DNA of 64,000 nt from Archaeoglobaceae archaeon (GTDB lineage Archaea > Halobacteriota > Archaeoglobi > Archaeoglobales > Archaeoglobaceae). Within the stretch, counting starts at the first letter, position 1. Each line of letters starts with the position of its first letter. The notes under the pieces are model-generated. The model ran no database searches. It was not told the origin of the DNA and saw only the letters and a program-made list of their open reading frames with translations. The position numbers were made by a program, and so were the translations under genes. Positions 1 to 64,000 of this stretch are shown here, in pieces. The DNA lies in assembly GCA_038893835.1 (NCBI GenBank), contig JAWAQR010000002.1:2632-66631 (forward strand), in the 5' to 3' direction.

Positions 1-662
1 CCACCATCGGTCATTGGACAGCAATCGAGTAAAGTGAGGGGAGAGCAGATCATTCTAGATTTTAGAACATCTTCAACTTTCAGATCACCATATTTTCCAT
101 AGAATTGTGCTTTTGGATTTATTGCACCATATTTGTGGTTTTTAACGGAAACGTGAGCCATCATCTCTCTTAACTTCTCCAATGGGATCTCATATTTTTT
201 CGCATAATACCTTGCAGCCAAGGCGAAGACGCCTGGAAAAGTTAGGCCTGCAGTCATTTCATAAACTCCATCCACAGCTGTTGCTAAAGCTCTTGTCCCT
301 ATTGCAGTTCCAGCGCTTAAAAGCTTTTCAGCACCCCCAACAACGACACAGTTGTAGTAACCAGCTTTAACAGCTCTAACAGCTTCTCTGAATGCAACAC
401 TTGAAGAAGCGCAGGCTCCTTCATATCTTATAGCTGGCAAATTCTTCAATCCCACTTCATCAGCAACAAATCCACTCAGATTTGCGGAACCATCGGTCAT
501 TTCTCCGACAAAGTTGCCGAAATAAACAGCTTCGATATCCTTTAGCTCTATGTTCGCATCTTTTAAAGCCTCAAAAAAAGCCTCTGCAAACAAGTCTACC
601 AGAGATTTATCCGGATGTTTTCCAAACTTTGTCATTCCTACTCCAATAACAGCCACTCTCAA
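1..662 (-). CDS. thiolase (acetyl-CoA acetyltransferase / SCP-x-type 3-ketoacyl-CoA thiolase); N-terminal ~220 codons, C-terminus lies beyond window start
   Basis: My own minus-strand translation from TTG at 662 gives [21 protein letters not shown]...IRYEGACASSSVAFREAVRAVKAGYYNCVVVGGAEKL...LLDCCPMTDGG, with a typical thiolase N-terminal domain and active-site Cys context. The TTG start overlaps the TGA of the upstream gene (TTGA). The ORF track misses it because it has a non-ATG start and is truncated. Confidence 0.85.
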   Translation of the reverse strand, partial: MRVAVIGVGMTKFGKHPDKSLVDLFAEAFFEALKDANIELKDIEAVYFGNFVGEMTDGSANLSGFVADEVGLKNLPAIRYEGACASSSVAFREAVRAVKAGYYNCVVVGGAEKLLSAGTAIGTRALATAVDGVYEMTAGLTFPGVFALAARYYAKKYEIPLEKLREMMAHVSVKNHKYGAINPKAQFYGKYGDLKVEDVLKSRMICSPLTLLDCCPMTDG

Positions 663-1141
663 ACTTTCACCTCCTCAAAGTTTTCACCTTCATAGAGAAT
701 GAGCAAATAGATCAGGTAACTGAGCTTGTTAAGAACTTCTACAACCTCCTCATCTATCAATCCATTCCTGTAAAGACTCACAGCCTTTCTCTCTGCTCTC
801 CTAACCACAGCTCTCGCTACACTTAACGCGGAGGTTGCTCCATCTTTTTCGAGTATTACAAAACAGTTTGGCCTTTCAACCTTCTTTTCAATCTCTTCTA
901 TCATCGTTAGAACTCTCTCAAGCTCATTACCTGAATTCCTGTTTCCCGCTATTTTTGCGCAGATGCGGAAAAGGATAAGCTGGATATCCTTTAAAATCGC
1001 CTTTACATCTTCTTTTTTACTCAAAACTTTTGCAAGTCCAACGAAAGCGTTCGCTTCATCCACGCTCCCAAGAGCTTCCACGATAATCGAATCTTTCCAG
1101 ACTTTACCATTCAAAGTGCTTGTCTCGAATGGTTTCAACAT
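659..1141 (-). CDS. ATP:cob(I)alamin adenosyltransferase, PduO/MMAB type
   Basis: 160 aa. The N-terminal pattern ...[22 protein letters not shown]... and the size fit the PduO-type adenosyltransferase. It sits in an operon with MeaB and the methylmalonyl-CoA mutase subunits and overlaps its neighbours. Confidence 0.8.
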
Positions 1142-2127
1142 TTGAGCACCTCTTTCACTATCATATCCGCAGCTGTGTATGGATCGATCTCTCCATCCAA
1201 AATGGATTTGTATCTCTTTATAATTTCAGCTCTAATCTCTTCTATGGCTATTTCTATAGCTGATAACTTCGCCTTCTCCTTCCTCTTTTCCTGAAGAATT
1301 CCATTCTTTTTCAGCACCTCGAAATGCTTTTCTATTTCATCCGCAAGTTCCCTTATCCCTATACCTCTGTCCGCAATTGTTTTAAGTACAGGTTTTTTCC
1401 ACTTAAGTCTTTGGATTAGCTTTACCTCATCCGCATGACTTAGCTTGGAAAGTTCCATTACAGTCTCTTCATCCAGCGAAAGCATATATTTAAGCCATCT
1501 TTCTACGTTTTCAGCCCCTTCCAGATCTGCTTTGTTTATAACAAAGATGTCCCCGATTTCCAATATTCCAGCCTTGTTAACCTGTATATCATCGCCAGTT
1601 TCCGGCATTAAAATGACCACAACAGTATCCGCAACTTCCAATACTCCAACTTCACTCTGCCCAGCACCAACAGTCTCTACCAATATCTTTTCATATCCCG
1701 CAGCATCTAGGAGTTTAACAACGTCTCCAGTTTTCTTAGCAATACCTCCAAGCCTTCCACGAGATCCCATGCTCCTGAAAAATACTTTTTCATCCAGCCA
1801 GAGATTTTTATTGACATCAGCCCCTTCAAGGCGCAGTCGATCCCCGAGCAAAGCCCCGCCGGTGAAGGGAGAGCTGGGATCTACAGCGACTATTCCAACG
1901 CTTTTTCCCCTTTTTCTGAATTCCTCGGTTAACTTGCTAACTATTGTACTTTTCCCAACTCCAGGAAAACCTGTGATGCCTATTACATGAGCTCTGCCGG
2001 TTCTTGGATAAAGTCTTCGCAATATTTCCTTTGATTGTGGATGCTCATTTTCCACAAGCGTTATGGCTTTTGCTAGAAACCTTCTATTTCCACTTTCAAC
2101 ACCTTTAATTAATTCTTCTACGTTCAT
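1135..2127 (-). CDS. meaB: methylmalonyl-CoA mutase-associated G-protein chaperone MeaB/ArgK
   Basis: 330 aa with P-loop GFPGVGKST, a [10 protein letters not shown] switch motif and INKAD (NKxD). It overlaps the mutase small subunit by 4 nt. Confidence 0.9.
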
Positions 2128-2543
2128 TTACTTCCCTTCTTCCTTTTTTCGGGGAGTTTCTCTTTTATAAACTTTATTATTTCCGATATGGGAGTTCCGG
2201 GAATGAAAATACCATCAACCCCAGCTTCCTTTAATTTTGGAAAATCGTCGTGCGGTATTGTACCTCCCACTAAAATTAGAATTTCATCGGGATTTCCGCC
2301 GAATTCACGTATGTATTGAATAACCCTTGGAACTAGCGGTATATGTGCACCGCTCAGTAAGGATATACCAACTACGTCCACATCCTCATCAACCGCTGCT
2401 CTCGCAACTTCTTGCGGAGTTCGATGGAGTCCAGTGTAAATCACTTCAAACCCCGCATCTCTCAAAAATCTTGCAAGAACTTTTGCGCCACGATCATGAC
2501 CATCTAGCCCAACTTTTGCGATTAACACTCTAATCCTTTCCAT
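2124..2543 (-). CDS. methylmalonyl-CoA mutase, B12-binding (C-terminal domain) subunit
   Basis: 139 aa with the cobalamin-binding DxHxxG motif ([10 protein letters not shown]). The size and the split-subunit arrangement are typical of archaeal MCM. Confidence 0.9.
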
Positions 2544-2551
2544 CGCACCAC

Positions 2552-4243
2552 CTAGATTATTATTGGTTTTCTATAGGTTCCATAAACCTTTTTGAAGGTC
2601 CCCATTATTTCGCCTATCGTAGCGTATCTTTTTACAGCCTCAAATACTGCTGGCATAACGTTTTCATTGTTCTCACAACAGCTTCTTATCCAGTCTAACA
2701 CTTCTCTTACAGCTTCATTATCCCTTTCAGCTTTAACTTTTCTCAATCTTTCGATCTGCCTCCTTTGAACTTCTGGATCAACTTTGAGAAGAGGAATTCT
2801 TAAATCCTCTTCTATTCTGAACTTATTAACTCCTACAATTATTCTGCTACCTTCTTCAATCTCTTTCTGATATCTTGCAGCCGAATCTGAAATTTCACGT
2901 ACGAAAAATCCATTTTCTATACCTTTCAGCACTCCTTTAACCATACTTCCATTTCCCATCTCTTTGATCTTTTCAATGTACTTCCATGCGAGTCTTTCCA
3001 TTTTGTCTGTCAACCATTCCACATAGTAACTTCCAGCAAGTGGATCTACAACATTTGCAACTCCACTTTCGTAAGCGATTATCTGCTGCGTTCTAAGCGC
3101 AACTCTGACGGCTTCTTCACTCGGTAAGGCCCAAGCTTCATCGAAGCTGTTGGTGTGTAAGCTTTGACAACCTCCGAGCACAGCTGCCAAAGCTTGAATC
3201 GTTACGCGGACTATGTTGTTTAATGGTTGCTGAGCTGTGAGTGTGCAACCTGCAGTTTGAACATGGAACTTCATCCACCAAGATCTTGGATCCTTGGCAC
3301 CATATATGTCTCTCATTATCTTTGCCCACATCCTCCTAGCAGCTCTGAACTTGGCTATCTCTTCAAAAAAGTCGTTGTGAGCGTTGAAGAAGAAGCTAAG
3401 CTGTGGAGCTAGTTTATCTATGTCTATTCCCCTTTCAATTGCAGCCTCTACGTAAGCCATGCCATCTGCAATTGTGAAAGCAAGCTCCTGAACAGCTGTA
3501 GAACCAGCTTCCCTTATGTGGTAGCCAGATATGCTTATCAGATTGAACTTTGGCACATTCTTAATACCCCACTCGAATATGTCCACTATTATTTTGAGCG
3601 ATGGTTCTGGAGGGAGCACTATTGTGTTCTGTGCATGGAACTCCTTGAACATGTCATTCTGAATCGTGCCCCTTATTTTATCCCTTGGAACCCCTTGCAT
3701 GTCTCCTATAGCTGTATACATGGCCAAAATTATTCCTGCTGGAGGATTAATCGTGAACGATGTTGAAACTTTATCCAGCGGTATACCGTCGAAGAGAATT
3801 TCAAAGTCCTTTAACGTATCAACAGCAACACCGCATTTTCCAACTTCTCCATCTGCGAGAGGATCATCGCTATCTAGCCCCATGAGTGTTGGAAAGTCAA
3901 ATGCTGTGCTTAATCCCGTTTCTCCTTCCTCTAGCAACATCTTCCACCTTTTATTTGTATCTTCAGCAGTCCCAAAGCCTGAGAATAGGCGCATAGTCCA
4001 CAATCTGCCACGGTACATGGTTGGATAAACTCCCCTGGTAAATGGGAACTCACCAGGATAGCCTATATCTCTTAAAAAGTCTATGTGAGCTATATCTGAT
4101 GGGTCATAAATGTCAGCTATTTCAATTCCTGATAAAGTTTCAAACTTCTTTATTTCCCTTTCACTTTTGGATAACCAGGGTTCAAGGCACTCATTCTCCC
4201 ATTCTCTTCTTTTTTCTTTTATTTTCTCGATCATTTCACCCAT
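2552..4243 (-). CDS. methylmalonyl-CoA mutase, catalytic (N-terminal TIM-barrel) large subunit
   Basis: 563 aa. Strong family pattern: FPFTRGVYPTMYRGRLWTMRLFSGFG, TGLSTAFDFPT, HVQTAGCTLTAQQPLNN. Confidence 0.95.
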   Translation of the reverse strand: MGEMIEKIKEKRREWENECLEPWLSKSEREIKKFETLSGIEIADIYDPSDIAHIDFLRDIGYPGEFPFTRGVYPTMYRGRLWTMRLFSGFGTAEDTNKRWKMLLEEGETGLSTAFDFPTLMGLDSDDPLADGEVGKCGVAVDTLKDFEILFDGIPLDKVSTSFTINPPAGIILAMYTAIGDMQGVPRDKIRGTIQNDMFKEFHAQNTIVLPPEPSLKIIVDIFEWGIKNVPKFNLISISGYHIREAGSTAVQELAFTIADGMAYVEAAIERGIDIDKLAPQLSFFFNAHNDFFEEIAKFRAARRMWAKIMRDIYGAKDPRSWWMKFHVQTAGCTLTAQQPLNNIVRVTIQALAAVLGGCQSLHTNSFDEAWALPSEEAVRVALRTQQIIAYESGVANVVDPLAGSYYVEWLTDKMERLAWKYIEKIKEMGNGSMVKGVLKGIENGFFVREISDSAARYQKEIEEGSRIIVGVNKFRIEEDLRIPLLKVDPEVQRRQIERLRKVKAERDNEAVREVLDWIRSCCENNENVMPAVFEAVKRYATIGEIMGTFKKVYGTYRKPIII

Positions 4244-4359
4244 ATTTGTATTTTTAACTATTAGATTAAAAACTTTTTCGTATTTATCTGCTAAAATTCG
4301 AAAAATTTAAAAACTTAGTAAAAGTAAACAAATTTTAGAGAAAAATTGAAGGTGAGATT

Positions 4360-6123
4360 ATGGGGATGACAAATGTGTATAAAGAATTTATAAATTTGGT
4401 GCAGATGCCTGACGACGAAAGGAAAGCTAGGGCTATGGAAGAATTCTTCAGAAAGCTGAATACGATGGAATTGCCAGAGTATTTCAATTGGGCTAAAGAG
4501 GTATTTGAAGATATAAATGTAAAGGAGAGAGGTGATCAGACCGCGTTGCTTTGGGTGAATATCGATACTGGAGAAAAGAAGAAATTCAGCTATTCTGAAT
4601 TCGCAAAAGAAGGTAACAAGCTGATCAACGCATTGAGAGGAGAAGGGCTTCAAAAAGGAGAAAACATATACATGATGATTCCACTTTTCCCGGAGATCTG
4701 GTTTGCAACATATGCAACTGTAAAAGGTGGTTTTATAGGTGTTCCAACTGCAACAATAATGACAGTTCGTGATCTCGAATTCAGGTTCAGGACTTATCCG
4801 CCAGATGCAGTAATAGCAGATGAAAACTCTGCAAAGGTGATAGATGAAGCTTTGAAGAACGTTGGAATGCAACCAAAGGTTAAGATTGTTATCGGAGCTA
4901 GGAGTGGCTGGAAGAGTTACGATGAAGTCAAGAAAGAGAAAAGTGATGCTGAAGCTGCAAAAACAAAGTCAAATGACATAGTCTTCTGTTTCTTTACATC
5001 AGGAACAACTGGATTGCCAAAGAGAGTCGTTCATACAGCAACGAGCTATCCACTAGGTCATCTGAGTACTGCGATGATATTAAACCTGCATCCTGGCGAC
5101 ATTCACAACAATCTAAGCGCACCGGGATGGGCTAAGTACGCTTGGAGCAGTTTCTTCCCACCGCTTACAGTTGGAGCTACAACTACTGGCTTTTATCATG
5201 CTGGAAGACTGAATGGAGAACAGTATTTACAAGCCATACAAGATTATGGAGTAACAACGTTCTGCGCTCCACCAACTGCTTGGAGAATTTTCATGCTCAC
5301 CGATATTGGTAAATTCGACTTTAAGCTAAGAGAAGTCGTTAGCGCTGGCGAGCCTTTAAATCCAGAGATTTACGATAGATGGCTCAAGGAAACTGAAACA
5401 GAGATTAGGGACTTCTATGGTCAAACAGAAAGCACAGCAATGATCGGAAATCCTCCATGGTATAAGGGAGGGAAGATAGTCCCAGGCTCCTTTGGCAGAC
5501 CAACTTTCATGTACGACATAACACTCGTCGACGATGAAGGTAGAGAGATAACTAAGCCAAATGAAGTTGGGCACATAGTGGTTAAACTTGACAGATGGAG
5601 ACCAATTGGATTGTTCAAAGAATACATGGGGGATCCAGAAAAGACTGCAAAGGTCTTCGTTGGAAAATACTACTATACTGGAGATAAAGCTTTCTTCGAT
5701 GAAAAGGGTTATTGGTACTTCGTTGGCAGAGCTGATGACGTGATAAAGACCTCTGACTACAGAGTTGGACCATTTGAGGTTGAAAGCGCATTACTGGAGC
5801 ATCCAGCAGTTGCGGAATCTGCAGTAGTTGGCAGTCCACATCCAATAAGATATCAGCTTGTAAAGGCATTTGTTGTGCTTAAACCGGGTTATAAGCCATC
5901 AAGGGAGCTAGCTCTTGACTTATTCAAACACTGTAGAAACATTCTCGCCAGATATAAGATTCCGAGAATAATCGAATTCGTTCCAGAATTGCCAAAGACA
6001 ATAAGTGGTAAGATAAGAAGAGTTGAATTAAGAGCTATAGAGGAGGAAAAGAAGAAGAAAGGAGAACGCGGAGAACACGAGTACTTCTACGACGACTTCC
6101 CAGAACTCAAGACTGCAGGTTAA
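4360..6123 (+). CDS. AMP-forming acyl-CoA synthetase (medium-chain/ACSM-like)
   Basis: 587 aa with ANL-superfamily motifs FFTSGTTGLPKRVVH, YGQTES, YYTGDKAFFDEKGYWYFVGRADDVIK and C-terminal PKTISGKIRR (A10 lysine). Divergent from the MCM operon. Confidence 0.85.
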   Translation: MGMTNVYKEFINLVQMPDDERKARAMEEFFRKLNTMELPEYFNWAKEVFEDINVKERGDQTALLWVNIDTGEKKKFSYSEFAKEGNKLINALRGEGLQKGENIYMMIPLFPEIWFATYATVKGGFIGVPTATIMTVRDLEFRFRTYPPDAVIADENSAKVIDEALKNVGMQPKVKIVIGARSGWKSYDEVKKEKSDAEAAKTKSNDIVFCFFTSGTTGLPKRVVHTATSYPLGHLSTAMILNLHPGDIHNNLSAPGWAKYAWSSFFPPLTVGATTTGFYHAGRLNGEQYLQAIQDYGVTTFCAPPTAWRIFMLTDIGKFDFKLREVVSAGEPLNPEIYDRWLKETETEIRDFYGQTESTAMIGNPPWYKGGKIVPGSFGRPTFMYDITLVDDEGREITKPNEVGHIVVKLDRWRPIGLFKEYMGDPEKTAKVFVGKYYYTGDKAFFDEKGYWYFVGRADDVIKTSDYRVGPFEVESALLEHPAVAESAVVGSPHPIRYQLVKAFVVLKPGYKPSRELALDLFKHCRNILARYKIPRIIEFVPELPKTISGKIRRVELRAIEEEKKKKGERGEHEYFYDDFPELKTAG

Positions 6124-6137
6124 TTTTTTAATTTTTT

Positions 6138-6950
6138 ATGTTTACTGGTATTTTTTATCATGAAAGCTTCAGTAGGAGAAGCTATCTAACCTTGGGTAAC
6201 AGGTTGAGAGATTTTCCAAAAGCTTTTGAGCTCTTGGAAGGAAGAAGGGTGAAAATATTTGAATCTCCTGAAGTCAGTCTCAAGCTGGTTAGGAAAGTGC
6301 ATTCGGAAAGGATGATTGAGGCAGTTTTTAAAGAGAAACTATGTTCAACAGCTCTAAGATCTGCGGGAGGTGTTGTTAAAGCTTCTGAAATGGTCTTTTG
6401 CAATCATTTGAAGAACGCATTTTGCTACATAGGCACTGGAGGTCATCATGCCGGAAGGGATTATTTCTGGGGCTATTGTTGCTTCAACGACGTTGTTTTG
6501 GCCATTGAAAATATAGTTGAAAAATTTGGAAGCAAGAGATTTGCAATCATCGACACGGATGCGCATCACGGTGATGGGACCAGGGAACTGGTTAGGGATG
6601 AAGTTCTTCATTTTTGCATTTGTGACAGAGATTATGAGTCGAGGGATGGCTTGAAGATAGATAGAAGCTATTTTACAAACGACTACTTTGACTGCATTGA
6701 AGAATTCGTAGAAAAATGTGAAAAATTCTCTCCAGAGTTGATTTTCTGGTACTTTGGCCATGACACTCACGTGGGAGATTACGCTGACATCGGGATGAAA
6801 GTGGAAGATTATGTGAAAATTGCAAAAATTTTGAAAGAATGTGCTGAGAAAGTTTGTAGTGGTAAGCTTGTAACGGTTCTTGGCGGTGGCAGTCTGCCTG
6901 AAATAGCAAGGGATTCGACGATTGCAATAATTAGGGAACTCAGTGAGTAA
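6138..6950 (+). CDS. short histone-deacetylase/AcuC/acetylpolyamine-amidohydrolase superfamily protein
   Basis: 270 aa with GTGGHHAGRD (catalytic HH), IIDTDAHHGDGT (Zn ligands) and FGHDTHVGD. It starts 14 nt after the acyl-CoA synthetase stop. Confidence 0.75.
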   Translation: MFTGIFYHESFSRRSYLTLGNRLRDFPKAFELLEGRRVKIFESPEVSLKLVRKVHSERMIEAVFKEKLCSTALRSAGGVVKASEMVFCNHLKNAFCYIGTGGHHAGRDYFWGYCCFNDVVLAIENIVEKFGSKRFAIIDTDAHHGDGTRELVRDEVLHFCICDRDYESRDGLKIDRSYFTNDYFDCIEEFVEKCEKFSPELIFWYFGHDTHVGDYADIGMKVEDYVKIAKILKECAEKVCSGKLVTVLGGGSLPEIARDSTIAIIRELSE

Positions 6951-7770
6951 TTCCAAAGAAATTCCTTGGAGTGAACTTTTTCTTTTTCAAAAATTCCTCA
7001 CATCTTTCCCTAAACTCGTTTGAGATCCAGATTAGGGAAGTTAGATCTCTTGCAATCTCGTAGCTTGACATGGCAAATTCGGTCCAAAAATTGAGTCCTG
7101 ATTTTATCACTCTAAAAGCCTGTGGACTGCAGTTTTCCAGAATCTCATTTGCTAAATCCTTCGCAGCTCTCTCAAGTTCTTCATCTTCCACAACCTTGTT
7201 TATCAACCCAATTCTAAACGCCTCCTCTGCATCTATTATTTTTCCGGTTAGCAAAAGCTCTCTAGCTCTTCTCTCTCCAATTAAAAGCGGTAGGAGCTGA
7301 ACCCCAAGTCCCATTGCAGTGGAACCAACTCTTACCTCTGGCTGACCAAATTTTGCATTCTTGGAAGCTATGACAAAGTCACATGCCATCGCGATTTCAT
7401 TTCCTCCAGCTACGCAATAACCACGTACTGCTGCAATCGTAGGTTTTCCAACACTTCGAAGAAAGCGAACAACATCTAGATAACTTTCAAACCATTTTAT
7501 CGCATTCTCGAAATCTAGAGAAATCAACTCCCTGATATCTGCTCCTACACAGAAATTTTTTGTTTTTGTCGAAATTATGATTGCAAAAGCTTTTTCATCA
7601 GCTTCAAAAAGAGCTTTATGCAATTCTTTCAAAAGTTTCAATCTGAGTGTGTTCATTTCCGAATCTTTGAGATATATCCAGGCAATCTTTCCATCGAGCT
7701 GTAATTCGACACCCATGATGAAAGTCTGTTCGAAGTATTTAATACCTTCGAATAAAAAACTCTTTTCCAT
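6940..7770 (-). CDS. enoyl-CoA hydratase/isomerase (crotonase) family protein
   Basis: 276 aa with a crotonase fold pattern: FCVGADIRE, AAVRGYCVAGGNEIAMACDFVIAS, FGQPEVRVG. An alternative start at M19 (7716) would remove the 32-nt overlap with the upstream gene. Confidence 0.8.
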   Translation of the reverse strand: MEKSFLFEGIKYFEQTFIMGVELQLDGKIAWIYLKDSEMNTLRLKLLKELHKALFEADEKAFAIIISTKTKNFCVGADIRELISLDFENAIKWFESYLDVVRFLRSVGKPTIAAVRGYCVAGGNEIAMACDFVIASKNAKFGQPEVRVGSTAMGLGVQLLPLLIGERRARELLLTGKIIDAEEAFRIGLINKVVEDEELERAAKDLANEILENCSPQAFRVIKSGLNFWTEFAMSSYEIARDLTSLIWISNEFRERCEEFLKKKKFTPRNFFGITH

Positions 7771-8872
7771 CTTCGAACCTAATTTCCCCTATTTCCACAG
7801 TATCGAAATCTGAAAAGGCAGATACTATCAGGATCTTTTCGTTTATACTCTTCAGTAAACCCATTCCAAGGTATTTCTTTCCCTTATACAGTCCAACGAT
7901 CACGTTTCTAAGTTCTTCCTCGCTAAAAATGAATACGTCATCTACTTCATAAAGATCCTTGAGTTCTCTGATTATTCCTAGATCTATCTCGGCCCTCTTC
8001 TTCAAACATATGCTCAGAAAACCATCTCCCAGTTTTGCGAAGGCGACATCTTCTATCAGCGAGGCTATGAATTGTGTGATATCTTTTCCATTTAGCAAGT
8101 CTGGTTTGAGCTTAATGTTCTTCTTCTCAAATTCCATGATCTTCGAATTTCTCAAGAATTTTATATAAGACTCGCATCTTGCCTTAATTCTTTCAATTTT
8201 CCCCCTCTTCAATACAGGTCCCTTTTCAACTTCGTAAACTTCATAATCTTCGAACTGTTTCCCCTCGAATGAAACGATCAAGTCTGGCTCTGTTATTTCT
8301 ATCTTTGCCATTTTATACTCCTTAGCTCTTTTACCCCTAATCCAGCCAGTTGTGTCAATTATTTTTTTACCCTCGAGCTTTTTCAGCTCTTTCCAAAGTC
8401 TTGCAACCCCTCTGAGACATTTTAACTCTCTACCTTGTGGAGTTATGCTGCCTACGAAGAAACCATTTATCATTTCAACCTGAGAAAGGGCTGCAACGTC
8501 TTTGACGAACCCGTAACCCATGGCTCCTGAATGGGCAATGTCTGCCTGTCCTATGTCTAAATCTAGAACGTAAGCTCCTCCAACTTTGTTTGCTAGATAA
8601 GTTGCTAGAGTACTCTTTCCACTATCAACTCCACCGTATAGGAAAATGGTTTCCCAGTCTTTTTTTGCAAGCTTTTTCCAGCTTTCAGGAATTGTAAAAC
8701 CGTCTACGATGAAGTACTCTCCTCTAACTTCAGCCTCCACATCTCCAAAGCATTCGATTGGCACAAACTTGTCGCATTCAAAGTATTTTAACCTAGAACC
8801 AATTACCTCAGCATCTCCTTCAATTCTTACACATCCCTTCGCAATTAGAGTCTTACCTTTTTCGACCCTCAT
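7739..8872 (-). CDS. Clp1/Grc3-type polynucleotide 5'-hydroxyl kinase
   Basis: 377 aa with Walker A GGVDSGKSTLATYLANK followed by LDLDIGQADI (the Clp1-type DxDxGQ). The size matches archaeal Clp1 homologs. Confidence 0.7.
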   Translation of the reverse strand: MRVEKGKTLIAKGCVRIEGDAEVIGSRLKYFECDKFVPIECFGDVEAEVRGEYFIVDGFTIPESWKKLAKKDWETIFLYGGVDSGKSTLATYLANKVGGAYVLDLDIGQADIAHSGAMGYGFVKDVAALSQVEMINGFFVGSITPQGRELKCLRGVARLWKELKKLEGKKIIDTTGWIRGKRAKEYKMAKIEITEPDLIVSFEGKQFEDYEVYEVEKGPVLKRGKIERIKARCESYIKFLRNSKIMEFEKKNIKLKPDLLNGKDITQFIASLIEDVAFAKLGDGFLSICLKKRAEIDLGIIRELKDLYEVDDVFIFSEEELRNVIVGLYKGKKYLGMGLLKSINEKILIVSAFSDFDTVEIGEIRFEDGKEFFIRRY

Positions 8873-9777
8873 TCGCTTATCAAGATTCCCAAAATGTTCG
8901 GAGTCGCGTTCAACACTTTTTTAAAATCTCTATCTCCCATAACAGCGATGCTGAAACCATCCTCAAAGTTCTCGAAGTAATAGTATTCAAAGTTCTTCTC
9001 AGTCTCGTTTATGTTAGAGAAGAAGTAATTCTTGGTGAAGTGAATACCCCAGATTTTTTCATATCTCTGACTACTTTCATTGTATCTAAAACCTTGGAAA
9101 AAGAAATCCAGAGCACTCTCATTATCTTGAGAAAATTTTATATATTTTCTCGTCTCATTTCCAAAAATTAGGAAAAAGAAGAGGAAAGTATCGTTTAGCT
9201 TTGTAAGATGTGTCCCATAATCGTTGCCTTTTCCGCTGTTAATTCTTTTTACCACTTCCAGCACGAATGGTGTATAGCCTATGAGTAATGGATGAAAGTC
9301 TTCAACAACTGCAACCCCTCCGGAAACTTTGATTGAAAAACCATCAACATTTTGTTCGAACTGTTTGGCAAAATAAACTTTTGAAATGTTTTCATTTATG
9401 AAATAAATGTTGAAATCTCCATACTGTACGACTAGAAGCTCTTCAATTGGATGTGTGAACTCAACTATGCGTTTATTTAGATAATACATAGAAGCGAATT
9501 CGAGTTCTCTATTAAGATCTTTTTCGAAATATTCCAATAGTGGATCATTTTTACCGAGTCTTTTTAGGAGAGTATTATATTCTAAAATGTTATAATAAAA
9601 AAGTATAGTATTTTCTGGAACATAATTAACAGCTTCGAGCATCTTTAAATTTATTTTTATATTCCTCTTTTCCCTCATTCCACCTCCTGAAACGTATGCA
9701 AAGATTGAGCCGAGCATGATGAACGCCAATATTATTGCAAGGATTCTAGCAGATCTTCGTTCAAGTCTTCGAACCAT
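8869..9777 (-). CDS. hypothetical membrane-anchored protein (single N-terminal TM)
   Basis: 302-aa ORF with an N-terminal hydrophobic helix (ILAIILAFIMLGSIFAYV). ATGA overlap with the Clp1-like gene. No family recognised. Confidence 0.55.
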   Translation of the reverse strand: MVRRLERRSARILAIILAFIMLGSIFAYVSGGGMREKRNIKINLKMLEAVNYVPENTILFYYNILEYNTLLKRLGKNDPLLEYFEKDLNRELEFASMYYLNKRIVEFTHPIEELLVVQYGDFNIYFINENISKVYFAKQFEQNVDGFSIKVSGGVAVVEDFHPLLIGYTPFVLEVVKRINSGKGNDYGTHLTKLNDTFLFFFLIFGNETRKYIKFSQDNESALDFFFQGFRYNESSQRYEKIWGIHFTKNYFFSNINETEKNFEYYYFENFEDGFSIAVMGDRDFKKVLNATPNILGILISE

Positions 9778-9822
9778 GAACAGAGTTTGAAGCCAGAATA
9801 TAAAAATTTGCTTTTTGAATTT

Positions 9823-10092
9823 TCAGCTTACGTAATTCTCTCTTTCATATCCAAGGCTTATATCTTGAAGCATTTTTGATGCCAAACCGAGCAAAACTTT
9901 GTCGTTCCCGATTATTTCTCTTATGAGCATAAGAGATGCGGATTCTTTTAGTTCAATACTTTTCAAGTCTTCGAGTAATCTTAGAAGCTTTATCGCTAAT
10001 TTATAAATTTCCTTAAGCTTTTCACTATCCTCAGCGTCGATCTCTTCTTCCTCTTCGAAAAAATCGAATTCATCAAACTCGAACTCATCCAT
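9823..10092 (-). CDS. small acidic hypothetical protein
   Basis: 89-aa ORF with a poly-acidic N-terminus (DEFEFDEFDFFEEEEEIDAED). No family recognised. Confidence 0.4.
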   Translation of the reverse strand: MDEFEFDEFDFFEEEEEIDAEDSEKLKEIYKLAIKLLRLLEDLKSIELKESASLMLIREIIGNDKVLLGLASKMLQDISLGYERENYVS

Positions 10093-10155
10093 AGATAAGT
10101 GAAGCGATAAAGGAGAATTTAAGTCTTTCCTACAAAAAATTTTAAAATCTGTAGT

Positions 10156-10212
10156 CTTTATATTTGTTAGATTTAAATACTAACTTAATTCAAGCAAAAG
10201 TCTTATAAATCC
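10156..10212 (+). promoter_or_regulatory. candidate rRNA operon promoter(s), TATA-like boxes
   Basis: CTTTATATTT (10156-10165), ATTTAAATAC (10171-10180) and CTTATAAATCC (10202-10212) lie 200-260 nt upstream of the 16S 5' end. The transcription start is not determinable from sequence. Confidence 0.35.
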
Positions 10213-10354
10213 AGAAGAAAAAGAAGATATTGCACAAAAACAAAAACCGCGGATCCAGCAAGGACCCCGACAGAGCATAGCTTTGGATGAGGGGTAGGAT
10301 TCTAGTCCGCGGTAAAGCATAAGGAGGACCGCAAAAAATTTGCGGTCTGATGTG

Positions 10355-10389
10355 GGGCTTACCAGCAGGACAAACTGGTAGGCAGGGGA
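10355..10389 (+). other. 5' arm of the 16S processing stem with a canonical bulge-helix-bulge (BHB) motif
   Basis: GGGGCTTACCAGCA-GGAC-AAA-CTGGTAGGCAGG pairs with 11902-11935 (CCTGCCTACCAG-GTCT-AAA-TGCTGGTAAGTCCC). This gives two long helices flanking a 4-bp helix with a 3-nt AAA bulge on each strand. Confidence 0.8.
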
Positions 10390-10412
10390 CGTATTCACCA
10401 ATTCCCCCGCCA

Positions 10413-11898
<1,486 letters not shown>

Positions 11899-11901
11899 CG
11901 T

Positions 11902-11935
11902 TCCTGCCTACCAGGTCTAAATGCTGGTAAGTCCC
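11902..11935 (+). other. 3' arm of the 16S BHB processing stem
   Basis: Complementary to 10355-10389 (see that feature). Confidence 0.8.
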
Positions 11936-11999
11936 TTTTTCGTGCACCCGGCGATGAAAGTCGTCGGGGAAGGGTTAATGGGCTAAATGCCCAAGTGAG

Positions 12000-12021
12000 A
12001 CCGTGCAGGGGTAGGTGTAAA

Positions 12022-12032
<11 letters not shown>
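12000..12032 (+). other. 5' arm of the 23S processing stem with a canonical BHB motif
   Basis: ACCGTGCAGGGGTAG-GTGT-AAA-CTGGGACTGGC pairs with 14967-14999 (GCCAGTTCCAG-GCAC-AAG-CTACCCCTGCACGGT). This is a 15-bp helix, a 4-bp central helix, 3-nt bulges and an 11-bp helix. Confidence 0.8.
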
Positions 12033-14966
<2,934 letters not shown>

Positions 14967-14977
<11 letters not shown>

Positions 14978-14999
14978 GCACAAGCTACCCCTGCACGGT
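14967..14999 (+). other. 3' arm of the 23S BHB processing stem
   Basis: Complementary to 12000-12032. Confidence 0.8.
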
Positions 15000-15042
15000 T
15001 TTGATGGCAGAATTTTTAAATCCAAGAATATTAGATTAGAGT

Positions 15043-15441
15043 GTGAAGGTAAAAGATGCACCGAAAACAGCTACTTCTATGATCGTACGCTCAACAGCTA
15101 CGGCAAGGGTCTCTCAGTCTAAAAATCCGATGCTCGAACTGATGAGGAGAATATTTAGGAAAGAGGAAGTTGCTTTAAAGGCCGTGAAATTTCTGAACAT
15201 AATTGAAGAGAGGCAAAAAAGTGGAAAGCCTTTAAGGGTTGAAGAATGGGAAAAAGTAGCTCAGGAGTTGAAGATGGTCAGATCTTCCTTTTATTCCATG
15301 AGAAACAAACTTCTGGGCGCAGGTTTAATAGCAATTCGAAATGGAGAATACACTCTTTCTGGAGCCTTTAGCAAAGATCTCGTCGACATGGCAAGATGGT
15401 GGTGGGTTGCAGTTCTAGGATACGATCCGGAAAGTCTTTAA
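15043..15441 (+). CDS. hypothetical protein with a probable winged-helix domain
   Basis: 132-aa ORF from GTG; in-frame ATGs lie at 15079 and further on. The segment [34 protein letters not shown] looks like wHTH. Start uncertain. Confidence 0.5.
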
Positions 15442-16310
15442 CTTTTTATCTTTCTAATTCTTCTCTCGATCTCCTCAAGTAAAACTGGATCACAAAGAGC
15501 TAAGTTTTTTGCCTCTTCGAGTTTTCTGATATCTTTCTCTTCTTCGCCCCATTCCATGAGCAATCTTGCCAACCTTTTTTCAATACCCGGTTGATCGCTT
15601 ATCGATTTATAAATCTCATACGCTTTTGGATAATTTCCTAGATTTTCGAAGATTTCTGCCATTACGAGTTTGGCTGATGGAACTTCATGAATTTTTAACG
15701 CCTCCTCTATTTTTTTTAATGCTAGTTCTGGATCGCTAGCAGCCAATTTTTTACCCCATTCAACGAGAATGTAAGACTTTGTCATTTTAACCTCCTCAGA
15801 AAAAGGTAGGAGATTGAGTATCCTTATAGCTCTAGAATGATCTCCAACATCGGAAACCTCCATTGCATGAAAGATCAACTTCTTGACATAATTTTTAAAT
15901 CCTAAATTATAAAATAAATTCACTAATTTTGCAGCACTCTCATATTTTTTTATTGCAATTCTTTCATCTATTGCCTTCTTTACAATTTTAAAAACGTCAT
16001 AGGGTATTTTTCTATCCCTGAACTCTCCAAGAAATGCCAAGCTGCGGAGAAATATTCTCATACACATATCCTCCTCTTCCCCCTCAAGGTATCTGCTTAT
16101 GCTTTCCGATAGCTTTGCAGCGATTGCAACAGCATGAGGGTTATCTTTTATGAGTATCAAATATTTTTCAGCATTTTCCGGATCCTCAAACAATTTTTTT
16201 ATGACTTCGAAGGCTGTCTGGTCTTTTATTACGATTTCCATAATTTTTCGATCCTCCTCATTTAGAAATTTCTCAAAAATTTCCACTTCTTTGTCCATAG
16301 ATGTAGGCAT
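15438..16310 (-). CDS. hypothetical all-helical (TPR-like repeat) protein
   Basis: 290-aa ORF with repetitive helical-hairpin-like composition (e.g. [20 protein letters not shown]). No catalytic motif. Confidence 0.55.
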
Positions 16311-16395
16311 ATATAAAATTTAAAAAAGTTTTTGTTATGGAAGAATGAAGTCTAGAGGGCAAACTATTTTCATCCTTATTGCCCCTCTTCAAACC

Positions 16396-16620
16396 TTAGA
16401 ATGCATATTCCACAGCCAAAACGTTTTTCGGATATAACTCTCGCTTTGAACTTCTACTGCCTGGAGGTCTGTAGAACTTTATTGCATCGAAGTGATCTCC
16501 ATCTAAACAAGTCTGACAACTCTTACACTTTTCAGCATCTATCACAGCTTGCCAGTATTTGCCCAACTTTGGATCTTTTACTCTATTTTTATTTTCAAGA
16601 CTCAAATTTGGAAAATCCAA
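16396..16620 (-). CDS. small hypothetical protein with a partial CxxCxxC motif
   Basis: 74-aa ORF containing EKCKSCQTCLDG, which resembles half of a ferredoxin cluster motif but lacks the fourth Cys-Pro. It may be a relic or a real small protein. Confidence 0.3.
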   Translation of the reverse strand: MDFPNLSLENKNRVKDPKLGKYWQAVIDAEKCKSCQTCLDGDHFDAIKFYRPPGSRSSKRELYPKNVLAVEYAF

Positions 16621-16729
16621 GTTTTTTCATTAGAATCTCATAACTCATGAAAGTTTAATTTAAATTTCTATAAAGATTTTGCAGAGTTTAAAATCACAAA
16701 GTTTTTAATCTTTTTTCAGACTTTCTCTT

Positions 16730-17623
16730 ATGAAGGTAAATGGTGTAGAAGTTGAGGAAACTTTTGCGGAGGCATTTGACATAAAGATAGCGAGAGTTTT
16801 GATAACAGCATACGACTATTATTGGGCCTGGGTGTCCGCAAACGAAGCGACGGGTTTCGGGACTTCTGTGATCATGTGCCCGGCAGAAGCGGGGATAGAG
16901 AAGAAAGCTTCACCAAGCGAAACCCCTGATGGAAGGCCGGGATATTATATACAGATCTGTCATATGAGTAAGAAAGGATTAGAGGAGCAGTTGCTCGCGA
17001 GAATTGGTCAGTGTGTGCTAACAGCTCCAACAACTGCTGCTTTCAATGGGCTACCTGATGCGCAAGACAAGTTTGATACTGGCTATAAGCTAAAATTCTT
17101 TGGAGATGGTTACGAAAGAGAGGTGGAAGTTGCTGGGAGAAAATGCTATGCTATTCCAATGATGCAGGGAGAGTTTATAGTTGAGAGTCACTTTGGCTAT
17201 GTTAGCGGAATTGCGGGTGGAAACTTCTTCATAATGGGTGAAAACCAGCCATCTGCCTTAGCAGCGGCGAAGGCTGCGGTTGATGCAATTGCTGAAGTTG
17301 AGGGAGTAATAACTCCATTCCCGGGCGGAGTTGTGGCATCGGGTTCAAAGGTTGGGGCGAACAAGTACAAGTTCTTAAAAGCTTCGACCAACGAAAAATT
17401 CGCACCTACACTCAGAGATAAGGTTGAAGGGTCTCAAATTCCGCCAGGAGTTAATGCGGTGTATGAAATAGTGATCAATGGTCTGAACATAGATGTTGTA
17501 AAGAAAGCGATGAAGGTTGGAATTCTGGCAGCTACAAAGATTCCTGGAGTTGTTAAGATTACAGCTGGAAATTATGGAGGAAAGCTCGGAAAGCATATGA
17601 TTTATCTGAAAGATTTATTCTAA
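16730..17623 (+). CDS. ftr: formylmethanofuran--tetrahydromethanopterin N-formyltransferase
   Basis: 297 aa. The N-terminus MKVNGVEVEETFAEAFDIKIARVLITA and the overall pattern match Ftr. Confidence 0.93.
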   Translation: MKVNGVEVEETFAEAFDIKIARVLITAYDYYWAWVSANEATGFGTSVIMCPAEAGIEKKASPSETPDGRPGYYIQICHMSKKGLEEQLLARIGQCVLTAPTTAAFNGLPDAQDKFDTGYKLKFFGDGYEREVEVAGRKCYAIPMMQGEFIVESHFGYVSGIAGGNFFIMGENQPSALAAAKAAVDAIAEVEGVITPFPGGVVASGSKVGANKYKFLKASTNEKFAPTLRDKVEGSQIPPGVNAVYEIVINGLNIDVVKKAMKVGILAATKIPGVVKITAGNYGGKLGKHMIYLKDLF

Positions 17624-17629
17624 ATTTTT

Positions 17630-18352
17630 ATGAAATTTATTTTAACAATTTCTGCTCTCGACCCAAGTGGTGGTGCAGGAGTTAGTGCAGATATAAAGGT
17701 TGCAAGACTCCTAAACTTTCATCCCTGTTCAGTTTTAACTGCTCTAACAGTTCAAAATAGTTCAAAACTATTTTCCATCTATCCAGTAAATCCCGATATT
17801 TTGAAAGAACAGATTGAGACACTCGTTTTGGAGTTCAGGTTTTCAGCGGTTAAGATTGGAGTTGTACCTGATATTAGAATTGCAAAAACGATATCGAGTT
17901 TTCTTAAGGAATTTGAGTGTCCAAAGGTTTTGGATCCAGTAATGGAGGCAGGAGTTGGTGGAAAGCTTGGGGATAAAGAAGCTTATGAGCATCTCATGAG
18001 ATTCGTAAACGTTGTAACACCAAATTTTAGTGAAGCCAAACTTTTTGGAAACTCTAATGATCCGGAAAATCTGGCTAGGGAAATAGCTGAGAGATATGGT
18101 TGCAACGTTGTAATAACAGGGGGAGAACTTGGGGGTAAAGATTATGTTTACGAAAATGGAAAAATCTATACCGTTGAAGCCGATTTGATTCCAGGGAACT
18201 TTCATGGAACTGGTTGTGTTTACAGCACAGCTCTATCTTGCTATCTAACAAAAGATTCGCTTGAAGATTCAGCCAGAAAGGCTAGAATTTTTGTGCTTGA
18301 AAGCGTTAAAAAGGGTTTTAAAGTTCTCAAGCGCATTTTTGTAAATCCTTAG
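17630..18352 (+). CDS. thiD: hydroxymethylpyrimidine/phosphomethylpyrimidine kinase
   Basis: 240 aa with ISALDPSGGAGVSADIKV and a C-terminal GTGCVYSTAL ribokinase-family anion-hole motif. Confidence 0.85.
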   Translation: MKFILTISALDPSGGAGVSADIKVARLLNFHPCSVLTALTVQNSSKLFSIYPVNPDILKEQIETLVLEFRFSAVKIGVVPDIRIAKTISSFLKEFECPKVLDPVMEAGVGGKLGDKEAYEHLMRFVNVVTPNFSEAKLFGNSNDPENLAREIAERYGCNVVITGGELGGKDYVYENGKIYTVEADLIPGNFHGTGCVYSTALSCYLTKDSLEDSARKARIFVLESVKKGFKVLKRIFVNP

Positions 18353-18541
18353 TAAAAATTATTTTAATTAATCAAAATTATTAAAGTTATTGCAATTGAA
18401 CTTTTGTAATTTATAACCTTAAATTTAATTACTAATCAATATTACTGCGAAACAAATAAATTTAAGTCATATTCAAAATTATAGATAGAGATAGCAAATT
18501 TAATAAATAGATTTATAAATGGTTTGAGAAAAGCAAAAAAC

Positions 18542-20605
18542 ATGGTGAAAGAAGTAAGGGATCCTATTGAAATGATGAGAGAAGAATTCCAGAATTACGT
18601 AATACCAAAGGGTTGGGAGACTAAGATGGAATCGTTAGACGACTGGAAACAATTCTACGAATCGACGATAAAAGATAGGAAGGCTGTGGAACAGTGGTGG
18701 GAATACTGGGCAAATCAGATCCATTGGTTCAAGAAGTGGGAGAAGGTACTGGATGACAGCAATCCTCCATTCTATAAATGGTTCGTAGGTGGCGAGACAA
18801 ATTTGGCATACCTTTGTACAGATTGGCAGATTCAGAAGGGTAGAAAGAACAAGGTGGCATTAATTTGGGAAGGAGAGCCAGTTGATGAGAGAGGAGAGCC
18901 AAAAGAAGTCAGAAAGCTTACATACTACGATATGTGGAGAGAATCAAACAGAATCGCTTATGCTTTGAAAGAGAAACTTAATGTTAAAAAAGGAGAAATA
19001 TTGACTCTCTATCTACCAATGATCCCAGAGCTGCCACTTTTCATGCTAGCAGTTCAGAGAATTGGTGCCGCACACAGCATCGTTTTCAGCGGTTTCAGTG
19101 CAGAGGCTTTGGCTGTCAGAGCAATCGATGCTGGTGCTAGGATAATTGTCACTGCCGATGGTCTTTGGAGAAGAGGGAAACAGTTGAACTTGAAGACAAT
19201 CGTTGATGAGGCTATAAAGATATGCGAAAAGGAAGGGCATAAGATAGAGAAGGTAATAGTGGTAAAAAGACTTGGAATAGAAATTCCATGGGTAGAAGGG
19301 AGAGACATTTGGTTCCACGATCTGCTTTCAGATGTGCCCAAGAACGTCTTCGTTGAATGTGAGCCTAAGGGAAGCGATGATTATAGCTACATACTTTACA
19401 CATCTGGAACAACTGGAAAACCAAAAGGAGCGCAGCACAGCGTTGGTGGATATGCGGTTTATCTCTACGCTACGACCAAGTTGATATTCGACATACGTGA
19501 AGATGACATCTACTGGTGCACGGCCGACATTGGCTGGGTTACTGGACATAGCTATATAGTTTATGGCCCAATGATGCACGGAGCGACAATAGTAATGTAT
19601 GAGGGAGCTCCAGACTATCCAGATCCCAGCAGATGGGCTGCGATGATTGAAAGATATGGTGTCACGATATTCTATACAACTCCAACTGCAATAAGAATGC
19701 TCATGAAATTCCCAGAGGAAATATATCTTAAGCATGACACTTCAACGCTACGCATAGCACATAGCGTTGGAGAGCCAATAAATCCGGAGGCGTGGAGATG
19801 GTATTTCAGAGTCTTTGGAAGAGAAAAGACTTGCAGTTCGAGCACTTGGTGGATGACAGAGACCGGTGGAATGCTTAGTGGTCATTATCCAGGTAGAGGA
19901 AAGATATTGCCGCTGAAACCAGGGACTAATGGTCCAATATTCCCAGGCATAACCTGTGCAGTGGTGGATGATGATGGAAATCCAGTACCACCTGGGCAGA
20001 GAGGGTACTTTGTGATAACTTCTCCATGGCCAGGAATGTTGATGACCCTTTGGAAAGATCCGAACAGATATATTGATGTCTATTATGGAAAATACAAGCA
20101 CAAGGGTTGGTGGTTCTATACAGGCGACTTTGCAATGCTTGACCAAGATGGCTGGATTTGGGTAATTGGAAGAGCTGATGATATTATAAAGGTTGCAGGA
20201 CACAGAATAGGGACAGCAGAAGTTGAATCGGCGATGATAAAGCATCCAGCTGTTGCAGAATCTGCCTGTGTTGGAAAGAGTGATCCGATAAAGGGAGAGA
20301 TTCCACTGATATATGTAACGCTGAAGAAGGGATACACGCCTTCAGAAGAGCTGAGGGAGGAGTTGAAGAAACATCTGAGAGCAACCATTGGTCCTGTAGT
20401 GGCAAGTGATGCTGTGATAACCTTTGTAGAATTGTTGCCAAAGACGAGAAGTGGAAAGATAATGCGCAGATTGCTGAGAGCGGTTGCAGAAGGAAAGCCA
20501 CTCGGAGATGTCACAACGCTTGAGAGCGAAGTTGCAGTTGAAGAGGCTAAGAAGGCGTACGAAATGGTAAAAGCCGCTCTTGAAGCAGGTTCATCTTCAA
20601 AGTAA
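18542..20605 (+). CDS. acs: acetyl-CoA synthetase (AMP-forming)
   Basis: Motifs: YTSGTTGKPKGAQH, WWMTETGG, YYTGDFAMLDQDGWIWVIGRADDIIKVAGHRIGTAEVESA, PKTRSGKIMRR. The ORF track opens at TTG 18524. I prefer ATG 18542 because the TATA-like ATTTATAAAT at 18511-18520 is about 25 nt upstream, which suggests a leaderless mRNA. Confidence 0.93.
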   Translation: MVKEVRDPIEMMREEFQNYVIPKGWETKMESLDDWKQFYESTIKDRKAVEQWWEYWANQIHWFKKWEKVLDDSNPPFYKWFVGGETNLAYLCTDWQIQKGRKNKVALIWEGEPVDERGEPKEVRKLTYYDMWRESNRIAYALKEKLNVKKGEILTLYLPMIPELPLFMLAVQRIGAAHSIVFSGFSAEALAVRAIDAGARIIVTADGLWRRGKQLNLKTIVDEAIKICEKEGHKIEKVIVVKRLGIEIPWVEGRDIWFHDLLSDVPKNVFVECEPKGSDDYSYILYTSGTTGKPKGAQHSVGGYAVYLYATTKLIFDIREDDIYWCTADIGWVTGHSYIVYGPMMHGATIVMYEGAPDYPDPSRWAAMIERYGVTIFYTTPTAIRMLMKFPEEIYLKHDTSTLRIAHSVGEPINPEAWRWYFRVFGREKTCSSSTWWMTETGGMLSGHYPGRGKILPLKPGTNGPIFPGITCAVVDDDGNPVPPGQRGYFVITSPWPGMLMTLWKDPNRYIDVYYGKYKHKGWWFYTGDFAMLDQDGWIWVIGRADDIIKVAGHRIGTAEVESAMIKHPAVAESACVGKSDPIKGEIPLIYVTLKKGYTPSEELREELKKHLRATIGPVVASDAVITFVELLPKTRSGKIMRRLLRAVAEGKPLGDVTTLESEVAVEEAKKAYEMVKAALEAGSSSK

Positions 20606-20646
20606 ATAATTATTTTTTTAAATATAAAATTAAAAATGGTGATAAT

Positions 20647-21885
20647 ATGAATCGTTGGCTCTTTATATTAGCAGGATTAATAATTAATATTTGTCTTGGA
20701 GCTATTTATGCTTATAGCGTACTTCAAGTTCCAATAAAAAAGCTTTTTGAAGCACCTCCTCCACAAGGATTTGGGCTCAAGGTTACCGCAACTGAAATGC
20801 AACTTCCATTTATAACTTTTCTCGCTTTGTTCGCTTTTACAATGCCATTGGTCGGAAAATTCATCGAAAAATATGGTCCTAGAAAGGTTGCAATAGTTGG
20901 TGGAATAGTAGTAGGATTGGGATGGTTCCTTGCATCATTTGCAACTTCTCCACTTTCACTAGTCTTTTTATACGGCGTAATAGGAGGTCTTGGTGTAGGG
21001 ATAGCTTATAACTGTCCAATAGTAACCTCTGGAAGATGGTTTCCGGATAGGAGAGGTTTAGCCCTGGGCTTAACGATTTTGGGTTTCGGAATTTCTCCTT
21101 TGATTACTGCACCGCTTATAGATTACTTCACAGCAATTTATGGAATTCAAAATGCCCTTAAGATTCTTGGAGTAATCTTTACGGTACTAATATTGATTTT
21201 TGCATCAATTCTCCGCTTCCCACCTGCCGATTGGAAGCCAGAAGGTTGGACCCCTCCAGCAGGCACTGCTCCCACTTCCGGTCTATTAAGACATGAGATG
21301 GTTAGAACTAGGGCTTTCTATGGTCTATGGCTTTGCTACACCATTGGAACACTTGCTGGATTGCTAGCGATAGGTGTTGCAAAACCTGTGGGTCTTGAAG
21401 TAGCTAAAAACATAGGAATTTCTGAAGCAGAGATTTCAGCCTTTCTAACAGGTTTAGTAGGTGTATTCGCATGCTGCAATGGTTTTGGAAGACCTCTATT
21501 CGGATGGATAACGGATAAAATAAAGCCTGTGAAAGCTGCAATTCTTTCTTACATTCTCATAATCATAGCATCGATGGCGATCTACAACAATCAAACATCG
21601 CTCGCAGTCTATGCTATTAGCTTTGCAATCCTTTGGCTAAATCTTGGAGGCTGGCTGGCGATAGCTCCAGCTGCAACGGCAAGCTTGTTTGGAATGAAGG
21701 ACTATGCCAGAAACTATGGACTGGTATTCACAGCTTATGGGGCTGGGGCTATAATAGGGAACATCTTGGTGGGGCAGGCTAAAGACATCTTCGGCGCTTA
21801 TATTGCGGTTTTTCCAATTGTTGCCAGTCTTGCAGCTCTTGGAATTCTTTTGGCAATAACACTTATGAGACCAAAGAAAAGCTAG
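20647..21885 (+). CDS. MFS transporter, oxalate/formate-antiporter-like family
   Basis: 412 aa with about 12 predicted TM helices and a typical OFA/MFS loop (GRWFPDRRGLALGL). It lies 41 nt downstream of acs. Confidence 0.8.
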   Translation: MNRWLFILAGLIINICLGAIYAYSVLQVPIKKLFEAPPPQGFGLKVTATEMQLPFITFLALFAFTMPLVGKFIEKYGPRKVAIVGGIVVGLGWFLASFATSPLSLVFLYGVIGGLGVGIAYNCPIVTSGRWFPDRRGLALGLTILGFGISPLITAPLIDYFTAIYGIQNALKILGVIFTVLILIFASILRFPPADWKPEGWTPPAGTAPTSGLLRHEMVRTRAFYGLWLCYTIGTLAGLLAIGVAKPVGLEVAKNIGISEAEISAFLTGLVGVFACCNGFGRPLFGWITDKIKPVKAAILSYILIIIASMAIYNNQTSLAVYAISFAILWLNLGGWLAIAPAATASLFGMKDYARNYGLVFTAYGAGAIIGNILVGQAKDIFGAYIAVFPIVASLAALGILLAITLMRPKKS

Positions 21886-22160
21886 TCTTCTAAATCCCAT
21901 TTTTTGCTTGGATCATCTTTTATATATTTTTCAATTAGTTTTTTTTCGATGTCCACGTCGAAATAATTTGCAAGACTTATGACCATGAAGAAGACATCTG
22001 TCAACTCCTCTTCTATTCCTTTTAAGTCCCTTTTTCTAATACTTTCTGCAAGCTCTCCAACCTCCTCAAAGAGTACTGAAAGTAAAAAAAGGGGACTGCT
22101 CTTTACATCGATTGAATAGTATTTTTCTCTTATTATCTTTTTGATTTCTTTAAATTCCAT
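21882..22160 (-). CDS. MazG-like nucleotide pyrophosphohydrolase domain protein
   Basis: 92 aa with an EEVGELAE...EELTDVFFMVISLANYFDVD (EExxE...ExxD) four-helix MazG signature. Confidence 0.7.
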   Translation of the reverse strand: MEFKEIKKIIREKYYSIDVKSSPLFLLSVLFEEVGELAESIRKRDLKGIEEELTDVFFMVISLANYFDVDIEKKLIEKYIKDDPSKKWDLED

Positions 22161-22165
22161 AAATT

Positions 22166-23302
22166 CTATTTCACTTCCCTCCCGACGCTCTTAGCCCAGA
22201 CGTATGATAGACTTCTGTAGATTAAGTGTGCGAACTTTGTATAAGGTGCAAAGGCTATTAGTGTGAAGACGAGGATCAAATGGACCATGTAAGCATAGTA
22301 GGCGAGATGACTTTCGGAATATCTGAAAAATTCGATTAAGACGCCGCTTACACCAACAGCGAGTATGGTTGCTAAGAAAAGGAAATCGAAGTAAGTTCCA
22401 TAACCTATCCTTTCATCCTTAAATCTTGCGACGATTGCCCATGTTGTGCCGATAAGGAGTAAGAGAGCTCCAAAGTTTCCGATGATTTTTACTGGATCCG
22501 TAATCGCTAGGGCTAGCTCATGATGGCCTAGAACATAAAGATAAATTATATCGCCGATGGTTGCAATTCCAAGTACAATGAATCCCCAGAAGATCAACAA
22601 ATGGGCGTAGAATCTATACTTTGCCTTGTTGCATTGTCTGAACTTCGAATGCTTTAAAATATCCACTATTGACCAGAAGAGATATTCTATGAATCTGGCA
22701 GAGGCTTTTGTGATCTTTATCTCTCCTTTTTCTCCGATTTCATACTCGTAAACCTTGGAAACTTTTGAATTTATCGCTACCCAGAAGCGGTATGCGCTGA
22801 TCGCAGCAACCAATAAAACCCAAGCTCCAACTGCAAAGCCAGCTAGTTCAACGTGTGTGTGCGGAATAAATTTGCTTAGCACTATTTCCCCTTCAGGAAT
22901 TTGTGGATTGAAGATTGCCATGTAAAGCGCTAGGAAGAAAATGGGGATTGCGAAATACAGCAGTATGCCTGCAGGTCTTCTGAAAATTTTTGAAAGGAAG
23001 GATGGGAAAGTGTAATGCTCAACAACCTTCGCCCTTATCGCTGCAAGCACTTCGCCAGGTTTTGCCCCTCTCGGGCAATAATCGCTACAATCGTTGCATT
23101 GATGGCAGAGCCAAACATCAGCATCGCTTAGCAACCTTTCTTTTGCTCCCCATTGAGCCCAAATCATTTCCTTTCTTGGGAATGGATTTTCATCAGGACT
23201 TTGAGGGCAAACAACGCTACATGTAGCGCATTGATAGCACTTCTTTAAGCTTTTTCCACCAGCCTGAATTATTTCTTGTGCAAACTTCGCATCTACAATC
23301 AT
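22166..23302 (-). CDS. qmoC: quinone-interacting membrane-bound oxidoreductase subunit C (HdrC-like FeS domain fused to an HdrE/NarI-like heme-b membrane domain)
   Basis: 378 aa. N-terminal CYQCATCSVVCP and CHQCNDCSDYCP cluster motifs are followed by about 6 TM helices. It lies directly downstream of two HdrA-like flavoproteins. Confidence 0.85.
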   Translation of the reverse strand: MIVDAKFAQEIIQAGGKSLKKCYQCATCSVVCPQSPDENPFPRKEMIWAQWGAKERLLSDADVWLCHQCNDCSDYCPRGAKPGEVLAAIRAKVVEHYTFPSFLSKIFRRPAGILLYFAIPIFFLALYMAIFNPQIPEGEIVLSKFIPHTHVELAGFAVGAWVLLVAAISAYRFWVAINSKVSKVYEYEIGEKGEIKITKASARFIEYLFWSIVDILKHSKFRQCNKAKYRFYAHLLIFWGFIVLGIATIGDIIYLYVLGHHELALAITDPVKIIGNFGALLLLIGTTWAIVARFKDERIGYGTYFDFLFLATILAVGVSGVLIEFFRYSESHLAYYAYMVHLILVFTLIAFAPYTKFAHLIYRSLSYVWAKSVGREVK

Positions 23303-23311
23303 GCGATCACC

Positions 23312-25519
23312 TCAGAATCCTTTATACGGATTTGGACCAATTTGTTTAATTTCTTCGACGAATCCATTAACGATTTCCACAATCTTATCCCAGTCGTTAA
23401 TCGAAACTTCAAATACTTTAACCCTTTCTTTTTCCAGCATCAACCTTTGCAATGTCTCTTGAACGTTCTCCATTCTCCTGTTCGCAAGCTCACTACCCCT
23501 TATAAAGTGGCACTGGTAATCCTGACCAAACTTACAGCCGATGAGGAGAATTCCATCAATTCCCTTTGAAAGCGCATCAGCGATGAAAACTGTGTTAACA
23601 GAACCGAGACAGCGTACTGGAATAAACCTCACAAGCGGGTTAATCTTTATCCCATTCAATGCAGCCATGTCTAAAGCTGGTAATGCATCGTTTTCACAGA
23701 CAAAGGCCAGTATTCTGAACTTTTCTGTCGCACTTTCATCCCAGTTAGGATCTGGAACATATATGGCTTTTATGGCTGAAGAAATCTGATCAACACTGTA
23801 CTGCTTGAAGCTGATTATTTTTTCAGGACATGCACCAAAACAGATGCCACAACGTCTGCAGCGCAATGGATTTGGCATTGGCGTTCCCCTTTCATCCTCA
23901 TCCAGAGCTCCAAATGGACATTCTTCAGTACACCTCTTGCACTGAGTGCAACGCTGGAGGAAGAAGTTCGGATAATCTATATCTCCAGTCCTTGGAAAAG
24001 TTGTTTTTCCTTCTGAAACTAGCTCTACAGCCTGTATCGCCTTTAATGCAGCCCCTCTTGCATCTTCCATTGCAGCTGAAATTTCCATTGGCGCTCTTAC
24101 GGCTCCGCATGCATAAATTCCAACTCTTCTACTCTCATAAGGGAAGCATATGTAGTTCGAATCTGGAAAGCCATAGCGAAGTGTTGGTAGTTCAGGACCT
24201 TGGCGATAGGCTAAATTCAATATATGGCCAATTTTCTTTATTTCTTCAACTTCTTCAGCGCTCTTTATCAATTTCGGCTCATAGATGTGCTTGTAAGGTA
24301 CAGTTTTCTCATCGGGAAACTCTTCCTTTACAGTGTATAAGCCCTTAAGCGTCGATTCCATTCCAGTTGCCAGTACAACCAGATCCGCTAATATTTCGAC
24401 ATCTTCCCCAAGAAGGGTGTTTGTAACTTCGACCAAGACTTTGTCTCCTTTTTCCTTAACAGCCTTAACTTCTCCTCTTGTCAGGAAAATTCTTGGATCA
24501 TCTTGCATCGTTTTATAAAATTCCTCCCATAGTCCTGGAGTTCGCATGTCTTTGTAGATTATAAAAGCGTTTCCACCCTTTTCAGTAACGTACTTTGCCT
24601 GCTTCAAGCTTACAAGGCAGCAAACTGTGGAGCAATATGGGAGGTGTTTTTCATCCCTTTGCCCAGCACATTGGATAAATACCACATCCTTCTTTCCAAT
24701 CCCGTTCTTTGCTATGCTTTCAAATTCAACGTTTGTGACAACGTTCTTAAACTTTCCATAGCCAAGATTCTCTATCTTACTCGCATCATATGGTTTCCAT
24801 CCAGTTGCCACTATTATTGCACCTACTTTAAGATCGAAAACTTTTCCATTTTGGTTCAGCTTCACATCAAAAGCTCCAGGTTGTCCGCGAATCGATTCTA
24901 TGATCGTTGATGTAAAAATTTGCACTCCAAGGTTTTTAACTTCTTCTATGAGCTTACCAACAATTGGTTCTTCAAGCTTAGTATATGGTGGAGAAGTTGG
25001 AAGGGACTTGTAAAGCTTGGCAGCAAATCCGCCAAGTTGCGCTTCTTTTTCAACCAATATAGCCTTATATCCTGATTTTGCAATCTCAATTGCAGCAGTA
25101 AGCCCTGCAACTCCGCCACCGACTACTAGTATATCTTTAGAAGTCTCTATCTTGTAAGCTTCAGGTTTCTCGGCTTTTTGGGCCTTTACAATCCCCATTC
25201 TGAGATAATCTTCAGCCAATTCTTGTGTGTGAACGTTTATTTCATGACTCCACACAACTCCCTCTCTTAGGTTCACCCTTTCAACGTATTTGCCATCGAA
25301 GTTGAAAACTGCAGTCTTTACTCTTGGGGAGCATGCAGCAATTACAACGGCGTCAAGATTTGCAAGATCCTTCTTTATAATCTCAACTCCCTCTGCCGAG
25401 CAAAGAAATGGATGAACTTTTGCTTCAATTCCAAACTCCTTTGCAACTTCTTTCAATCTTTCAATATTGATTTTTTCAATTTCACAACCTGTGCATATGA
25501 AAACACCAACTTTTCCCAT
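23312..25519 (-). CDS. qmoB: Qmo subunit B (HdrA-like flavoprotein with ferredoxin and C-terminal MvhD-like domains)
   Basis: 735 aa with FAD fold VVGGGVAGLTAAIE, FeS motifs CTQCKRCTEECP / CRRCGICFGACP, and a C-terminal FVCENDALPALD...LIGCKFGQDYQCHF segment (MvhD/FlpD-like). Confidence 0.9.
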   Translation of the reverse strand: MGKVGVFICTGCEIEKINIERLKEVAKEFGIEAKVHPFLCSAEGVEIIKKDLANLDAVVIAACSPRVKTAVFNFDGKYVERVNLREGVVWSHEINVHTQELAEDYLRMGIVKAQKAEKPEAYKIETSKDILVVGGGVAGLTAAIEIAKSGYKAILVEKEAQLGGFAAKLYKSLPTSPPYTKLEEPIVGKLIEEVKNLGVQIFTSTIIESIRGQPGAFDVKLNQNGKVFDLKVGAIIVATGWKPYDASKIENLGYGKFKNVVTNVEFESIAKNGIGKKDVVFIQCAGQRDEKHLPYCSTVCCLVSLKQAKYVTEKGGNAFIIYKDMRTPGLWEEFYKTMQDDPRIFLTRGEVKAVKEKGDKVLVEVTNTLLGEDVEILADLVVLATGMESTLKGLYTVKEEFPDEKTVPYKHIYEPKLIKSAEEVEEIKKIGHILNLAYRQGPELPTLRYGFPDSNYICFPYESRRVGIYACGAVRAPMEISAAMEDARGAALKAIQAVELVSEGKTTFPRTGDIDYPNFFLQRCTQCKRCTEECPFGALDEDERGTPMPNPLRCRRCGICFGACPEKIISFKQYSVDQISSAIKAIYVPDPNWDESATEKFRILAFVCENDALPALDMAALNGIKINPLVRFIPVRCLGSVNTVFIADALSKGIDGILLIGCKFGQDYQCHFIRGSELANRRMENVQETLQRLMLEKERVKVFEVSINDWDKIVEIVNGFVEEIKQIGPNPYKGF
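24738..24816. repeat. 79-nt tract in qmoB, 100% identical to 26122-26200 in qmoA
   Basis: Base-by-base comparison: ACAACGTTCTTAAACTTTCCATAGCCAAGATTCTCTATCTTACTCGCATCATATGGTTTCCATCCAGTTGCCACTATTA occurs in both genes in direct orientation. Flanks diverge immediately. Confidence 0.95.
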
Positions 25520-25523
25520 AAAC

Positions 25524-26765
25524 TCACCTCCTAGCTAGTTGGATTGCTTTTAAAGCTGCTGAAGTTGCAGTCTCGTTTGAGAACATTACGTCAAGGGGTT
25601 TCATTGCAACTCCAGCAGGAATTATACCTGGTTTCTCCTTTACAAAGCCATATTCATCCAACTCTATTCCAGGTATAGGGTTCTCAGCCAAAGAAGGTTG
25701 CATTCCAGTGGCTAGGACGAGCATGTCAACTTCCTTATGGACTTTTATCCCACTTGCAGTGTCTTCTGCTGTAACTATTAACTTTCCTTCTCTTTCTTCA
25801 ACCTTGGCAACCTTTCCCTTTATCAATTCTATGTTCTTTTCTCTCGCAACTTTTGCAAAGAAGTCCTCATATCTTCCAAAGGCTCTGATGTCGATGTAGA
25901 AAATGTATATCTTTGCCTCCGGATATTGTTCTCTAACATAAGTTGCCTGCTTCAAACTTGCAAGACAACAAACTGCTGAGCAGTAGGGGAGATGGTTCTC
26001 ATCCCTGCTCCCAGCACACTGGGCAAAGGCTATCGAATTTATTGGCTTTCCATCTCTTGTCAAAATTTTCCCCTTCGTTGGCCCGTTAGGTGAAGCGATT
26101 CTCTCAAATTCCATGTTCGTTACAACGTTCTTAAACTTTCCATAGCCAAGATTCTCTATCTTACTCGCATCATATGGTTTCCATCCAGTTGCCACTATTA
26201 CCGCGGAAACGTTTAAATTCAAAATTTTTTCAACCTCATTAAGGTTTATCGCCTTGTACTTGCAGACTTTCACACATTCTCCACACCTATTGCAGCTTTT
26301 TTCATCAATGGCGTAAATGAAAGGCATTGCCATGCCATGAGGGATGTAAATGGCCTTTCTTTTTGTCAATCCAAAATCGAATTCGTTTGGAACATCTATT
26401 GGGCAAACCTTTGCGCACTCTCCACAAGCTGTGCAGTTCTCATTCACGAACCTCGGTTTAATTTTGAGATTCACAGTAAAGTTTCCAGCACTACCATTTA
26501 TGCTGAGAACCTCAGCGTTCGTGAAAATTTTGAGTTTTGGATTTGTTCTCATTCTTTTATATAATATTTCAAGTCCACAGAACGGCGGGCAGAGCTTGGG
26601 AAAGTACTTGTTTAACTGCGAAACCCTACCTCCAAGAAAGGGTGTTCTTTCAACAAGAATGACGTTGTAGCCAGTCTCAGAAGCTTCTATTGCAGAAGTT
26701 AATCCAGCAATTCCTCCGCCAATTACGAGGATATCTCCGCTCATATCAACACCTTTGCAATCCAA
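25524..26765 (-). CDS. qmoA: Qmo subunit A (HdrA-like flavoprotein)
   Basis: 413 aa with VIGGGIAGLTSAIE and FeS motifs CTACGECAKVCP / CNRCGECVKVCK. The start may be the internal Met (MSGDILVIGGG, 26744). Confidence 0.9.
   Translation of the reverse strand: MDCKGVDMSGDILVIGGGIAGLTSAIEASETGYNVILVERTPFLGGRVSQLNKYFPKLCPPFCGLEILYKRMRTNPKLKIFTNAEVLSINGSAGNFTVNLKIKPRFVNENCTACGECAKVCPIDVPNEFDFGLTKRKAIYIPHGMAMPFIYAIDEKSCNRCGECVKVCKYKAINLNEVEKILNLNVSAVIVATGWKPYDASKIENLGYGKFKNVVTNMEFERIASPNGPTKGKILTRDGKPINSIAFAQCAGSRDENHLPYCSAVCCLASLKQATYVREQYPEAKIYIFYIDIRAFGRYEDFFAKVAREKNIELIKGKVAKVEEREGKLIVTAEDTASGIKVHKEVDMLVLATGMQPSLAENPIPGIELDEYGFVKEKPGIIPAGVAMKPLDVMFSNETATSAALKAIQLARR
26122..26200. repeat. 79-nt tract in qmoA identical to 24738-24816 in qmoB
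   Basis: See the partner repeat. Confidence 0.95.
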
Positions 26766-26889
26766 GTTTTGATGCTTAATAAAGATATCGAAATGCTTTG
26801 CTGCTATACAGTCCTTGAAATCTCTAATTATAAAAACTTTTGAAAATTGCGCAGTACTGCGAAATTTGAACGTAATTTTTAAATTCTAA

Positions 26890-27144
26890 ATGATGATTAT
26901 AGCTATGGATCTGGTAATTGCAATCACCATCTTGTATCTAATCCTTGTTTTCCTAATCTCCCGAATACCTCAAAATTCCGATCTTGGAATTTCATTGGCA
27001 ATTTCAGCAGCTAAGACAGGAGTAAGATTTCCATGCAGGTTTGTAAAGAACTTTTATGGTTATCATTTGAGCGAGTTTGAAAGGAAATGCATAAAAGAAA
27101 TAACGAAGTGCGAAGGCGATTGTGAAGAGTGCTTAGAAATGTAA
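26890..27144 (+). CDS. small membrane protein with a Cys-rich C-terminus
   Basis: 84-aa ORF with an N-terminal TM helix and a C-terminal CIKEITKCEGDCEEC cluster. First of four co-oriented genes. Confidence 0.4.
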   Translation: MMIIAMDLVIAITILYLILVFLISRIPQNSDLGISLAISAAKTGVRFPCRFVKNFYGYHLSEFERKCIKEITKCEGDCEECLEM

Positions 27145-27190
27145 AGGGACTTCAGTAAAAGATAAAAAGCTATGTGCCTACATTTGTAGG

Positions 27191-27592
27191 GTGGTCGGTA
27201 TTTTCTGGGAGTTGGTGCTCTCCACTTCAGGAGTGCTCTTGGGTTTTTTCATTGGAGAAAATTTGTTGAAAAGGTTGGGTATTGAAGATAGGAAAAGAAA
27301 ACCTGAGATAAAATTGAAAGATCTTCAGGATTATCTTAGAAATCGATTTTTGGTCAACAGCGCTTTAATCTATGAGGGAAGGAAAAAGTTGATTGGCGTT
27401 GATGAAGTTGAAGTCAAAAGGATGGAGGAAATGCTTGAGAATTTGAAGAGTGATGAGATAATCATTTTCAATGGAAAAGACTGCAGATTTGCTTTAAGAA
27501 AGGGAAATGTATTTATCTATGTCAGGGGAAAAATAGCCTCTCTTAGAGACTTCGTTGAGATATGGGAGGTAGTGCATGGAAGTATGAGGTGA
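27191..27592 (+). CDS. hypothetical N-terminally anchored protein
   Basis: 133-aa ORF (GTG start) with one TM helix followed by a roughly 100-aa soluble alpha/beta-looking domain. Confidence 0.45.
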   Translation: MVGIFWELVLSTSGVLLGFFIGENLLKRLGIEDRKRKPEIKLKDLQDYLRNRFLVNSALIYEGRKKLIGVDEVEVKRMEEMLENLKSDEIIIFNGKDCRFALRKGNVFIYVRGKIASLRDFVEIWEVVHGSMR

Positions 27593-27598
27593 ATTGAA

Positions 27599-28285
27599 AT
27601 GATAATTTTCCTGCTTGCAATTTTAAGCATGAATTCTGCTTTTCAGGGTGAAATTGTGAATATAACACTTTCAGAACCCGCCATCGTTTATCTTGATAGC
27701 TGCATGTTTTTCGAGCACAATTTAGGAAGTTCTGACAATCTTTCTGTCGGAACCTATGGCATAGTGATCGGTTATAACTGCGAGGGTTTGAAAGCGATAG
27801 TTGTAAAAACTGATTACGAGGAAAGATTGACAATAGAGGTGAAAAGACTTGCAAATTTTAGCGAAGAAGTTTACAAAATGCAGAAAGAATTTTTTGCCTT
27901 GAAAAAGGAGAACGAGAACTTAAAATCGAGGGTGAGCTATTTACAATCTCTGGTTGAAATAATAAATAGTATAAACGTGGACTTATACGATAAAATAAAG
28001 GAGTACAGCGAAAAAAATATGAGGCTGAGTCAAGAGCTTGAAGTTGCGAAAATGGAGATCCAAAATTATTCCAAAACTGTGATTCAGATGAATCTTGAAA
28101 TTAACAACCTTCAGCTAAGGATTTCAGAGCTGGAAAAAAAGAATTCCGAACTGGAAAATGAGGTTCAGAGTGCAAAAAGTTACCTTCAGAACTCAATATT
28201 CTATGCCGAGTTGTTTAAGAATGCAACAATACTTTTAATAGCAATCGTCGTTGGAATATTCTTATCCTTTCTGAGGAGATACTGA
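27599..28285 (+). CDS. secreted or anchored coiled-coil protein (signal/TM - beta-rich domain - long coiled coil - C-terminal TM anchor)
   Basis: 228 aa. Hydrophobic N-terminus, heptad-rich central region (KKENENLKSRVSYLQSLVEI...LQLRISELEKKNSELENEVQ), and a C-terminal TM ILLIAIVVGIFLSFLRRY. Its TGA abuts the ATG of the next gene (TGAATG). Confidence 0.6.
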   Translation: MIIFLLAILSMNSAFQGEIVNITLSEPAIVYLDSCMFFEHNLGSSDNLSVGTYGIVIGYNCEGLKAIVVKTDYEERLTIEVKRLANFSEEVYKMQKEFFALKKENENLKSRVSYLQSLVEIINSINVDLYDKIKEYSEKNMRLSQELEVAKMEIQNYSKTVIQMNLEINNLQLRISELEKKNSELENEVQSAKSYLQNSIFYAELFKNATILLIAIVVGIFLSFLRRY

Positions 28286-28987
28286 ATGAAAGTTCTCATC
28301 ATCGGCCCTGCTGGAAGTGGGAAAAGCACTCTGGTAAGGGAATTTGGTAATTTTCTAAAAATTAAAGGCTACGATGTGAAACTTGTAAACCTAGATCCTG
28401 CAAGCGAGCCGGTTTATGAGGCTTATCTGGACATAAGGAAATTCGTTAAAACTGAAGAGATAATGAAAAGATATTCTCTAGGCATAAATGGAGCCTTGCT
28501 GAAATCCATGGATGAAATGTTGAAGTTTGTTGAGCATTTCAACGTATCTGCAGACTTCACTCTCTACGATACCCCAGGACAAATGGAGCTCTTCATATAT
28601 TCTCCAAGTGGTGTGGAATTTGTTAAAAGAATTGCAGATAATTTCACAGCCGGAGTTTTCATATTGGACTCAACAATGGTTCTTACACCTGAAAATCTTA
28701 TTTCAGGCATATTGCAAAACGTTGTTGTATCTCTGAGACTTTCAATCCCCATGCTCACAGCGATATCGAAGTGTGATCTCGTCGATGTGAACGTATTGGA
28801 AATTCTGGGAAAGATCAAACAATCAGATGGACTCCTTTCGGAGTTGATGGAGAAAATGGTTTTTGCATTCGATTACAGCACGCTGAAGTATAGGACAATA
28901 AAAGTTTCCAGTGTTAAAAAAACTGGATTCGAAGATCTGCTTTCAGCACTTAGAGAAACTTTCTGTGTCTGTGGTGATTTGAGTTAG
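28286..28987 (+). CDS. GPN-loop GTPase family protein (PAB0955-like); loop reads G-I-N
   Basis: 233 aa with GPAGSGKST (G1), DTPGQMELF (G3), SKCD (G4) and a C-terminal CVCGDLS, as in archaeal GPN GTPases. The position of the eponymous GPNG reads LGINGALL. Confidence 0.85.
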
Positions 28988-29454
28988 TCTTCCGGGATCT
29001 TTATCTTTCCCTCATCGATCTCTCTTATCACTTCCTTTGGATGCTTTCCTTCTACTTTGATTCCCATTGAAACGCATGTGCCTAGCACTTCTTTTACCAC
29101 GCCTTTTAGCGAATAGGCAAGTGACTTCTCTTTCTTCAGCCTTGCAATTTTTATCACCTGATCAAGTTTTATATCTCCAACGAATTCCCTGTTTGGATTT
29201 GAAGAACCTTTTTCTAACTTCAATTCTCTCTTTATCAACGCGGAAACTGGTGGAACGCCAACTTTTATCTCGAAACTCCTGTCCTCTTTTACTATTATTT
29301 TTACTGGAACTCTTAGACCCATATACTCCTTTGTCGCCTCATTTATCTTATCCACAACCTGCTTAACGTTCAGACCTAGGGGGCCTATTACTGGTCCTAA
29401 AGGAGGACCAGGTGTTGCTTGGCCACCTGTAACCAGAACCTCCACTTCCTTCAT
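28984..29454 (-). CDS. rpl11: 50S ribosomal protein L11 (uL11)
   Basis: 156 aa with [25 protein letters not shown]. Confidence 0.95.
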
Positions 29455-29456
29455 CT

Positions 29457-29903
29457 CTACACCTCCTTCTTTTCTATAACTCTAACGTTTTCAGCTCTTA
29501 CGGTAACCGGAATTGGAACTACTGCCTCGAGAAGCTCTATAGTTACTTCATTTTTGGTCGTATCAACCCTTTTAACGACCCCTCTTTCCCCTTTAAATGG
29601 GCCTCCAACAACCTCTACCAAAAAGCCTTCTTTTATTTGCTCAACAGCCTTTTTAGGTGTTAGATAATGCTTTATATCTTCAAATTTGACCTCCTTTTTT
29701 ACAACTCCTTTAACGTGTGGAAGCCCCCTTATAGCTCTAACCACATCTTCGACGTTCTCCGCTTCCAATATTACATAACCCTTTAGTTCTTTTGGAGCCA
29801 ATATCGAGTAAACTTTCAATCCATACTTTTTAACAGTAAGCTCAACCAGGTTTGCAACAACTCTTTCCTGATTTGCAGTTGTTTTAACAGCTATGTACTT
29901 CAT
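29457..29903 (-). CDS. spt5: transcription elongation factor Spt5 (archaeal NusG)
   Basis: Starts at the internal Met [20 protein letters not shown] (NGN domain), with a C-terminal KOW ([14 protein letters not shown]). The longer tracked ORF (to 30092) overlaps secE and is not credible. Confidence 0.9.
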
Positions 29904-30085
29904 TTGAGAGCACCCGGAAGTACTTCCATGAGTAAGTAAATCGTGAAGCCAACAAAACCTATTATGGTTATAACGATTAGCGCGACTTTGGCTGTCAGCA
30001 AAAACTCCTCCCGAGTAGGTTTTCGGGCCATTTTCAGCAAGTTGTAATATTCTTTGAACTTCTCCCTGACCTTCGTGATTTGCAT
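29900..30085 (-). CDS. secE: protein translocase subunit SecE / Sec61-gamma
   Basis: About 61 aa from ATG 30085: MQITKVREKFKEYYNLLKMARKPTREEFLLTAKVALIVITIIGFVGFTIYLLM, a single C-terminal TM. ATGA overlap with spt5. Conserved ftsZ-secE-spt5-rpl11 order. Confidence 0.8.
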   Translation of the reverse strand: MQITKVREKFKEYYNLLKMARKPTREEFLLTAKVALIVITIIGFVGFTIYLLMEVLPGALK

Positions 30086-30114
30086 GCAACAAATCTTCAA
30101 CCAGTTATTAAACT

Positions 30115-31212
30115 TTACTTTACGAAGTCAATTCCAAATTTCTGGGTTATCGGATATTTTCTACCAAAGATCTGAGGACTCTTAACACCAGTTATTATCA
30201 CAAGAGTTCTTATAGTATTCTCAAGTTCTGGATCTATCATTGCACCCCAGATTATTCTGGCATCGGAATCCAGTTTCGTGTAAATTTCCTCAACGACACT
30301 CTCTGCCTCCTCAACAGTCATATCTGGTCCACCAGTCACATTTACAAGTGCTGCTTTCGCTCCTGATATATCCACATCAAGCAATGGGCTCTTTAGGGCT
30401 TTTCTAACCGATTCAAGTGCCTTATCCTCACCACTAGCCTCCCCCAATCCAATCATCGCAACCCCTCCCTTTTCCATTATCGTTTTTACATCCGCGAAAT
30501 CCAGATTGATCAGTCCAGGCTTTGTTATTAACTCTGTTATACCTTTCACAGCCCTCATGAGTATCTCGTCAGCAACCTTAAATGCCAAATTCAAGGGATA
30601 ATTCGGTACAACTTCTAGAAGTCTATCGTTGGGGATAACAATCACAGTATCCGTAACTTCCTTCAATCTCTCCAGCCCAGCTTCAGCATTTGACCTTCTA
30701 ACAGCTCCTTCAGCTGTAAACGGGAAAGTAACGACTGCAATTGTTAAAGCTCCAGCCTCATGTGCAGCCTCAGCTACGACTGGGGCAGCACCAGTTCCAG
30801 TCCCGCCGCCAAGGCCACAGGTTACAAATACCATGTCACTACCTTCCACTATTTTCTTTATTTCCTCCTCACTCTCTCTAGCAGCCTCTTCCCCTATCTG
30901 GGGCAGACTTCCAGCTCCAAGACCTCTTGTCCTTCTCCTTCCAAGCAACACTCTCTTATGAGCCTTTGTGTAATAGAGATGTTGAACATCTGTATTCATC
31001 GCAATTAGCTCCGCTCCTTGAACTCCCTCCTCGTAAAGCCTTGTAATCGTATTGCAACCAGCTCCACCAACACCTATGACCTTAATAATCGTTTTGAGTT
31101 CATGAAGCACTTGAGTTATCTCGTCTTCAACGTTTTCAGCGGGTTTACTTTCAAGTCTTTCCCTTTTTTCCCTTTCTGCTCTCAAAAGAGCTTCCTCAAT
31201 AATGGATTTCAA
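30115..31212 (-). CDS. ftsZ: cell division protein FtsZ
   Basis: 365 aa with the tubulin signature [15 protein letters not shown] and NTDVQHL. Confidence 0.95.
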
Positions 31213-31272
31213 ATCACATCCCCTCCCATTCGTTTTAGTTATGAATGCGAAATAGTATATAAATTCTTTCTC

Positions 31273-32211
31273 TCAACCTCCAAAACTTTCCCAACTTCTC
31301 TGAATTTCCCTGAATTTCTCCCTAGACATGCTATAAAATCTCTCTGCATCTTCAAATCTCTTCATTTCTCTGTACAAATCTCCAAGATGTCTCAAATTCG
31401 TCGCAACGAACTGAGAAAATGCATAGTCTAGTTTTTCAAGTTCTTTGAATATCTCGAGAGACTCTAAAAGCATTTTTTCTGCCATCTCGTATCTACCCAT
31501 TCTCTTACAGAAAATTCCATAATTGCTGAGAAGGATTCCAAGCTCAAATTTACTGGATTTCTCTACTTTTACGATCTCTCTGAGCATTTTTTCTGCAGTC
31601 TGATAAAACTCTTCAGCTTTTTTGAATTCTCCAATTTTTGCATATATTTCTGCAGCTATCGAAAAACTCATCACGGCATCTGAATCCTTTCTATCACCTG
31701 CTAGCTTTATAGCAGAATCTATTTTTTCCCTAGCCTCCGAATATCTTCCTAACTCGTAGTATAAGCTAGATAAGTCATTGTAAACTCTAAGCAACTCTTC
31801 TTTATAATCCAGTTCTAGGCAGATTTTTTCAGCTTCTGTTAACATTCTTTCCGCTCTATCATTCATTTTCATCATGTTCAAAGCTTTTCCGGCTATTCGC
31901 ATCATTTTTGGAGCAATCTTCATCATCTTGAGTTCTCTTGCAATTTTTATCGCGTTAACAGATGCTACGATGCAGGAAACCAAAGATTGGCTATCGCTTT
32001 CTCTGGACAACAGCGTTGAGGAGTAGGTGAAGTGAATGAGGAGTGCAAGATTTTTCCATAAACCCTCCAGATTTTTTAAAATTTCGACGTTCGAAATCGA
32101 TTTCTCTATTATTGGCTTTACTTCTTCCGGAGCTTCGGAGAGTAGAAGCTGAAAAGCTTCAAAAAACTTTTCTTCCAGTATCAGTTCTTCGATTTTTTCA
32201 ATCGTGTTCAT
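31273..32211 (-). CDS. TPR-repeat protein
   Basis: 312 aa with repeated 34-residue-like units (LSSLYYELGRYSEAREKIDSAIKL; AAEIYAKIGEFKKAEEFYQTAEKM; LGDLYREMKRFEDAERFYSMS). Confidence 0.65.
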   Translation of the reverse strand: MNTIEKIEELILEEKFFEAFQLLLSEAPEEVKPIIEKSISNVEILKNLEGLWKNLALLIHFTYSSTLLSRESDSQSLVSCIVASVNAIKIARELKMMKIAPKMMRIAGKALNMMKMNDRAERMLTEAEKICLELDYKEELLRVYNDLSSLYYELGRYSEAREKIDSAIKLAGDRKDSDAVMSFSIAAEIYAKIGEFKKAEEFYQTAEKMLREIVKVEKSSKFELGILLSNYGIFCKRMGRYEMAEKMLLESLEIFKELEKLDYAFSQFVATNLRHLGDLYREMKRFEDAERFYSMSREKFREIQRSWESFGG

Positions 32212-32490
32212 AAAAAAATTCTAATTCGCATGTTAAAAAACTTTCTCAGCTGAAGGAAATGCTTAAATTTCTCCAACACTAAAAAAGTTATACCCTTGTT
32301 TAACATTGTAATAAAATAAATAAGTAATATTTATTATCGTTATTCCTCAGAGCAATTCGATATTTTCTCGACTTGCCAGTTTGGATATGCAAAACCTAGA
32401 GGGACAACTTTTATCGTTAGACTAAAATCTAAACAACACAATTAATAATTAACAAAAAATTTAAGTTTACTAGAGCAAAACATATATTAT

Positions 32491-33369
32491 ATGTTGGAAG
32501 TTTACAAAAAGTTACCCAAAGAATCTTTTGAATTAATTCTAAGAAACTTTACTGTTAGGGAATATTTAAAAAATGCTTGGAATAAATTCCTTCTTTCTGG
32601 AAACTTAGAACCTTCAAGTCTTGAAAAAATCTTTGATGAACTCTTTAGATTCTTTCTTCGTCCATTTGAGCTAATAATTTTCAATGAAAAAATAGTTAGA
32701 TCAATTTTTCCGATAGAAAAAATTCTAGTTGGTGAAGATGTTCTCTCCGCTTACACCGAATTCGTTGAATCCTTTACTTCTCACATGAAGTTGACTTTCC
32801 AGCTTTTCTCTCAACCCTTCTTTGAGAGAATGCCTGTGGAGAATTTTATAGAAGAGTGGAAAAAGTTCTTCGATAAATTCGAGGTAAAACCTGTGATTCC
32901 ATACGATCTACCCTTTGCTCTGCCAGAGAATGCAAAGAACTATCTTATCGACTGCATCTTGCATTGGAAAGAGTTTGTCATAGATTACGAAAAATACAGA
33001 GACTTACTCAGAAATTCCTACATGAAATCTGTTGAAAAGTTCTGCGAATTTTTGTCAAAATCCAAACCAAATAGTTTTGAAGAATTTAGAAACTCTTTCA
33101 TGGATTTTATGGCAAAAGAATTCGATTCTTTGCTGATTTCAGAGGAATACCTGAAATTACAGCAAAAGCTCCTGGATGCCCTTTTTGACCATATCTACTG
33201 CCTTCGCAGATTCTTGGAGTTACTAATAGAGAACAATCCTGCTAGCCCATTTGCAACAGTATCGCAGATCGATGAAGCTTACAAGCGGATCATGGATTTG
33301 AGGAGAAAAGTTTTGGAGCTTGAAAAAAGAATAGAATTGCTAGAGGGTAAGTATGCTCGAAAGGATTAA
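32491..33369 (+). CDS. phaE: putative PHA synthase subunit PhaE (assigned mainly by context)
   Basis: 292-aa helical protein with a C-terminal coiled coil (MDLRRKVLELEKRIELLEGK). It overlaps the phaC start by 17 nt, matching the class III PhaE-PhaC arrangement. Confidence 0.5.
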   Translation: MLEVYKKLPKESFELILRNFTVREYLKNAWNKFLLSGNLEPSSLEKIFDELFRFFLRPFELIIFNEKIVRSIFPIEKILVGEDVLSAYTEFVESFTSHMKLTFQLFSQPFFERMPVENFIEEWKKFFDKFEVKPVIPYDLPFALPENAKNYLIDCILHWKEFVIDYEKYRDLLRNSYMKSVEKFCEFLSKSKPNSFEEFRNSFMDFMAKEFDSLLISEEYLKLQQKLLDALFDHIYCLRRFLELLIENNPASPFATVSQIDEAYKRIMDLRRKVLELEKRIELLEGKYARKD

Positions 33370-34333
33370 AGATTTGGAAGTTAAGCCATGGAGCTGTGAG
33401 TTTGAAGTGGTCCATGAAGACTGGTTGTTCAAATTGCTCCACTTTAAGGGGGAGAGAAAGCATAGAACTCCTTTGTTGTTCGTTTACGCATTCATAAATC
33501 GCCCTTATATCCTCGATTTGCATGAAGATGTTAGCATAGTGAAAAAATTGGTCAAAGAGGGAATCGATGTATGGATGATCGACTGGGGATATCCGAAGAG
33601 GGCTGATAAGTTCTTTAGAATTTCGGATTACATAGATTACATAGATTTTTGCGTGGAGAAAATAAGAAGGGAAACAAAAAGCGACTCCATAACTCTCCAT
33701 GGTTACTGTCTAGGTTCAACACTCTCAGTTATATACGCGAGCCTGTATCCTGAAAAGGTAAAGAATTTGGTGATTCAAACTCCGCCCATAAACTTCAATA
33801 CCGAAAATACTTTAGCCATCTGGGCAAAGCACATAGATCCAAAGAAGATATCTAGAGCAGTTGGAAACGTGAGCGGTGAAATGTTGAATCTGGCATTTCT
33901 ACTAATAGATCCAATTCGTCTCGTTTATGCAAAGTATCAAACTCTCTTGGACAATTTCGAAGATCCAAAGTTCTTAAGGGAATTCTTTTATATGGACTTC
34001 TGGATCTTTGACTCACCATCAATTCCAGGAAGCGTATTTGAGGAGTTCATAGAACGATGGTATCACAGGAACGAACTGATCGAAAATAGATATGATGTGA
34101 ACGGGAGAAAGGTTGATTTGAACAACATAAAAATGCCAGTTCTAGCGCTTTATGCTGAAAAAGACCATATAACTCCTCCGAGTTCAATCATTCCCTTCTT
34201 AGAAAAAATACCATCAAAGGATAAAAAGGTGCTTAGCGTTGATAAAGGACATATAGGCTTGACTGTGAGCAAGAGTTCGCATGCAAAATTGTGGAAAGAA
34301 GCGATAAAGTGGATAGTTGAGCACTCAGATTGA
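33353..34333 (+). CDS. phaC: class III poly(3-hydroxyalkanoate) synthase catalytic subunit PhaC
   Basis: 326 aa with PLLFVYAFINRPYILDLHEDVSIVKKLVKEGIDVWMIDWGYP, the Cys lipase box GYCLGS, and candidate Asp (AEKDHITPP) and His (DKGHIGLTVS) of the catalytic triad. Confidence 0.85.
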   Translation: MLERIKDLEVKPWSCEFEVVHEDWLFKLLHFKGERKHRTPLLFVYAFINRPYILDLHEDVSIVKKLVKEGIDVWMIDWGYPKRADKFFRISDYIDYIDFCVEKIRRETKSDSITLHGYCLGSTLSVIYASLYPEKVKNLVIQTPPINFNTENTLAIWAKHIDPKKISRAVGNVSGEMLNLAFLLIDPIRLVYAKYQTLLDNFEDPKFLREFFYMDFWIFDSPSIPGSVFEEFIERWYHRNELIENRYDVNGRKVDLNNIKMPVLALYAEKDHITPPSSIIPFLEKIPSKDKKVLSVDKGHIGLTVSKSSHAKLWKEAIKWIVEHSD

Positions 34334-35632
34334 TCTTAAATCCACAACTCTCCTTGCTTTTCCCATGGATCTCTCTATTCTACCTTTTTCAACCAGCTCG
34401 ACATTGGTTCTTAGCATTAGTTCCCTCTGCAATGCTTTTTGTATTTTCTCCTGCAATCTTTTCAAGTCTTCAAGCTCTCCTGTAAAGAACTCATCCCTTA
34501 CCTCAACTCTTATAGTTATCTCATCCAGAGATCCTTTTCTAGTCAGCAATATCTGGAAGTTATCCCCCACTTCAGGTATTTGCATCAAAACATGCTCTAT
34601 CTGGCTTGGAAAAACGTTTACTCCACGAACTATGAGCATGTCATCGCTTCTCCCGAGAATTCTCATTAGTCTTGGATGTGTCCTTCCACAGGCACATTTT
34701 TCCGTTTCGATGATTGTTATGTCTCCCGTCCTATATCTCAATATCGGCATCGCTTCCTTAGTAAGGGGAGTTAACACGAGTTCTCCCCTTTCCCCTTCTC
34801 CAACTCTTTCCCCAGTCTCTGGGTCTATTATCTCGACGAAATAGTGATCGATCCAGATATGCAACCCCTGCTGCTCTTTACATTCAAAAGCAACTCCAGG
34901 TCCATTCATTTCGCTTAAACCATAGCTGTCATATGCCTTTATTCCAAAAGCATCCTCGAGCCTTTTTCTAGTATTCTCGCTCCAAGGTTCAGCACCAAAG
35001 CAACCAAATTTCAGCTTCAATTTATCCAGCAAACCCAGCTCTTCGGCAACTTCCTTAATGTGCAAAGCGTAGCTGGGTGTTGAATGAATCGCAGTTGTGC
35101 AGAAATCGACCATGTACTGTATTTGTCTTTCCGTATTTCCAACACCTGAAGGAATTGTTACAGCTCCAATTTTCTCCGCTCCATACTGGAATCCCAGTCC
35201 TCCTGTGAAAAAGGCGTAATTCACTATGTTCTGGAAAACATCTCCCTTCCGAAGTCCTACCATGTAAAGACATCTTGCAACCATATTTGCCCAAGTTTCT
35301 ATGTCTTTGGCCGTATATCCTACAACTTTTGGCTTTCCAGAAGTGCCACTCGAGGTGTGTATCCTTACAATCTCACTCTTTGGCACCGCAAACAATCCAA
35401 AAGGATAGTTTTCAGCGAAGTGTTCCTTTGTCGTGAAAGGTATTTTTTCAACGTCATCGAAGCTTTTTATATCATCTGGAGTGACGTTTGCGGCTTTCAT
35501 TCTTTTTTTAAAGAAAAAAACATTTTCATAAGCTCTCTTTATTGTTTGTTTTAATCTTTTAAACTGCAACTCTTCAAGCTCTTCCTTTGGAAGACATTCT
35601 TCCCTATCCCAGAACTCCTCGCTCCATGGCAT
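34325..35632 (-). CDS. paaK: phenylacetate-CoA ligase (PaaK) / coenzyme F390 synthetase family
   Basis: 435 aa with HTSSGTSGKPKVVGYT, YGLSEMNGPGVAFEC and RYRTGDITIIETEKCACGRTHPRLMRILGRSDDMLIVRGVNVFPSQIE. Confidence 0.85.
   Translation of the reverse strand: MPWSEEFWDREECLPKEELEELQFKRLKQTIKRAYENVFFFKKRMKAANVTPDDIKSFDDVEKIPFTTKEHFAENYPFGLFAVPKSEIVRIHTSSGTSGKPKVVGYTAKDIETWANMVARCLYMVGLRKGDVFQNIVNYAFFTGGLGFQYGAEKIGAVTIPSGVGNTERQIQYMVDFCTTAIHSTPSYALHIKEVAEELGLLDKLKLKFGCFGAEPWSENTRKRLEDAFGIKAYDSYGLSEMNGPGVAFECKEQQGLHIWIDHYFVEIIDPETGERVGEGERGELVLTPLTKEAMPILRYRTGDITIIETEKCACGRTHPRLMRILGRSDDMLIVRGVNVFPSQIEHVLMQIPEVGDNFQILLTRKGSLDEITIRVEVRDEFFTGELEDLKRLQEKIQKALQRELMLRTNVELVEKGRIERSMGKARRVVDLRSI
34578..34666. 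repeat. 89-nt tract in paaK-1, inverted copy of 52801-52889 in paaK-2 (88/89 identical)
   Basis: The reverse complement of 34578-34666 equals 52801-52889 except for one base (CGT vs CGC). Adjacent codons coding the same amino acids differ at many synonymous sites. Confidence 0.9.
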
Positions 35633-35672
35633 ACTGTAACAAGCTCTTTGAGATGATAAAGATTCCCAAATT

Positions 35673-36491
35673 CTAAAGGGGAAGCAGCTTTTTCAAATCG
35701 CTCGCAAAGATACCCGATTTATATCCATCCGGATTAATAAAAACTTTTTCAAATCCAATGGAAAGTAGGGAATCCTTTATGACTTCCTTAAATTCCATAA
35801 CTTTCCAAATCTCATCCCTTTCAACTTCAACAACTGCAAGATTCTTGATAACTCTTACTCTCACGTTTCTAACCTTCGCAATTTTGATCACTAAATTCTC
35901 TGCTTTATCAATTCTTCTCAACATTTCTAAAGTTATTCTCATCTTAAACGGAATTCTAGTTGCTAAACATGAAAGAGATGGACTGTTGTAAAAGGAAAAA
36001 CCATAATCTTTCGCAATAGCTCTTATTTCCTCTTTTTTTATTCCAAAGCACGCCCATGGGCTAAAGGCTATGCCAGAGTCTAGGACTGCTTTGTAGCCAG
36101 GTCTATGTTCCTGAAGATCGCTTCCATTTGTTCCTTCAAAGATCACTTCATAACCTTTTTCTTTTGCAATTTCCGTCATTGCGCATATCATGGATTTTTT
36201 GCAGTAATAACATCTATTTTCTGAATTCTCTAAAAAATCCTTATTCTTAAATATATCAAATTCGAGAAAAACGTGTTTTAATCCAATTTCTTTTGCAACC
36301 TTTTTTGCATTCTCTATTTCCCTACTTGGAATATTTTCAGCTTTTATAGTTACAGCCAGTACATTTTCGATCTCCTCTTTGCATATCGCTGCTAGAGTTG
36401 CGCTATCAACACCACCGCTAAAAGCAACAATTGCGTTGTTGAAATTTGAAAGAAAAGCTCTTAATTTTTCAAGTCTCTCTTTTAAGTCCAT
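35673..36491 (-). CDS. PP-loop ATP-utilising enzyme, LarE-like (TIGR00268-type)
   Basis: 272 aa with the PP-loop AFSGGVDSATLA and a conserved Cys context NSPSLSCLATRIP resembling the LarE sulfur-donor motif. Confidence 0.7.
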   Translation of the reverse strand: MDLKERLEKLRAFLSNFNNAIVAFSGGVDSATLAAICKEEIENVLAVTIKAENIPSREIENAKKVAKEIGLKHVFLEFDIFKNKDFLENSENRCYYCKKSMICAMTEIAKEKGYEVIFEGTNGSDLQEHRPGYKAVLDSGIAFSPWACFGIKKEEIRAIAKDYGFSFYNSPSLSCLATRIPFKMRITLEMLRRIDKAENLVIKIAKVRNVRVRVIKNLAVVEVERDEIWKVMEFKEVIKDSLLSIGFEKVFINPDGYKSGIFASDLKKLLPL

Positions 36492-36496
36492 GGAAA

Positions 36497-36688
36497 TTAC
36501 TCGATCTGAATCTTTCTTATTTCCTTTTTCTCCTTTCTTTCTAATTCCTCTATTTTCTTTATTTGTGCATCGATGAGACTTCTCAAGGCAATCAAGAACT
36601 CCTTATACGCTTTCAGCGTATGCTCCAAGAATTTTTCAGGAAAAACATCTTCTAAGCTTGGAACTGTGATCCTTATATCTTTTGGCAT
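36497..36688 (-). CDS. small coiled-coil hypothetical protein
   Basis: 63-aa ORF, 4 nt downstream of the ArsA-like gene. Charged helical C-terminus. Confidence 0.4.
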   Translation of the reverse strand: MPKDIRITVPSLEDVFPEKFLEHTLKAYKEFLIALRSLIDAQIKKIEELERKEKKEIRKIQIE

Positions 36689-36692
36689 ATCA

Positions 36693-37835
36693 TCACCTAA
36701 ACCTTACTCGGATTTCGTTGTTATTAAAGCTTGCTCCAATTGTTTCCCTTAATCTAAGAACCTGTGGCAAGAATATCGTCCTTTTCCACTGTCCTGCAAT
36801 GATGATAAGTTCTTCCCCTCTTCTATATATTTCTATATCCTCTTTTTTTAAAAATGGTACTTTTATCCTTAAAACATATTCATCTCCATTTTTTTCAACT
36901 TTCATGGGTCTCTCTGAGATCATCTTTTTGGTTGGATCAAAATCGAAGATCTTATCTGCTAGCTCGAAGAGTTTCTCTCCAACTATTTCGGATCGCTGGA
37001 AAGGTATCTGTATTATTGGGACTGGGAAAGATTGCTGTACCCTTTTGAGGTAATCTTCCTGCATCTTTATCCAGTCAGAAAAGAAATCTCCTATGTCTTT
37101 TGGAAATACCTTGTTAACGATTACGCAATCCACGGTGTAGCCAAAGAGATTTAGATACGTAAAAGCTCTTTCAGACTCCTTTATAACCATCTTTTCTGGG
37201 TTCATGACAATTCTTATGGCAGCCTCATTTTCAAGGAGATCTTTTATCTTGCTTATCCTTACGTACATTTCTTGTATTTTATCCATTATCTCCTCACTCG
37301 GTAGAGGAATTTTGATCAAAGGCTCTGCAATTGGTTTTACTATTTTGAGCAATTTCTTTTCAATTCCAAAAAATCGATTCATATACCATTTGGCAACTTC
37401 CGGAACGCTGAGAAGGCGAAGAGTTTCTCCAGTCGGAGCACAGTCTAGGATTATTGTGTCGAAATTTCCCTTTTCGTAAAATTCCAACAAATTCAGAAGA
37501 CTTGCAACTTCGTCGAATCCAGGTAAAATTGCCAGTTCTTCTGCTATGACATCTTCTATGCCTTGAGATTTAAAGAAGAGGAGAAGATAGTCCTTTATAA
37601 CTTCCCAGTGTTTCTTTAGCTCATATTCTACGTTGACTTCCATTCCGTAAAGTCTTTCGGCAATCTTTTTTGGCTCAGCACCAAGTTGGAATTGAAAGGA
37701 ATCTGAAAGGCTATGTGCAGGGTCTGTTGAAATTATCAGCGTCTCATGTCCGAGATTTGCTGCCTTTATTGCAGTCATTGCTGCAATCGTAGTTTTTCCA
37801 ACTCCCCCTTTACCTGTGAATAGCAGGATGTTCAC
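36693..37835 (-). CDS. ArsA/Get3-family ATPase with a C-terminal Hsp20/alpha-crystallin-like domain
   Basis: 380 aa with the deviant Walker A GKGGVGKTT and STDPAHSLSD. The C-terminal ~70 aa (VEKNGDEYVLRIKVPFLKKEDIEIYRRGEELIIIAGQWKRTIFLP) looks like an Hsp20-fold beta sandwich. Confidence 0.85.
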   Translation of the reverse strand: MNILLFTGKGGVGKTTIAAMTAIKAANLGHETLIISTDPAHSLSDSFQFQLGAEPKKIAERLYGMEVNVEYELKKHWEVIKDYLLLFFKSQGIEDVIAEELAILPGFDEVASLLNLLEFYEKGNFDTIILDCAPTGETLRLLSVPEVAKWYMNRFFGIEKKLLKIVKPIAEPLIKIPLPSEEIMDKIQEMYVRISKIKDLLENEAAIRIVMNPEKMVIKESERAFTYLNLFGYTVDCVIVNKVFPKDIGDFFSDWIKMQEDYLKRVQQSFPVPIIQIPFQRSEIVGEKLFELADKIFDFDPTKKMISERPMKVEKNGDEYVLRIKVPFLKKEDIEIYRRGEELIIIAGQWKRTIFLPQVLRLRETIGASFNNNEIRVRFR

Positions 37836-37871
37836 AAAAACAAATCTTGTAAAATTTAAAAATCTTTGCAG

Positions 37872-38075
37872 TTATTCTTTCTTCTGCTGTTGTTTCCTCT
37901 TTATAACTTCTTCAAGCTTCTTTTCTAAAGGCTCCTGATGTGTGTAGGGGCAGATCAAATAATGCTCAACAGCTTTTGCTATAGCATCTTTGGTTGCAAC
38001 TTCACCGGTTTTCTTCTTCAACTCCTCTAAAACGTTTTCAGGCAATACAGTTTGTGCGTGGACGATCTTTACCAT
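37872..38075 (-). CDS. small hypothetical protein (possibly ribbon-helix-helix)
   Basis: 67-aa ORF. The N-terminal beta-strand-like VKIVHAQTVLPENVLEELKKK plus two helices suggests an RHH fold. Weak. Confidence 0.4.
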   Translation of the reverse strand: MVKIVHAQTVLPENVLEELKKKTGEVATKDAIAKAVEHYLICPYTHQEPLEKKLEEVIKRKQQQKKE

Positions 38076-38132
38076 CGATAATCACCCCCATTATAATTAT
38101 CAACACAGCGTATATAAAGTTTTCTCATTATT

Positions 38133-38951
38133 ATGATATCATACATTAACTTACATAAGGATTTTAAAGACTTACACTCCAGTAGTCTCATGATCCTTAA
38201 GGAAAGAAAGGACACTGTGCAACTTTTAATTTTGACAGAGCTGATGCTAAATCCCGAGTGTAATCAGAGAGATATAGCGAGAAAACTAAATCTAACACCC
38301 CAAGCAATTTCTGAATACTTCAAAGAACTAGTTGCTGAGGGCTTTCTAAGGGTTATCCATCGCGGATATTACGAAGTAACCAAGAAAGGAGAGGACTGGT
38401 TGACAAAAAATCTACTCGATTTACACTTATTTACAGAGGAAATGCTGAAGAAGATATATTCAAAGACAATCGTCGCGATTGCAGTTGGGGACATCGAAGA
38501 AAATTCCAGCGTAAAATACTGGTTTGAAGATGGATTCATTTTTGCAAAAAAGGAGGAAAATGGAAATGGAATAGCTCTAACTTCTGCAAAAGATGGAGAA
38601 GATGTGCTTTTGAAACCAACAGGTAGCTTTGAGGCGCCACAAAAAGGGGAAGTAATAGTTGCAAAAGTCCCCGATGTCGTTGAAGGGGGAAGCAGAAAGG
38701 CTAAGATAGAGATGCTCAGAGAGCTGATAAAGAGCAGACAGAGAAGCATAGTTGTTGCAATTGGTGTAGAAGCTCTTATTTCCTGCAGAAAGGCTGGAGT
38801 TGAACCGATCTTTTTTGGTGCAAAAGATGTATGTGTTGAAGCGGCGCATCATGGATGTGGAGTAATAGTTGTTTGCACAGAGAGCAGAACAAACGATCTC
38901 CTCAGAACCCTCATCGAAGAAGGATTGAAGTTTGAAGTCAAAGATTTTTGA
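38133..38951 (+). CDS. winged-helix transcriptional regulator with an uncharacterised C-terminal domain
   Basis: 272 aa. wHTH segment: NQRDIARKLNLTPQAISEYFKELVAEGFLRVIHRGYYEVTKKG. The start may be the internal Met (MILKERKD). Confidence 0.6.
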   Translation: MISYINLHKDFKDLHSSSLMILKERKDTVQLLILTELMLNPECNQRDIARKLNLTPQAISEYFKELVAEGFLRVIHRGYYEVTKKGEDWLTKNLLDLHLFTEEMLKKIYSKTIVAIAVGDIEENSSVKYWFEDGFIFAKKEENGNGIALTSAKDGEDVLLKPTGSFEAPQKGEVIVAKVPDVVEGGSRKAKIEMLRELIKSRQRSIVVAIGVEALISCRKAGVEPIFFGAKDVCVEAAHHGCGVIVVCTESRTNDLLRTLIEEGLKFEVKDF

Positions 38952-39555
38952 GAAATATTATGTTCCCTCTCCCCTTTTTAACCTTCTCAATTAAACCCCT
39001 TTTTTCCAAGTCCGCAATTATAAGACTCATTTTCGCCTCGCTAAAGCCAAGTCTTTTTCTTAGATCTTTCTGAGTTATTCTGCCACCATTTGCTTTTATC
39101 ACATCTATTACAACTTTCAAATCTTCTGGTAAGATTTCCTCTTTCCTCTTTTTTAATTTATTTTTTTTCAGAAAGTAGATGGCAAGGATTCCAGAAAGAC
39201 TGAGAATTGCAACGAAAAGGCTATGGTCCTCCTCTACCACTGGCATTTGAGGAACTTCTTCATAAAGCTTTAGTTCTGGGAATAAGATTAAATCGAAACG
39301 AACATTTCCTTCAACGCTAACGTTCTCTAAAGCGATTAAGTCTCCAATTTTTGCAAAAATCGTATAATTTCCTGGTTTTACTTCGAAATAATAGCTACCA
39401 TTTAATGTAACCATTTTTTGCTCGACTCCATTTCTTATCGTCACTATCGCCTCAGTTGGCTCCAGAGTGTCCCAGCGATAAACTACCCCATATATCGAAT
39501 CCGCAATTGCAGGGGAAGTAAGGAGAAGTAGAGATAGAAGGATCATCACCCTCAA
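38938..39555 (-). CDS. membrane protein: signal peptide - beta-sandwich (CarboxypepD_reg-like) ectodomain - TM - cytoplasmic winged helix
   Basis: 205 aa with N-terminal MILLSLLLLTSPAIA, a TM helix LFVAILSLSGILAIYFL, and a C-terminal GGRITQKDLRKRLGFSEAKMSLIIADLEKRGLIEKVKKGRGNII (wHTH). Confidence 0.6.
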   Translation of the reverse strand: MRVMILLSLLLLTSPAIADSIYGVVYRWDTLEPTEAIVTIRNGVEQKMVTLNGSYYFEVKPGNYTIFAKIGDLIALENVSVEGNVRFDLILFPELKLYEEVPQMPVVEEDHSLFVAILSLSGILAIYFLKKNKLKKRKEEILPEDLKVVIDVIKANGGRITQKDLRKRLGFSEAKMSLIIADLEKRGLIEKVKKGRGNIIFLKNL

Positions 39556-40292
39556 ATGAGATCCCTCACCTTGGGAATTGGTGGCAACATTCTTTTGTGT
39601 TCAGAGGCTTTTATTAGGTTCATAACTCTCTGAAACTTTTCATCTTTCCTTTCAATCCCTTTCTCAATCTCCTTCAGTATTTCATCCAGTTCATAGTAAC
39701 TCATCCCAATCTCCTCCTCATCTGTTTGCCCAACGTAAAGTCCTGCGGTTGGCCTCTTCTTTATTATCCTCTCTGGTACGCCTAAATATCTCGCAAATTC
39801 AAAGATCTCTGTCTTATAAAGATCGCCGATTGGTTGAAAATCAACACCACCGTCACCAAATTTCGTGAAATATCCAATCATGATCTCGCTTTTGTTTCCA
39901 GTTCCAGCTACGAGTCTGCGGAGCTTGTTTGCATAGAAATAGTTAATGATCATCCTTATCCTAGGTTTTAAATTTATAACAGCATTTTTATTTTCTCCAA
40001 GAATATCTAGGAATAATTTTACAATTGGACTTATCTCAATAATATTATATTCAATTCCAAGTTTTTTTGCCACAAGTAAAGCATCTTCAAGATCCTCCTT
40101 CATCGTTACCCCTTTTTCTGGCATGATATTTGCCAGAACTTTTTCCCTGCCGAGCGCTTTGGTACAGAGAAAAGCCACAACTGCACTGTCAATTCCACCG
40201 CTTAGACCAAGTACGACTCCAGTTGAATTGGATTTTTCAACTTGTTCGCGGATGAAGTTTGTAATTCTCTCTTCTATCGCTCTAAAGTTCAT
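39552..40292 (-). CDS. nadE: NH3-dependent NAD+ synthetase
   Basis: 246 aa with the PP-loop GLSGGIDSAVVA and typical NadE length and pattern. Confidence 0.9.
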   Translation of the reverse strand: MNFRAIEERITNFIREQVEKSNSTGVVLGLSGGIDSAVVAFLCTKALGREKVLANIMPEKGVTMKEDLEDALLVAKKLGIEYNIIEISPIVKLFLDILGENKNAVINLKPRIRMIINYFYANKLRRLVAGTGNKSEIMIGYFTKFGDGGVDFQPIGDLYKTEIFEFARYLGVPERIIKKRPTAGLYVGQTDEEEIGMSYYELDEILKEIEKGIERKDEKFQRVMNLIKASEHKRMLPPIPKVRDLI

Positions 40293-40415
40293 GAATTGAG
40301 CTCTCTTTGTGAAATTTAAGTTTTACTAGTAGCTGAATTACCAAATTATTTCATCAAGCTCTTTAGCATTATTTACTCAACAGAAGATATTTATTTTCCG
40401 AGTATACTGATTTTT

Positions 40416-40487
40416 GCCCCCGTGGGGTAGCGGAGATCCTTGAGGCCTTCGGAGCCTCAGACCCGGGTTCGATTCCCGGCGGGGGCG
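40416..40487 (+). tRNA. tRNA-Arg (anticodon TCG)
   Basis: Hand-folded cloverleaf: GCCCCCG / anticodon stem GAGGC-CTTCGGA-GCCTC / T arm CCGGG-TTCGATT-CCCGG / CGGGGGC-G. No intron, no encoded CCA. TATA-like ATATTTATTTT lies about 25 nt upstream. Confidence 0.9.
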
Positions 40488-40492
40488 TTTTT
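40488..40492 (+). terminator. oligo-T terminator after tRNA-Arg(TCG)
   Basis: A T5 run lies immediately after the discriminator base. Oligo-T is the usual archaeal termination signal. Confidence 0.4.
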
Positions 40493-40674
40493 GGCTTTTG
40501 CTTTCTAAAGCCTTTTTCTCTTATAAGAGGTGTTTACTATCAGACTTTGTTCTAATATTCGCTTTTGTGCTTGGCGATATCGTTGTGGGGCAAAAAGAAG
40601 AAATTCAGTCGTTAGTAGAAGCTGAGCTGGAAGCTCGGATACAGATCGTGGAATAAACTGGAAGGATTTCTTCT

Positions 40675-40795
40675 TCAGAAACCAAGCATTAAGTAGCCTT
40701 TCATTGCAAAAGCCATTGCAAGGTTAACAGTTACCGTGCTTTTCCCAACATCCCTTGCCACTTATCACCACAATTTTAGGCTTAATTTTGCCCAT
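40675..40795 (-). pseudogene. remnant of a MinD/Mrp-type P-loop ATPase (first ~40 codons, frameshifted)
   Basis: Minus-strand translation gives MGKIKPKIVVISGKG then, after a +1 shift, VGKSTVTVNLAMAFAMKGYLMLGF*. This is a deviant Walker A (GKGGVGKS/T) split across two frames, and nothing recognisable follows. Confidence 0.5.
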
Positions 40796-40805
40796 CCACT
40801 TCTTG

Positions 40806-41072
40806 TTATCCTTCCTTCTCTCTCAGTTCTTTAATCCTTCTCTCCAATTCCTTAAGCTCTTCTTCGATGCTCTCCTTCTGGGCTTCAAGTTTCTTTCTGT
40901 ATTCCTCCAATGCAGAAATTTCTTCTTTTGGTGAAGCACTTAAATTCCAAAAATGCCTTTTAATTAAATACCTGCAGAAGCATTTGCCATAATACCATCC
41001 TGGTCTCTCCCAAGGGGGAAGATGGCTAAAAGGTCCAAATCCCGGCCATTTTTTGATCCATCTTCGAGGCAT
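40806..41072 (-). CDS. DUF5320-like small protein (Gly/Pro/Trp-rich N-terminus plus coiled coil)
   Basis: Starts at the internal Met 41072, preceded by AGGTGGTG (SD-like). MPRRWIKKWPGFGPFSHLPPWERPGWYYG... is followed by a charged coiled coil. Confidence 0.6.
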   Translation of the reverse strand: MPRRWIKKWPGFGPFSHLPPWERPGWYYGKCFCRYLIKRHFWNLSASPKEEISALEEYRKKLEAQKESIEEELKELERRIKELREKEG

Positions 41073-41137
41073 AACACCACCTAATTTTGTGCTTATGCAC
41101 AAATTTTTGGCAAGGCATATAAGCTTTACTTAAAGCA

Positions 41138-41473
41138 TTGTTCGTGTGGCAAAGAAGGCATAGATGTGGAAAGCGTGGTAGATGCCCAAAGCCTGTGATG
41201 CTCGACTCATTTCCAACAATTCAGGACCTCATACCCGCTCCGCTGGTGAATTCAGAACCAGTTTTTCTTGATCTTGCAGAATTTGAAGTTCTAAGACTGA
41301 TCGAACTCGAGGATCTTTCTCAGGAAGAGGCTGGAAAAAGAATGGGCGTCTCAAGGGGTACAGTATGGAGACTGCTCAAAAGTGGTAGAAAAAAGCTCGT
41401 AAAAGCGTTGGTTGAAGGAAGACCTATAAAAATTGTCCACGGGAGCTTGGAGAATTCAGAAGAAAAATTTTGA
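41138..41473 (+). CDS. DUF134/UPF0251 family DNA-binding protein (sigma-70 region-4-like HTH)
   Basis: 111 aa with a basic Cys-containing N-terminus RRHRCGKRGRCPKP and EFEVLRLIELEDLSQEEAGKRMGVSRGTVWRLLKSGRKKL. Non-ATG (TTG/GTG) start. Confidence 0.75.
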   Translation: MFVWQRRHRCGKRGRCPKPVMLDSFPTIQDLIPAPLVNSEPVFLDLAEFEVLRLIELEDLSQEEAGKRMGVSRGTVWRLLKSGRKKLVKALVEGRPIKIVHGSLENSEEKF

Positions 41474-41847
41474 GAATCTAACATTTTTAGAAATACCTTA
41501 TATGTTTCAAATTGACTTCTTTTATAATTAGACTACAAAACTTTTCGCCATTTTGGGAGTTATACAGTGGGTTTTGCAGTAGAATGAAGTTACAGTTTAT
41601 GTTTTCAAGAATGGATTTATTGTAGACTGGTTCTTTGTAATTGCAATCCCCGAAAATTCTGTTGAGATGAAAGAGAAGTTAGAAGATGAGATCCCTTCAA
41701 TTTGCCAAGTATTGCTACACCTTCTGCGACCTCTTTTGCCTTAGCTCGGCTATTTAGCTTTACAACATTGACTTCAAACTTGGAAAGAAAGTGTTCAATT
41801 TCTTTTTTAGCATCGCTAAAGAATTTTATAAGTCAATCTCCAAAATC

Positions 41848-43023
41848 TCAGCGAAGTTCGTCCCATTTCCTTTTTCTTCTAAACTTCAATCCCAAGAAAA
41901 TAACTGCTATTGCCACAATTACTGCTCCAATTATGGCAAAGTGTTGGAGAGATAAACTTGGAATTGGGATCCACAAACTCCGGAGTTTTTCTGCTTCAGA
42001 GTTGAGTAAGGATATGAAGTTTGTGAGCTTTGTGATCAAAGAAGTAGAGTTTACCTCTATCTTCCTCAAAGTCTCTATCGCTTTTGTAAACTCTTTCCTA
42101 TCCATTAAGGATTCAACGCTCCTCATCAAATCCTTAAGGGCGCTGAATTCATTTTCAAGCGTTTTTTGCTCAATTGCGAGCTGCGTATAGTTGCTGTGAG
42201 TCTTAAGTTTTTCAAGCAAAACAGAAGAATTCATGAGCATTTTTTGGATTTCAGAAAGCTTTAAATTCACTTTAGAGTATAGATCTTCTGCAATCTTTTT
42301 GTTTGTCAAATCTACGAGTTGATTTAATGAATTGTTCGCATCTAAAAGCTTCGCATTTGCATCTAAGAACCTTTTAGCTATTAAATATGATTCTGCGGAA
42401 TCTATTGTTCTTTTGACATTGTTAAAATCTTCCTCGTTGTAAAGGTTTTCAGCCCTTAGTTTTTGCTCCAACTCGCTCAGCTTCGCCCTTAAGGACTTTA
42501 TGTCGTTCTTAAACGCATTTTCGTTTGCGACACAGATCTTTAATTCTGGAAGGGCATCTCTTTCACAATCTTCGCAGCTCGCCTTAATGGCAGTGAAGTT
42601 GCAAAGCCTAACGCTACAAATCGGAACTATTGCAGTGAGATTTGCAGATATCTTTGCAATTCCCTTTACTTCTCCCCCAATTGCAAAATACTTAGCTTCG
42701 ATTGAGACTTCTTTACCACTCTTTTCCTCATCCCATACTCCGCCTTGATAATAATCGACAGCAAGTCTCCATAAAGCATCGTTTAGATCAGTTTTAAAAT
42801 AATAAGACCTTGCATTAGCTTCTTCTCCACCTAAAAGAGGTCTGTAGGCAGAAGATTTTGGTAAAATTTCGTATTTTATGCTTATTTTTTCTCCACCTGT
42901 GAAACATTCCTCCTTTGGAGATATCTCGTATTCGACGGTAAAATGCTGACTCGACAAAGTTTCCAAAGCTAGGGATGGGAAAGTTAGGAGTACTAGAGCT
43001 GCTAACACTGCAACAGACCGCAT
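41848..43023 (-). CDS. cell-surface protein: signal peptide - globular ectodomain - long coiled coil - C-terminal TM anchor
   Basis: 391 aa with N-terminal AVLAALVLLTFPSLA, Cys-containing and NxS/T-rich ectodomain, a heptad-rich second half, and C-terminal FAIIGAVIVAIAVIFLGLKFRRKRK. Confidence 0.65.
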   Translation of the reverse strand: MRSVAVLAALVLLTFPSLALETLSSQHFTVEYEISPKEECFTGGEKISIKYEILPKSSAYRPLLGGEEANARSYYFKTDLNDALWRLAVDYYQGGVWDEEKSGKEVSIEAKYFAIGGEVKGIAKISANLTAIVPICSVRLCNFTAIKASCEDCERDALPELKICVANENAFKNDIKSLRAKLSELEQKLRAENLYNEEDFNNVKRTIDSAESYLIAKRFLDANAKLLDANNSLNQLVDLTNKKIAEDLYSKVNLKLSEIQKMLMNSSVLLEKLKTHSNYTQLAIEQKTLENEFSALKDLMRSVESLMDRKEFTKAIETLRKIEVNSTSLITKLTNFISLLNSEAEKLRSLWIPIPSLSLQHFAIIGAVIVAIAVIFLGLKFRRKRKWDELR

Positions 43024-43151
43024 ATTACGTTTTTTTCAACAGGAAATTTAAAATTTTCCAATGATCTTTCATAACATCAAGTCTTAATTCCAAGCGTTTC
43101 AGGCTGTGAATTTCAAGAGAATTTTTAAATTCCGAAATCCGATTTCGTGCC

Positions 43152-44732
43152 ATGAAAGTATTAGTAGCAGAACAGATCAGCGAAAGCGCGATAGAATTTA
43201 TGAAAAGTAATGGACTTGAAGTTGATGTAAAACTAGGAATGAAAAAAAGTGATCTTCTAAATGTTATTCAAGATTACGATGCATTGATTGTAAGAAGTCA
43301 GTTAAAGGTAGATAAGGAGGTAATTGAAAAAGGAAAAAGACTCAAGATAATTGCAAGGGCTGGAGTAGGTGTAGATAACATCGATGTCGATGCAGCAACG
43401 CAGCGTGGGATTGTTGTGATCAACGCACCAGGTGGAAACACGGTTTCGACTGCAGAGCATGCAATAGCCTTAATGTTCGCAGTTGCCCGTAAAATACCAC
43501 AGGCCTATCTTTCGATGAGAGGGGGTAAATGGGAGAGAAAAAAATTTGAGGGTATAGAATTAAGGGGAAAAACTGTTGGAATCATAGGTCTTGGAAGGGT
43601 TGGTTATGAGGTTGCGAAACGTTGTAAGGCTCTAGATATGAACGTGATAGCCTTTGATCCATATATCCCAGCTGAGAGAGCTCAAAAGATTGGTGTTAAA
43701 CTTGTCGACTTGGATACGCTTTTGCGAGAATCGGATATAATCACAGTCCATGTCCCTAAGACAAAAGAAACGGTCGGTCTAATAGGAAAGAGGGAAATAG
43801 AACTCATGAAGAATGGAGTAATCATAATAAACACAGCCAGAGGGGGAATAGTGAGTGAGGATGCGCTGATAGAGGGATTGAGGAGTGGAAAGATATTTGG
43901 AGTTGGTTTAGACGTTTACGAAGTTGAACCGCCCAACTTTGAAAGTCCGCTTTTCAAATTCGAAAACGTCATAACAACCCCACACATTGCAGCTTCAACG
44001 AGAGAAGCACAGGAGAGTGTTGGAAGAATAATTGCAGAAGATATAGTCAATTTTGCAAAGGGGTTGCCTGCAAAGAATGCCATAAACCTACCGCCTATAG
44101 AGCCTTCAGAATTCGAATTCTTAATGCCTTACGCAATTCTCGCAGAAAAAATGGGTAAAATAGCCAGCGCTAGACTTGGTGGAGTTATAAGGAGAGTAAA
44201 AATGATTTTTAGCGGAAAAATAGCTGAAAAGAATACTGAATTCATCGTAAGATCGCTTTTAAAGGGATTGCTTGAAAGAACTCTGGGAATGGGTATAAAC
44301 TTAGTATCGGCAAGAAGTATAGCTGAGGAAAGAGGAATAAAAGTTGAAATTTCGCTTGGCAAAAGCGAGTATTATGAAAGTTTGTTGGAAGTTGAGGTTG
44401 AGACTGAAAAAGGAAAGATTTACTTCGCTGGGACTTGTTTTGGGAAGGAATACAGACTTCTGAAAATAGATGTCTATCATGTCAATTTCATTCCAAAAGG
44501 GCATTACATAATATCCCTGCACGAAGACAAGCCAGGAGTCATAGGGAGAGTTGGAACTTTATTTGGTAAGAACAACATAAACATCGCCGGAATGATAGTA
44601 GGTAGAAGTGGTGACAAGCCTGGAGGGGTGCAGTTAATGCTCCTACTCGTCGATGATCCTCCAAGTGAAGAAGTGCTGAGAGAAATGACAAGGCTGGATG
44701 GCATCATAGATGCAACCTATGTCGAGCTGTGA
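43152..44732 (+). CDS. serA: D-3-phosphoglycerate dehydrogenase (long form with ASB and ACT domains)
   Basis: 526 aa with the NAD fold GIIGLGRVGYEVA, catalytic R/E/H pattern (NTARGG...HIAAST), and a C-terminal ACT domain. Confidence 0.93.
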   Translation: MKVLVAEQISESAIEFMKSNGLEVDVKLGMKKSDLLNVIQDYDALIVRSQLKVDKEVIEKGKRLKIIARAGVGVDNIDVDAATQRGIVVINAPGGNTVSTAEHAIALMFAVARKIPQAYLSMRGGKWERKKFEGIELRGKTVGIIGLGRVGYEVAKRCKALDMNVIAFDPYIPAERAQKIGVKLVDLDTLLRESDIITVHVPKTKETVGLIGKREIELMKNGVIIINTARGGIVSEDALIEGLRSGKIFGVGLDVYEVEPPNFESPLFKFENVITTPHIAASTREAQESVGRIIAEDIVNFAKGLPAKNAINLPPIEPSEFEFLMPYAILAEKMGKIASARLGGVIRRVKMIFSGKIAEKNTEFIVRSLLKGLLERTLGMGINLVSARSIAEERGIKVEISLGKSEYYESLLEVEVETEKGKIYFAGTCFGKEYRLLKIDVYHVNFIPKGHYIISLHEDKPGVIGRVGTLFGKNNINIAGMIVGRSGDKPGGVQLMLLLVDDPPSEEVLREMTRLDGIIDATYVEL

Positions 44733-44733
44733 A

Positions 44734-45354
44734 ATGTACAAAGCAGAGCTCCACGTTCATTCGAATTTCAGCGATGGAAGGGATAGTGTAAGAAAATTGC
44801 TTGAAGAGGCTTTGAGAAAAAGGATCGAACTGATTTCAATAACGGACCACAACACGATTCAAGGATCGCTCGAAGCCATGGACATCGTGATCGAGGAAAA
44901 AATACCCATTGTGGTCATACCTGGGATAGAAGTGTCAACTTCTACAGGTCATCTGCTCGTGTTCGGGCTAGTTAAAGATATAGAGCCTGGGCTTTCTATG
45001 AGGGAAACGTGTGGAATTGCGAAATCCCTTGATTGCATAACTGCGTTAGCTCATCCATTTGACATCTTTCGTAAAGGGAGTTTAAAGATTGAAGATTTTA
45101 AGATCGTCGATTGCGTCGAGGTTTTCAATGCGAAGAGCTATTTTAATTTCCTTGCAAAAAGATATGCAGAGAAATTTGGAAAAAGAGGCATTGGTGGAAG
45201 CGATGCGCATGCAGCAAATCAGATAGGTTTAGTCGTGAATTACCTTGAAATTCCCGAAAAAAATGCAATTCTTAAAGCTTTCTTTGATGGAAGAAAGCAG
45301 AGAATCAGGGAAAGAGTGATTTCTCTACTATCTCGGATAAATCCAAAACCTTGA
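44734..45354 (+). CDS. PHP-domain metal-dependent phosphoesterase
   Basis: MYKAELHVHSNFSDGRDS...ISITDHNT...GSDAHA. I chose ATG 44734, just after the serA stop, over the tracked 44710. Confidence 0.8.
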   Translation: MYKAELHVHSNFSDGRDSVRKLLEEALRKRIELISITDHNTIQGSLEAMDIVIEEKIPIVVIPGIEVSTSTGHLLVFGLVKDIEPGLSMRETCGIAKSLDCITALAHPFDIFRKGSLKIEDFKIVDCVEVFNAKSYFNFLAKRYAEKFGKRGIGGSDAHAANQIGLVVNYLEIPEKNAILKAFFDGRKQRIRERVISLLSRINPKP

Positions 45355-46363
45355 TCCTACCTCCACCAGTTCTGGAAAAGTTATACTCGCAGAATGGACA
45401 GGAAGTTATAACAACATTCGTTCCCGTCGAAAGGATTTCTCTTATTCTTTCTTCACAGATCGCAATTGAGATGTCCTTGAACTGACTCCTCAAACCCCCT
45501 CCTGCCCCACAACACAGAGAGAATTCTCTATTTCTTTCCATCTCGATCAGTTTTATCCCAACTTTTCTTATGACTTTCCTCGGTTCCTCATAAATTCCCA
45601 TATGTCTCCCTAGATGACATGGGTCGTGATAAGTTGCGATAAGATCTAATTTTCCCTCCACGAGCTCTGCAAAGACTGAAGAAATATGTTTGACTTCGAA
45701 ATTGAACTCGTAACCTAGTTCTCTGGCAAATATGGGATAATCCTTAGAAATCGTCTTATAGCAACCAGGACAGGAAGTTATTATCTCCTCTATTCCAGCC
45801 TTTTCCCAGACATGAATGTTCTTTTTGAAAAGATATCTTCCAACATCCCTTTGTCCAGTCCTCAAAAATAGTGAACCGCAGCAGAATTCTGAAGAGCCGA
45901 GAATGGTGAATTCCACTCCTAGCTTTCTCAAAGCATTTGCAGAAGCTTTTGCTATGTTTTGAAGCTTATAACTCGCAGTACATCCAGCGAAGTAAAGGAT
46001 TTTAGATTTTTTAACTTTAAAATCTAGCCATTCAGCTCTTTTCTCTGGATTGCCACCGTATGGATTATAATCCCTTAAAGTCATATCTCTAAGCTTCTTG
46101 TGAATCGGCAAAGGTGCAAATTTTCTTTCCACCAGTTCTTCTCTCTTTTTTTCCCAAAATTCTGTGAGACGAAGATTTACTGGGCAAATAATTTCGCATA
46201 AACCACATATACTGCACTTAAAGAAATCTTTAACCATTCTAGCATCTATTTTCACATTTTTATTGAAAATAGATATTTTTCCTCTTGGCGATACAGATTC
46301 AATTTTTTCAACTCTGAAAACCGGACAAATGTTACAGAGACCGCATTTTATGCATTCAGCCAT
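45305..46363 (-). CDS. Fe-S oxidoreductase subunit with two CCG domains (GlcF/HdrD-like)
   Basis: 352 aa with CIKCGLCNICP and CSICGLCEIICP ferredoxin motifs plus two CCG-type Cys motifs (EFCCGS, SLCCGAGGG). Confidence 0.8.
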   Translation of the reverse strand: MAECIKCGLCNICPVFRVEKIESVSPRGKISIFNKNVKIDARMVKDFFKCSICGLCEIICPVNLRLTEFWEKKREELVERKFAPLPIHKKLRDMTLRDYNPYGGNPEKRAEWLDFKVKKSKILYFAGCTASYKLQNIAKASANALRKLGVEFTILGSSEFCCGSLFLRTGQRDVGRYLFKKNIHVWEKAGIEEIITSCPGCYKTISKDYPIFARELGYEFNFEVKHISSVFAELVEGKLDLIATYHDPCHLGRHMGIYEEPRKVIRKVGIKLIEMERNREFSLCCGAGGGLRSQFKDISIAICEERIREILSTGTNVVITSCPFCEYNFSRTGGGRIKVLDLSEIVEKSLFP

Positions 46364-47583
46364 AAAAATCTCTCTAAAATGGAAATTGTGATAGAGAACG
46401 CATTCCAGCCAATTTTCCCTGGATTTAAAAGGTTCTTTGGATCAACTCTCCTCTTATATCTCCTTAATTCTTCGTCACATTTGTGTGAAAAAAACATTCC
46501 TTTAGCGTAAACTTCCCCACCCAGCTTTTCGGCAATCTTGACGAGCTTTAGAGCTTTCAGCATATTCCCATAACTGGCGCTGAAAGTGGAAATGAAGACG
46601 ACACAATCTCGAGTGAACACAGCTTCAACACCTTCTGAAATATTTCTAGCATAGTTAAAGAATTCTTCTGCCTTCTCATACGGAACACATGTTTCTGAGA
46701 ATATTTTCTTTTTTCTTTCAACAATTTTAAGCGGAGTAAGTCTTTTTCTCCACAATTCCTCTCCCATTTCATTGTTCTCACCATTTTCTGAACAGATTAG
46801 AAGAGTATCTCCAAGCTTGTATCCCTCAAGTCTTAGGTACTTTGAATCCTTAAAGCTTGCATGATATGCGTTTTTGATTTTTGAAATAGCTTCCTTAAAA
46901 CTACTCTCTATCGCCAAACTAGAGATTTCAGAGTTTTTTCTAAGCTTTATACAAGCCTTTGTGATCAAGCCAGTAGCGCCAGAGGCTCCAACGTAGTACT
47001 TTAACTCATCTCCCTTAACGATCTTTACACCCTCAAAATCCACAACTTCTAACCATTCAACGTTATCCTTTATACCCCCATACCTCAAACTTCCAATCCC
47101 AAATCCACCCTGCGCAATCCAGCCACCAACAGTTGAGACTAACGCACTAGTTGGATAAATTCGAAGTGCTTCCCCTCTTTTTCTCGCCTCTCTTTCTATA
47201 TCTATCCAAATTGCCCCGCTTTCCGCAATCACCTTGCCATCCTGAAATTCGAATCTTGACATTTTTTTAAAGTCGACGATTACGCAGCTTTTAAGAGGAA
47301 CGCTTCCACCGTAAGCAGAAGTTGCCGAGCCCCTAGGGACCAGCGGTATTTCATATCTCTCACAAAGTTTAAGTATCTGCAAGAGATCTTCGACAGAACT
47401 TGGCTGCACGACGATTACAGGTTTTTTTATGAAGCTTGAAAATAACTTCGGAATGAAAGAAAAATCATAGCAATAAATCTTTAAAATTTCCGGGTGATCC
47501 TCAACCTTCCCTAGCTTCGAGAAGATTTCTCTAAATCCCACAAGTTTTGTAGTCTTAACATTAAATAACTTTTTGCATAACAA
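46348..47583 (-). CDS. FAD-binding oxidase (GlcD / D-lactate dehydrogenase family)
   Basis: 411 aa with a PCMH-type FAD domain (VVQPSSVEDLLQILKLCERYEIPLVPRGSATSAYGGSVP). Overlaps the Fe-S subunit gene by 16 nt. Confidence 0.8.
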   Translation of the reverse strand: MLCKKLFNVKTTKLVGFREIFSKLGKVEDHPEILKIYCYDFSFIPKLFSSFIKKPVIVVQPSSVEDLLQILKLCERYEIPLVPRGSATSAYGGSVPLKSCVIVDFKKMSRFEFQDGKVIAESGAIWIDIEREARKRGEALRIYPTSALVSTVGGWIAQGGFGIGSLRYGGIKDNVEWLEVVDFEGVKIVKGDELKYYVGASGATGLITKACIKLRKNSEISSLAIESSFKEAISKIKNAYHASFKDSKYLRLEGYKLGDTLLICSENGENNEMGEELWRKRLTPLKIVERKKKIFSETCVPYEKAEEFFNYARNISEGVEAVFTRDCVVFISTFSASYGNMLKALKLVKIAEKLGGEVYAKGMFFSHKCDEELRRYKRRVDPKNLLNPGKIGWNAFSITISILERFLWLNA

Positions 47584-47658
47584 TAAAAAATTAAAAAAGT
47601 TTATTAACTATTAACAAAATCGTCTAAATGACACAAACGAAAAATTTATATTGCTACT

Positions 47659-48465
47659 TTGAAACTAACTGACATGATAGGGAAAAGGATTAGATTGGAA
47701 AGGATAATAGACAGGAATACCAAGCATACAGTCATCGTTCCCATGGACCATGGAGTCTCGATGGGGCCAATAGAAGGGTTACAGAACTTGACAAAAACGA
47801 TAAACGCCGTAGCAGAAGGAGGGGCAAATGCAGTAGTTGTTCATAAAGGAATCGTTGCTTATGGGCATCGAGGTTATGGGAAAGATATTGGCTTAATAAT
47901 ACACCTAAGCGCATCTACGATGCTTTCGCCGGATCCGAATGAAAAGGTTTTAGTTTGCACAGTTGAGGAAGCGATAAAACTTGGAGCAGATGGTGTCAGC
48001 ATACACGTAAACATAGGGAGCAAAACAGAGGCTGAGCAATTAAAAATGCTTGGAGAAATATCGAGAATTTGCGCTGATTGGGGAATGCCCCTTCTTGCAA
48101 TGATGTATCCAAGGGGGGAAAAGATAAACCAGTTTGATCCAAAAGCAGTGGCTCTTGCTGCCAGAGTTGGTGCGGAGCTTGGGGCAGATATAGTTAAAAC
48201 GAACTTCACTGGAGATGTGGAGAGTTTCAAAAAAGTAGTTGAAGGTTGTCCAGTTCCAATAGTTATCGCTGGAGGTCCAAAGATGGGAAGTAGCGAAGAG
48301 TTGCTGCAAATGGTCAGAATGGCCATGGATGCTGGAGCCAAAGGTGTTGCCATTGGAAGAAATATATTCCAGGCAGATAACCCGACAAAGATGACCAGAG
48401 CTATAGCGATGATAGTTCACGAAAATGCAGATGTAAAGACAGCCTTGGAGTATCTGCGAAGCTAA
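47659..48465 (+). CDS. 2-amino-3,7-dideoxy-D-threo-hept-6-ulosonate synthase (MJ0400-type class I aldolase; alternative aromatic amino-acid pathway)
   Basis: Nearly colinear, from memory, with MJ0400: [70 protein letters not shown]. The start is TTG 47659 or ATG 47674. Confidence 0.8.
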
Positions 48466-49196
48466 TCTATCTCCTCAATTTTTAACCTCCACAGAGAATT
48501 GATTTTAGTCGCAAACTTTGGATTTTTGAACCTGGATATCAACTTAAAATCCCTGGGATAACCGATGAATGGATCAACTGTGAGTTTCTCAGGATTTACA
48601 ACCCATACCTTTGCTTTTGCCATTTTAAAGTTTTCAGAGTGAATCTTGAAGAACTTGATGAACTCATCTGGTTTCTCTTCAATTTTCACGGCAACAACGT
48701 ATTCTCCATCAAAGCTTGAAGATAAATTAATATGCATATCCACATCTTCAAAGGCATAACGGATTGTCGAAAAGAAGACTGCATAGCGATTTTTATCTGA
48801 ATATATTCTCAAAAAATGCCCCTCTTTATCGTAACCTTCAAAGAATTTGTCTACTGAAGCCATCATCGCATCTAGTTTGCTTAAAAAGTTTTTTGCATGG
48901 ATGTACTCCTCATAAGCCTTGATGAAATCCTCTTTTGTTGGAGCTACGGTGTGTAAGTGGTAGAAGCTTATTCCATTTATCTCAACCTTTTCTGAAAAGT
49001 GTAAACTCTTCAAAGTTATTGGGCAATCTAGAAAACTGCAAACAACTTCTTTCAAATCATTTTCACTGAAATATATAGCTTTTAGCCCCAAAGCTTTCAA
49101 AGCAGAGCGAATCGCTTTTACTTTTAACTCCTCCTCAGTCACAACCACTTTGTTGGAAAGAGATTCTGAGAGTTTTTCGATCACTTCTACTTCCAC
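48462..49196 (-). CDS. hypothetical protein
   Basis: 244-aa ORF with coding-like composition. No motif recognised. Confidence 0.5.
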
Positions 49197-49244
49197 AGAT
49201 CTTGTAAGGCTAAAGCTTTTAATATTTTTCTCTACACTTTTTTT

Positions 49245-50180
49245 ATGCGAGTAAGAACCGGTTCACGAATTCACATAACTCTCATAGACATGAACGCAAG
49301 CATTGGAAGAGTCGACGGTGGTGTAGGTATTGCTTTGGATGAGCCAAAGATTGAAATAAAGGCCTTTAGGAGTGATAAAGTCGTTGTTAAAGGTGATTCC
49401 GAAAATTTTGAAAGATTTTATACAGTTGCCAATAAAATGAAAAATTTTTTTGGAAAAGGAATCGAAATCGAAATTCTTTCCGATTACAAAGCACATGTGG
49501 GTCTTGGAAGTGGAACTCAAATAGCTTTAGCTGTTGGTAAAGCCTATTCAGAAATTTACAACCTTGGATTGAGTGTCAGGAAGATTGCTGAGCTCCTCAA
49601 CAGAGGTGGAACCTCTGGAATTGGCGTATCAGCTTTTGAATATGGTGGATTTTTGGTCGATGGAGGACATTCTTGGAAAGAGAAGGGGAGTTTTTTACCA
49701 TCTTCTTTCAGCAAAGCTAAACCTGCACCGCTTATTTCTAGATTGGAGTTTCCAGACTGGAAAATTGTGGTTGCAATACCAAGGTTAAGCGGCGCATATG
49801 GTGTTGGAGAACTTGAACTGTTTAAAAAATCCTGCCCCGTGCCAATTGAAGAGGTAAGAGAGCTCTGCCATATAATACTCATGAAACTGCTTCCATCTGT
49901 AGTCGAGAGTGATCTTGACTCTTTTCTTAGCGCAATTAGAAGGATACAGCAAATAGGTTTTAAAAAGGCTGAAGTTGAAAGATATGGGAGAATAATAAAG
50001 GATTTACTGGATTTACTACCTTTCGGAATGAGCTCAACTGGTCCAAGCGTTTATACTGTAACGGACAGCGATGCTAGAAAAATGGCAGTTGAGGTGGAAA
50101 ATTACTTCAGCGAGAGAGGGATAGATTGTGAAGTGATAATAACAAAAGCTAGAAATAGGGGTGCAGAAGTTGAAGTATAA
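49245..50180 (+). CDS. beta-ribofuranosylaminobenzene 5'-phosphate synthase (GHMP-kinase fold; methanopterin biosynthesis)
   Basis: 311 aa with the N-terminus RVRTGSRIHITLIDMN...GRVDGGVGIAL and the GHMP motif HVGLGSGTQIALAV. Confidence 0.8.
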   Translation: MRVRTGSRIHITLIDMNASIGRVDGGVGIALDEPKIEIKAFRSDKVVVKGDSENFERFYTVANKMKNFFGKGIEIEILSDYKAHVGLGSGTQIALAVGKAYSEIYNLGLSVRKIAELLNRGGTSGIGVSAFEYGGFLVDGGHSWKEKGSFLPSSFSKAKPAPLISRLEFPDWKIVVAIPRLSGAYGVGELELFKKSCPVPIEEVRELCHIILMKLLPSVVESDLDSFLSAIRRIQQIGFKKAEVERYGRIIKDLLDLLPFGMSSTGPSVYTVTDSDARKMAVEVENYFSERGIDCEVIITKARNRGAEVEV

Positions 50181-50940
50181 TCTATGGTTCGGAACACTTG
50201 AAAAAGATTTAAAGATCTCCGAAAACTTTGAGAGTAGTTTTCTTTCTGCAGTAAATCATTCACCTTTACCCTTCAATCTTTCAGAATTCGGAATGAAGTT
50301 ACTTGGAAAGAATTATTACCGAATTCTAAGAAAGGTTGCGATCGAAATCGCTGAAAAGAGAATCAAAGAGGAATTGGGGAGTGATGAAAAATACGTGATA
50401 GCATTGGTAAAAGCGCTGGATGGAGTTGAGGAGGCCATAAACATCGTAAAAGAGAAAAGGGATGATTTAAAAGATATAAGAGATACCATACTCGGAAACT
50501 TTGAAGATGCAATTAAAGAACTCGAAAAGCTCAGGGATGAGATAGAAAAGGAAATAAATGCTACTATGCATAAAATAGCGCCAAATTTAACTGAGATAGC
50601 AGGATATAAAATAGGTGCGAAGCTCATCGAAAAATTCGGAAGCTTAAAGAAATTGGCTTTTTCCAATGCGAATAAAATCCAGATTGCTGGGGCTGAAAAA
50701 AGTTTATACAAAGCTCTTACAAGGATAAAAAAAGGAAAAGAAGCTAAAATACCGAAGCATGGTATAATATTCCTACACAGCTTTGTTAGGAGTTTACCGA
50801 AGAAGAAAAGAGGGAAGATGGCAAGATTTTTGGCTTCTAAAATATCCATAGCTTCAAAAATAGACTACTTCAGAGGTGAACTCGAAGAAGGTTTATTCGA
50901 ATCTTTAAAAAGGAAGTTTGAGGAGTTGAGGAGGAAATGA
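50161..50940 (+). CDS. nop5: C/D box sRNP core protein Nop5 (Nop56/58 family), short form
   Basis: Nop domain: APNLTEIAGYKIGAKLIEKFGSLKKLAFSNANKIQIAGAEKSLYKAL...PKHGIIFLHSFV. GTG/TTG start, overlapping the upstream gene. Followed by fibrillarin. Confidence 0.85.
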   Translation: MQKLKYNLWFGTLEKDLKISENFESSFLSAVNHSPLPFNLSEFGMKLLGKNYYRILRKVAIEIAEKRIKEELGSDEKYVIALVKALDGVEEAINIVKEKRDDLKDIRDTILGNFEDAIKELEKLRDEIEKEINATMHKIAPNLTEIAGYKIGAKLIEKFGSLKKLAFSNANKIQIAGAEKSLYKALTRIKKGKEAKIPKHGIIFLHSFVRSLPKKKRGKMARFLASKISIASKIDYFRGELEEGLFESLKRKFEELRRK

Positions 50941-51569
50941 GGAACGTAAAAATAATAAACGGTGTTCCGGCTACTAAGAGTAAATATGGGAGCCATTATG
51001 GTGAGAGAATATTCTTTCTGGGAAATGAAAAGTTCAGAGAATGGGTACCTTGGAGGAGTAAACTATCTGCATTAATCCTAAAAGGCTATGAAATCGACTT
51101 CAGAGGGGATGAAAAAATTCTCTACCTTGGTGCAGCAAGTGGGACAACTTTAAGTCATTTAGCAGACATAGTGGATGAGGGGATAATATATGCTGTTGAG
51201 TACTCAGCGAAGCCTTTCATAAAGTTACTCGAGCTCGCAAAGGAAAGAGATAACATTATACCTCTTTTCTTCGATGCAAGCAAACCTTGGCTGTATAGCG
51301 GAATCGTGGAAAAGGTTGATTTCATATACCAAGACATAGCTCAAAAGAATCAGATTGAGATTCTAAAAACAAATGCTGATTTCTTCTTAAAAGATAACGG
51401 TATGTTTTTGATCATGATAAAGGCTAAAAGCATAGATTCGACTGCCGAGAGTGGAGAAATTTTCTCTCTCATAACCCAGAAAATTTCTAAGGATTTTTCA
51501 ATTCTTGAAAAAGGTTCTCTAGAACCATATCATAAAGACCATATGTTCGTACTTGGGGTGAAGATATGA
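50937..51569 (+). CDS. flpA: fibrillarin-like rRNA/tRNA 2'-O-methyltransferase
   Basis: 210 aa with the SAM motif KILYLGAASGTTLSHLADIV and typical fibrillarin length. Confidence 0.95.
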   Translation: MRNVKIINGVPATKSKYGSHYGERIFFLGNEKFREWVPWRSKLSALILKGYEIDFRGDEKILYLGAASGTTLSHLADIVDEGIIYAVEYSAKPFIKLLELAKERDNIIPLFFDASKPWLYSGIVEKVDFIYQDIAQKNQIEILKTNADFFLKDNGMFLIMIKAKSIDSTAESGEIFSLITQKISKDFSILEKGSLEPYHKDHMFVLGVKI

Positions 51570-51847
51570 GATTCAGAATAGTTAGGATCGAGTTGAAGGA
51601 AGAAGATGTTCTTGTTTTTATGAAAAGAGTAGATAAAACAATACCGCAAAGAATACCGCAGAGAGTGGAAATAGAGAGACCAGAACAGATAATAGAATTC
51701 GGCTTACAGCTGGGAATGAATTTAGCGAAAAGATTTGAAGACATCTTTGGAGTTGATGCCTTCGTTACGTTAAAATACGATGAGTATATCACGAAGGAGC
51801 TGAAAGTTGGAGATTTCGTTGACATAGAAATAAAGGAGGTGGAATGA
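51566..51847 (+). CDS. small hypothetical protein
   Basis: 93-aa ORF that overlaps both neighbours by 4 nt (ATGA), so it appears to be translated as part of the operon. Confidence 0.5.
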   Translation: MRFRIVRIELKEEDVLVFMKRVDKTIPQRIPQRVEIERPEQIIEFGLQLGMNLAKRFEDIFGVDAFVTLKYDEYITKELKVGDFVDIEIKEVE

Positions 51848-53142
51848 TGTTCTGGAACCCGAGCATTGAAAGGATGCCTGTGGCAGATTTGAAGGAAATA
51901 CAGGAAAAGAAGCTGAGAGCACTCGTCAACAACGTTTATCAATATTCTCCGTTCTATAGAAGGAAGTTCAAAGAGCTGGGCATAGATCCCTCCCAGATAA
52001 GGAGCCTCGAAGACCTTCCAAAACTTCCTTTTACGAGAAAACAGGATTTGAGAGATAATTATCCCTTTGGAATGTTCGCGGTGCCAGTGTCACAGATAGT
52101 TAGGTTTCACGCTTCTAGCGGGACTACTGGAAAACCAACTCTGGTTGGATACACGGAAAACGACATAAGAGTTTGGGTTGAAAGTCTGTGCAGAGGACTG
52201 GTTAGCTGTGGAGTTACTCATGAAGATATAGTTCAAATAGCATACGGCTATGGCCTCTTCACCGGCGGACTCGGTTTCCATTATGCTGTCGAAAAAATCG
52301 GAGCCACAGCTTTGCCAATATCAACTGGAAACACTGCAAGACAGATTGAACTTATGAAAGATCTAGGTGTAACTGTAATAGCATGCACACCATCTTACAT
52401 GCTCTACATGTCAGAATACGCAGAGAAAATGGGAACTAGCTTAAAGGATACAAAGCTGAGAATCGGAATTTTTGGTGCAGAACCTTGGAGCGAAGAAACT
52501 AGGAAAAGAATTGAATTAAAAACAGGATTAACTGCCTATGACGTCTATGGAACTTCAGAACTAAGTGGCCCTCTTTTCACAGAATGCGTCGAAAGAAATG
52601 GGCTCCATGTATGGGCAGATCATTTTCTGATAGAGGCAATAGATCCGAAGACCGGTGAGAACGTTGGAGAAGGAGAAAAAGGGGAACTGGTGGTAACTAC
52701 GCTGAGCAAAGAAGCGATGCCTCTAATAAGATGGAGAACTGGAGATATAACGATAATAGAGACTGAAAAGTGTAATTGTGGTAGAACTCACCCAAGAATA
52801 ATGAGAATTCTCGGGAGAAGCGATGACATGCTCATAGTTCGCGGAGTAAACGTTTTTCCAAGCCAGATAGAGCATGTTTTGATGCAAATTCCAGAGCTTG
52901 GAGAACATTACATGATAATACTAGACAGAGTAGAGAATCTGGATGAAATGACGATTCAGGTTGAACTAAGCGAAAGAGTTTCAGTGGATAAGCCAGCAGA
53001 TATACTGAATCTAAAAAAGAGGGTTGAGGAAAAGCTTAAGAGTGTTCTGGGAGTACATGCAAAAGTTGAAATCGTAAATCCTGGAACTCTTCAAAGATTT
53101 GAAGGTAAAGCGAAAAGGGTTATAGATAAGAGAAAGATATGA
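51844..53142 (+). CDS. paaK: phenylacetate-CoA ligase (PaaK) family, second paralog
   Basis: 432 aa with HASSGTTGKPTLVGYT, YGTSELSGPLFTEC and RWRTGDITIIETEKCNCGRTHPRIMRILGRSDDMLIVRGVNVFPSQIE. Confidence 0.85.
   Translation: MMFWNPSIERMPVADLKEIQEKKLRALVNNVYQYSPFYRRKFKELGIDPSQIRSLEDLPKLPFTRKQDLRDNYPFGMFAVPVSQIVRFHASSGTTGKPTLVGYTENDIRVWVESLCRGLVSCGVTHEDIVQIAYGYGLFTGGLGFHYAVEKIGATALPISTGNTARQIELMKDLGVTVIACTPSYMLYMSEYAEKMGTSLKDTKLRIGIFGAEPWSEETRKRIELKTGLTAYDVYGTSELSGPLFTECVERNGLHVWADHFLIEAIDPKTGENVGEGEKGELVVTTLSKEAMPLIRWRTGDITIIETEKCNCGRTHPRIMRILGRSDDMLIVRGVNVFPSQIEHVLMQIPELGEHYMIILDRVENLDEMTIQVELSERVSVDKPADILNLKKRVEEKLKSVLGVHAKVEIVNPGTLQRFEGKAKRVIDKRKI
52801..52889. repeat. 89-nt tract in paaK-2, inverted copy of 34578-34666
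   Basis: See the partner repeat. Confidence 0.9.
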
Positions 53143-53143
53143 G

Positions 53144-53566
53144 GTGATACTTGTGATAAAACAAATTTCTGTGTTCGTGGAAAACAAGCCTGGAAGACTT
53201 GCTTCTGTAACTGGGGTCCTATTTGAAAAGGGAATAAATCTCAGAGCATTTATGATTGCGGATGCTGGAGACTTTGGGATAATCAGAATGGTTGTGGACA
53301 GGACTGATGACGCTTACAAAGCTCTAAAGGATGCCGGATTTACAGTTGCAATCAACGATGTCTTGGCAGTTGAAGTTGAGGATAAGCCGGGGGAATTGTA
53401 TAAAATAGCGAAAGCCTTAGGAGATGAGGGTGTAAACATTGAATACGTTTACGCTTTTACCTCGGAAAAACATAAGGCACTCATAATATTCCGCGTCGAT
53501 GATTTGGAGAGAGCGAGAGAAATACTAGAGAGAATAGGTGTACTTTTCAAAGGGAGAATTGACTAG
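53144..53566 (+). CDS. tandem ACT-domain protein
   Basis: 140 aa with two ACT-like beta-alpha-beta-beta-alpha-beta units (ISVFVENKPGRLA...; LAVEVEDKPGELY...). The usual partner of archaeal PaaK genes. Confidence 0.8.
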   Translation: MILVIKQISVFVENKPGRLASVTGVLFEKGINLRAFMIADAGDFGIIRMVVDRTDDAYKALKDAGFTVAINDVLAVEVEDKPGELYKIAKALGDEGVNIEYVYAFTSEKHKALIIFRVDDLERAREILERIGVLFKGRID

Positions 53567-53603
53567 TTTTGACAGAAAAATTTTATAAGCTAGAGATCAA
53601 AAA

Positions 53604-53945
53604 ATGAGCATGCTTTCAATCAATCCAACTCTGGTTGTTAGAGACAAACCCTATAGCAAGGAGGAATTGATGGAAGCTCTGCGCTTGGCAATATCTGCTG
53701 AGCTGGATGCAATTAGCCTTTACGAGCAGATGGCAAGATTTAGTCCAGATGAGAACTGCAAAAAGATATTTCTGGATGTTGCAAGGGAAGAAAAAGCACA
53801 TGTTGGCGAGTTCTTAGCACTTCTTCTGACCATGGATTCGGAACAAGTAAGTGAGCTAAAAAGCGGTTTTCGAGAAGTGGAGGAGAAAACTGGGATAAAG
53901 ACTGCTCTGGATGGAGGAGATCAAAGATTCACGAAAAGGGAGTAA
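53604..53945 (+). CDS. ferritin-like protein of the encapsulated-ferritin (EncFtn/Flp) type, stand-alone
   Basis: 113 aa: MLSINPTLVVRDKPYSKEELMEALRLAISAELDAISLYEQMARFSPDE...LDVAREEKAHVGEF. It has the E...Y...ExxH di-iron pattern of EncFtn and resembles the N-terminal domain of the fused archaeal encapsulin as I recall it. Confidence 0.75.
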   Translation: MSMLSINPTLVVRDKPYSKEELMEALRLAISAELDAISLYEQMARFSPDENCKKIFLDVAREEKAHVGEFLALLLTMDSEQVSELKSGFREVEEKTGIKTALDGGDQRFTKRE

Positions 53946-53946
53946 A

Positions 53947-54088
53947 ATGGTCGTAGAAATTTTAAAGGACATTTTCACAGGTGGAATCATAGTTACGCCA
54001 TCGATTGAGGAAAAAGTCATCGTTTTTTGCCAACACACCAAGTGCTGCTGACATAGTAGTTGGATAGGAGCTGGTAGTGCTCGAGTGA
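53947..54088 (+). pseudogene. remnant of the C-terminal end of an encapsulin (HK97-fold shell) gene
   Basis: Frame 1 gives MVVEILKDIFTGGIIVTPSIEEKVIVF. After a +1 shift in the T6 run 54023-54028 it reads FANTPSAADIVVG, then TAG, then ELVVLE-TGA. Compare the T. maritima encapsulin C-terminus [36 protein letters not shown]...PEALILLKF. Confidence 0.6.
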
Positions 54089-54402
54089 TGGATCGCATAA
54101 ACTTCGATGCGGAATTCATTCCACTTATTTTAACTGGAGAAAAGAGGACAACGATAAGAAAAGGGATCAGAAGTTATCCTGTTGGAAAAGTTGTAGAATT
54201 AACGGTTGAAAACAAACCCTTCGCGATGGCTAAAGTTAAAAAAGTAGTTGTGAAGAGAGTTTCAGAGCTGAGTGATGAAGATGCTAGATCCGATGGTTTT
54301 TCAAGTAAGGAAGAACTTTTGAACGCTTTAAAAAGAATTTATGGAGAGATACTAGATTCTGAGTTCGTTACAATCGTGCATTTTGAAGTTTTGCAGCCTT
54401 AA
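54085..54402 (+). CDS. ASCH-domain protein
   Basis: 105 aa. The N-terminal FDAEFIPLILTGEKRTTIRKG is the characteristic ASCH (PUA-like) opening. Confidence 0.75.
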   Translation: MMDRINFDAEFIPLILTGEKRTTIRKGIRSYPVGKVVELTVENKPFAMAKVKKVVVKRVSELSDEDARSDGFSSKEELLNALKRIYGEILDSEFVTIVHFEVLQP

Positions 54403-54454
54403 AATCTTTGATCGACAATAAAACTTTAAAAAAATACACACCATTCTTAAAGCG

Positions 54455-55738
54455 ATGCGAATAAGAGTTGAGTTTCACGATCTGGACAAAAGTTTGAAGA
54501 ACTTTGTCCTCGAAGGGGTGTGTTCACAAATAACTTATTCTCTTATTACTGTAACTATCATAAGCTCATATCTCGCAACGACCAAAATTCCCCCTTTTTT
54601 GCTCAGCGTTCTGATATCGATTCCTCACACTACAACTGTTGCACAGATAATTTCGGCGAAGTTTGTAGAGAAAAGAAATAGGAAAAAGATATCGATCTAT
54701 GTTAGTTTAATAGCCAAAATAACCCTTATAGGAATAGCAGTGAACTCCTTTTTTGGAGGAGATTACGAAGTTCTATTCTTCGCAATTCTTTACCTTATCT
54801 TCAACATTTGCGAAGACGTCTACACAGTTACTTGGAGTTCTTGGTCACGGGATTTGATTTCTGGAGGTAAAAGGGGGGAAATTTTTTCCAAAAGATCAGC
54901 TTATGGTAGAATTTTTGCCATTTTTGCAATATTGCCACAGATATTCGTTTTTGATCGAATGGATAAAACCGGTTTCTCCGTCCTATTCCTAACTTCTGCC
55001 CTTATAGGCCTTATAGGAGTCTATTTTTTGAGGAACGTCGAGAATGTCAGATCGAGTAGAATAAGCGAGATAAGGTTGATAGAACCAATGAGGAACATCA
55101 ATTTCCTGAAACTAATTTTTTCCGTCTCCATATTCCTGTTCGCCATAAGCTCTGCTAGAACTTTTTTTACAGTCTTTTTAATCAATTGTCTGCAGTATTC
55201 CCTTTCAACAGTCCTTTTTCTAGCTTTCTTAGCCCATCTCAGCTCCATATACTCCTTCCGTATTTCAGGCATTTTTTCAGACAATCTTGGAAATAAGCCC
55301 CTCTTTACCCTATCTTTTCTGACCTTTTCAATTTCAGCAATCCTTTTTGCATTTTCAACACAGAAATCTTTTTGGATTCTCGCAATCGCATATATTCTTC
55401 ACGGCTTCTACACTTCCGCCCCAACAATTGCTCTAACAAATGCAATAGCAGACTTGACTTATAAGAAGTATTCTGCACCATATTACGCTTTGAGTAACTG
55501 GTTACAGGACACTTTTTCAGCCATTGGCTGCGTCTTTGCGGGAATTTTAGTCTCTTCCCTTTACGAGAGTGGAGATATTGCTTTTCGAGTTCTCTTCATT
55601 TTTTCCGCTATTCTTTCTCTTCTTTCATTCTTCACAATAAGACTCTACGATGAATATGCGCCATCGCAATGGAATGCAATGTTAAAGATGCCAAAGTTAA
55701 TAATTCAGGACATTGCAAGGATTTTTAGAATTGGCTAA
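54455..55738 (+). CDS. MFS-type transporter
   Basis: 427 aa with about 12 hydrophobic helices. No substrate inference is possible. Confidence 0.7.
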   Translation: MRIRVEFHDLDKSLKNFVLEGVCSQITYSLITVTIISSYLATTKIPPFLLSVLISIPHTTTVAQIISAKFVEKRNRKKISIYVSLIAKITLIGIAVNSFFGGDYEVLFFAILYLIFNICEDVYTVTWSSWSRDLISGGKRGEIFSKRSAYGRIFAIFAILPQIFVFDRMDKTGFSVLFLTSALIGLIGVYFLRNVENVRSSRISEIRLIEPMRNINFLKLIFSVSIFLFAISSARTFFTVFLINCLQYSLSTVLFLAFLAHLSSIYSFRISGIFSDNLGNKPLFTLSFLTFSISAILFAFSTQKSFWILAIAYILHGFYTSAPTIALTNAIADLTYKKYSAPYYALSNWLQDTFSAIGCVFAGILVSSLYESGDIAFRVLFIFSAILSLLSFFTIRLYDEYAPSQWNAMLKMPKLIIQDIARIFRIG

Positions 55739-55775
55739 GGATTTAAATCAAAACCGAAATCCCTGCAAATCTTCT

Positions 55776-56272
55776 TTACCACTTCTGAAGGATGTCATCA
55801 ACTTCATCCGCAAAATCCTCTTCCCCTAACCTTGCAGACGTATGCACCAAGATAAGCTCTATTAGCTCCTGCAAGAAGCATTAAGGGAAGAGAGTGTATG
55901 TTCAAACAAAATCCTAGTTCCGCAAAGGTGTTCCGTTCACTGGTTGAAATCCGGAAATGGAGCAGTGTTTTAAATATCCTCCTTCAAGCGTAACCCTGCC
56001 CATCCCACAATCCTTTATAAAATCAACAGCTTTACAGAACTCCTCCAAGTTCATAAAACTCCAAATTTCCACTTTCAATCATGGAATTCGTTATTTCCGG
56101 ATGAACCTTTATATCAGATGGTATTCCGAAAAGTGTTGAAGTTAAATCCCTAGAACAGTTATTTTGAGAATTCTCTCAACTTCTTTCGCTTTATCTTTAC
56201 CCAACCTTTTTTCAAGAATTTCAATAATTTTATTTTTATTTCTAACAATTTCTTTAAGTGTCTCTTCTATCA
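55776..56272 (-). pseudogene. multiply frameshifted gene remnant; C-terminal pieces resemble BioB/ThiH-family radical SAM enzymes (tentative)
   Basis: Minus-strand pieces in three frames: MIEETLKEIVRNKNKIIEILEKRLG...; ...LFGIPSDIKVHPEITNSMIESGNLEFYELGGVL*; AVDFIKDCGMGRVTLEGGYLKHCSISGFQPVNGTPLRN*; LMLLAGANRAYLGAYV...; ...ARLGEEDFADEVDDILQKW*. No CxxxCxxC survives. Confidence 0.35.
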
Positions 56273-56356
56273 TCTCGCCTCAATTGAAAAGAAGGGATAT
56301 AAAATCTTCTCAAAAGCTTTAGAAATCTAAAAATGTCCAAAATAATCCTACAATAA

Positions 56357-56430
56357 AAGCCGCCGGCGGGATTCGAACCCGCGACCTGGTGATTACAAGT
56401 CACCCGCTCTGCCAGCTGAGCCACGGCGGC
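56357..56430 (-). tRNA. tRNA-Thr (anticodon TGT)
   Basis: The reverse complement folds as GCCGCCG-TG-GCTC..GAGC-G-GGTGA-CTTGTAA-TCACC-AGGTC-GCGGG-TTCGAAT-CCCGC-CGGCGGC-T. Confidence 0.9.
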
Positions 56431-56501
56431 GTTTAAGCATCGTATCTTTTTAGTTTATTAAACTTTTTGCCTTGAATCGAGCGAAAGATTTTTATGCTCA
56501 A

Positions 56502-56519
56502 ATTTAGGTTAACCTAAAT
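56502..56519. promoter_or_regulatory. 18-bp perfect palindrome ATTTAGGTTAACCTAAAT overlapping the feoA start; candidate metalloregulator operator
   Basis: Perfect dyad checked by hand. It lies just downstream of the TATA-like GATTTTTATGC (56487-56497) and covers the feoA ATG (56518). The half-site TTAGGTT equals the outer heptamer of the DtxR/IdeR iron box. Confidence 0.5.
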
Positions 56520-56739
56520 GATGATTTCTATGGACTTAGCTCGTGGAAAAGTCAGGATAATAGAGATAAGAGGTGGTAGAGGATTTGTAAGAAGGCTCAT
56601 CGATATGGGTCTAGCTCCGGGACAAGTTGTCGAAGTTATATCAAACGGCCCACCAGTTGTTGTAAAGGTGAGAGACTCCGAGATAGCCATTGGAAAAGGA
56701 GTTGCTAAAAAAGTTTTTGTAGAGGAAGTAAATGTATAA
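56518..56739 (+). CDS. feoA: ferrous iron transport protein A
   Basis: 73 aa, SH3-like FeoA pattern (GKVRIIEIRGGRGFVRRLIDMGLAPGQVVEVI). Overlaps feoB. Confidence 0.85.
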   Translation: MMISMDLARGKVRIIEIRGGRGFVRRLIDMGLAPGQVVEVISNGPPVVVKVRDSEIAIGKGVAKKVFVEEVNV

Positions 56740-58711
56740 GATTTTCCTGATTTCTCAACCGAATTCAGGAAAAACTACTCTCTTCAACAAGCTAACCAGT
56801 CAGCAATGTTACGTTGCAAACTGGCCTGGAAAGACTGTGGAAGTTTTCCAAGCAAAAATAGAACATCATGGAAAAGAGATTTTGGTAGTTGATTTACCGG
56901 GAATAAACAGTTTTAAAACTCTAAGTAAAGAGGAGGAGATAACAAAGGAGTACATATTCAAAGGTAAGGATGGTGTCGCGGTTATTGTCGTGAATGGGAA
57001 TGCTCTTTTCAAATCCCTATACTTCGCAATACAAGTGCTAGAGTTGAAAAGCGAAGCTGTCGTTGTCATAAACAAGGCAGATTTTCTGGAAAAGAGCGGA
57101 ATACATGTAAATGTCGAAATTCTTGCTAAACATCTTGGAGTCGACGTAATCCTTATCAGCGCCCTTCGCGGAATTGGCTTAAACCAGCTCATAGATCGAT
57201 GTCTCGACGTTTTAGAAGGGAGAAAGAAGAATTCAAAATTAAAGATAAATTACGGAAGCTTAGAGCCTTTTATTGAAAAAGCTGAAAAAATTGTGGGAGA
57301 TAGGGGTAGTGCCATAAAGGCGCTGGAAGGGGATGAGTTCATTCTCACAAGACTGCAAGAGGAAGAAAGGAGAGAAATAGAGAATATTGCTAGAGAGATC
57401 TCAGAGATTTATGGTAATCCTGAAGAGATAATCGCAATGCATCGATTTAGGTTTGTGGAAGAGCTAATTAGTTCTTCTATCAAAGAAGTAAAAATTTCAA
57501 AGGTCTCTTTTGGTAAAAAGTTAGATGAAATATTTTTCAGCAATTTTGGTCCAATTTTGGCAATTCTAATTCTCTTCTTCGCAATTTTTTCCTCCTTTTC
57601 AATAAACACAGGATTTCCGCTGAATTTGCTGATGAGGTCTATTGGTAATGAAGGGTTCGCTGAAACTATTGAAAGTTATAGCATTGTGGGGATCATTTCC
57701 AGAATCTTCGATTCCATTTCGGAATTTCTCAATGAGAATTTACCGGATTCCATGTGGAAAAGTTTATTGATAGATGGAATAATTCCCGGAGTTGGTGTGA
57801 TCGCATCCTTCTTCCCCCTGATTTTGATTTTGAACCTCCTCATGTCCTTCATAGAAGATAGCGGTTTAATGTCTAGACTTGCTGTAACAATGGACCGTCT
57901 CTTTGCAAATTTTGGTTTGACAGGTAAATCCTTTTTCCCTTTTTGCATAAATTTAGCCTGTAACGTTCCCGGAGTTATGGCTTCAAGAATACTAGAAACT
58001 GACTCCGAAAGACTTAGAGTTGCCATATCTTCTCCCTTCGTGCTATGTCAGGCGAGATTGCTTGTAATAATTCTTTTCACAGCTTTCTTTTTTGCTTCTC
58101 CCCTTCTCCAGAGTGTAGTAGTGATCTTCATTTACCTACTCTCCGCACTACTATTCCTTTTTTTCGCCGCAATTTACAGAGAAATATTCAAGAAGGAGAA
58201 ATCAGAATTGTTGATAGAACTGCCACCATATCATTTTCCAAGCCTTAGAGTGAGCTGGTGGATAACCTGGACTAGGAGCAAGGCTTTTATATTTAAAGTT
58301 GGAAAGATAATACTTCTGTTCTCAATTTTCATATGGTTTTTAAACTCTTTTGGACTGACAGTCTTCCTCGGAAAATTGATCGCAAAAGCATTTTCTCCAA
58401 TCGGAATTGAAAGTTCCGAGCTCGGTTTTGCTTTGCTAGTAGGTTTTATAGCGAAGGAAATGATAATATCTTCTCTAGCCATATCTTTTGGAACTTCCAA
58501 CATCTTTGAAATCCTCTCACAACTCGGATTGTCAATGGCACAGGCTTTTGCGCTGATAATCTTTATTTCCTTTTACACACCATGCATAGCAACTCTAGCT
58601 GCAATCTATTACGAAATTAGAAACTTGAAAATTCTCCTGATTTCCATAGTTTTCCAGCTCCTCTTTGCATATTTCCTGACAATAGTAACTTATACGATTC
58701 TAACGCTTTAG
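56732..58711 (+). CDS. feoB: ferrous iron transport protein B
   Basis: 659 aa with an N-terminal G domain (SQPNSGKTTLFN, DLPG, NKAD) followed by a polytopic membrane domain. Confidence 0.95.
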   Translation: MYKIFLISQPNSGKTTLFNKLTSQQCYVANWPGKTVEVFQAKIEHHGKEILVVDLPGINSFKTLSKEEEITKEYIFKGKDGVAVIVVNGNALFKSLYFAIQVLELKSEAVVVINKADFLEKSGIHVNVEILAKHLGVDVILISALRGIGLNQLIDRCLDVLEGRKKNSKLKINYGSLEPFIEKAEKIVGDRGSAIKALEGDEFILTRLQEEERREIENIAREISEIYGNPEEIIAMHRFRFVEELISSSIKEVKISKVSFGKKLDEIFFSNFGPILAILILFFAIFSSFSINTGFPLNLLMRSIGNEGFAETIESYSIVGIISRIFDSISEFLNENLPDSMWKSLLIDGIIPGVGVIASFFPLILILNLLMSFIEDSGLMSRLAVTMDRLFANFGLTGKSFFPFCINLACNVPGVMASRILETDSERLRVAISSPFVLCQARLLVIILFTAFFFASPLLQSVVVIFIYLLSALLFLFFAAIYREIFKKEKSELLIELPPYHFPSLRVSWWITWTRSKAFIFKVGKIILLFSIFIWFLNSFGLTVFLGKLIAKAFSPIGIESSELGFALLVGFIAKEMIISSLAISFGTSNIFEILSQLGLSMAQAFALIIFISFYTPCIATLAAIYYEIRNLKILLISIVFQLLFAYFLTIVTYTILTL

Positions 58712-59304
58712 AAATCCGATAGCGTTTTTTGTCTTTTCTTTATCAGAGAACCTATCTTCCTGAAATTCTCCACATACTCATCTCTGAGCTGTGGTCTGTA
58801 AAGAACTGCTGCTGGATGATAAAGAGGGATTATTTTAACTTTTTTCTCCCAAGCGTCTATCTCAAAGATTTTCCCTTGTAGCTTTGTGATCGAAGTAAAC
58901 TGGAGCCCAAATGTCCTGAATATGAATTCCGTCGAATATCTTCCAAGACATATTATAATATTTGGTTTTATAATTTCTAGTTGTCTCAAAAGATATTCGC
59001 CACATGCCTCTATTTCCTCTGGCAATGGATCTCGATTGTTGGGCGGTCTGCATTTTAAAACATTGGATATGAAAACCTCATCCCTCCTAAGACCGATCGC
59101 ATTTATCATTTCAGAAAGCAATTTTCCAGCACTTCCGACAAATGGTTCCCCCCTTATGTCTTCCTCCCTTCCAGGAGCTTCTCCGATGAATACTATCTCA
59201 GCTTTCTCATTTCCACTACCGACGACATATCTCGTCTTCGTTTTATGCAGTTCACACTTTTTGCACTGTAGTATTTCTTGTGCTACTTCTTCCAGAGTTT
59301 CCAT
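58708..59304 (-). CDS. udg: family 4 (thermostable, Fe-S) uracil-DNA glycosylase
   Basis: 198 aa with CKKCELH, GEAPGREED, GEPFVGSAG and HPAAVLY motifs. Confidence 0.9.
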   Translation of the reverse strand: METLEEVAQEILQCKKCELHKTKTRYVVGSGNEKAEIVFIGEAPGREEDIRGEPFVGSAGKLLSEMINAIGLRRDEVFISNVLKCRPPNNRDPLPEEIEACGEYLLRQLEIIKPNIIICLGRYSTEFIFRTFGLQFTSITKLQGKIFEIDAWEKKVKIIPLYHPAAVLYRPQLRDEYVENFRKIGSLIKKRQKTLSDF

Positions 59305-59381
59305 GCCTAAAATTCTGCAACAATTTTAAATTTTCGATGTGATGGCGAAAAATTTTTTACAATCTCTGCAACTTTCGAGAG

Positions 59382-60260
59382 ATGTTAAAGTTGAGAGTGT
59401 TGAAGCCATTCGATCCATGGAAATCCAAACTCTGTACCTGTGGAAGTAAATTGTCCTTTAATCCATACACTGGCTGCTCACACAGATGTGATTATTGTTA
59501 TGCAACCTATATTCCAAGATTTTGGGAAGTTAGGGAGAAAAAAGATCTTCTACACAAATTAGAAAAAGATCTCGCAGAAATTGGGGATAAGGAGATAATA
59601 TCGATGTCAAACAGCTCCGATCCATATCCAGTAGTGGAGAAGGAAAAGGAGATTACGAGAAAAAGTTTGAAATTGTTCAAAGAGTATAACGCTAGACTTT
59701 TGATAATAACGAAGAGCGATATAATCTTAAGAGATCTAGACCTGTTATCGGAAATAGATTGTGTTGTCTGTTTAACAATAACTGGCTGTGATAGGCTCGA
59801 AAAGTTTGCTCCGTCAACGGAAAGAAGGATTGAGGTCTTCAAAGAACTAAGCGAGGTATTGCCAACAGTTTTAAGATTTGATCCAATAATCCCTTTCCTG
59901 AACGATTCAAAGCTTGAAATCATCGAGATTTGCAATCCAGAGCATGTGGTTACTTCAACACTTAAACTGAGATTTGATTCGTACAGAAGGATAACCCAAA
60001 CAATACCTCAGCTAAAAGAAGTGCTGAAAATGCTATATTTCGAGAAAGGGGAAAAAATTGGCAATTATTATTACTTAAATAGGGAGCTAAGAATTCAGCT
60101 GCTGAGAAGAGTGGAGAATTTTTGTGAATCTTTAGGGATAAGTTGTGGATTTTGTAGAGAAGGAATAAATTTCAAAGCCAAGAGCTGTGACGGGAGACAT
60201 TTGAGCAGTAGTTTTAAAAATACGAGCAAGAGTTGTATCGGGGGATGGAATGTTGTCTAA
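59382..60260 (+). CDS. radical SAM protein, SplB-like / 'DNA repair photolyase' (COG1533) family
   Basis: 292 aa with CSHRCDYCY (CxxxCxxC) after the conserved NPYTGC lead-in. Confidence 0.8.
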   Translation: MLKLRVLKPFDPWKSKLCTCGSKLSFNPYTGCSHRCDYCYATYIPRFWEVREKKDLLHKLEKDLAEIGDKEIISMSNSSDPYPVVEKEKEITRKSLKLFKEYNARLLIITKSDIILRDLDLLSEIDCVVCLTITGCDRLEKFAPSTERRIEVFKELSEVLPTVLRFDPIIPFLNDSKLEIIEICNPEHVVTSTLKLRFDSYRRITQTIPQLKEVLKMLYFEKGEKIGNYYYLNRELRIQLLRRVENFCESLGISCGFCREGINFKAKSCDGRHLSSSFKNTSKSCIGGWNVV

Positions 60261-60702
60261 ACTGTTTCTCCACGAGAGAGCTGTAGCAATACTCCTAGCA
60301 ATCCTTTCATATGAGGAGAAAGGAGAAAGAATTTATCCCCTTCAGATTTCAAATCTCCTGAAATCACCCTACAGTTATGTTTCCAAAGTTCTTAACGAGT
60401 TTGAAAAAAATTGCATAATAGAGAGCAAGCTAGAGGGGAGAACTAGAGCTATAAAGCTTACAAAACACGGAAAAAAGATTGCGACGGCTTTAAAGGAAGT
60501 AAAGAAACTACTGGATAGGGATATAATTGCAGAAACTAAGCTCGAATTCCTAAAGAAAATTTTTGAAAATGGACAAAAAGATTTCTATTCCCTTGCACCA
60601 ATCTTGGCGGAGCTGGAATTACTCATGAACGCTACGAAGGATGAATACGTGATTGAAGAAATAAAGAATTTGAAAAGGAGATTGGAGGAAGTGATATGCT
60701 GA
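60250..60702 (+). CDS. winged-helix (ArsR/MarR-like) transcriptional regulator
   Basis: 150 aa. The wHTH core is LQISNLLKSPYSYVSKVLNEFEKNCIIESKLEGRTRAIKLTKHG, with a helical C-terminal extension. Confidence 0.6.
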   Translation: MLSKLFLHERAVAILLAILSYEEKGERIYPLQISNLLKSPYSYVSKVLNEFEKNCIIESKLEGRTRAIKLTKHGKKIATALKEVKKLLDRDIIAETKLEFLKKIFENGQKDFYSLAPILAELELLMNATKDEYVIEEIKNLKRRLEEVIC

Positions 60703-61889
60703 AGGAGATAGAGCGTAAAAAAAATGAAATGGTTCAGCTTCTTTCAAAGCTGATAGAAATAAAGGCTATTTCTCCAGATTTTGGTGGAGAAGGGGAAGAG
60801 AAAAAGGCTGAAGTTCTGATGAATTACCTAGATGAATTCGACTACGTTGAGAGATTTGATGCAATCGATGAAAGAGTTGGAAAAAGGCCAAACATTGTTG
60901 CAAAAATAAAAGGGGCTGTAGACAGAACTATATGGATTGTTTCTCACCTGGACGTCGTCCCTGCTGGGGATGAAAAGCTTTGGAAATCTCCCCCATTCAA
61001 AGCTGTTTTTGAAGGTGGTAGAATTTACGGAAGAGGTAGCGAGGACAATGGACAGGGAATAGTTTCATCTCTCTTTGCTGGAAAGGCAATAATAGAGTCT
61101 GGATTAAAACCAAAGTACAACTTTGGTCTTGTATTTGTTTCAGATGAGGAAAGTGGAAGTAATTTTGGAATAAAACACCTGCTGAAGAAAGATGTTTTTT
61201 CGAAGAACGATATGTTTGTAGTCCCTGATGTTGGTTCACAAAAAGGGGATGCCATAGAAATCGCGGAAAAGAGCATTCTTTGGTTAAAGTTTGAAATTTA
61301 CGGAAAGCAGACACATGCAAGTACGCCTGTGATGAACGCTTCGAGAAGGGCGATGAAGTTCATTTTGGATCTGGATGAAAAACTTCATACGAAGTTCAAT
61401 GCAAGAGATGAGCTTTTTAATCCACCTTACTCAACATTTGAGCCCACAAAGAGGGAAAAGAACGTTGATAACATAAATACGATTCCTGGAATCGATATAA
61501 GTTACATGGATTGTCGCATATTGCCGGAGTATAGGCTTGAAGACGTAATCGATTATATAGAGAGCGTTAAGAAATTCCACGAGATCAGAGACAACGAAAA
61601 GATAAATGTAGAAGTGATTCACAGCTTTAGCTCTCCAAAGACTCCTGAAAATTCTGAGATTGCTTTGAGACTTTCAAAAACCATAGAGATGATTAGGGGT
61701 ATAAAAACCAGGTTCATAGGGATTGGAGGAAATACCTGCGCCTCTTTCCTTAGACATGCTGGTTTCAAAGAAACCGTTGCCTGGTGCACTGCAGATGGGA
61801 CTGCGCATAAGCCAAACGAGTACTGTGTTGTAGACAACATGGTGGAGGATGCAAAGGTTTTCTTCATGCTGTTCTTTGATCCAAAATGA
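60696..61889 (+). CDS. M20-family metallohydrolase (ArgE/DapE/LysK-like deacylase)
   Basis: 397 aa with SHLDVVPAG, RGSEDNGQG and FVSDEESGS metal-ligand motifs. Confidence 0.85.
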   Translation: MLKEIERKKNEMVQLLSKLIEIKAISPDFGGEGEEKKAEVLMNYLDEFDYVERFDAIDERVGKRPNIVAKIKGAVDRTIWIVSHLDVVPAGDEKLWKSPPFKAVFEGGRIYGRGSEDNGQGIVSSLFAGKAIIESGLKPKYNFGLVFVSDEESGSNFGIKHLLKKDVFSKNDMFVVPDVGSQKGDAIEIAEKSILWLKFEIYGKQTHASTPVMNASRRAMKFILDLDEKLHTKFNARDELFNPPYSTFEPTKREKNVDNINTIPGIDISYMDCRILPEYRLEDVIDYIESVKKFHEIRDNEKINVEVIHSFSSPKTPENSEIALRLSKTIEMIRGIKTRFIGIGGNTCASFLRHAGFKETVAWCTADGTAHKPNEYCVVDNMVEDAKVFFMLFFDPK

Positions 61890-61929
61890 TCTCACAATCT
61901 TTATAAGTCCAAAGCCCCATTCAATTCAA

Positions 61930-62004
61930 GGGCCCGTGGCTCAGCCAGGATAGAGCGACGGCCTTCTAAGCCGTAGATCGCGGGTTCAAATCCCGCCGGG
62001 TCCG
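61930..62004 (+). tRNA. tRNA-Arg (anticodon TCT)
   Basis: GGGCCCG-TG-GCTC..GAGC-G-ACGGC-CTTCTAA-GCCGT-AGATC-GCGGG-TTCAAAT-CCCGC-CGGGTCC-G. TATA-like CTTTATAAG lies about 25 nt upstream. Confidence 0.9.
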
Positions 62005-62005
62005 C

Positions 62006-62010
62006 TTTTT
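62006..62010 (+). terminator. oligo-T terminator after tRNA-Arg(TCT)
   Basis: A T5 run lies one nucleotide after the tRNA 3' end. Confidence 0.4.
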
Positions 62011-62173
62011 ACTTAGTATTTGGGTTTGTTTCAACCAGAAACTTCTGAACTTTATTTCTGGAGTCTAGAGTATCAAAATCAAAAGTTCCTTTAACGTTGG
62101 GCATTCATTGCTCTCAAATGAAAAACTCAGAAAGATTTATATATTTTTATGCTTGAAAAATAATGGTGATTGT

Positions 62174-62698
62174 ATGGCGCTTAGTGAAAGAATTCTTAAA
62201 GAGCTGAACGTTCAGCTGAACAGGGAGATTTACTCAGCCTATCTATATCTTTCAATGGCAGCATATTTCGAATCCATAGGTCTCAAAGGTTTTGCAAACT
62301 GGATGAAGGTACAATGGCAGGAAGAACTGATGCATGCGATGAAGTTCTTTGAATACATCACAAACCGAGGAGGAAGGGTTGAGTTATATTCAATCGAAGA
62401 GCCGCCAAAAGATTGGAAATCCCCTCTCCACGTTTTTGAATTTGCATTGGAGCATGAAAAAAATGTCACTAAGAGAATTTCAAACCTAGTGGAGCTGGCG
62501 ATTGATGAGAAGGATCATGCAACATTCAACATGCTCCAGTGGTTCGTTAATGAGCAGATTGAAGAGGAAAAGAGTTTTGAAGAAATCGTTTCCAAACTGA
62601 AGTTAGCTGGTGAAGATACGAGGGCCTTGCTTTTCCTAGATGTAGAATTTGGAAAAAGGAGAATGAGGGTAGAAAATGAACCTCCAAGCACTGTATAA
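62174..62698 (+). CDS. ftn: non-heme ferritin
   Basis: From the internal Met 62174: MALSERILKELNVQLNREIYSAYLYLSMAAYFESIGLKGFANWMKVQWQEELMHAMKFFEY..., which carries the ferroxidase-centre residues and is close to the Archaeoglobus fulgidus ferritin as I recall it. Confidence 0.9.
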   Translation: MALSERILKELNVQLNREIYSAYLYLSMAAYFESIGLKGFANWMKVQWQEELMHAMKFFEYITNRGGRVELYSIEEPPKDWKSPLHVFEFALEHEKNVTKRISNLVELAIDEKDHATFNMLQWFVNEQIEEEKSFEEIVSKLKLAGEDTRALLFLDVEFGKRRMRVENEPPSTV

Positions 62699-63182
62699 GA
62701 TTAGCTATGGTCTATACATAGTTTCATCCGTGAAAAACGGTAAATTTGCTGGACAGATAGCGAATACTGTTTTTCAAGTTACTTCTGAACCTCCAAAAAT
62801 AGCTGTATGTTTGAACAAGAAGAACACCACTCACGAATTCGTAAAAGATTCAAAAGTTTTTTCTGTAAGCATTCTTGAGAAAGATACTCCCCTACAGTTA
62901 ATAGGAAGATTTGGTTTCAGGAGTAGCAAGGATTTCAACAAGTTTGAGGGTTTAAACTTAAGAATTGGAAAAACTGGAGCCCCAATTGTGTTGGATCATT
63001 CAGTCGCCTTTTTGGAGGCTAGAGTTGTGAATGATTTCGACGTTGGAAGTCATACACTATTCATCGGAGAGCTCGTGGATGCGGAAATTCTCAAGGATGC
63101 GGAACTTATGACTTATGAGTATTACCACTTTGTGAAAAAGGGAAAGGCTCCAAAAACAGCAACTGTCTATCTGGAGAAATGA
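62676..63182 (+). CDS. flavin reductase-domain protein, ferric reductase (FeR) type
   Basis: 168 aa: LYKISYGLYIVSS...GQIANTVFQVTSEPPKIAVCLNKKN...GSHTLFIGELVDAEILKD. Colinear with the A. fulgidus NAD(P)H:Fe(III) reductase as I recall it. Overlaps the ferritin 3' end by 23 nt. Confidence 0.8.
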   Translation: MNLQALYKISYGLYIVSSVKNGKFAGQIANTVFQVTSEPPKIAVCLNKKNTTHEFVKDSKVFSVSILEKDTPLQLIGRFGFRSSKDFNKFEGLNLRIGKTGAPIVLDHSVAFLEARVVNDFDVGSHTLFIGELVDAEILKDAELMTYEYYHFVKKGKAPKTATVYLEK

Positions 63183-63319
63183 AGGCTGAAGAGATTCTAA
63201 GAAAAGCCCTATAATTGGAAATGAAAGCGATTGAAACCTATAGCATGATAAAAAAAGATGCTTCTCCCGAAATAGTCGACATCTTAGATCATCTCATGCA
63301 GGAGAGGGAGAATATATAA
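63179..63319 (+). pseudogene. short ferritin-like/rubrerythrin-like helix fragment with an in-frame TAA
   Basis: MKAEEILRKAL-TAA-LEMKAIETYSMIKKDASPEIVDILDHLMQERENI*. ATGA overlap with the FeR stop. It resembles the first helix pair of COG1633-type ferritin-like proteins, but is only about 46 codons long and is interrupted. Confidence 0.3.
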
Positions 63320-63480
63320 AGACTTTGGCATTCTTTTAACCGGTAAATAGCCTTCCCAAATTTTTAAAGAGTGGTATGCGACTGAAACAAATTATATAAC
63401 AATTGCGGCGGCTGTTAAAGTGGGTCTTTCTGTTCATTTCAAACTCCCTTCTTTTCCATTTCGATTTTGTTTGAATTCTC

Positions 63481-63621
63481 CTAGTTATCTCCTCTATATT
63501 TCCCGAAGACAAATTTTTTATCTTCAACAGGTTTTTCTGTTGGAATCACGAACACGAGTGATTTATACTTACCAACAATTATATCACCTTCTGAAAATAC
63601 CTCAGTATAATCAAAGGCCAT
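63481..63621 (-). CDS. possible small ORF (46 aa)
   Basis: MAFDYTEVFSEGDIIVGKYKSLVFVIPTEKPVEDKKFVFGKYRGDN*, below the ORF-track cutoff. The composition is coding-like, but there is no other support. Confidence 0.2.
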   Translation of the reverse strand: MAFDYTEVFSEGDIIVGKYKSLVFVIPTEKPVEDKKFVFGKYRGDN

Positions 63622-63845
63622 GAAAACATCAAAATCAAAAATTTTATTATGAATCTTATATATTTTATTTTTATAAGATAAATTTTGAATTAATTTTATC
63701 CCCTAATTACTTTGCTTTATCATTTTTATATATAGAATTTTTTTCCAGAAATAAAATTCCACAGCCTTCAAAACGAAAATCGAGCAATCCAGAAAAGCGG
63801 GAATTCAACGATAGCCTTTTATACATCTCCAATCCTCGAAAAAAA

Positions 63846-63918
63846 TGGGCTCGGCCGGATTCGAACCGGCGATCTCCGCCGTGTAAGGGCGGTGTCATAA
63901 CCGCTAGACCACGAGCCC
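63846..63918 (-). tRNA. tRNA-Val (anticodon TAC)
   Basis: The reverse complement is GGGCTCG-TG-GTCT..TGAC-A-CCGCC-CTTACAC-GGCGG-AGATC-GCCGG-TTCGAAT-CCGGC-CGAGCCC-A. A T6 run follows on the minus strand. Confidence 0.9.
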
Positions 63919-63942
63919 TAAAAAATTGTTGAGGCTGGAAAT

Positions 63943-64000
63943 TTAAGTATTTTGTTTCAAAGCCTTGACAACTTCTACTATTTTTGGCAATATCTCTCCC
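63943..64000 (-). CDS. 3' end of an unidentified gene continuing beyond the window end
   Basis: The open minus-strand frame ...GEILPKIVEVVKALKQNT* reaches the window edge. It is too short to classify. Confidence 0.3.
   Translation of the reverse strand, partial: GEILPKIVEVVKALKQNT

Follow-up and report, generated by a model that had tools for sequence, protein, structure and literature searches.

Overlapping genes in a reduced Archaeoglobaceae genome that very probably encode a two-subunit polyhydroxyalkanoate synthase of class III type

Two overlapping genes in the 64,000-nucleotide stretch of Archaeoglobaceae DNA analyzed here (the window) raise the question of whether such an archaeon encodes a polyhydroxyalkanoate (PHA) synthase and, if so, of which type and with which source of monomers. 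PHA storage has never been shown above a growth temperature of approximately 80°C, and why it is rare in extreme thermophiles is a matter of debate (10.1101/2025.05.06.652502). For Ferroglobus, Geoglobus, and Archaeoglobus the same preprint describes putative phaC genes accompanied by phaE, phaR, and phaP, on genomic evidence only (10.1101/2025.05.06.652502). Database records of the orthologues already carry the names PhaE and PhaC, and the original prediction for this locus therefore overstated its novelty; the family of genes and its annotation are already public, as is the idea, and the discovery is incremental. A literature search found no experimental report of PHA in the Archaeoglobales or Archaeoglobaceae. 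The label 'hyperthermophile' given to the host fits proxies only, namely an IVYWREL fraction of 0.448, which by formula would correspond to growth at approximately 85°C, and a 16S rRNA of 61.9% GC in a genome of 40% GC.

The features of the locus are as follows.

32491–33369, + strand: phaE open reading frame, 292 amino acids, intact
33353–34333, + strand: phaC open reading frame, 326 amino acids, intact
33343–33369, + strand: putative translational-coupling junction comprising GAGGG, the phaC ATG, and the phaE stop codon, by direct reading
32212–32490, + strand: intergenic region with the putative promoter, common to phaE and a divergent TPR gene, by sequence reading

We propose that these overlapping genes very probably encode a class III-type two-subunit PHA synthase, with the mechanism and monomer route set out below. 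This reading is directly supported by the integrity of both genes, their homology, the aligned catalytic residues, the synteny in relatives, and purifying selection.

Both reading frames are present exactly as had been predicted and share 17 nt. A Shine-Dalgarno-like element (GAGGG, 33343–33347) lies 5 nt 5' of the phaC ATG at 33353, which itself falls within the final 17 nt of phaE, the TAA of which is at 33367–33369, and PhaE appears to be translationally coupled to PhaC. Direct reading of 32212–32490 reveals no Shine-Dalgarno element before phaE and an A-rich/TATA-like stretch (AAAAAATTTAAGTTTA, 32454–32469) 22–37 nt 5' of its ATG, suggesting that the phaE mRNA may be leaderless or have a short leader. 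The pair is isolated, being flanked by the TPR gene and a convergent paaK-like ligase gene. Relative to the nearest orthologue, pN/pS is 0.097/0.82 for phaC and 0.197/0.84 for phaE, these being reported in place of dN/dS, which is not computable because synonymous sites are saturated (pS 0.82–0.92). Both genes thus appear to be under strong purifying selection in a reduced genome of 1.17 Mb.

PhaC and its place among PHA synthases

The 326-residue protein is predicted to be the catalytic subunit, a class III-like PhaC with an alpha/beta-hydrolase core. Among the NCBIfam profiles it scores 338.6 bits with the class III profile TIGR01836, compared to 125.8 bits for class I and 75.3 bits for class II, such that class III is the best PhaC class by more than 200 bits. 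The score falls short of the TIGR01836 trusted cut-off (365.3 bits), an annotation threshold rather than a biochemical criterion, which is reached by a PhaC in none of 96 Archaeoglobi genomes, and the protein lacks approximately the first 33 (N-terminal) positions of the profile. PF00561 (1.6e-18) and PF07167 (PhaC_N; 27.8 bits, gathering score 23.7) also match. The lipase-like box GYCLGS (residues 117–122, G117-Y-C119-L-G-S122), TPLLFVYAFINRPYILDL, and MIDWGYP, all named in the original prediction, are present, and the Asp and His that it put forward as candidates correspond to D480 and H508 of Cupriavidus necator PhaC, with the complete triad Cys119/Asp271/His300 aligning with C319/D480/H508. 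The solved PhaC structures 9KNJ, 5HZ2, 5T6O, and 5XAV likewise align, triad included, with E-values of 7e-21 to 2e-15.

In an alignment of 120 PhaC sequences (118 homologues plus the two PhaCs of this genome) Cys119, Asp271, His300, D55, S61, G117, G121, and G299 are invariant, and W217 is kept in all but one (119/120). The last residue of the box is serine rather than the canonical glycine of G-x-C-x-G-G, which we take to be G322 of C. necator, and N147 occupies the position of C. necator D351, where 69 of the 120 sequences have Asn and 44 have Asp. Because the residues seen at the final box position are all small (Gly in 45, Ala in 30, Ser in 23, and Thr in 22), as the nucleophile elbow requires, the non-glycine residue would seem to be a deviation rather than a disqualification. 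The GYCLG[S/A/T] of this clade does not literally fit the box pattern of the preprint, [GS]-x-C-x-[GA]-G (10.1101/2025.05.06.652502).

A phylogenetic tree constructed without thaumarchaeal and class IV reference sequences splits all class III-like proteins from class I with a support of 100, and places the window PhaC within a 95-supported subclade inside the class III radiation. This clade, which includes proteins from MAGs labeled as Bathyarchaeota and Chloroflexi, adjoins the bacterial class III clade and a clade of haloarchaeal proteins and a second PhaC of the same genome (on contig 7), yet is distinct from both. The nearest relatives are Archaeoglobaceae MAGs. The class III assignment made originally is thus sustained by profile, triad, and tree alike, and in the phylogeny, which had been proposed as a check, PhaC clusters with class III synthases and not with other hydrolases.

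Bacterial class III PhaEC enzymes are known from Allochromatium vinosum, Synechocystis, and Desulfococcus multivorans, and were represented in our comparisons by loci of Desulfosarcina, Desulforapulum, and Rhizobium. These are likewise composed of two subunits of approximately 300–370 amino acids each, with phaE upstream and co-directional, and they share the triad and core motifs, with PhaC identities of approximately 38–44%. The window PhaC differs in lying in a separate clade, in its box (GYCLGS versus G[IV]C[MQ]GG), and in lacking approximately 33 N-terminal residues; its 338.6 bits with TIGR01836 compare with a range of 391–424 in bacterial class III (Desulfosarcina 424, Rhizobium 391) and 418 for Haloferax mediterranei PhaC. 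The class I enzymes (C. necator 5HZ2/5T6O, Chromobacterium 5XAV, and PHA synthase 9KNJ) have in common with it the alpha/beta-hydrolase core, the Cys-Asp-His triad, the conserved Trp, and the cap, but are homodimers of approximately 560–600 amino acids that have a long N-terminal domain and lack PhaE, and they form the outgroup of the tree.

The window PhaC shares 40.4% identity with the characterized PhaC of H. mediterranei over 98% of its own length. However, haloarchaeal PhaCs are 423–566 amino acids with a long C-terminal extension, whereas the window PhaC ends with the core, and their PhaE is approximately 182 amino acids rather than 292. Moreover, they group with the contig-7 paralogue (support 98) and not with the window PhaC. 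It is the contig-7 paralogue, and not the window pair, that belongs to the haloarchaeal class III subtype.

Pha genes in relatives and elsewhere in the genome

In Geoglobus ahangari, which has the window-type pair only, the genes form a maoC-phaR-phaP-phaE-phaC cluster. Two genomes of the same genus as our organism have a co-directional phaE-phaC-maoC string beside phaR-phaP and a second pair, and in a Ferroglobus-like genome both phaEC pairs are adjacent. Compared with these predicted Archaeoglobaceae clusters, the window encodes the same orthologous PhaC (66% identical to the G. ahangari protein) and a similarly long PhaE, which in the relatives are linked to maoC, phaR, and phaP; in our genome these genes no longer form one cluster, and phaRP, maoC, and the second pair lie on contigs other than that of the window pair. 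The accessory genes and their order in the relatives are those of the maoC / phaR-phaP-phaE-phaC genes of Haloferax pHM300.

The pha genes of this 1.17 Mb genome are dispersed over at least four loci, with a phaR-phaP pair on contig 21, two MaoC/PhaJ-type hydratase genes (contigs 27 and 23), and the second, haloarchaeal-like phaEC pair on contig 7. The contig-21 PhaR homologue matches H. mediterranei PhaR with an E-value of 1e-10 and is followed by a gene for a small helical protein, orthologues of which directly follow phaR in the pha clusters of four relatives. This 111-residue phasin-like protein has no Pfam or NCBIfam match; the validated Haloferax PhaP also falls under these thresholds. 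The phasin assignment rests on its place after phaR and on the orthologues in the relatives' clusters. A large beta-oxidation set is present elsewhere, with 8 thiolase hits, 7 crotonases, and 4 3-hydroxyacyl-CoA dehydrogenases, and within the window itself are the thiolase and crotonase genes that had been noted before.

3–662, − strand: thiolase, partial open reading frame
6940–7770, − strand: crotonase open reading frame

The pair does stand alone with no pha gene adjacent, as the original prediction held, yet maoC, phaRP, beta-oxidation genes, and a second phaEC are all to be found on other contigs.

An alternative is that the two genes encode an acyl-CoA-dependent enzyme that resembles PhaC but makes no storage granules; together with its helical partner it might be a thioesterase, a transacylase, a synthase of oligo-(3-hydroxyalkanoate) (cPHB-type), or a hydrolase akin to depolymerases. 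We consider this unlikely, even though PhaC is under the TIGR01836 trusted cut-off and lacks the 33 N-terminal profile positions, its box ends in Ser and Asn occupies the D351-equivalent position, the literature holds no PHA report in Archaeoglobaceae, and no depolymerase that could mobilize a store (neither a patatin nor an Esterase_PHB) was found in the 97% complete MAG. The nucleophile is nonetheless Cys and not Ser, the full PhaC triad and core are invariant, the varying box residue is always one of the small residues that the elbow requires, PhaC clusters inside the class III synthases and not with other hydrolases, and in relatives the pair, phaR, a phasin-like gene, and maoC occur together in the order of the experimentally studied Haloferax cluster. 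These observations argue for a PHA synthase.

This genome, like most others of its genus, has two complete phaEC pairs, raising the question of whether the contig-7 pair provides the working synthase, with the window pair as a redundant or specialized back-up that is silent, conditional, or of a different substrate range. Consistent with this, H. mediterranei PhaC is nearer to the contig-7 paralogue (311 bits) than to the window PhaC (271 bits), and the window pair has here lost its linkage to maoC and phaRP. However, G. ahangari has only the window-type pair, and has it in a full maoC-phaR-phaP cluster, showing that a genome can rely on this type as its only synthase; in the same-genus genomes the window-type pair has maoC in its operon, and strong purifying selection appears to act on both genes in spite of the reduced 1.17 Mb genome. 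A back-up role is therefore improbable in our view, and we favor a functional synthase encoded by the window pair.

The upstream partner and its modeled complex

The evidence supports identification of the 292-residue protein as a putative long-type PhaE, the non-catalytic subunit of a class III-type synthase. PF09712 matches with 26.9 bits (gathering score 25.7), covering only the C-terminal 120 residues (158–277), a strength similar to that of the validated H. mediterranei PhaE (28.3 bits). With TIGR01834 it scores 27.4 bits, far under the cut-off of 154.95, and the validated Haloferax PhaE is likewise low at 29.1 bits. Fifty homologues were identified, many of them named PhaE or matching PF09712. 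An alignment of 35 family members (A1) contains the conserved N-terminal motifs LPKESFEL..RN and FRFF.RP.E, and the C-terminus has a 'PhaE box' and coiled coil, NPASPFATVSQIDEAYKRIMDLRRKVLELEKRIELLE. The AF2 model is helical throughout (pLDDT 73.9) and the C-terminal tail is heptad-like, in keeping with the coiled-coil end described originally.

At 60 of 75 bacterial class III loci the A1 profile matches the co-directional open reading frame that immediately precedes phaC, with E-values of 4e-15 to 1e-3 over profile positions of approximately 90–300, and the long archaeal PhaE is thus a homologue of bacterial PhaE. This profile homology extends over approximately 200 residues, whereas the first approximately 90 residues of the archaeal protein, with the invariant LPKESFEL..RN, are unmatched in bacterial PhaE. 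In the search of 96 Archaeoglobi genomes all 33 with the window-type PhaC have PhaE immediately upstream and co-directional. The original identification of PhaE is upheld by the PF09712 match, the bacterial loci, and this synteny, and its statement that the identification depended on synteny and not on motifs is superseded by the first two; of the profile searches that it had proposed, PF09712 was passed and the cut-offs of TIGR01836 and TIGR01834 were missed.

Comparison of the PhaE family with the single-sequence Haloferax PhaE by hhalign gives a 24% probability, confined to the PhaE box, and comparison with the 186-residue protein of contig 7 shows no real similarity. The contig-7 PhaE-like family itself matches haloarchaeal PhaE with a 5% probability over the box only, and its PhaE status thus rests on position, size, and motif. 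No relative of the window PhaE was found in the PDB by sequence, family profile, or fold, with the fold search giving nothing at E ≤ 0.001; the best profile match (E 0.005) is an unrelated helical protein.

A predicted PhaE-PhaC complex scores 0.82 compared to 0.06 for the best control, passing a mark that 58 of 80 solved complexes attain, as do 2 of 110 mismatched pairs; the runs agree on at least 93% of contacts, with partner pLDDT of at least 73. Because no PhaE-like chain is present in the PDB, this is unlikely to reflect memory of a solved complex. The model thus supports binding of PhaE to PhaC, and it is from the model that we infer complex formation. In the model PhaE would lie across the cap (lid) subdomain of PhaC (residues ~151–220), a region not so covered in the class I enzymes, with contacts predicted to involve the invariant N-terminal motif and the C-terminal PhaE box. 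Invariant PhaE residues are enriched at the modeled interface (14/32 versus 5.5 expected, p = 1.5e-4), an enrichment that is not fully independent because the model was built on our own alignments and conservation can influence such models. That the upstream gene is an unrelated coiled-coil neighbor and PhaC acts alone is very improbable, since the marginal Pfam match to the C-terminal 120 residues, the 24% hhalign probability against Haloferax PhaE, and the lack of a structural PDB match are set against adjacency in 33/33 genomes with a 17-nt overlap here, reciprocal profile matches to bacterial phaE genes at 60/75 loci, the complex score of 0.82 versus 0.06, and the interface enrichment.

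Proposed function

By analogy with solved and mutagenized PhaC enzymes, His300 would activate Cys119, which would take the (R)-3-hydroxyacyl group from a CoA thioester as a covalent thioester, and Asp271 would then activate the 3-hydroxyl group, on either the incoming or the growing unit, leading to formation of the ester bond and release of CoA. PhaE would act as the all-helical, non-catalytic partner modeled across the PhaC cap, and its terminal coiled coil probably drives oligomerization or granule attachment.

A PhaB reductase route to the monomers is unlikely. Haloarchaea have FabG-type PhaB reductases beside the cluster, whereas in the 97% complete MAG there is no TIGR01829 match and no phmmer match of Haloferax FabG at E ≤ 10; because PhaB was not found, the monomers probably come via R-specific hydratases, although a gene missing from such an assembly may still be present in the organism. 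Most likely, the MaoC/PhaJ-type (R)-specific hydratases of contigs 27 and 23 would act on enoyl-CoA and be fed by the large beta-oxidation/thiolase set, with phaR-phaP of contig 21 providing the regulator and phasin, and the contig-7 phaEC pair presumably constituting a separate, anciently diverged module. We infer in this way the substrate and the monomer route, as well as polymer accumulation at ~80–85°C.

More tentatively, the Archaeoglobaceae may keep two anciently diverged and non-redundant PhaEC modules, one with a bacterial-like long PhaE, the LPKESFEL..RN motif of which would clamp the PhaC cap, and the other with a haloarchaeal-like short PhaE. The window type could then be a hyperthermostable synthase supplied with enoyl-CoA from beta-oxidation via PhaJ, without PhaB, at ~80–85°C in a streamlined sulfate reducer of 1.17 Mb. 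The two distinct PhaE architectures seen here are not described in the preprint (10.1101/2025.05.06.652502). If this two-module reading is true, it would be the first case of PHA storage to be demonstrated in a hyperthermophile.

The locus adds a PhaEC pair that is well conserved and maintained by selection in an Archaeoglobaceae genome of very small size, and comparison with its relatives adds two types of PhaEC module, the homology of the long archaeal PhaE with bacterial PhaE, and a probable PhaJ-type rather than PhaB-type monomer route. Should the enzyme prove active, it would be of biotechnological interest as a thermostable polyester synthase, and would make it possible to test concretely whether granules of amorphous PHA can exist at such temperatures.

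The phaE-phaC locus and its products

The two overlapping forward-strand reading frames predicted at 32491-34333 are present, and phaC is convergent with a ligase gene:

32491-33369, + strand: phaE, 292 aa
33353-34333, + strand: phaC, 326 aa
34325-35632, - strand: paaK-like AMP-forming ligase with AMP-binding and AMP-binding_C_2 domains; its stop overlaps that of phaC by 9 nt

The phaC ATG lies within the last 17 nt of phaE and is preceded by GAGGG at 33343-33347, an arrangement that would fit translational coupling. A 279-bp AT-rich intergenic region 5' of phaE is shared with a divergent TPR gene.

All of the motifs claimed for the 326-aa protein (GYCLGS, TPLLFVYAFINRPYILDL, and MIDWGYP) are found, and its assignment to class III is borne out by profile searches, with the best match to TIGR01836 (338.6 bits, positions 34-349 of 350) and lower scores to the class I (125.8 bits) and class II (75.3 bits) profiles. 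The TIGR01836 score falls short of the 365.3 trusted cut-off, which none of 96 Archaeoglobi genomes reaches; for calibration, scores are 418 for the characterised Haloferax mediterranei PhaC, 424 for a Desulfosarcina enzyme, 391 for one from Rhizobium, and 340 for the orthologue in G. ahangari. Identity to the H. mediterranei pHM300 PhaC is 40.4% over 98% of the window protein, and the only significant PDB matches are PHA synthases (phmmer, E 7e-21 to 1e-14). The candidate triad can be assigned to C119, D271, and H300, which align with C319, D480, and H508 of the C. necator enzyme, while S61, D55, and W217 align with S260, D254, and W425. Across an alignment of 120 sequences (the window protein, 118 homologues, and a paralogue on contig 7 of the same genome) no variation is seen in the triad or at D55, S61, G117, G121, and G299, and W217 is retained in 119. 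The protein differs from the classical pattern at two positions: its box ends in Ser, where the family has G, A, S or T, and Asn replaces the D351-equivalent (N in 69 aligned sequences, D in 44).

The original prediction based the PhaE assignment on synteny and saw no recognisable motifs, a view that does not stand. The 292-aa protein passes PF09712 (26.9 bits against a gathering score of 25.7, residues 158-277), close to the 28.3 of the experimentally validated 182-aa Haloferax PhaE. Almost all of its 50 homologues bear an Archaeoglobaceae or Archaeoglobales label, and several carry the name PhaE in NCBI or UniRef. An alignment of 35 long PhaE proteins (A1) contains the N-terminal motifs P-K-E-S-F-E-L..N (invariant) and F..RP.E, and a C-terminal 'PhaE box' type segment, NP..PFAT....DEA..RI..L.R, followed by a coiled coil. 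In 60 of 75 bacterial class III loci, most of them from Desulfobacterota and Gammaproteobacteria, the A1 HMM matches the co-directional reading frame that directly precedes phaC (E 4e-15 to 1e-3, profile positions about 90-300, proteins of similar length). Long archaeal PhaE and bacterial PhaE are thus homologous, and just the first 90 or so residues of the archaeal protein are lineage-specific. The AF2 model is all-helical (pLDDT 73.9), and sequence, profile, and fold searches of the PDB found no solved relative.

In three runs a predicted PhaE-PhaC complex scores 0.82, with 0.06 as the highest of three control scores; 58 of 80 solved complexes attain that mark, as do 2 of 110 mismatched pairs. 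Contacts agree to at least 93% between runs and partner pLDDT is at least 73. The model supports a putative binding of PhaE to PhaC. Sequence, profile, and fold searches of the PDB recovered no similar complex, so the score is unlikely to reflect a memorised structure. In the model PhaE residues 3-23, 51-58, 197-239, and 257-275 would contact the PhaC cap subdomain (about 151-220), residues 83-95, and the N-terminus. Invariant PhaE residues fall within this interface more often than expected (14 of 32, against 5.5; p = 1.5e-4), although the model is alignment-driven and the enrichment therefore partly dependent on it.

Two PhaC lineages in the Archaeoglobi

In a tree rooted on three class I enzymes and otherwise built from class III-like sequences of bacteria, haloarchaea, Archaeoglobi, and some further MAGs, the class III-like PhaC sequences form one clade (support 100) that includes the window protein. 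It holds three groups whose branching order the tree does not settle: one of haloarchaeal PhaC and the contig-7 type (support 98), one of bacterial class III PhaC (97), and one that unites window-type PhaC with sequences of MAGs labelled Bathyarchaeota and Chloroflexi (95). The window and contig-7 paralogues fall in separate supported groups and thus are ancient lineages rather than products of a recent duplication. Window-type PhaC goes with the long PhaE architecture and the contig-7 type with the short.

Of 96 Archaeoglobi species genomes, 41 carry TIGR01836-type genes; in the window's genus 18 of 19 genomes do so, usually in two copies. Long PhaE is encoded in 33 Archaeoglobi genomes, in all 33 directly upstream of, and co-directional with, a PhaC of ~325-340 aa. 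In a complete 1,770,093-bp genome with a protein named for Geoglobus ahangari, the window-type PhaC is the sole PhaC and the order maoC-phaR-phaP-phaE-phaC is that of the studied Haloferax cluster. In a Ferroglobus-like complete 2.2 Mb genome and two genomes of the window's genus, the window-type pair adjoins phaR-phaP and a second pair, in which a short PhaE-like gene accompanies a ~370-aa PhaC; in both of the same-genus genomes maoC comes immediately after the window-type phaC.

A sister genus is represented by a complete 2.2 Mb genome (G001) with a single TIGR01836 match, at C1:1002305-1002589: a C-terminal PhaC fragment of 92 residues (profile positions 259-350, 62.5 bits) that contains an in-frame TGA and resembles the remnant of a PHA synthase gene that was lost. 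Short contigs assigned to bacterial MAGs labelled Desulfobacterales (JAMOPX010000149.1) or Marinimicrobia and Leptospiraceae (P0033, P0047, P0131, P0151) also carry Archaeoglobaceae-type phaE-phaC pairs; the PhaC proteins of these pairs are 63-80% identical to the window PhaC and their PhaE scores 450 bits to A1, probably reflecting mis-binning rather than transfer.

Dispersed pha genes and monomer supply

The window's genome (1.17 Mb, 35 contigs, estimated 97% complete) contains the pha kit, but in dispersed form:

contig 7, 20595-21155, + strand: 186-aa helical PhaE-like protein, PhaE-box-like motif VSRKDIIALSEAYVDLKG, no match in a Pfam search
contig 7, 21136-22248, + strand: second PhaC, 370 aa, box GYCMGG, TIGR01836 299 bits, overlapping the 186-aa gene
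contig 21, 19426-19746, - strand: phaR-like AbrB/SpoVT regulator, E 1e-10 to Haloferax PhaR
contig 21, 19164-19499, - strand: phasin-like helical protein, 111 aa, overlapping the phaR-like gene
contig 23, 9834-13861, + strand: run of four co-directional, abutting or overlapping genes

Orthologues of the phaR-like gene lie inside relatives' pha clusters, and those of the 111-aa protein directly follow phaR in four of them. Compared with their nearest orthologues, phaC and phaE have pN of 0.097 and 0.197, beside pS saturated at 0.82-0.84, which indicates strong purifying selection on both despite the lost cluster linkage.

MaoC hydratase genes are located on contigs 27 and 23. The latter, encoding a 145-aa (R)-hydratase, follows on the same strand genes for an acetyl-CoA C-acetyltransferase (NF005033, 640 bits) and a 481-aa HpaB/4-hydroxybutyryl-CoA-dehydratase-like protein, in a run that also includes an MBL-fold hydrolase; the encoded enzymes could convert 4-hydroxybutyrate or acetoacetyl-CoA into (R)-3-hydroxybutyryl-CoA. 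The genome has eight thiolase matches (seven above the Pfam cut-off), seven crotonases, and four 3-hydroxyacyl-CoA dehydrogenases. A genome-wide search for a PhaB/SDR/FabG-type reductase gave no TIGR01829 match at E <= 0.001, and phmmer with Haloferax FabG against reading frames of at least 80 aa gave none at E <= 10, an unusual lack beside so large a beta-oxidation gene set. With MaoC hydratases present and no such reductase found, the likely monomer route is from enoyl-CoA to (R)-3-hydroxyacyl-CoA via PhaJ-type hydratases. No patatin or Esterase_PHB depolymerase was found in this genome.

The nearest PhaC and PhaE proteins come from Archaeoglobaceae MAGs (identity up to 85% and 67%, respectively). 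The proteome IVYWREL fraction of 0.448 corresponds, by the Zeldovich relation, to about 85 C, and 16S rRNA GC is 61.9% against a genome GC of 40%. From these proxies and the organism's relatives, the description as a hyperthermophilic Archaeoglobus-like sulfate reducer is reasonable.

Implications for the Archaeoglobaceae

[quoted passage not shown] Our literature search for PHA in these Archaeoglobaceae found no paper demonstrating it. The class III-type PhaE-PhaC pair in the window is genuine and intact, and of a kind already known and flagged. To this we add the homology of long archaeal and bacterial PhaE, the consistent (33/33) pairing of long archaeal PhaE with window-type PhaC, a modelled interface in which PhaE would clamp the PhaC cap, and the dispersal of the kit and absence of PhaB in a small genome. 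For the organism itself, catalysis, complex formation, and polymer accumulation in vivo at high temperature are predicted.

Follow-up and report, generated by a model that had tools for sequence, protein, structure and literature searches.

EncFtn (encapsulated-ferritin-like) domains are thought to need an encapsulin shell for iron storage; the isolated domain oxidizes iron and has no cavity. In the 64,000-nucleotide stretch of Archaeoglobaceae DNA analysed here (the window), a small gene for such a domain stands by itself upstream of an ASCH-domain gene. What is the DNA that lies between the two genes, and how did the domain come to be left without a compartment? An initial annotation had traced both to an ancestral fused gene whose shell part was lost. 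Our analysis leads to the same reading: with a probability that we put at about 0.92, the locus is a decaying fusion encapsulin gene of the Pyrococcus furiosus type (336 aa), in which the EncFtn part is intact, the shell part is mostly deleted and the loss is recent. The support for this reading comes from metagenome assemblies throughout.

The EncFtn reading frame and the DNA behind it

As the initial annotation had proposed, the 113-aa open reading frame (ORF) encodes an EncFtn-type domain (Table 1). It matches the P. furiosus EncFtn structure (PDB 5N5E; E=7.5e-44) and, in the fusion protein of that species (2E0Z), residues 1-102 (E=8.7e-44), both at ~80% identity, and also Myxococcus xanthus EncC (E=8e-08) and EncB (E=3e-06). 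The Pfam Rubrerythrin profile passes its cut-off on this ORF (34.6 bits against 22.8), and the EncFtn-like profile stays under its own (22.3 bits against 27), as it does on the intact fused orthologues. The ferroxidase-centre residues E33, Y40, E63 and H66 (113-aa numbering) are kept, in columns that are invariant in 16 homologues, and the stretch DVAREEKAH fits the archaeal fusion-FLP pattern DxxxEExA/TH (PMC11202242). The ATG at 53610 (MLSINPT...), a start common to all homologues, is likely the true one and would give a product of 111 aa. Counted from there, nt 1-316 of the fused ancestor, which cover the EncFtn domain and the linker behind it, are found at positions 53610-53925.

The putative promoter includes a TATA box ~25 nt upstream of this ATG, a spacing that suggests a leaderless transcript. 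Because the block AAA.TTTTATA is unchanged between the window and three intact orthologues (L013-L015), promoter function is probable, and the 111-aa product would still be transcribed from the conserved TATA box.

The DNA downstream of the ORF had been described as the C-terminal remnant of an encapsulin, and the homology searches bear this out. All the elements listed at the time are present, namely MVVEILKDIFTGGIIVTPSIEEKVIVF, FANTPSAADIVVG, the TAG, ELVVLE with its stop, and the T6 run between them. Piecewise mapping onto L013, L014 and L015 accounts for 54 of ~231 shell codons, spread over three frames and interrupted by one TAG. The description nevertheless needs correction at several points. 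The remnant starts earlier than had been thought, with six codons (KIHEKG) that were missed and whose frame differs both from that of the ORF and from that of the segment after it. To the deletion, frameshift, nonsense codon and second deletion already named, a further 1-nt deletion has to be added. The total loss, put initially at roughly 200 shell codons, comes to ~177 (442 bp plus 90 bp). Finally, the position of the TAG is occupied by Gln in most orthologues, as had been stated, and by His in some.

Because the remnant already begins at 53924, in a third frame, the last six codons of the ORF (RFTKRE and a stop) are shell sequence read out of frame, and the stop itself is made by the frameshift that the 442-bp deletion caused. 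The edge of this deletion is ambiguous by a few to ~20 nt: two nucleotides at the junction can be assigned to either side, and an alternative parse runs through AAAGATTC (nt 737-744). For the 90-bp deletion, AGCT is found on both sides of the corresponding points in L014. The last segment ends in the stop of the ancestral gene, which overlaps the ASCH start in GTGATG, as described initially.

Table 1. Features of the EncFtn locus and its flanks, in window positions; nt and codon numbers refer to the fused gene.
Feature	Position	Strand	Evidence or comparison
PaaK-like AMP-binding gene	51844-53142		
ACT-pair protein gene	53144-53566		
Putative archaeal promoter: purine-rich BRE-like stretch and TATA box TTTATAA (53582-53588)	53573..53589	+	read from sequence
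ORF, 113 aa, stand-alone EncFtn domain	53604..53945	+	intact; homology search
Junction of 442-bp deletion; ~nt 317-758 lost (shell codons ~106-252)	53924..53925	+	mapping, junction sequences
Segment B: KIHEKG, shell codons 253-258, nt 757-774	53924..53941	+	tblastn, mapping
101-bp stretch present in window and L001, deleted in L002 and L003	53926..54026	+	alignment
1-nt deletion, Gly259 codon, A/G homopolymer context	53942..53943	+	window AAGGGAGTAAAATGG against L093 AAAGGAGGAAAAATGG
Segment C: KMVVEILKDIFTGGIIVTPSIEEKVIV, begins KMVVE, shell codons 260-286, nt 778-858	53944..54024	+	tblastn, mapping
T6 run with 1-nt insertion	54023..54028	+	comparison; T5 (GTGGTTTTTGCG) in closest intact orthologues
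Segment D: ANTPSAADIVVG, stop, EL; begins ANTPS, shell codons 287-302, nt 859-906	54026..54073	+	mapping
Nonsense TAG (CAG>TAG), position Gln300	54065-54067	+	orthologues mostly CAG/CAA, some His
Junction of in-frame 90-bp deletion, shell codons 303-332	54073..54074	+	mapping
Segment E: VVLE and TGA (54086-54088), last four codons and stop, nt 997-1011	54074..54088	+	mapping
ASCH-domain gene, 104 aa from ATG (GTG at 54085 also possible)	54088..54402	+	PF04266, E=7.6e-18
MFS transporter gene	54455-55738		

The assignment to the encapsulin family was assessed at profile level, a check that had been set beforehand. The 47-aa frame-corrected remnant of the initial annotation matches residues 269-313 of 2E0Z (E=8.5e-12, ~70% identity) and scores 20 bits, under the cut-off, against Pfam Linocin_M18. 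With the six missed codons added, the 54-aa reconstruction reaches 27.6 bits (E=2.1e-06), above the gathering score of 24.3, and aligns at profile positions 184-233 of 253. Intact Archaeoglobaceae orthologues find the remnant by tblastn with E ~1e-10 to 1e-11. A whole HK97-fold shell would require an uninterrupted ORF of ~230-270 aa, which 53924-54088 does not contain; the remaining 54 codons cannot form such a shell, and the stretch is a pseudogene fragment. Nor is a route into a shell recognisable for the window EncFtn: the 442-bp deletion has broken the fusion, the C-terminal tail ...DGGDQRFTKRE of the ORF bears no targeting-peptide motif, and the 64-kb window holds no other encapsulin shell gene.

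Two further candidates were considered for the remnant and rejected. It is not a family 4 A-domain encapsulin, being no ORF and giving only Linocin_M18 in Pfam searches at E up to 10. A TATA-like AAATTTTAAAGG within it (~53958-53969) might have served as a new ASCH promoter; against this, ~125 nt separate it from the start of ASCH, and L002 and L003, two related assemblies described below, have lost it.

Same-population assemblies, fused orthologues and the age of the loss

Three other assemblies carry nearly the same locus. L001, from a Logan assembly of SRR27730019, aligns with the window over 3.5 kb at 99.86% identity and repeats every lesion; of its five differences from the window, one is non-synonymous and falls inside the remnant. 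In L002 and L003 (NCBI MAGs GCA_038895115.1 and GCA_038887755.1), the stretches that align with the window do so at 99.7-100% identity. Both MAGs are likewise without the shell DNA that the window has lost, and a further 101 bp of the remnant is gone (Table 1), so that their EncFtn ORF extends to 118 aa and ends in GGDQIANTPSAADIVVG (IANTPSAADIVVG) and a stop. Among the four assemblies the EncFtn part has accumulated zero substitutions. The extra loss in L002 and L003 argues that the remnant is dispensable and that its erosion is ongoing within one population.

This bears directly on whether the remnant has acquired a new role, as a small peptide (the 34-aa ORF MVVEIL...CC, 53947-54051), as a spacer or leader for ASCH translation, or as an RNA element. 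We consider this highly improbable. The 34-aa frame does begin with ATG, and the remnant does lie directly upstream of an ASCH gene whose original translational coupling is gone; however, strains of the same population have lost 101 bp that take in the start codon and the greater part of that ORF, and nothing else differs; moreover, one of the few differences between the window and L001 alters an amino acid within the remnant. Furthermore, an Rfam scan of 53000-57000 returned a tRNA-Thr only, with no match to the remnant, and nothing comparable was found 3' of the other stand-alone EncFtn loci examined, shell fossils being confined to the window and L001. Because sister strains are already without part of it, the remnant appears to be non-functional DNA.

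The same assemblies make it hardly credible that the shell gene is in fact intact and that metagenome assembly collapsed ~0.5 kb and introduced the indels. All the data are short-read metagenome assemblies and two of the lesions fall in homopolymer runs, yet five separate lesions would each need to be errors, and the TAG is a substitution rather than an indel. The same state in the separate assembly of SRR27730019, together with the further deletion in L002 and L003, makes an assembly error very unlikely.

The intact form of the gene is found elsewhere in the family. A genome scan, which took one genome per species, recovered an uninterrupted 336-aa gene with both Rubrerythrin/EncFtn and Linocin_M18 domains in three Archaeoglobaceae/Archaeoglobales MAGs (L013, L014 and L015), and a second protein search with a full-length query added some 25 fused clusters in Archaeoglobaceae. 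The closest of these agree with the window at 97 of 105 residues in EncFtn and at 40 of 47 in the remnant, and several carry the NCBI annotation 'family 1 encapsulin nanocompartment shell protein'. A first protein search, with the 113-aa ORF, had returned short homologues only and missed all fused proteins. A single ORF with an N-terminal EncFtn domain and a C-terminal shell, as in a fusion-FLP, is present in L013-L015, L093-L096 and P0121-P0142 and absent from the window. An exact-match scan of JGI metagenome contigs with a 25-mer across the EncFtn 3' end returned nothing; an intact allele from the same species did not turn up.

L013 is collinear with the window over ~9 kb and shows the same order of genes, PaaK-like, ACT, fused gene, ASCH and MFS, with an intact 336-aa gene at the very place where the initial annotation had suggested looking for one. 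Its fused gene ends in VVLE and a TGA that overlaps the ASCH ATG (GAGTGATGG), as does the remnant in the window. More broadly, the Archaeoglobaceae fused genes (among them L013, L014, L015 and P0122-P0125) are orthologues with 84-92% amino-acid identity to the window in EncFtn; downstream ASCH and stop/start overlap are shared with the window, as are the outer neighbours in L013, and what separates them from the window is that each remains one uninterrupted 336-aa ORF. The syntenic comparison supports the proposed ancestry in a single fused gene of the P. furiosus type.

Because such fused orthologues exist, including one at a collinear locus, the ancestor was a fusion rather than a two-gene operon in which a separate EncFtn gene with a targeting peptide accompanied an encapsulin gene and the EncFtn ORF had always been independent. 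The operon would fit the many archaeal homologues that stand alone at ~100 aa, but we regard it as most improbable: every shell-bearing Archaeoglobaceae homologue found is one fused ORF of 335-340 aa, the window EncFtn stays in register with the fused gene to nt 316, past the EncFtn fold and into the linker (ALDGGDQ), its natural stop is the product of a frameshift, and its tail is without a targeting-peptide motif.

The loss of the shell can be placed in time by comparing amino-acid changes. When the window is compared with intact orthologues over the remnant codons, dN is 0.08-0.15; intact genes compared with one another over these codons give 0.09-0.17. The remnant thus has no surplus of amino-acid changes: it was under selection for nearly the whole of its divergence, and by this measure the shell loss is recent relative to species divergence. 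Synonymous sites are saturated in most between-species pairs, which leaves the dN comparisons and one pair of stand-alone genes (dS 0.74) as usable. A neighbour-joining tree built on the EncFtn domain places the window together with the fused L013 and L014 (bootstrap 100).

For the fused-gene origin we propose the following course. The ancestor was a 336-aa protein that began with an EncFtn (Flp) domain and continued into the shell protein of a family 1 encapsulin. The 442-bp deletion took shell codons ~106-252 and shifted the frame, so that EncFtn now stops after six out-of-frame codons; the shell part also suffered the 1-nt deletion, the 1-nt insertion in the T run, the CAG>TAG change and the 90-bp deletion, events to which no order is assigned. 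The EncFtn part still has its putative promoter, its start codon and all residues of the ferroxidase centre.

Stand-alone EncFtn genes and the ASCH partner

The next-closest homologues of the window EncFtn show what may lie at the end of this course. In P0002, P0003, L016 and L017 (76-82% identity), a 101-aa EncFtn adjoins the ASCH gene, and its stop overlaps the ASCH start (...AAG CTT GAG TGA TGG); neither a shell gene nor a shell remnant is present at these EncFtn-ASCH loci. The junction looks like a clean in-frame excision, from the Leu-Asp of the linker to the C-terminal Leu-Glu. In the EncFtn tree this orphan clade is separate from the window with moderate support, which implies that the shell was lost at least twice. 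For the pair L004-L017, dN is 0.045 and dS 0.74 (dN/dS 0.06), and other orphan pairs give dN of 0.06-0.08 with saturated dS; judged by these rates, the orphan-clade EncFtn is under strong purifying selection, and a shell-less EncFtn can accordingly persist. In the window lineage itself selection on the orphan EncFtn is not measurable, the loss being too recent and the four assemblies differing by zero substitutions there. The initial annotation had offered a choice between a recent casualty and a shell-independent role; the first is correct for this locus insofar as the loss is recent, and related lineages keep a shell-less EncFtn under purifying selection.

Stand-alone forms are common beyond this clade. 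At 80 species-representative loci, ~30 homologues are fused and ~50 stand alone, no shell gene being detected near the latter in the flanks examined (up to 6 kb), and the two forms are interleaved on the EncFtn-domain tree. One stand-alone group (L009-L012; P0005, 106 aa) is 79% identical to the window EncFtn, has no shell gene nearby and sits in a Thermococcales-like oxidative-stress cluster with rubrerythrins, superoxide reductase, rubredoxin and a PF1197-like oxidoreductase. In Vulcanisaeta sp. JCM 14467 (L035, 5977-7124), a fused gene is split into the overlapping ORFs 5977-6834 and 6726-7124. This may be a second case of a frameshifted copy, or else an error of sequencing, the isolate genome being a draft.

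The ASCH gene is a conserved neighbour. At all Archaeoglobaceae loci examined (window, L001-L008, L013-L017 and L093-L096) it comes next after EncFtn or the fused gene, at most of them with overlapping stop and start. The outer neighbours vary: ACT/PaaK with MFS, peptidase M20, or HATPase_c with an AF2028-like gene. The Thermococcales and Crenarchaeota loci yielded no ASCH homologue. From this conservation of gene order, the EncFtn or fused gene and ASCH may form a functional two-gene module. Counted upstream from the ASCH start, the EncFtn stop is 142 nt away in the window and 20 nt away in L002; in the orphan clade the two overlap. We speculate that successive deletions might be favoured because they restore this overlap.

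Set side by side, the loci would form a series from the intact fusion (L013) through the window and the strains with the extra 101-bp deletion to the clean EncFtn-ASCH pair, whose 101-aa EncFtn, with its stop overlapping the ASCH start and under purifying selection, would be the likely end state. A broader proposal, which we hold tentatively and at somewhat less than even odds, is that stand-alone archaeal EncFtn of the 's-FLP' type arise repeatedly from fusion encapsulins by shell deletion and are then selected, here with a translationally coupled ASCH, the window being the first captured intermediate.

Other features of the region were noted in passing. The ferrous-iron uptake genes feoA (56518-56739) and feoB (56732-58711) lie ~2.4 kb downstream of the EncFtn gene and give it an iron-related setting; L002 has FeoA as well. 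Part of the PaaK-like AMP-binding gene next to the ACT gene has a second paralogue at 34572-34867 (- strand), with ~79% nucleotide identity. Between the fibrillarin and PaaK-like genes lies a 93-aa ORF without a Pfam match (51566-51847); a 93-aa gene, likewise without a match, is called at the same position in L002. The window also carries tRNA-Thr(TGT) at 56358-56430, tRNA-Arg(TCT) at 61930-62005 and tRNA-Val(TAC) at 63846-63918.

Relation to known ferritin-like systems

Both archaeal fusion-FLPs and short 'non-encapsulated' FLPs have already been recognised (PMC8346489, PMC11202242). The families involved have been described before, and what has happened here is ordinary gene decay; the locus is no new kind of system. 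Its nearest characterised counterpart is P. furiosus PF1192, a 'fusion-FLP' family 1 encapsulin (2E0Z for the shell, 5N5E for EncFtn). The two have a common two-domain ancestry, carry the DxxxEExAH motif that is characteristic of fusion-FLPs in archaea (PMC11202242) and end in an identical ...VVLE. Unlike in PF1192, the shell of the window is destroyed, with 177 codons deleted, two frameshifts and a stop; no compartment is possible and the EncFtn is separate. Taken out of the P. furiosus protein, the EncFtn domain (residues 1-99) assembles into a thermostable decamer that has ferroxidase activity and no storage cavity (bioRxiv 10.1101/431494). By analogy with that domain, to which it is ~80% identical, the window product is predicted to be a soluble annular decamer, active as a ferroxidase and without an enclosed iron store.

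The predicted product is of a similar type to the short FLPs ('s-FLP'), first classed as non-encapsulated and including Nitrosomonas europaea NE0167 (PDB 3K6C) and archaeal stand-alone proteins of ~100 aa. Both have an EncFtn fold of ~100 aa, neither has a shell gene in its vicinity, and a targeting peptide is not recognisable in either, although NE0167 itself is only distantly similar to the window ORF (E=0.05). The orphan clade (P0002, P0003, L016 and L017) and the window also share the pairing of EncFtn with ASCH. Unlike the s-FLPs, the window still bears a trace of the lost shell, and its fusion origin is directly visible. A different kind of truncated HK97-fold shell from hyperthermophilic archaea is known in the family 4 'A-domain' encapsulins of Thermococcales (~100 aa, PF08967; PMC8346489). 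Those are intact conserved ORFs paired with enzymes, whereas the window fragment, ~54 codons from the C-terminal part, is frameshifted, bears a stop and is being deleted.

What is distinctive is that the path from a fusion encapsulin to an EncFtn that stands alone is documented step by step, with the decay caught in mid-process. The finding carries a caution for annotation: the tails of the 113-aa and 118-aa 'ferritin family proteins' are out-of-frame or in-frame shell debris. It also supplies a natural set of genotypes, intact, half-decayed, further decayed and clean orphan, for studying EncFtn without a compartment. The locus shows directly that the shell of a fusion encapsulin can be lost and the frame of the ferritin-like domain remain open; together with the persistence of shell-less EncFtn in related species, this links the fusion-FLP and 'non-encapsulated' short FLP classes by descent. 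If repeated origin followed by selection proves true, EncFtn would have a shell-independent job in these anaerobes, for example as a soluble ferroxidase or as a scavenger of oxygen or peroxide.
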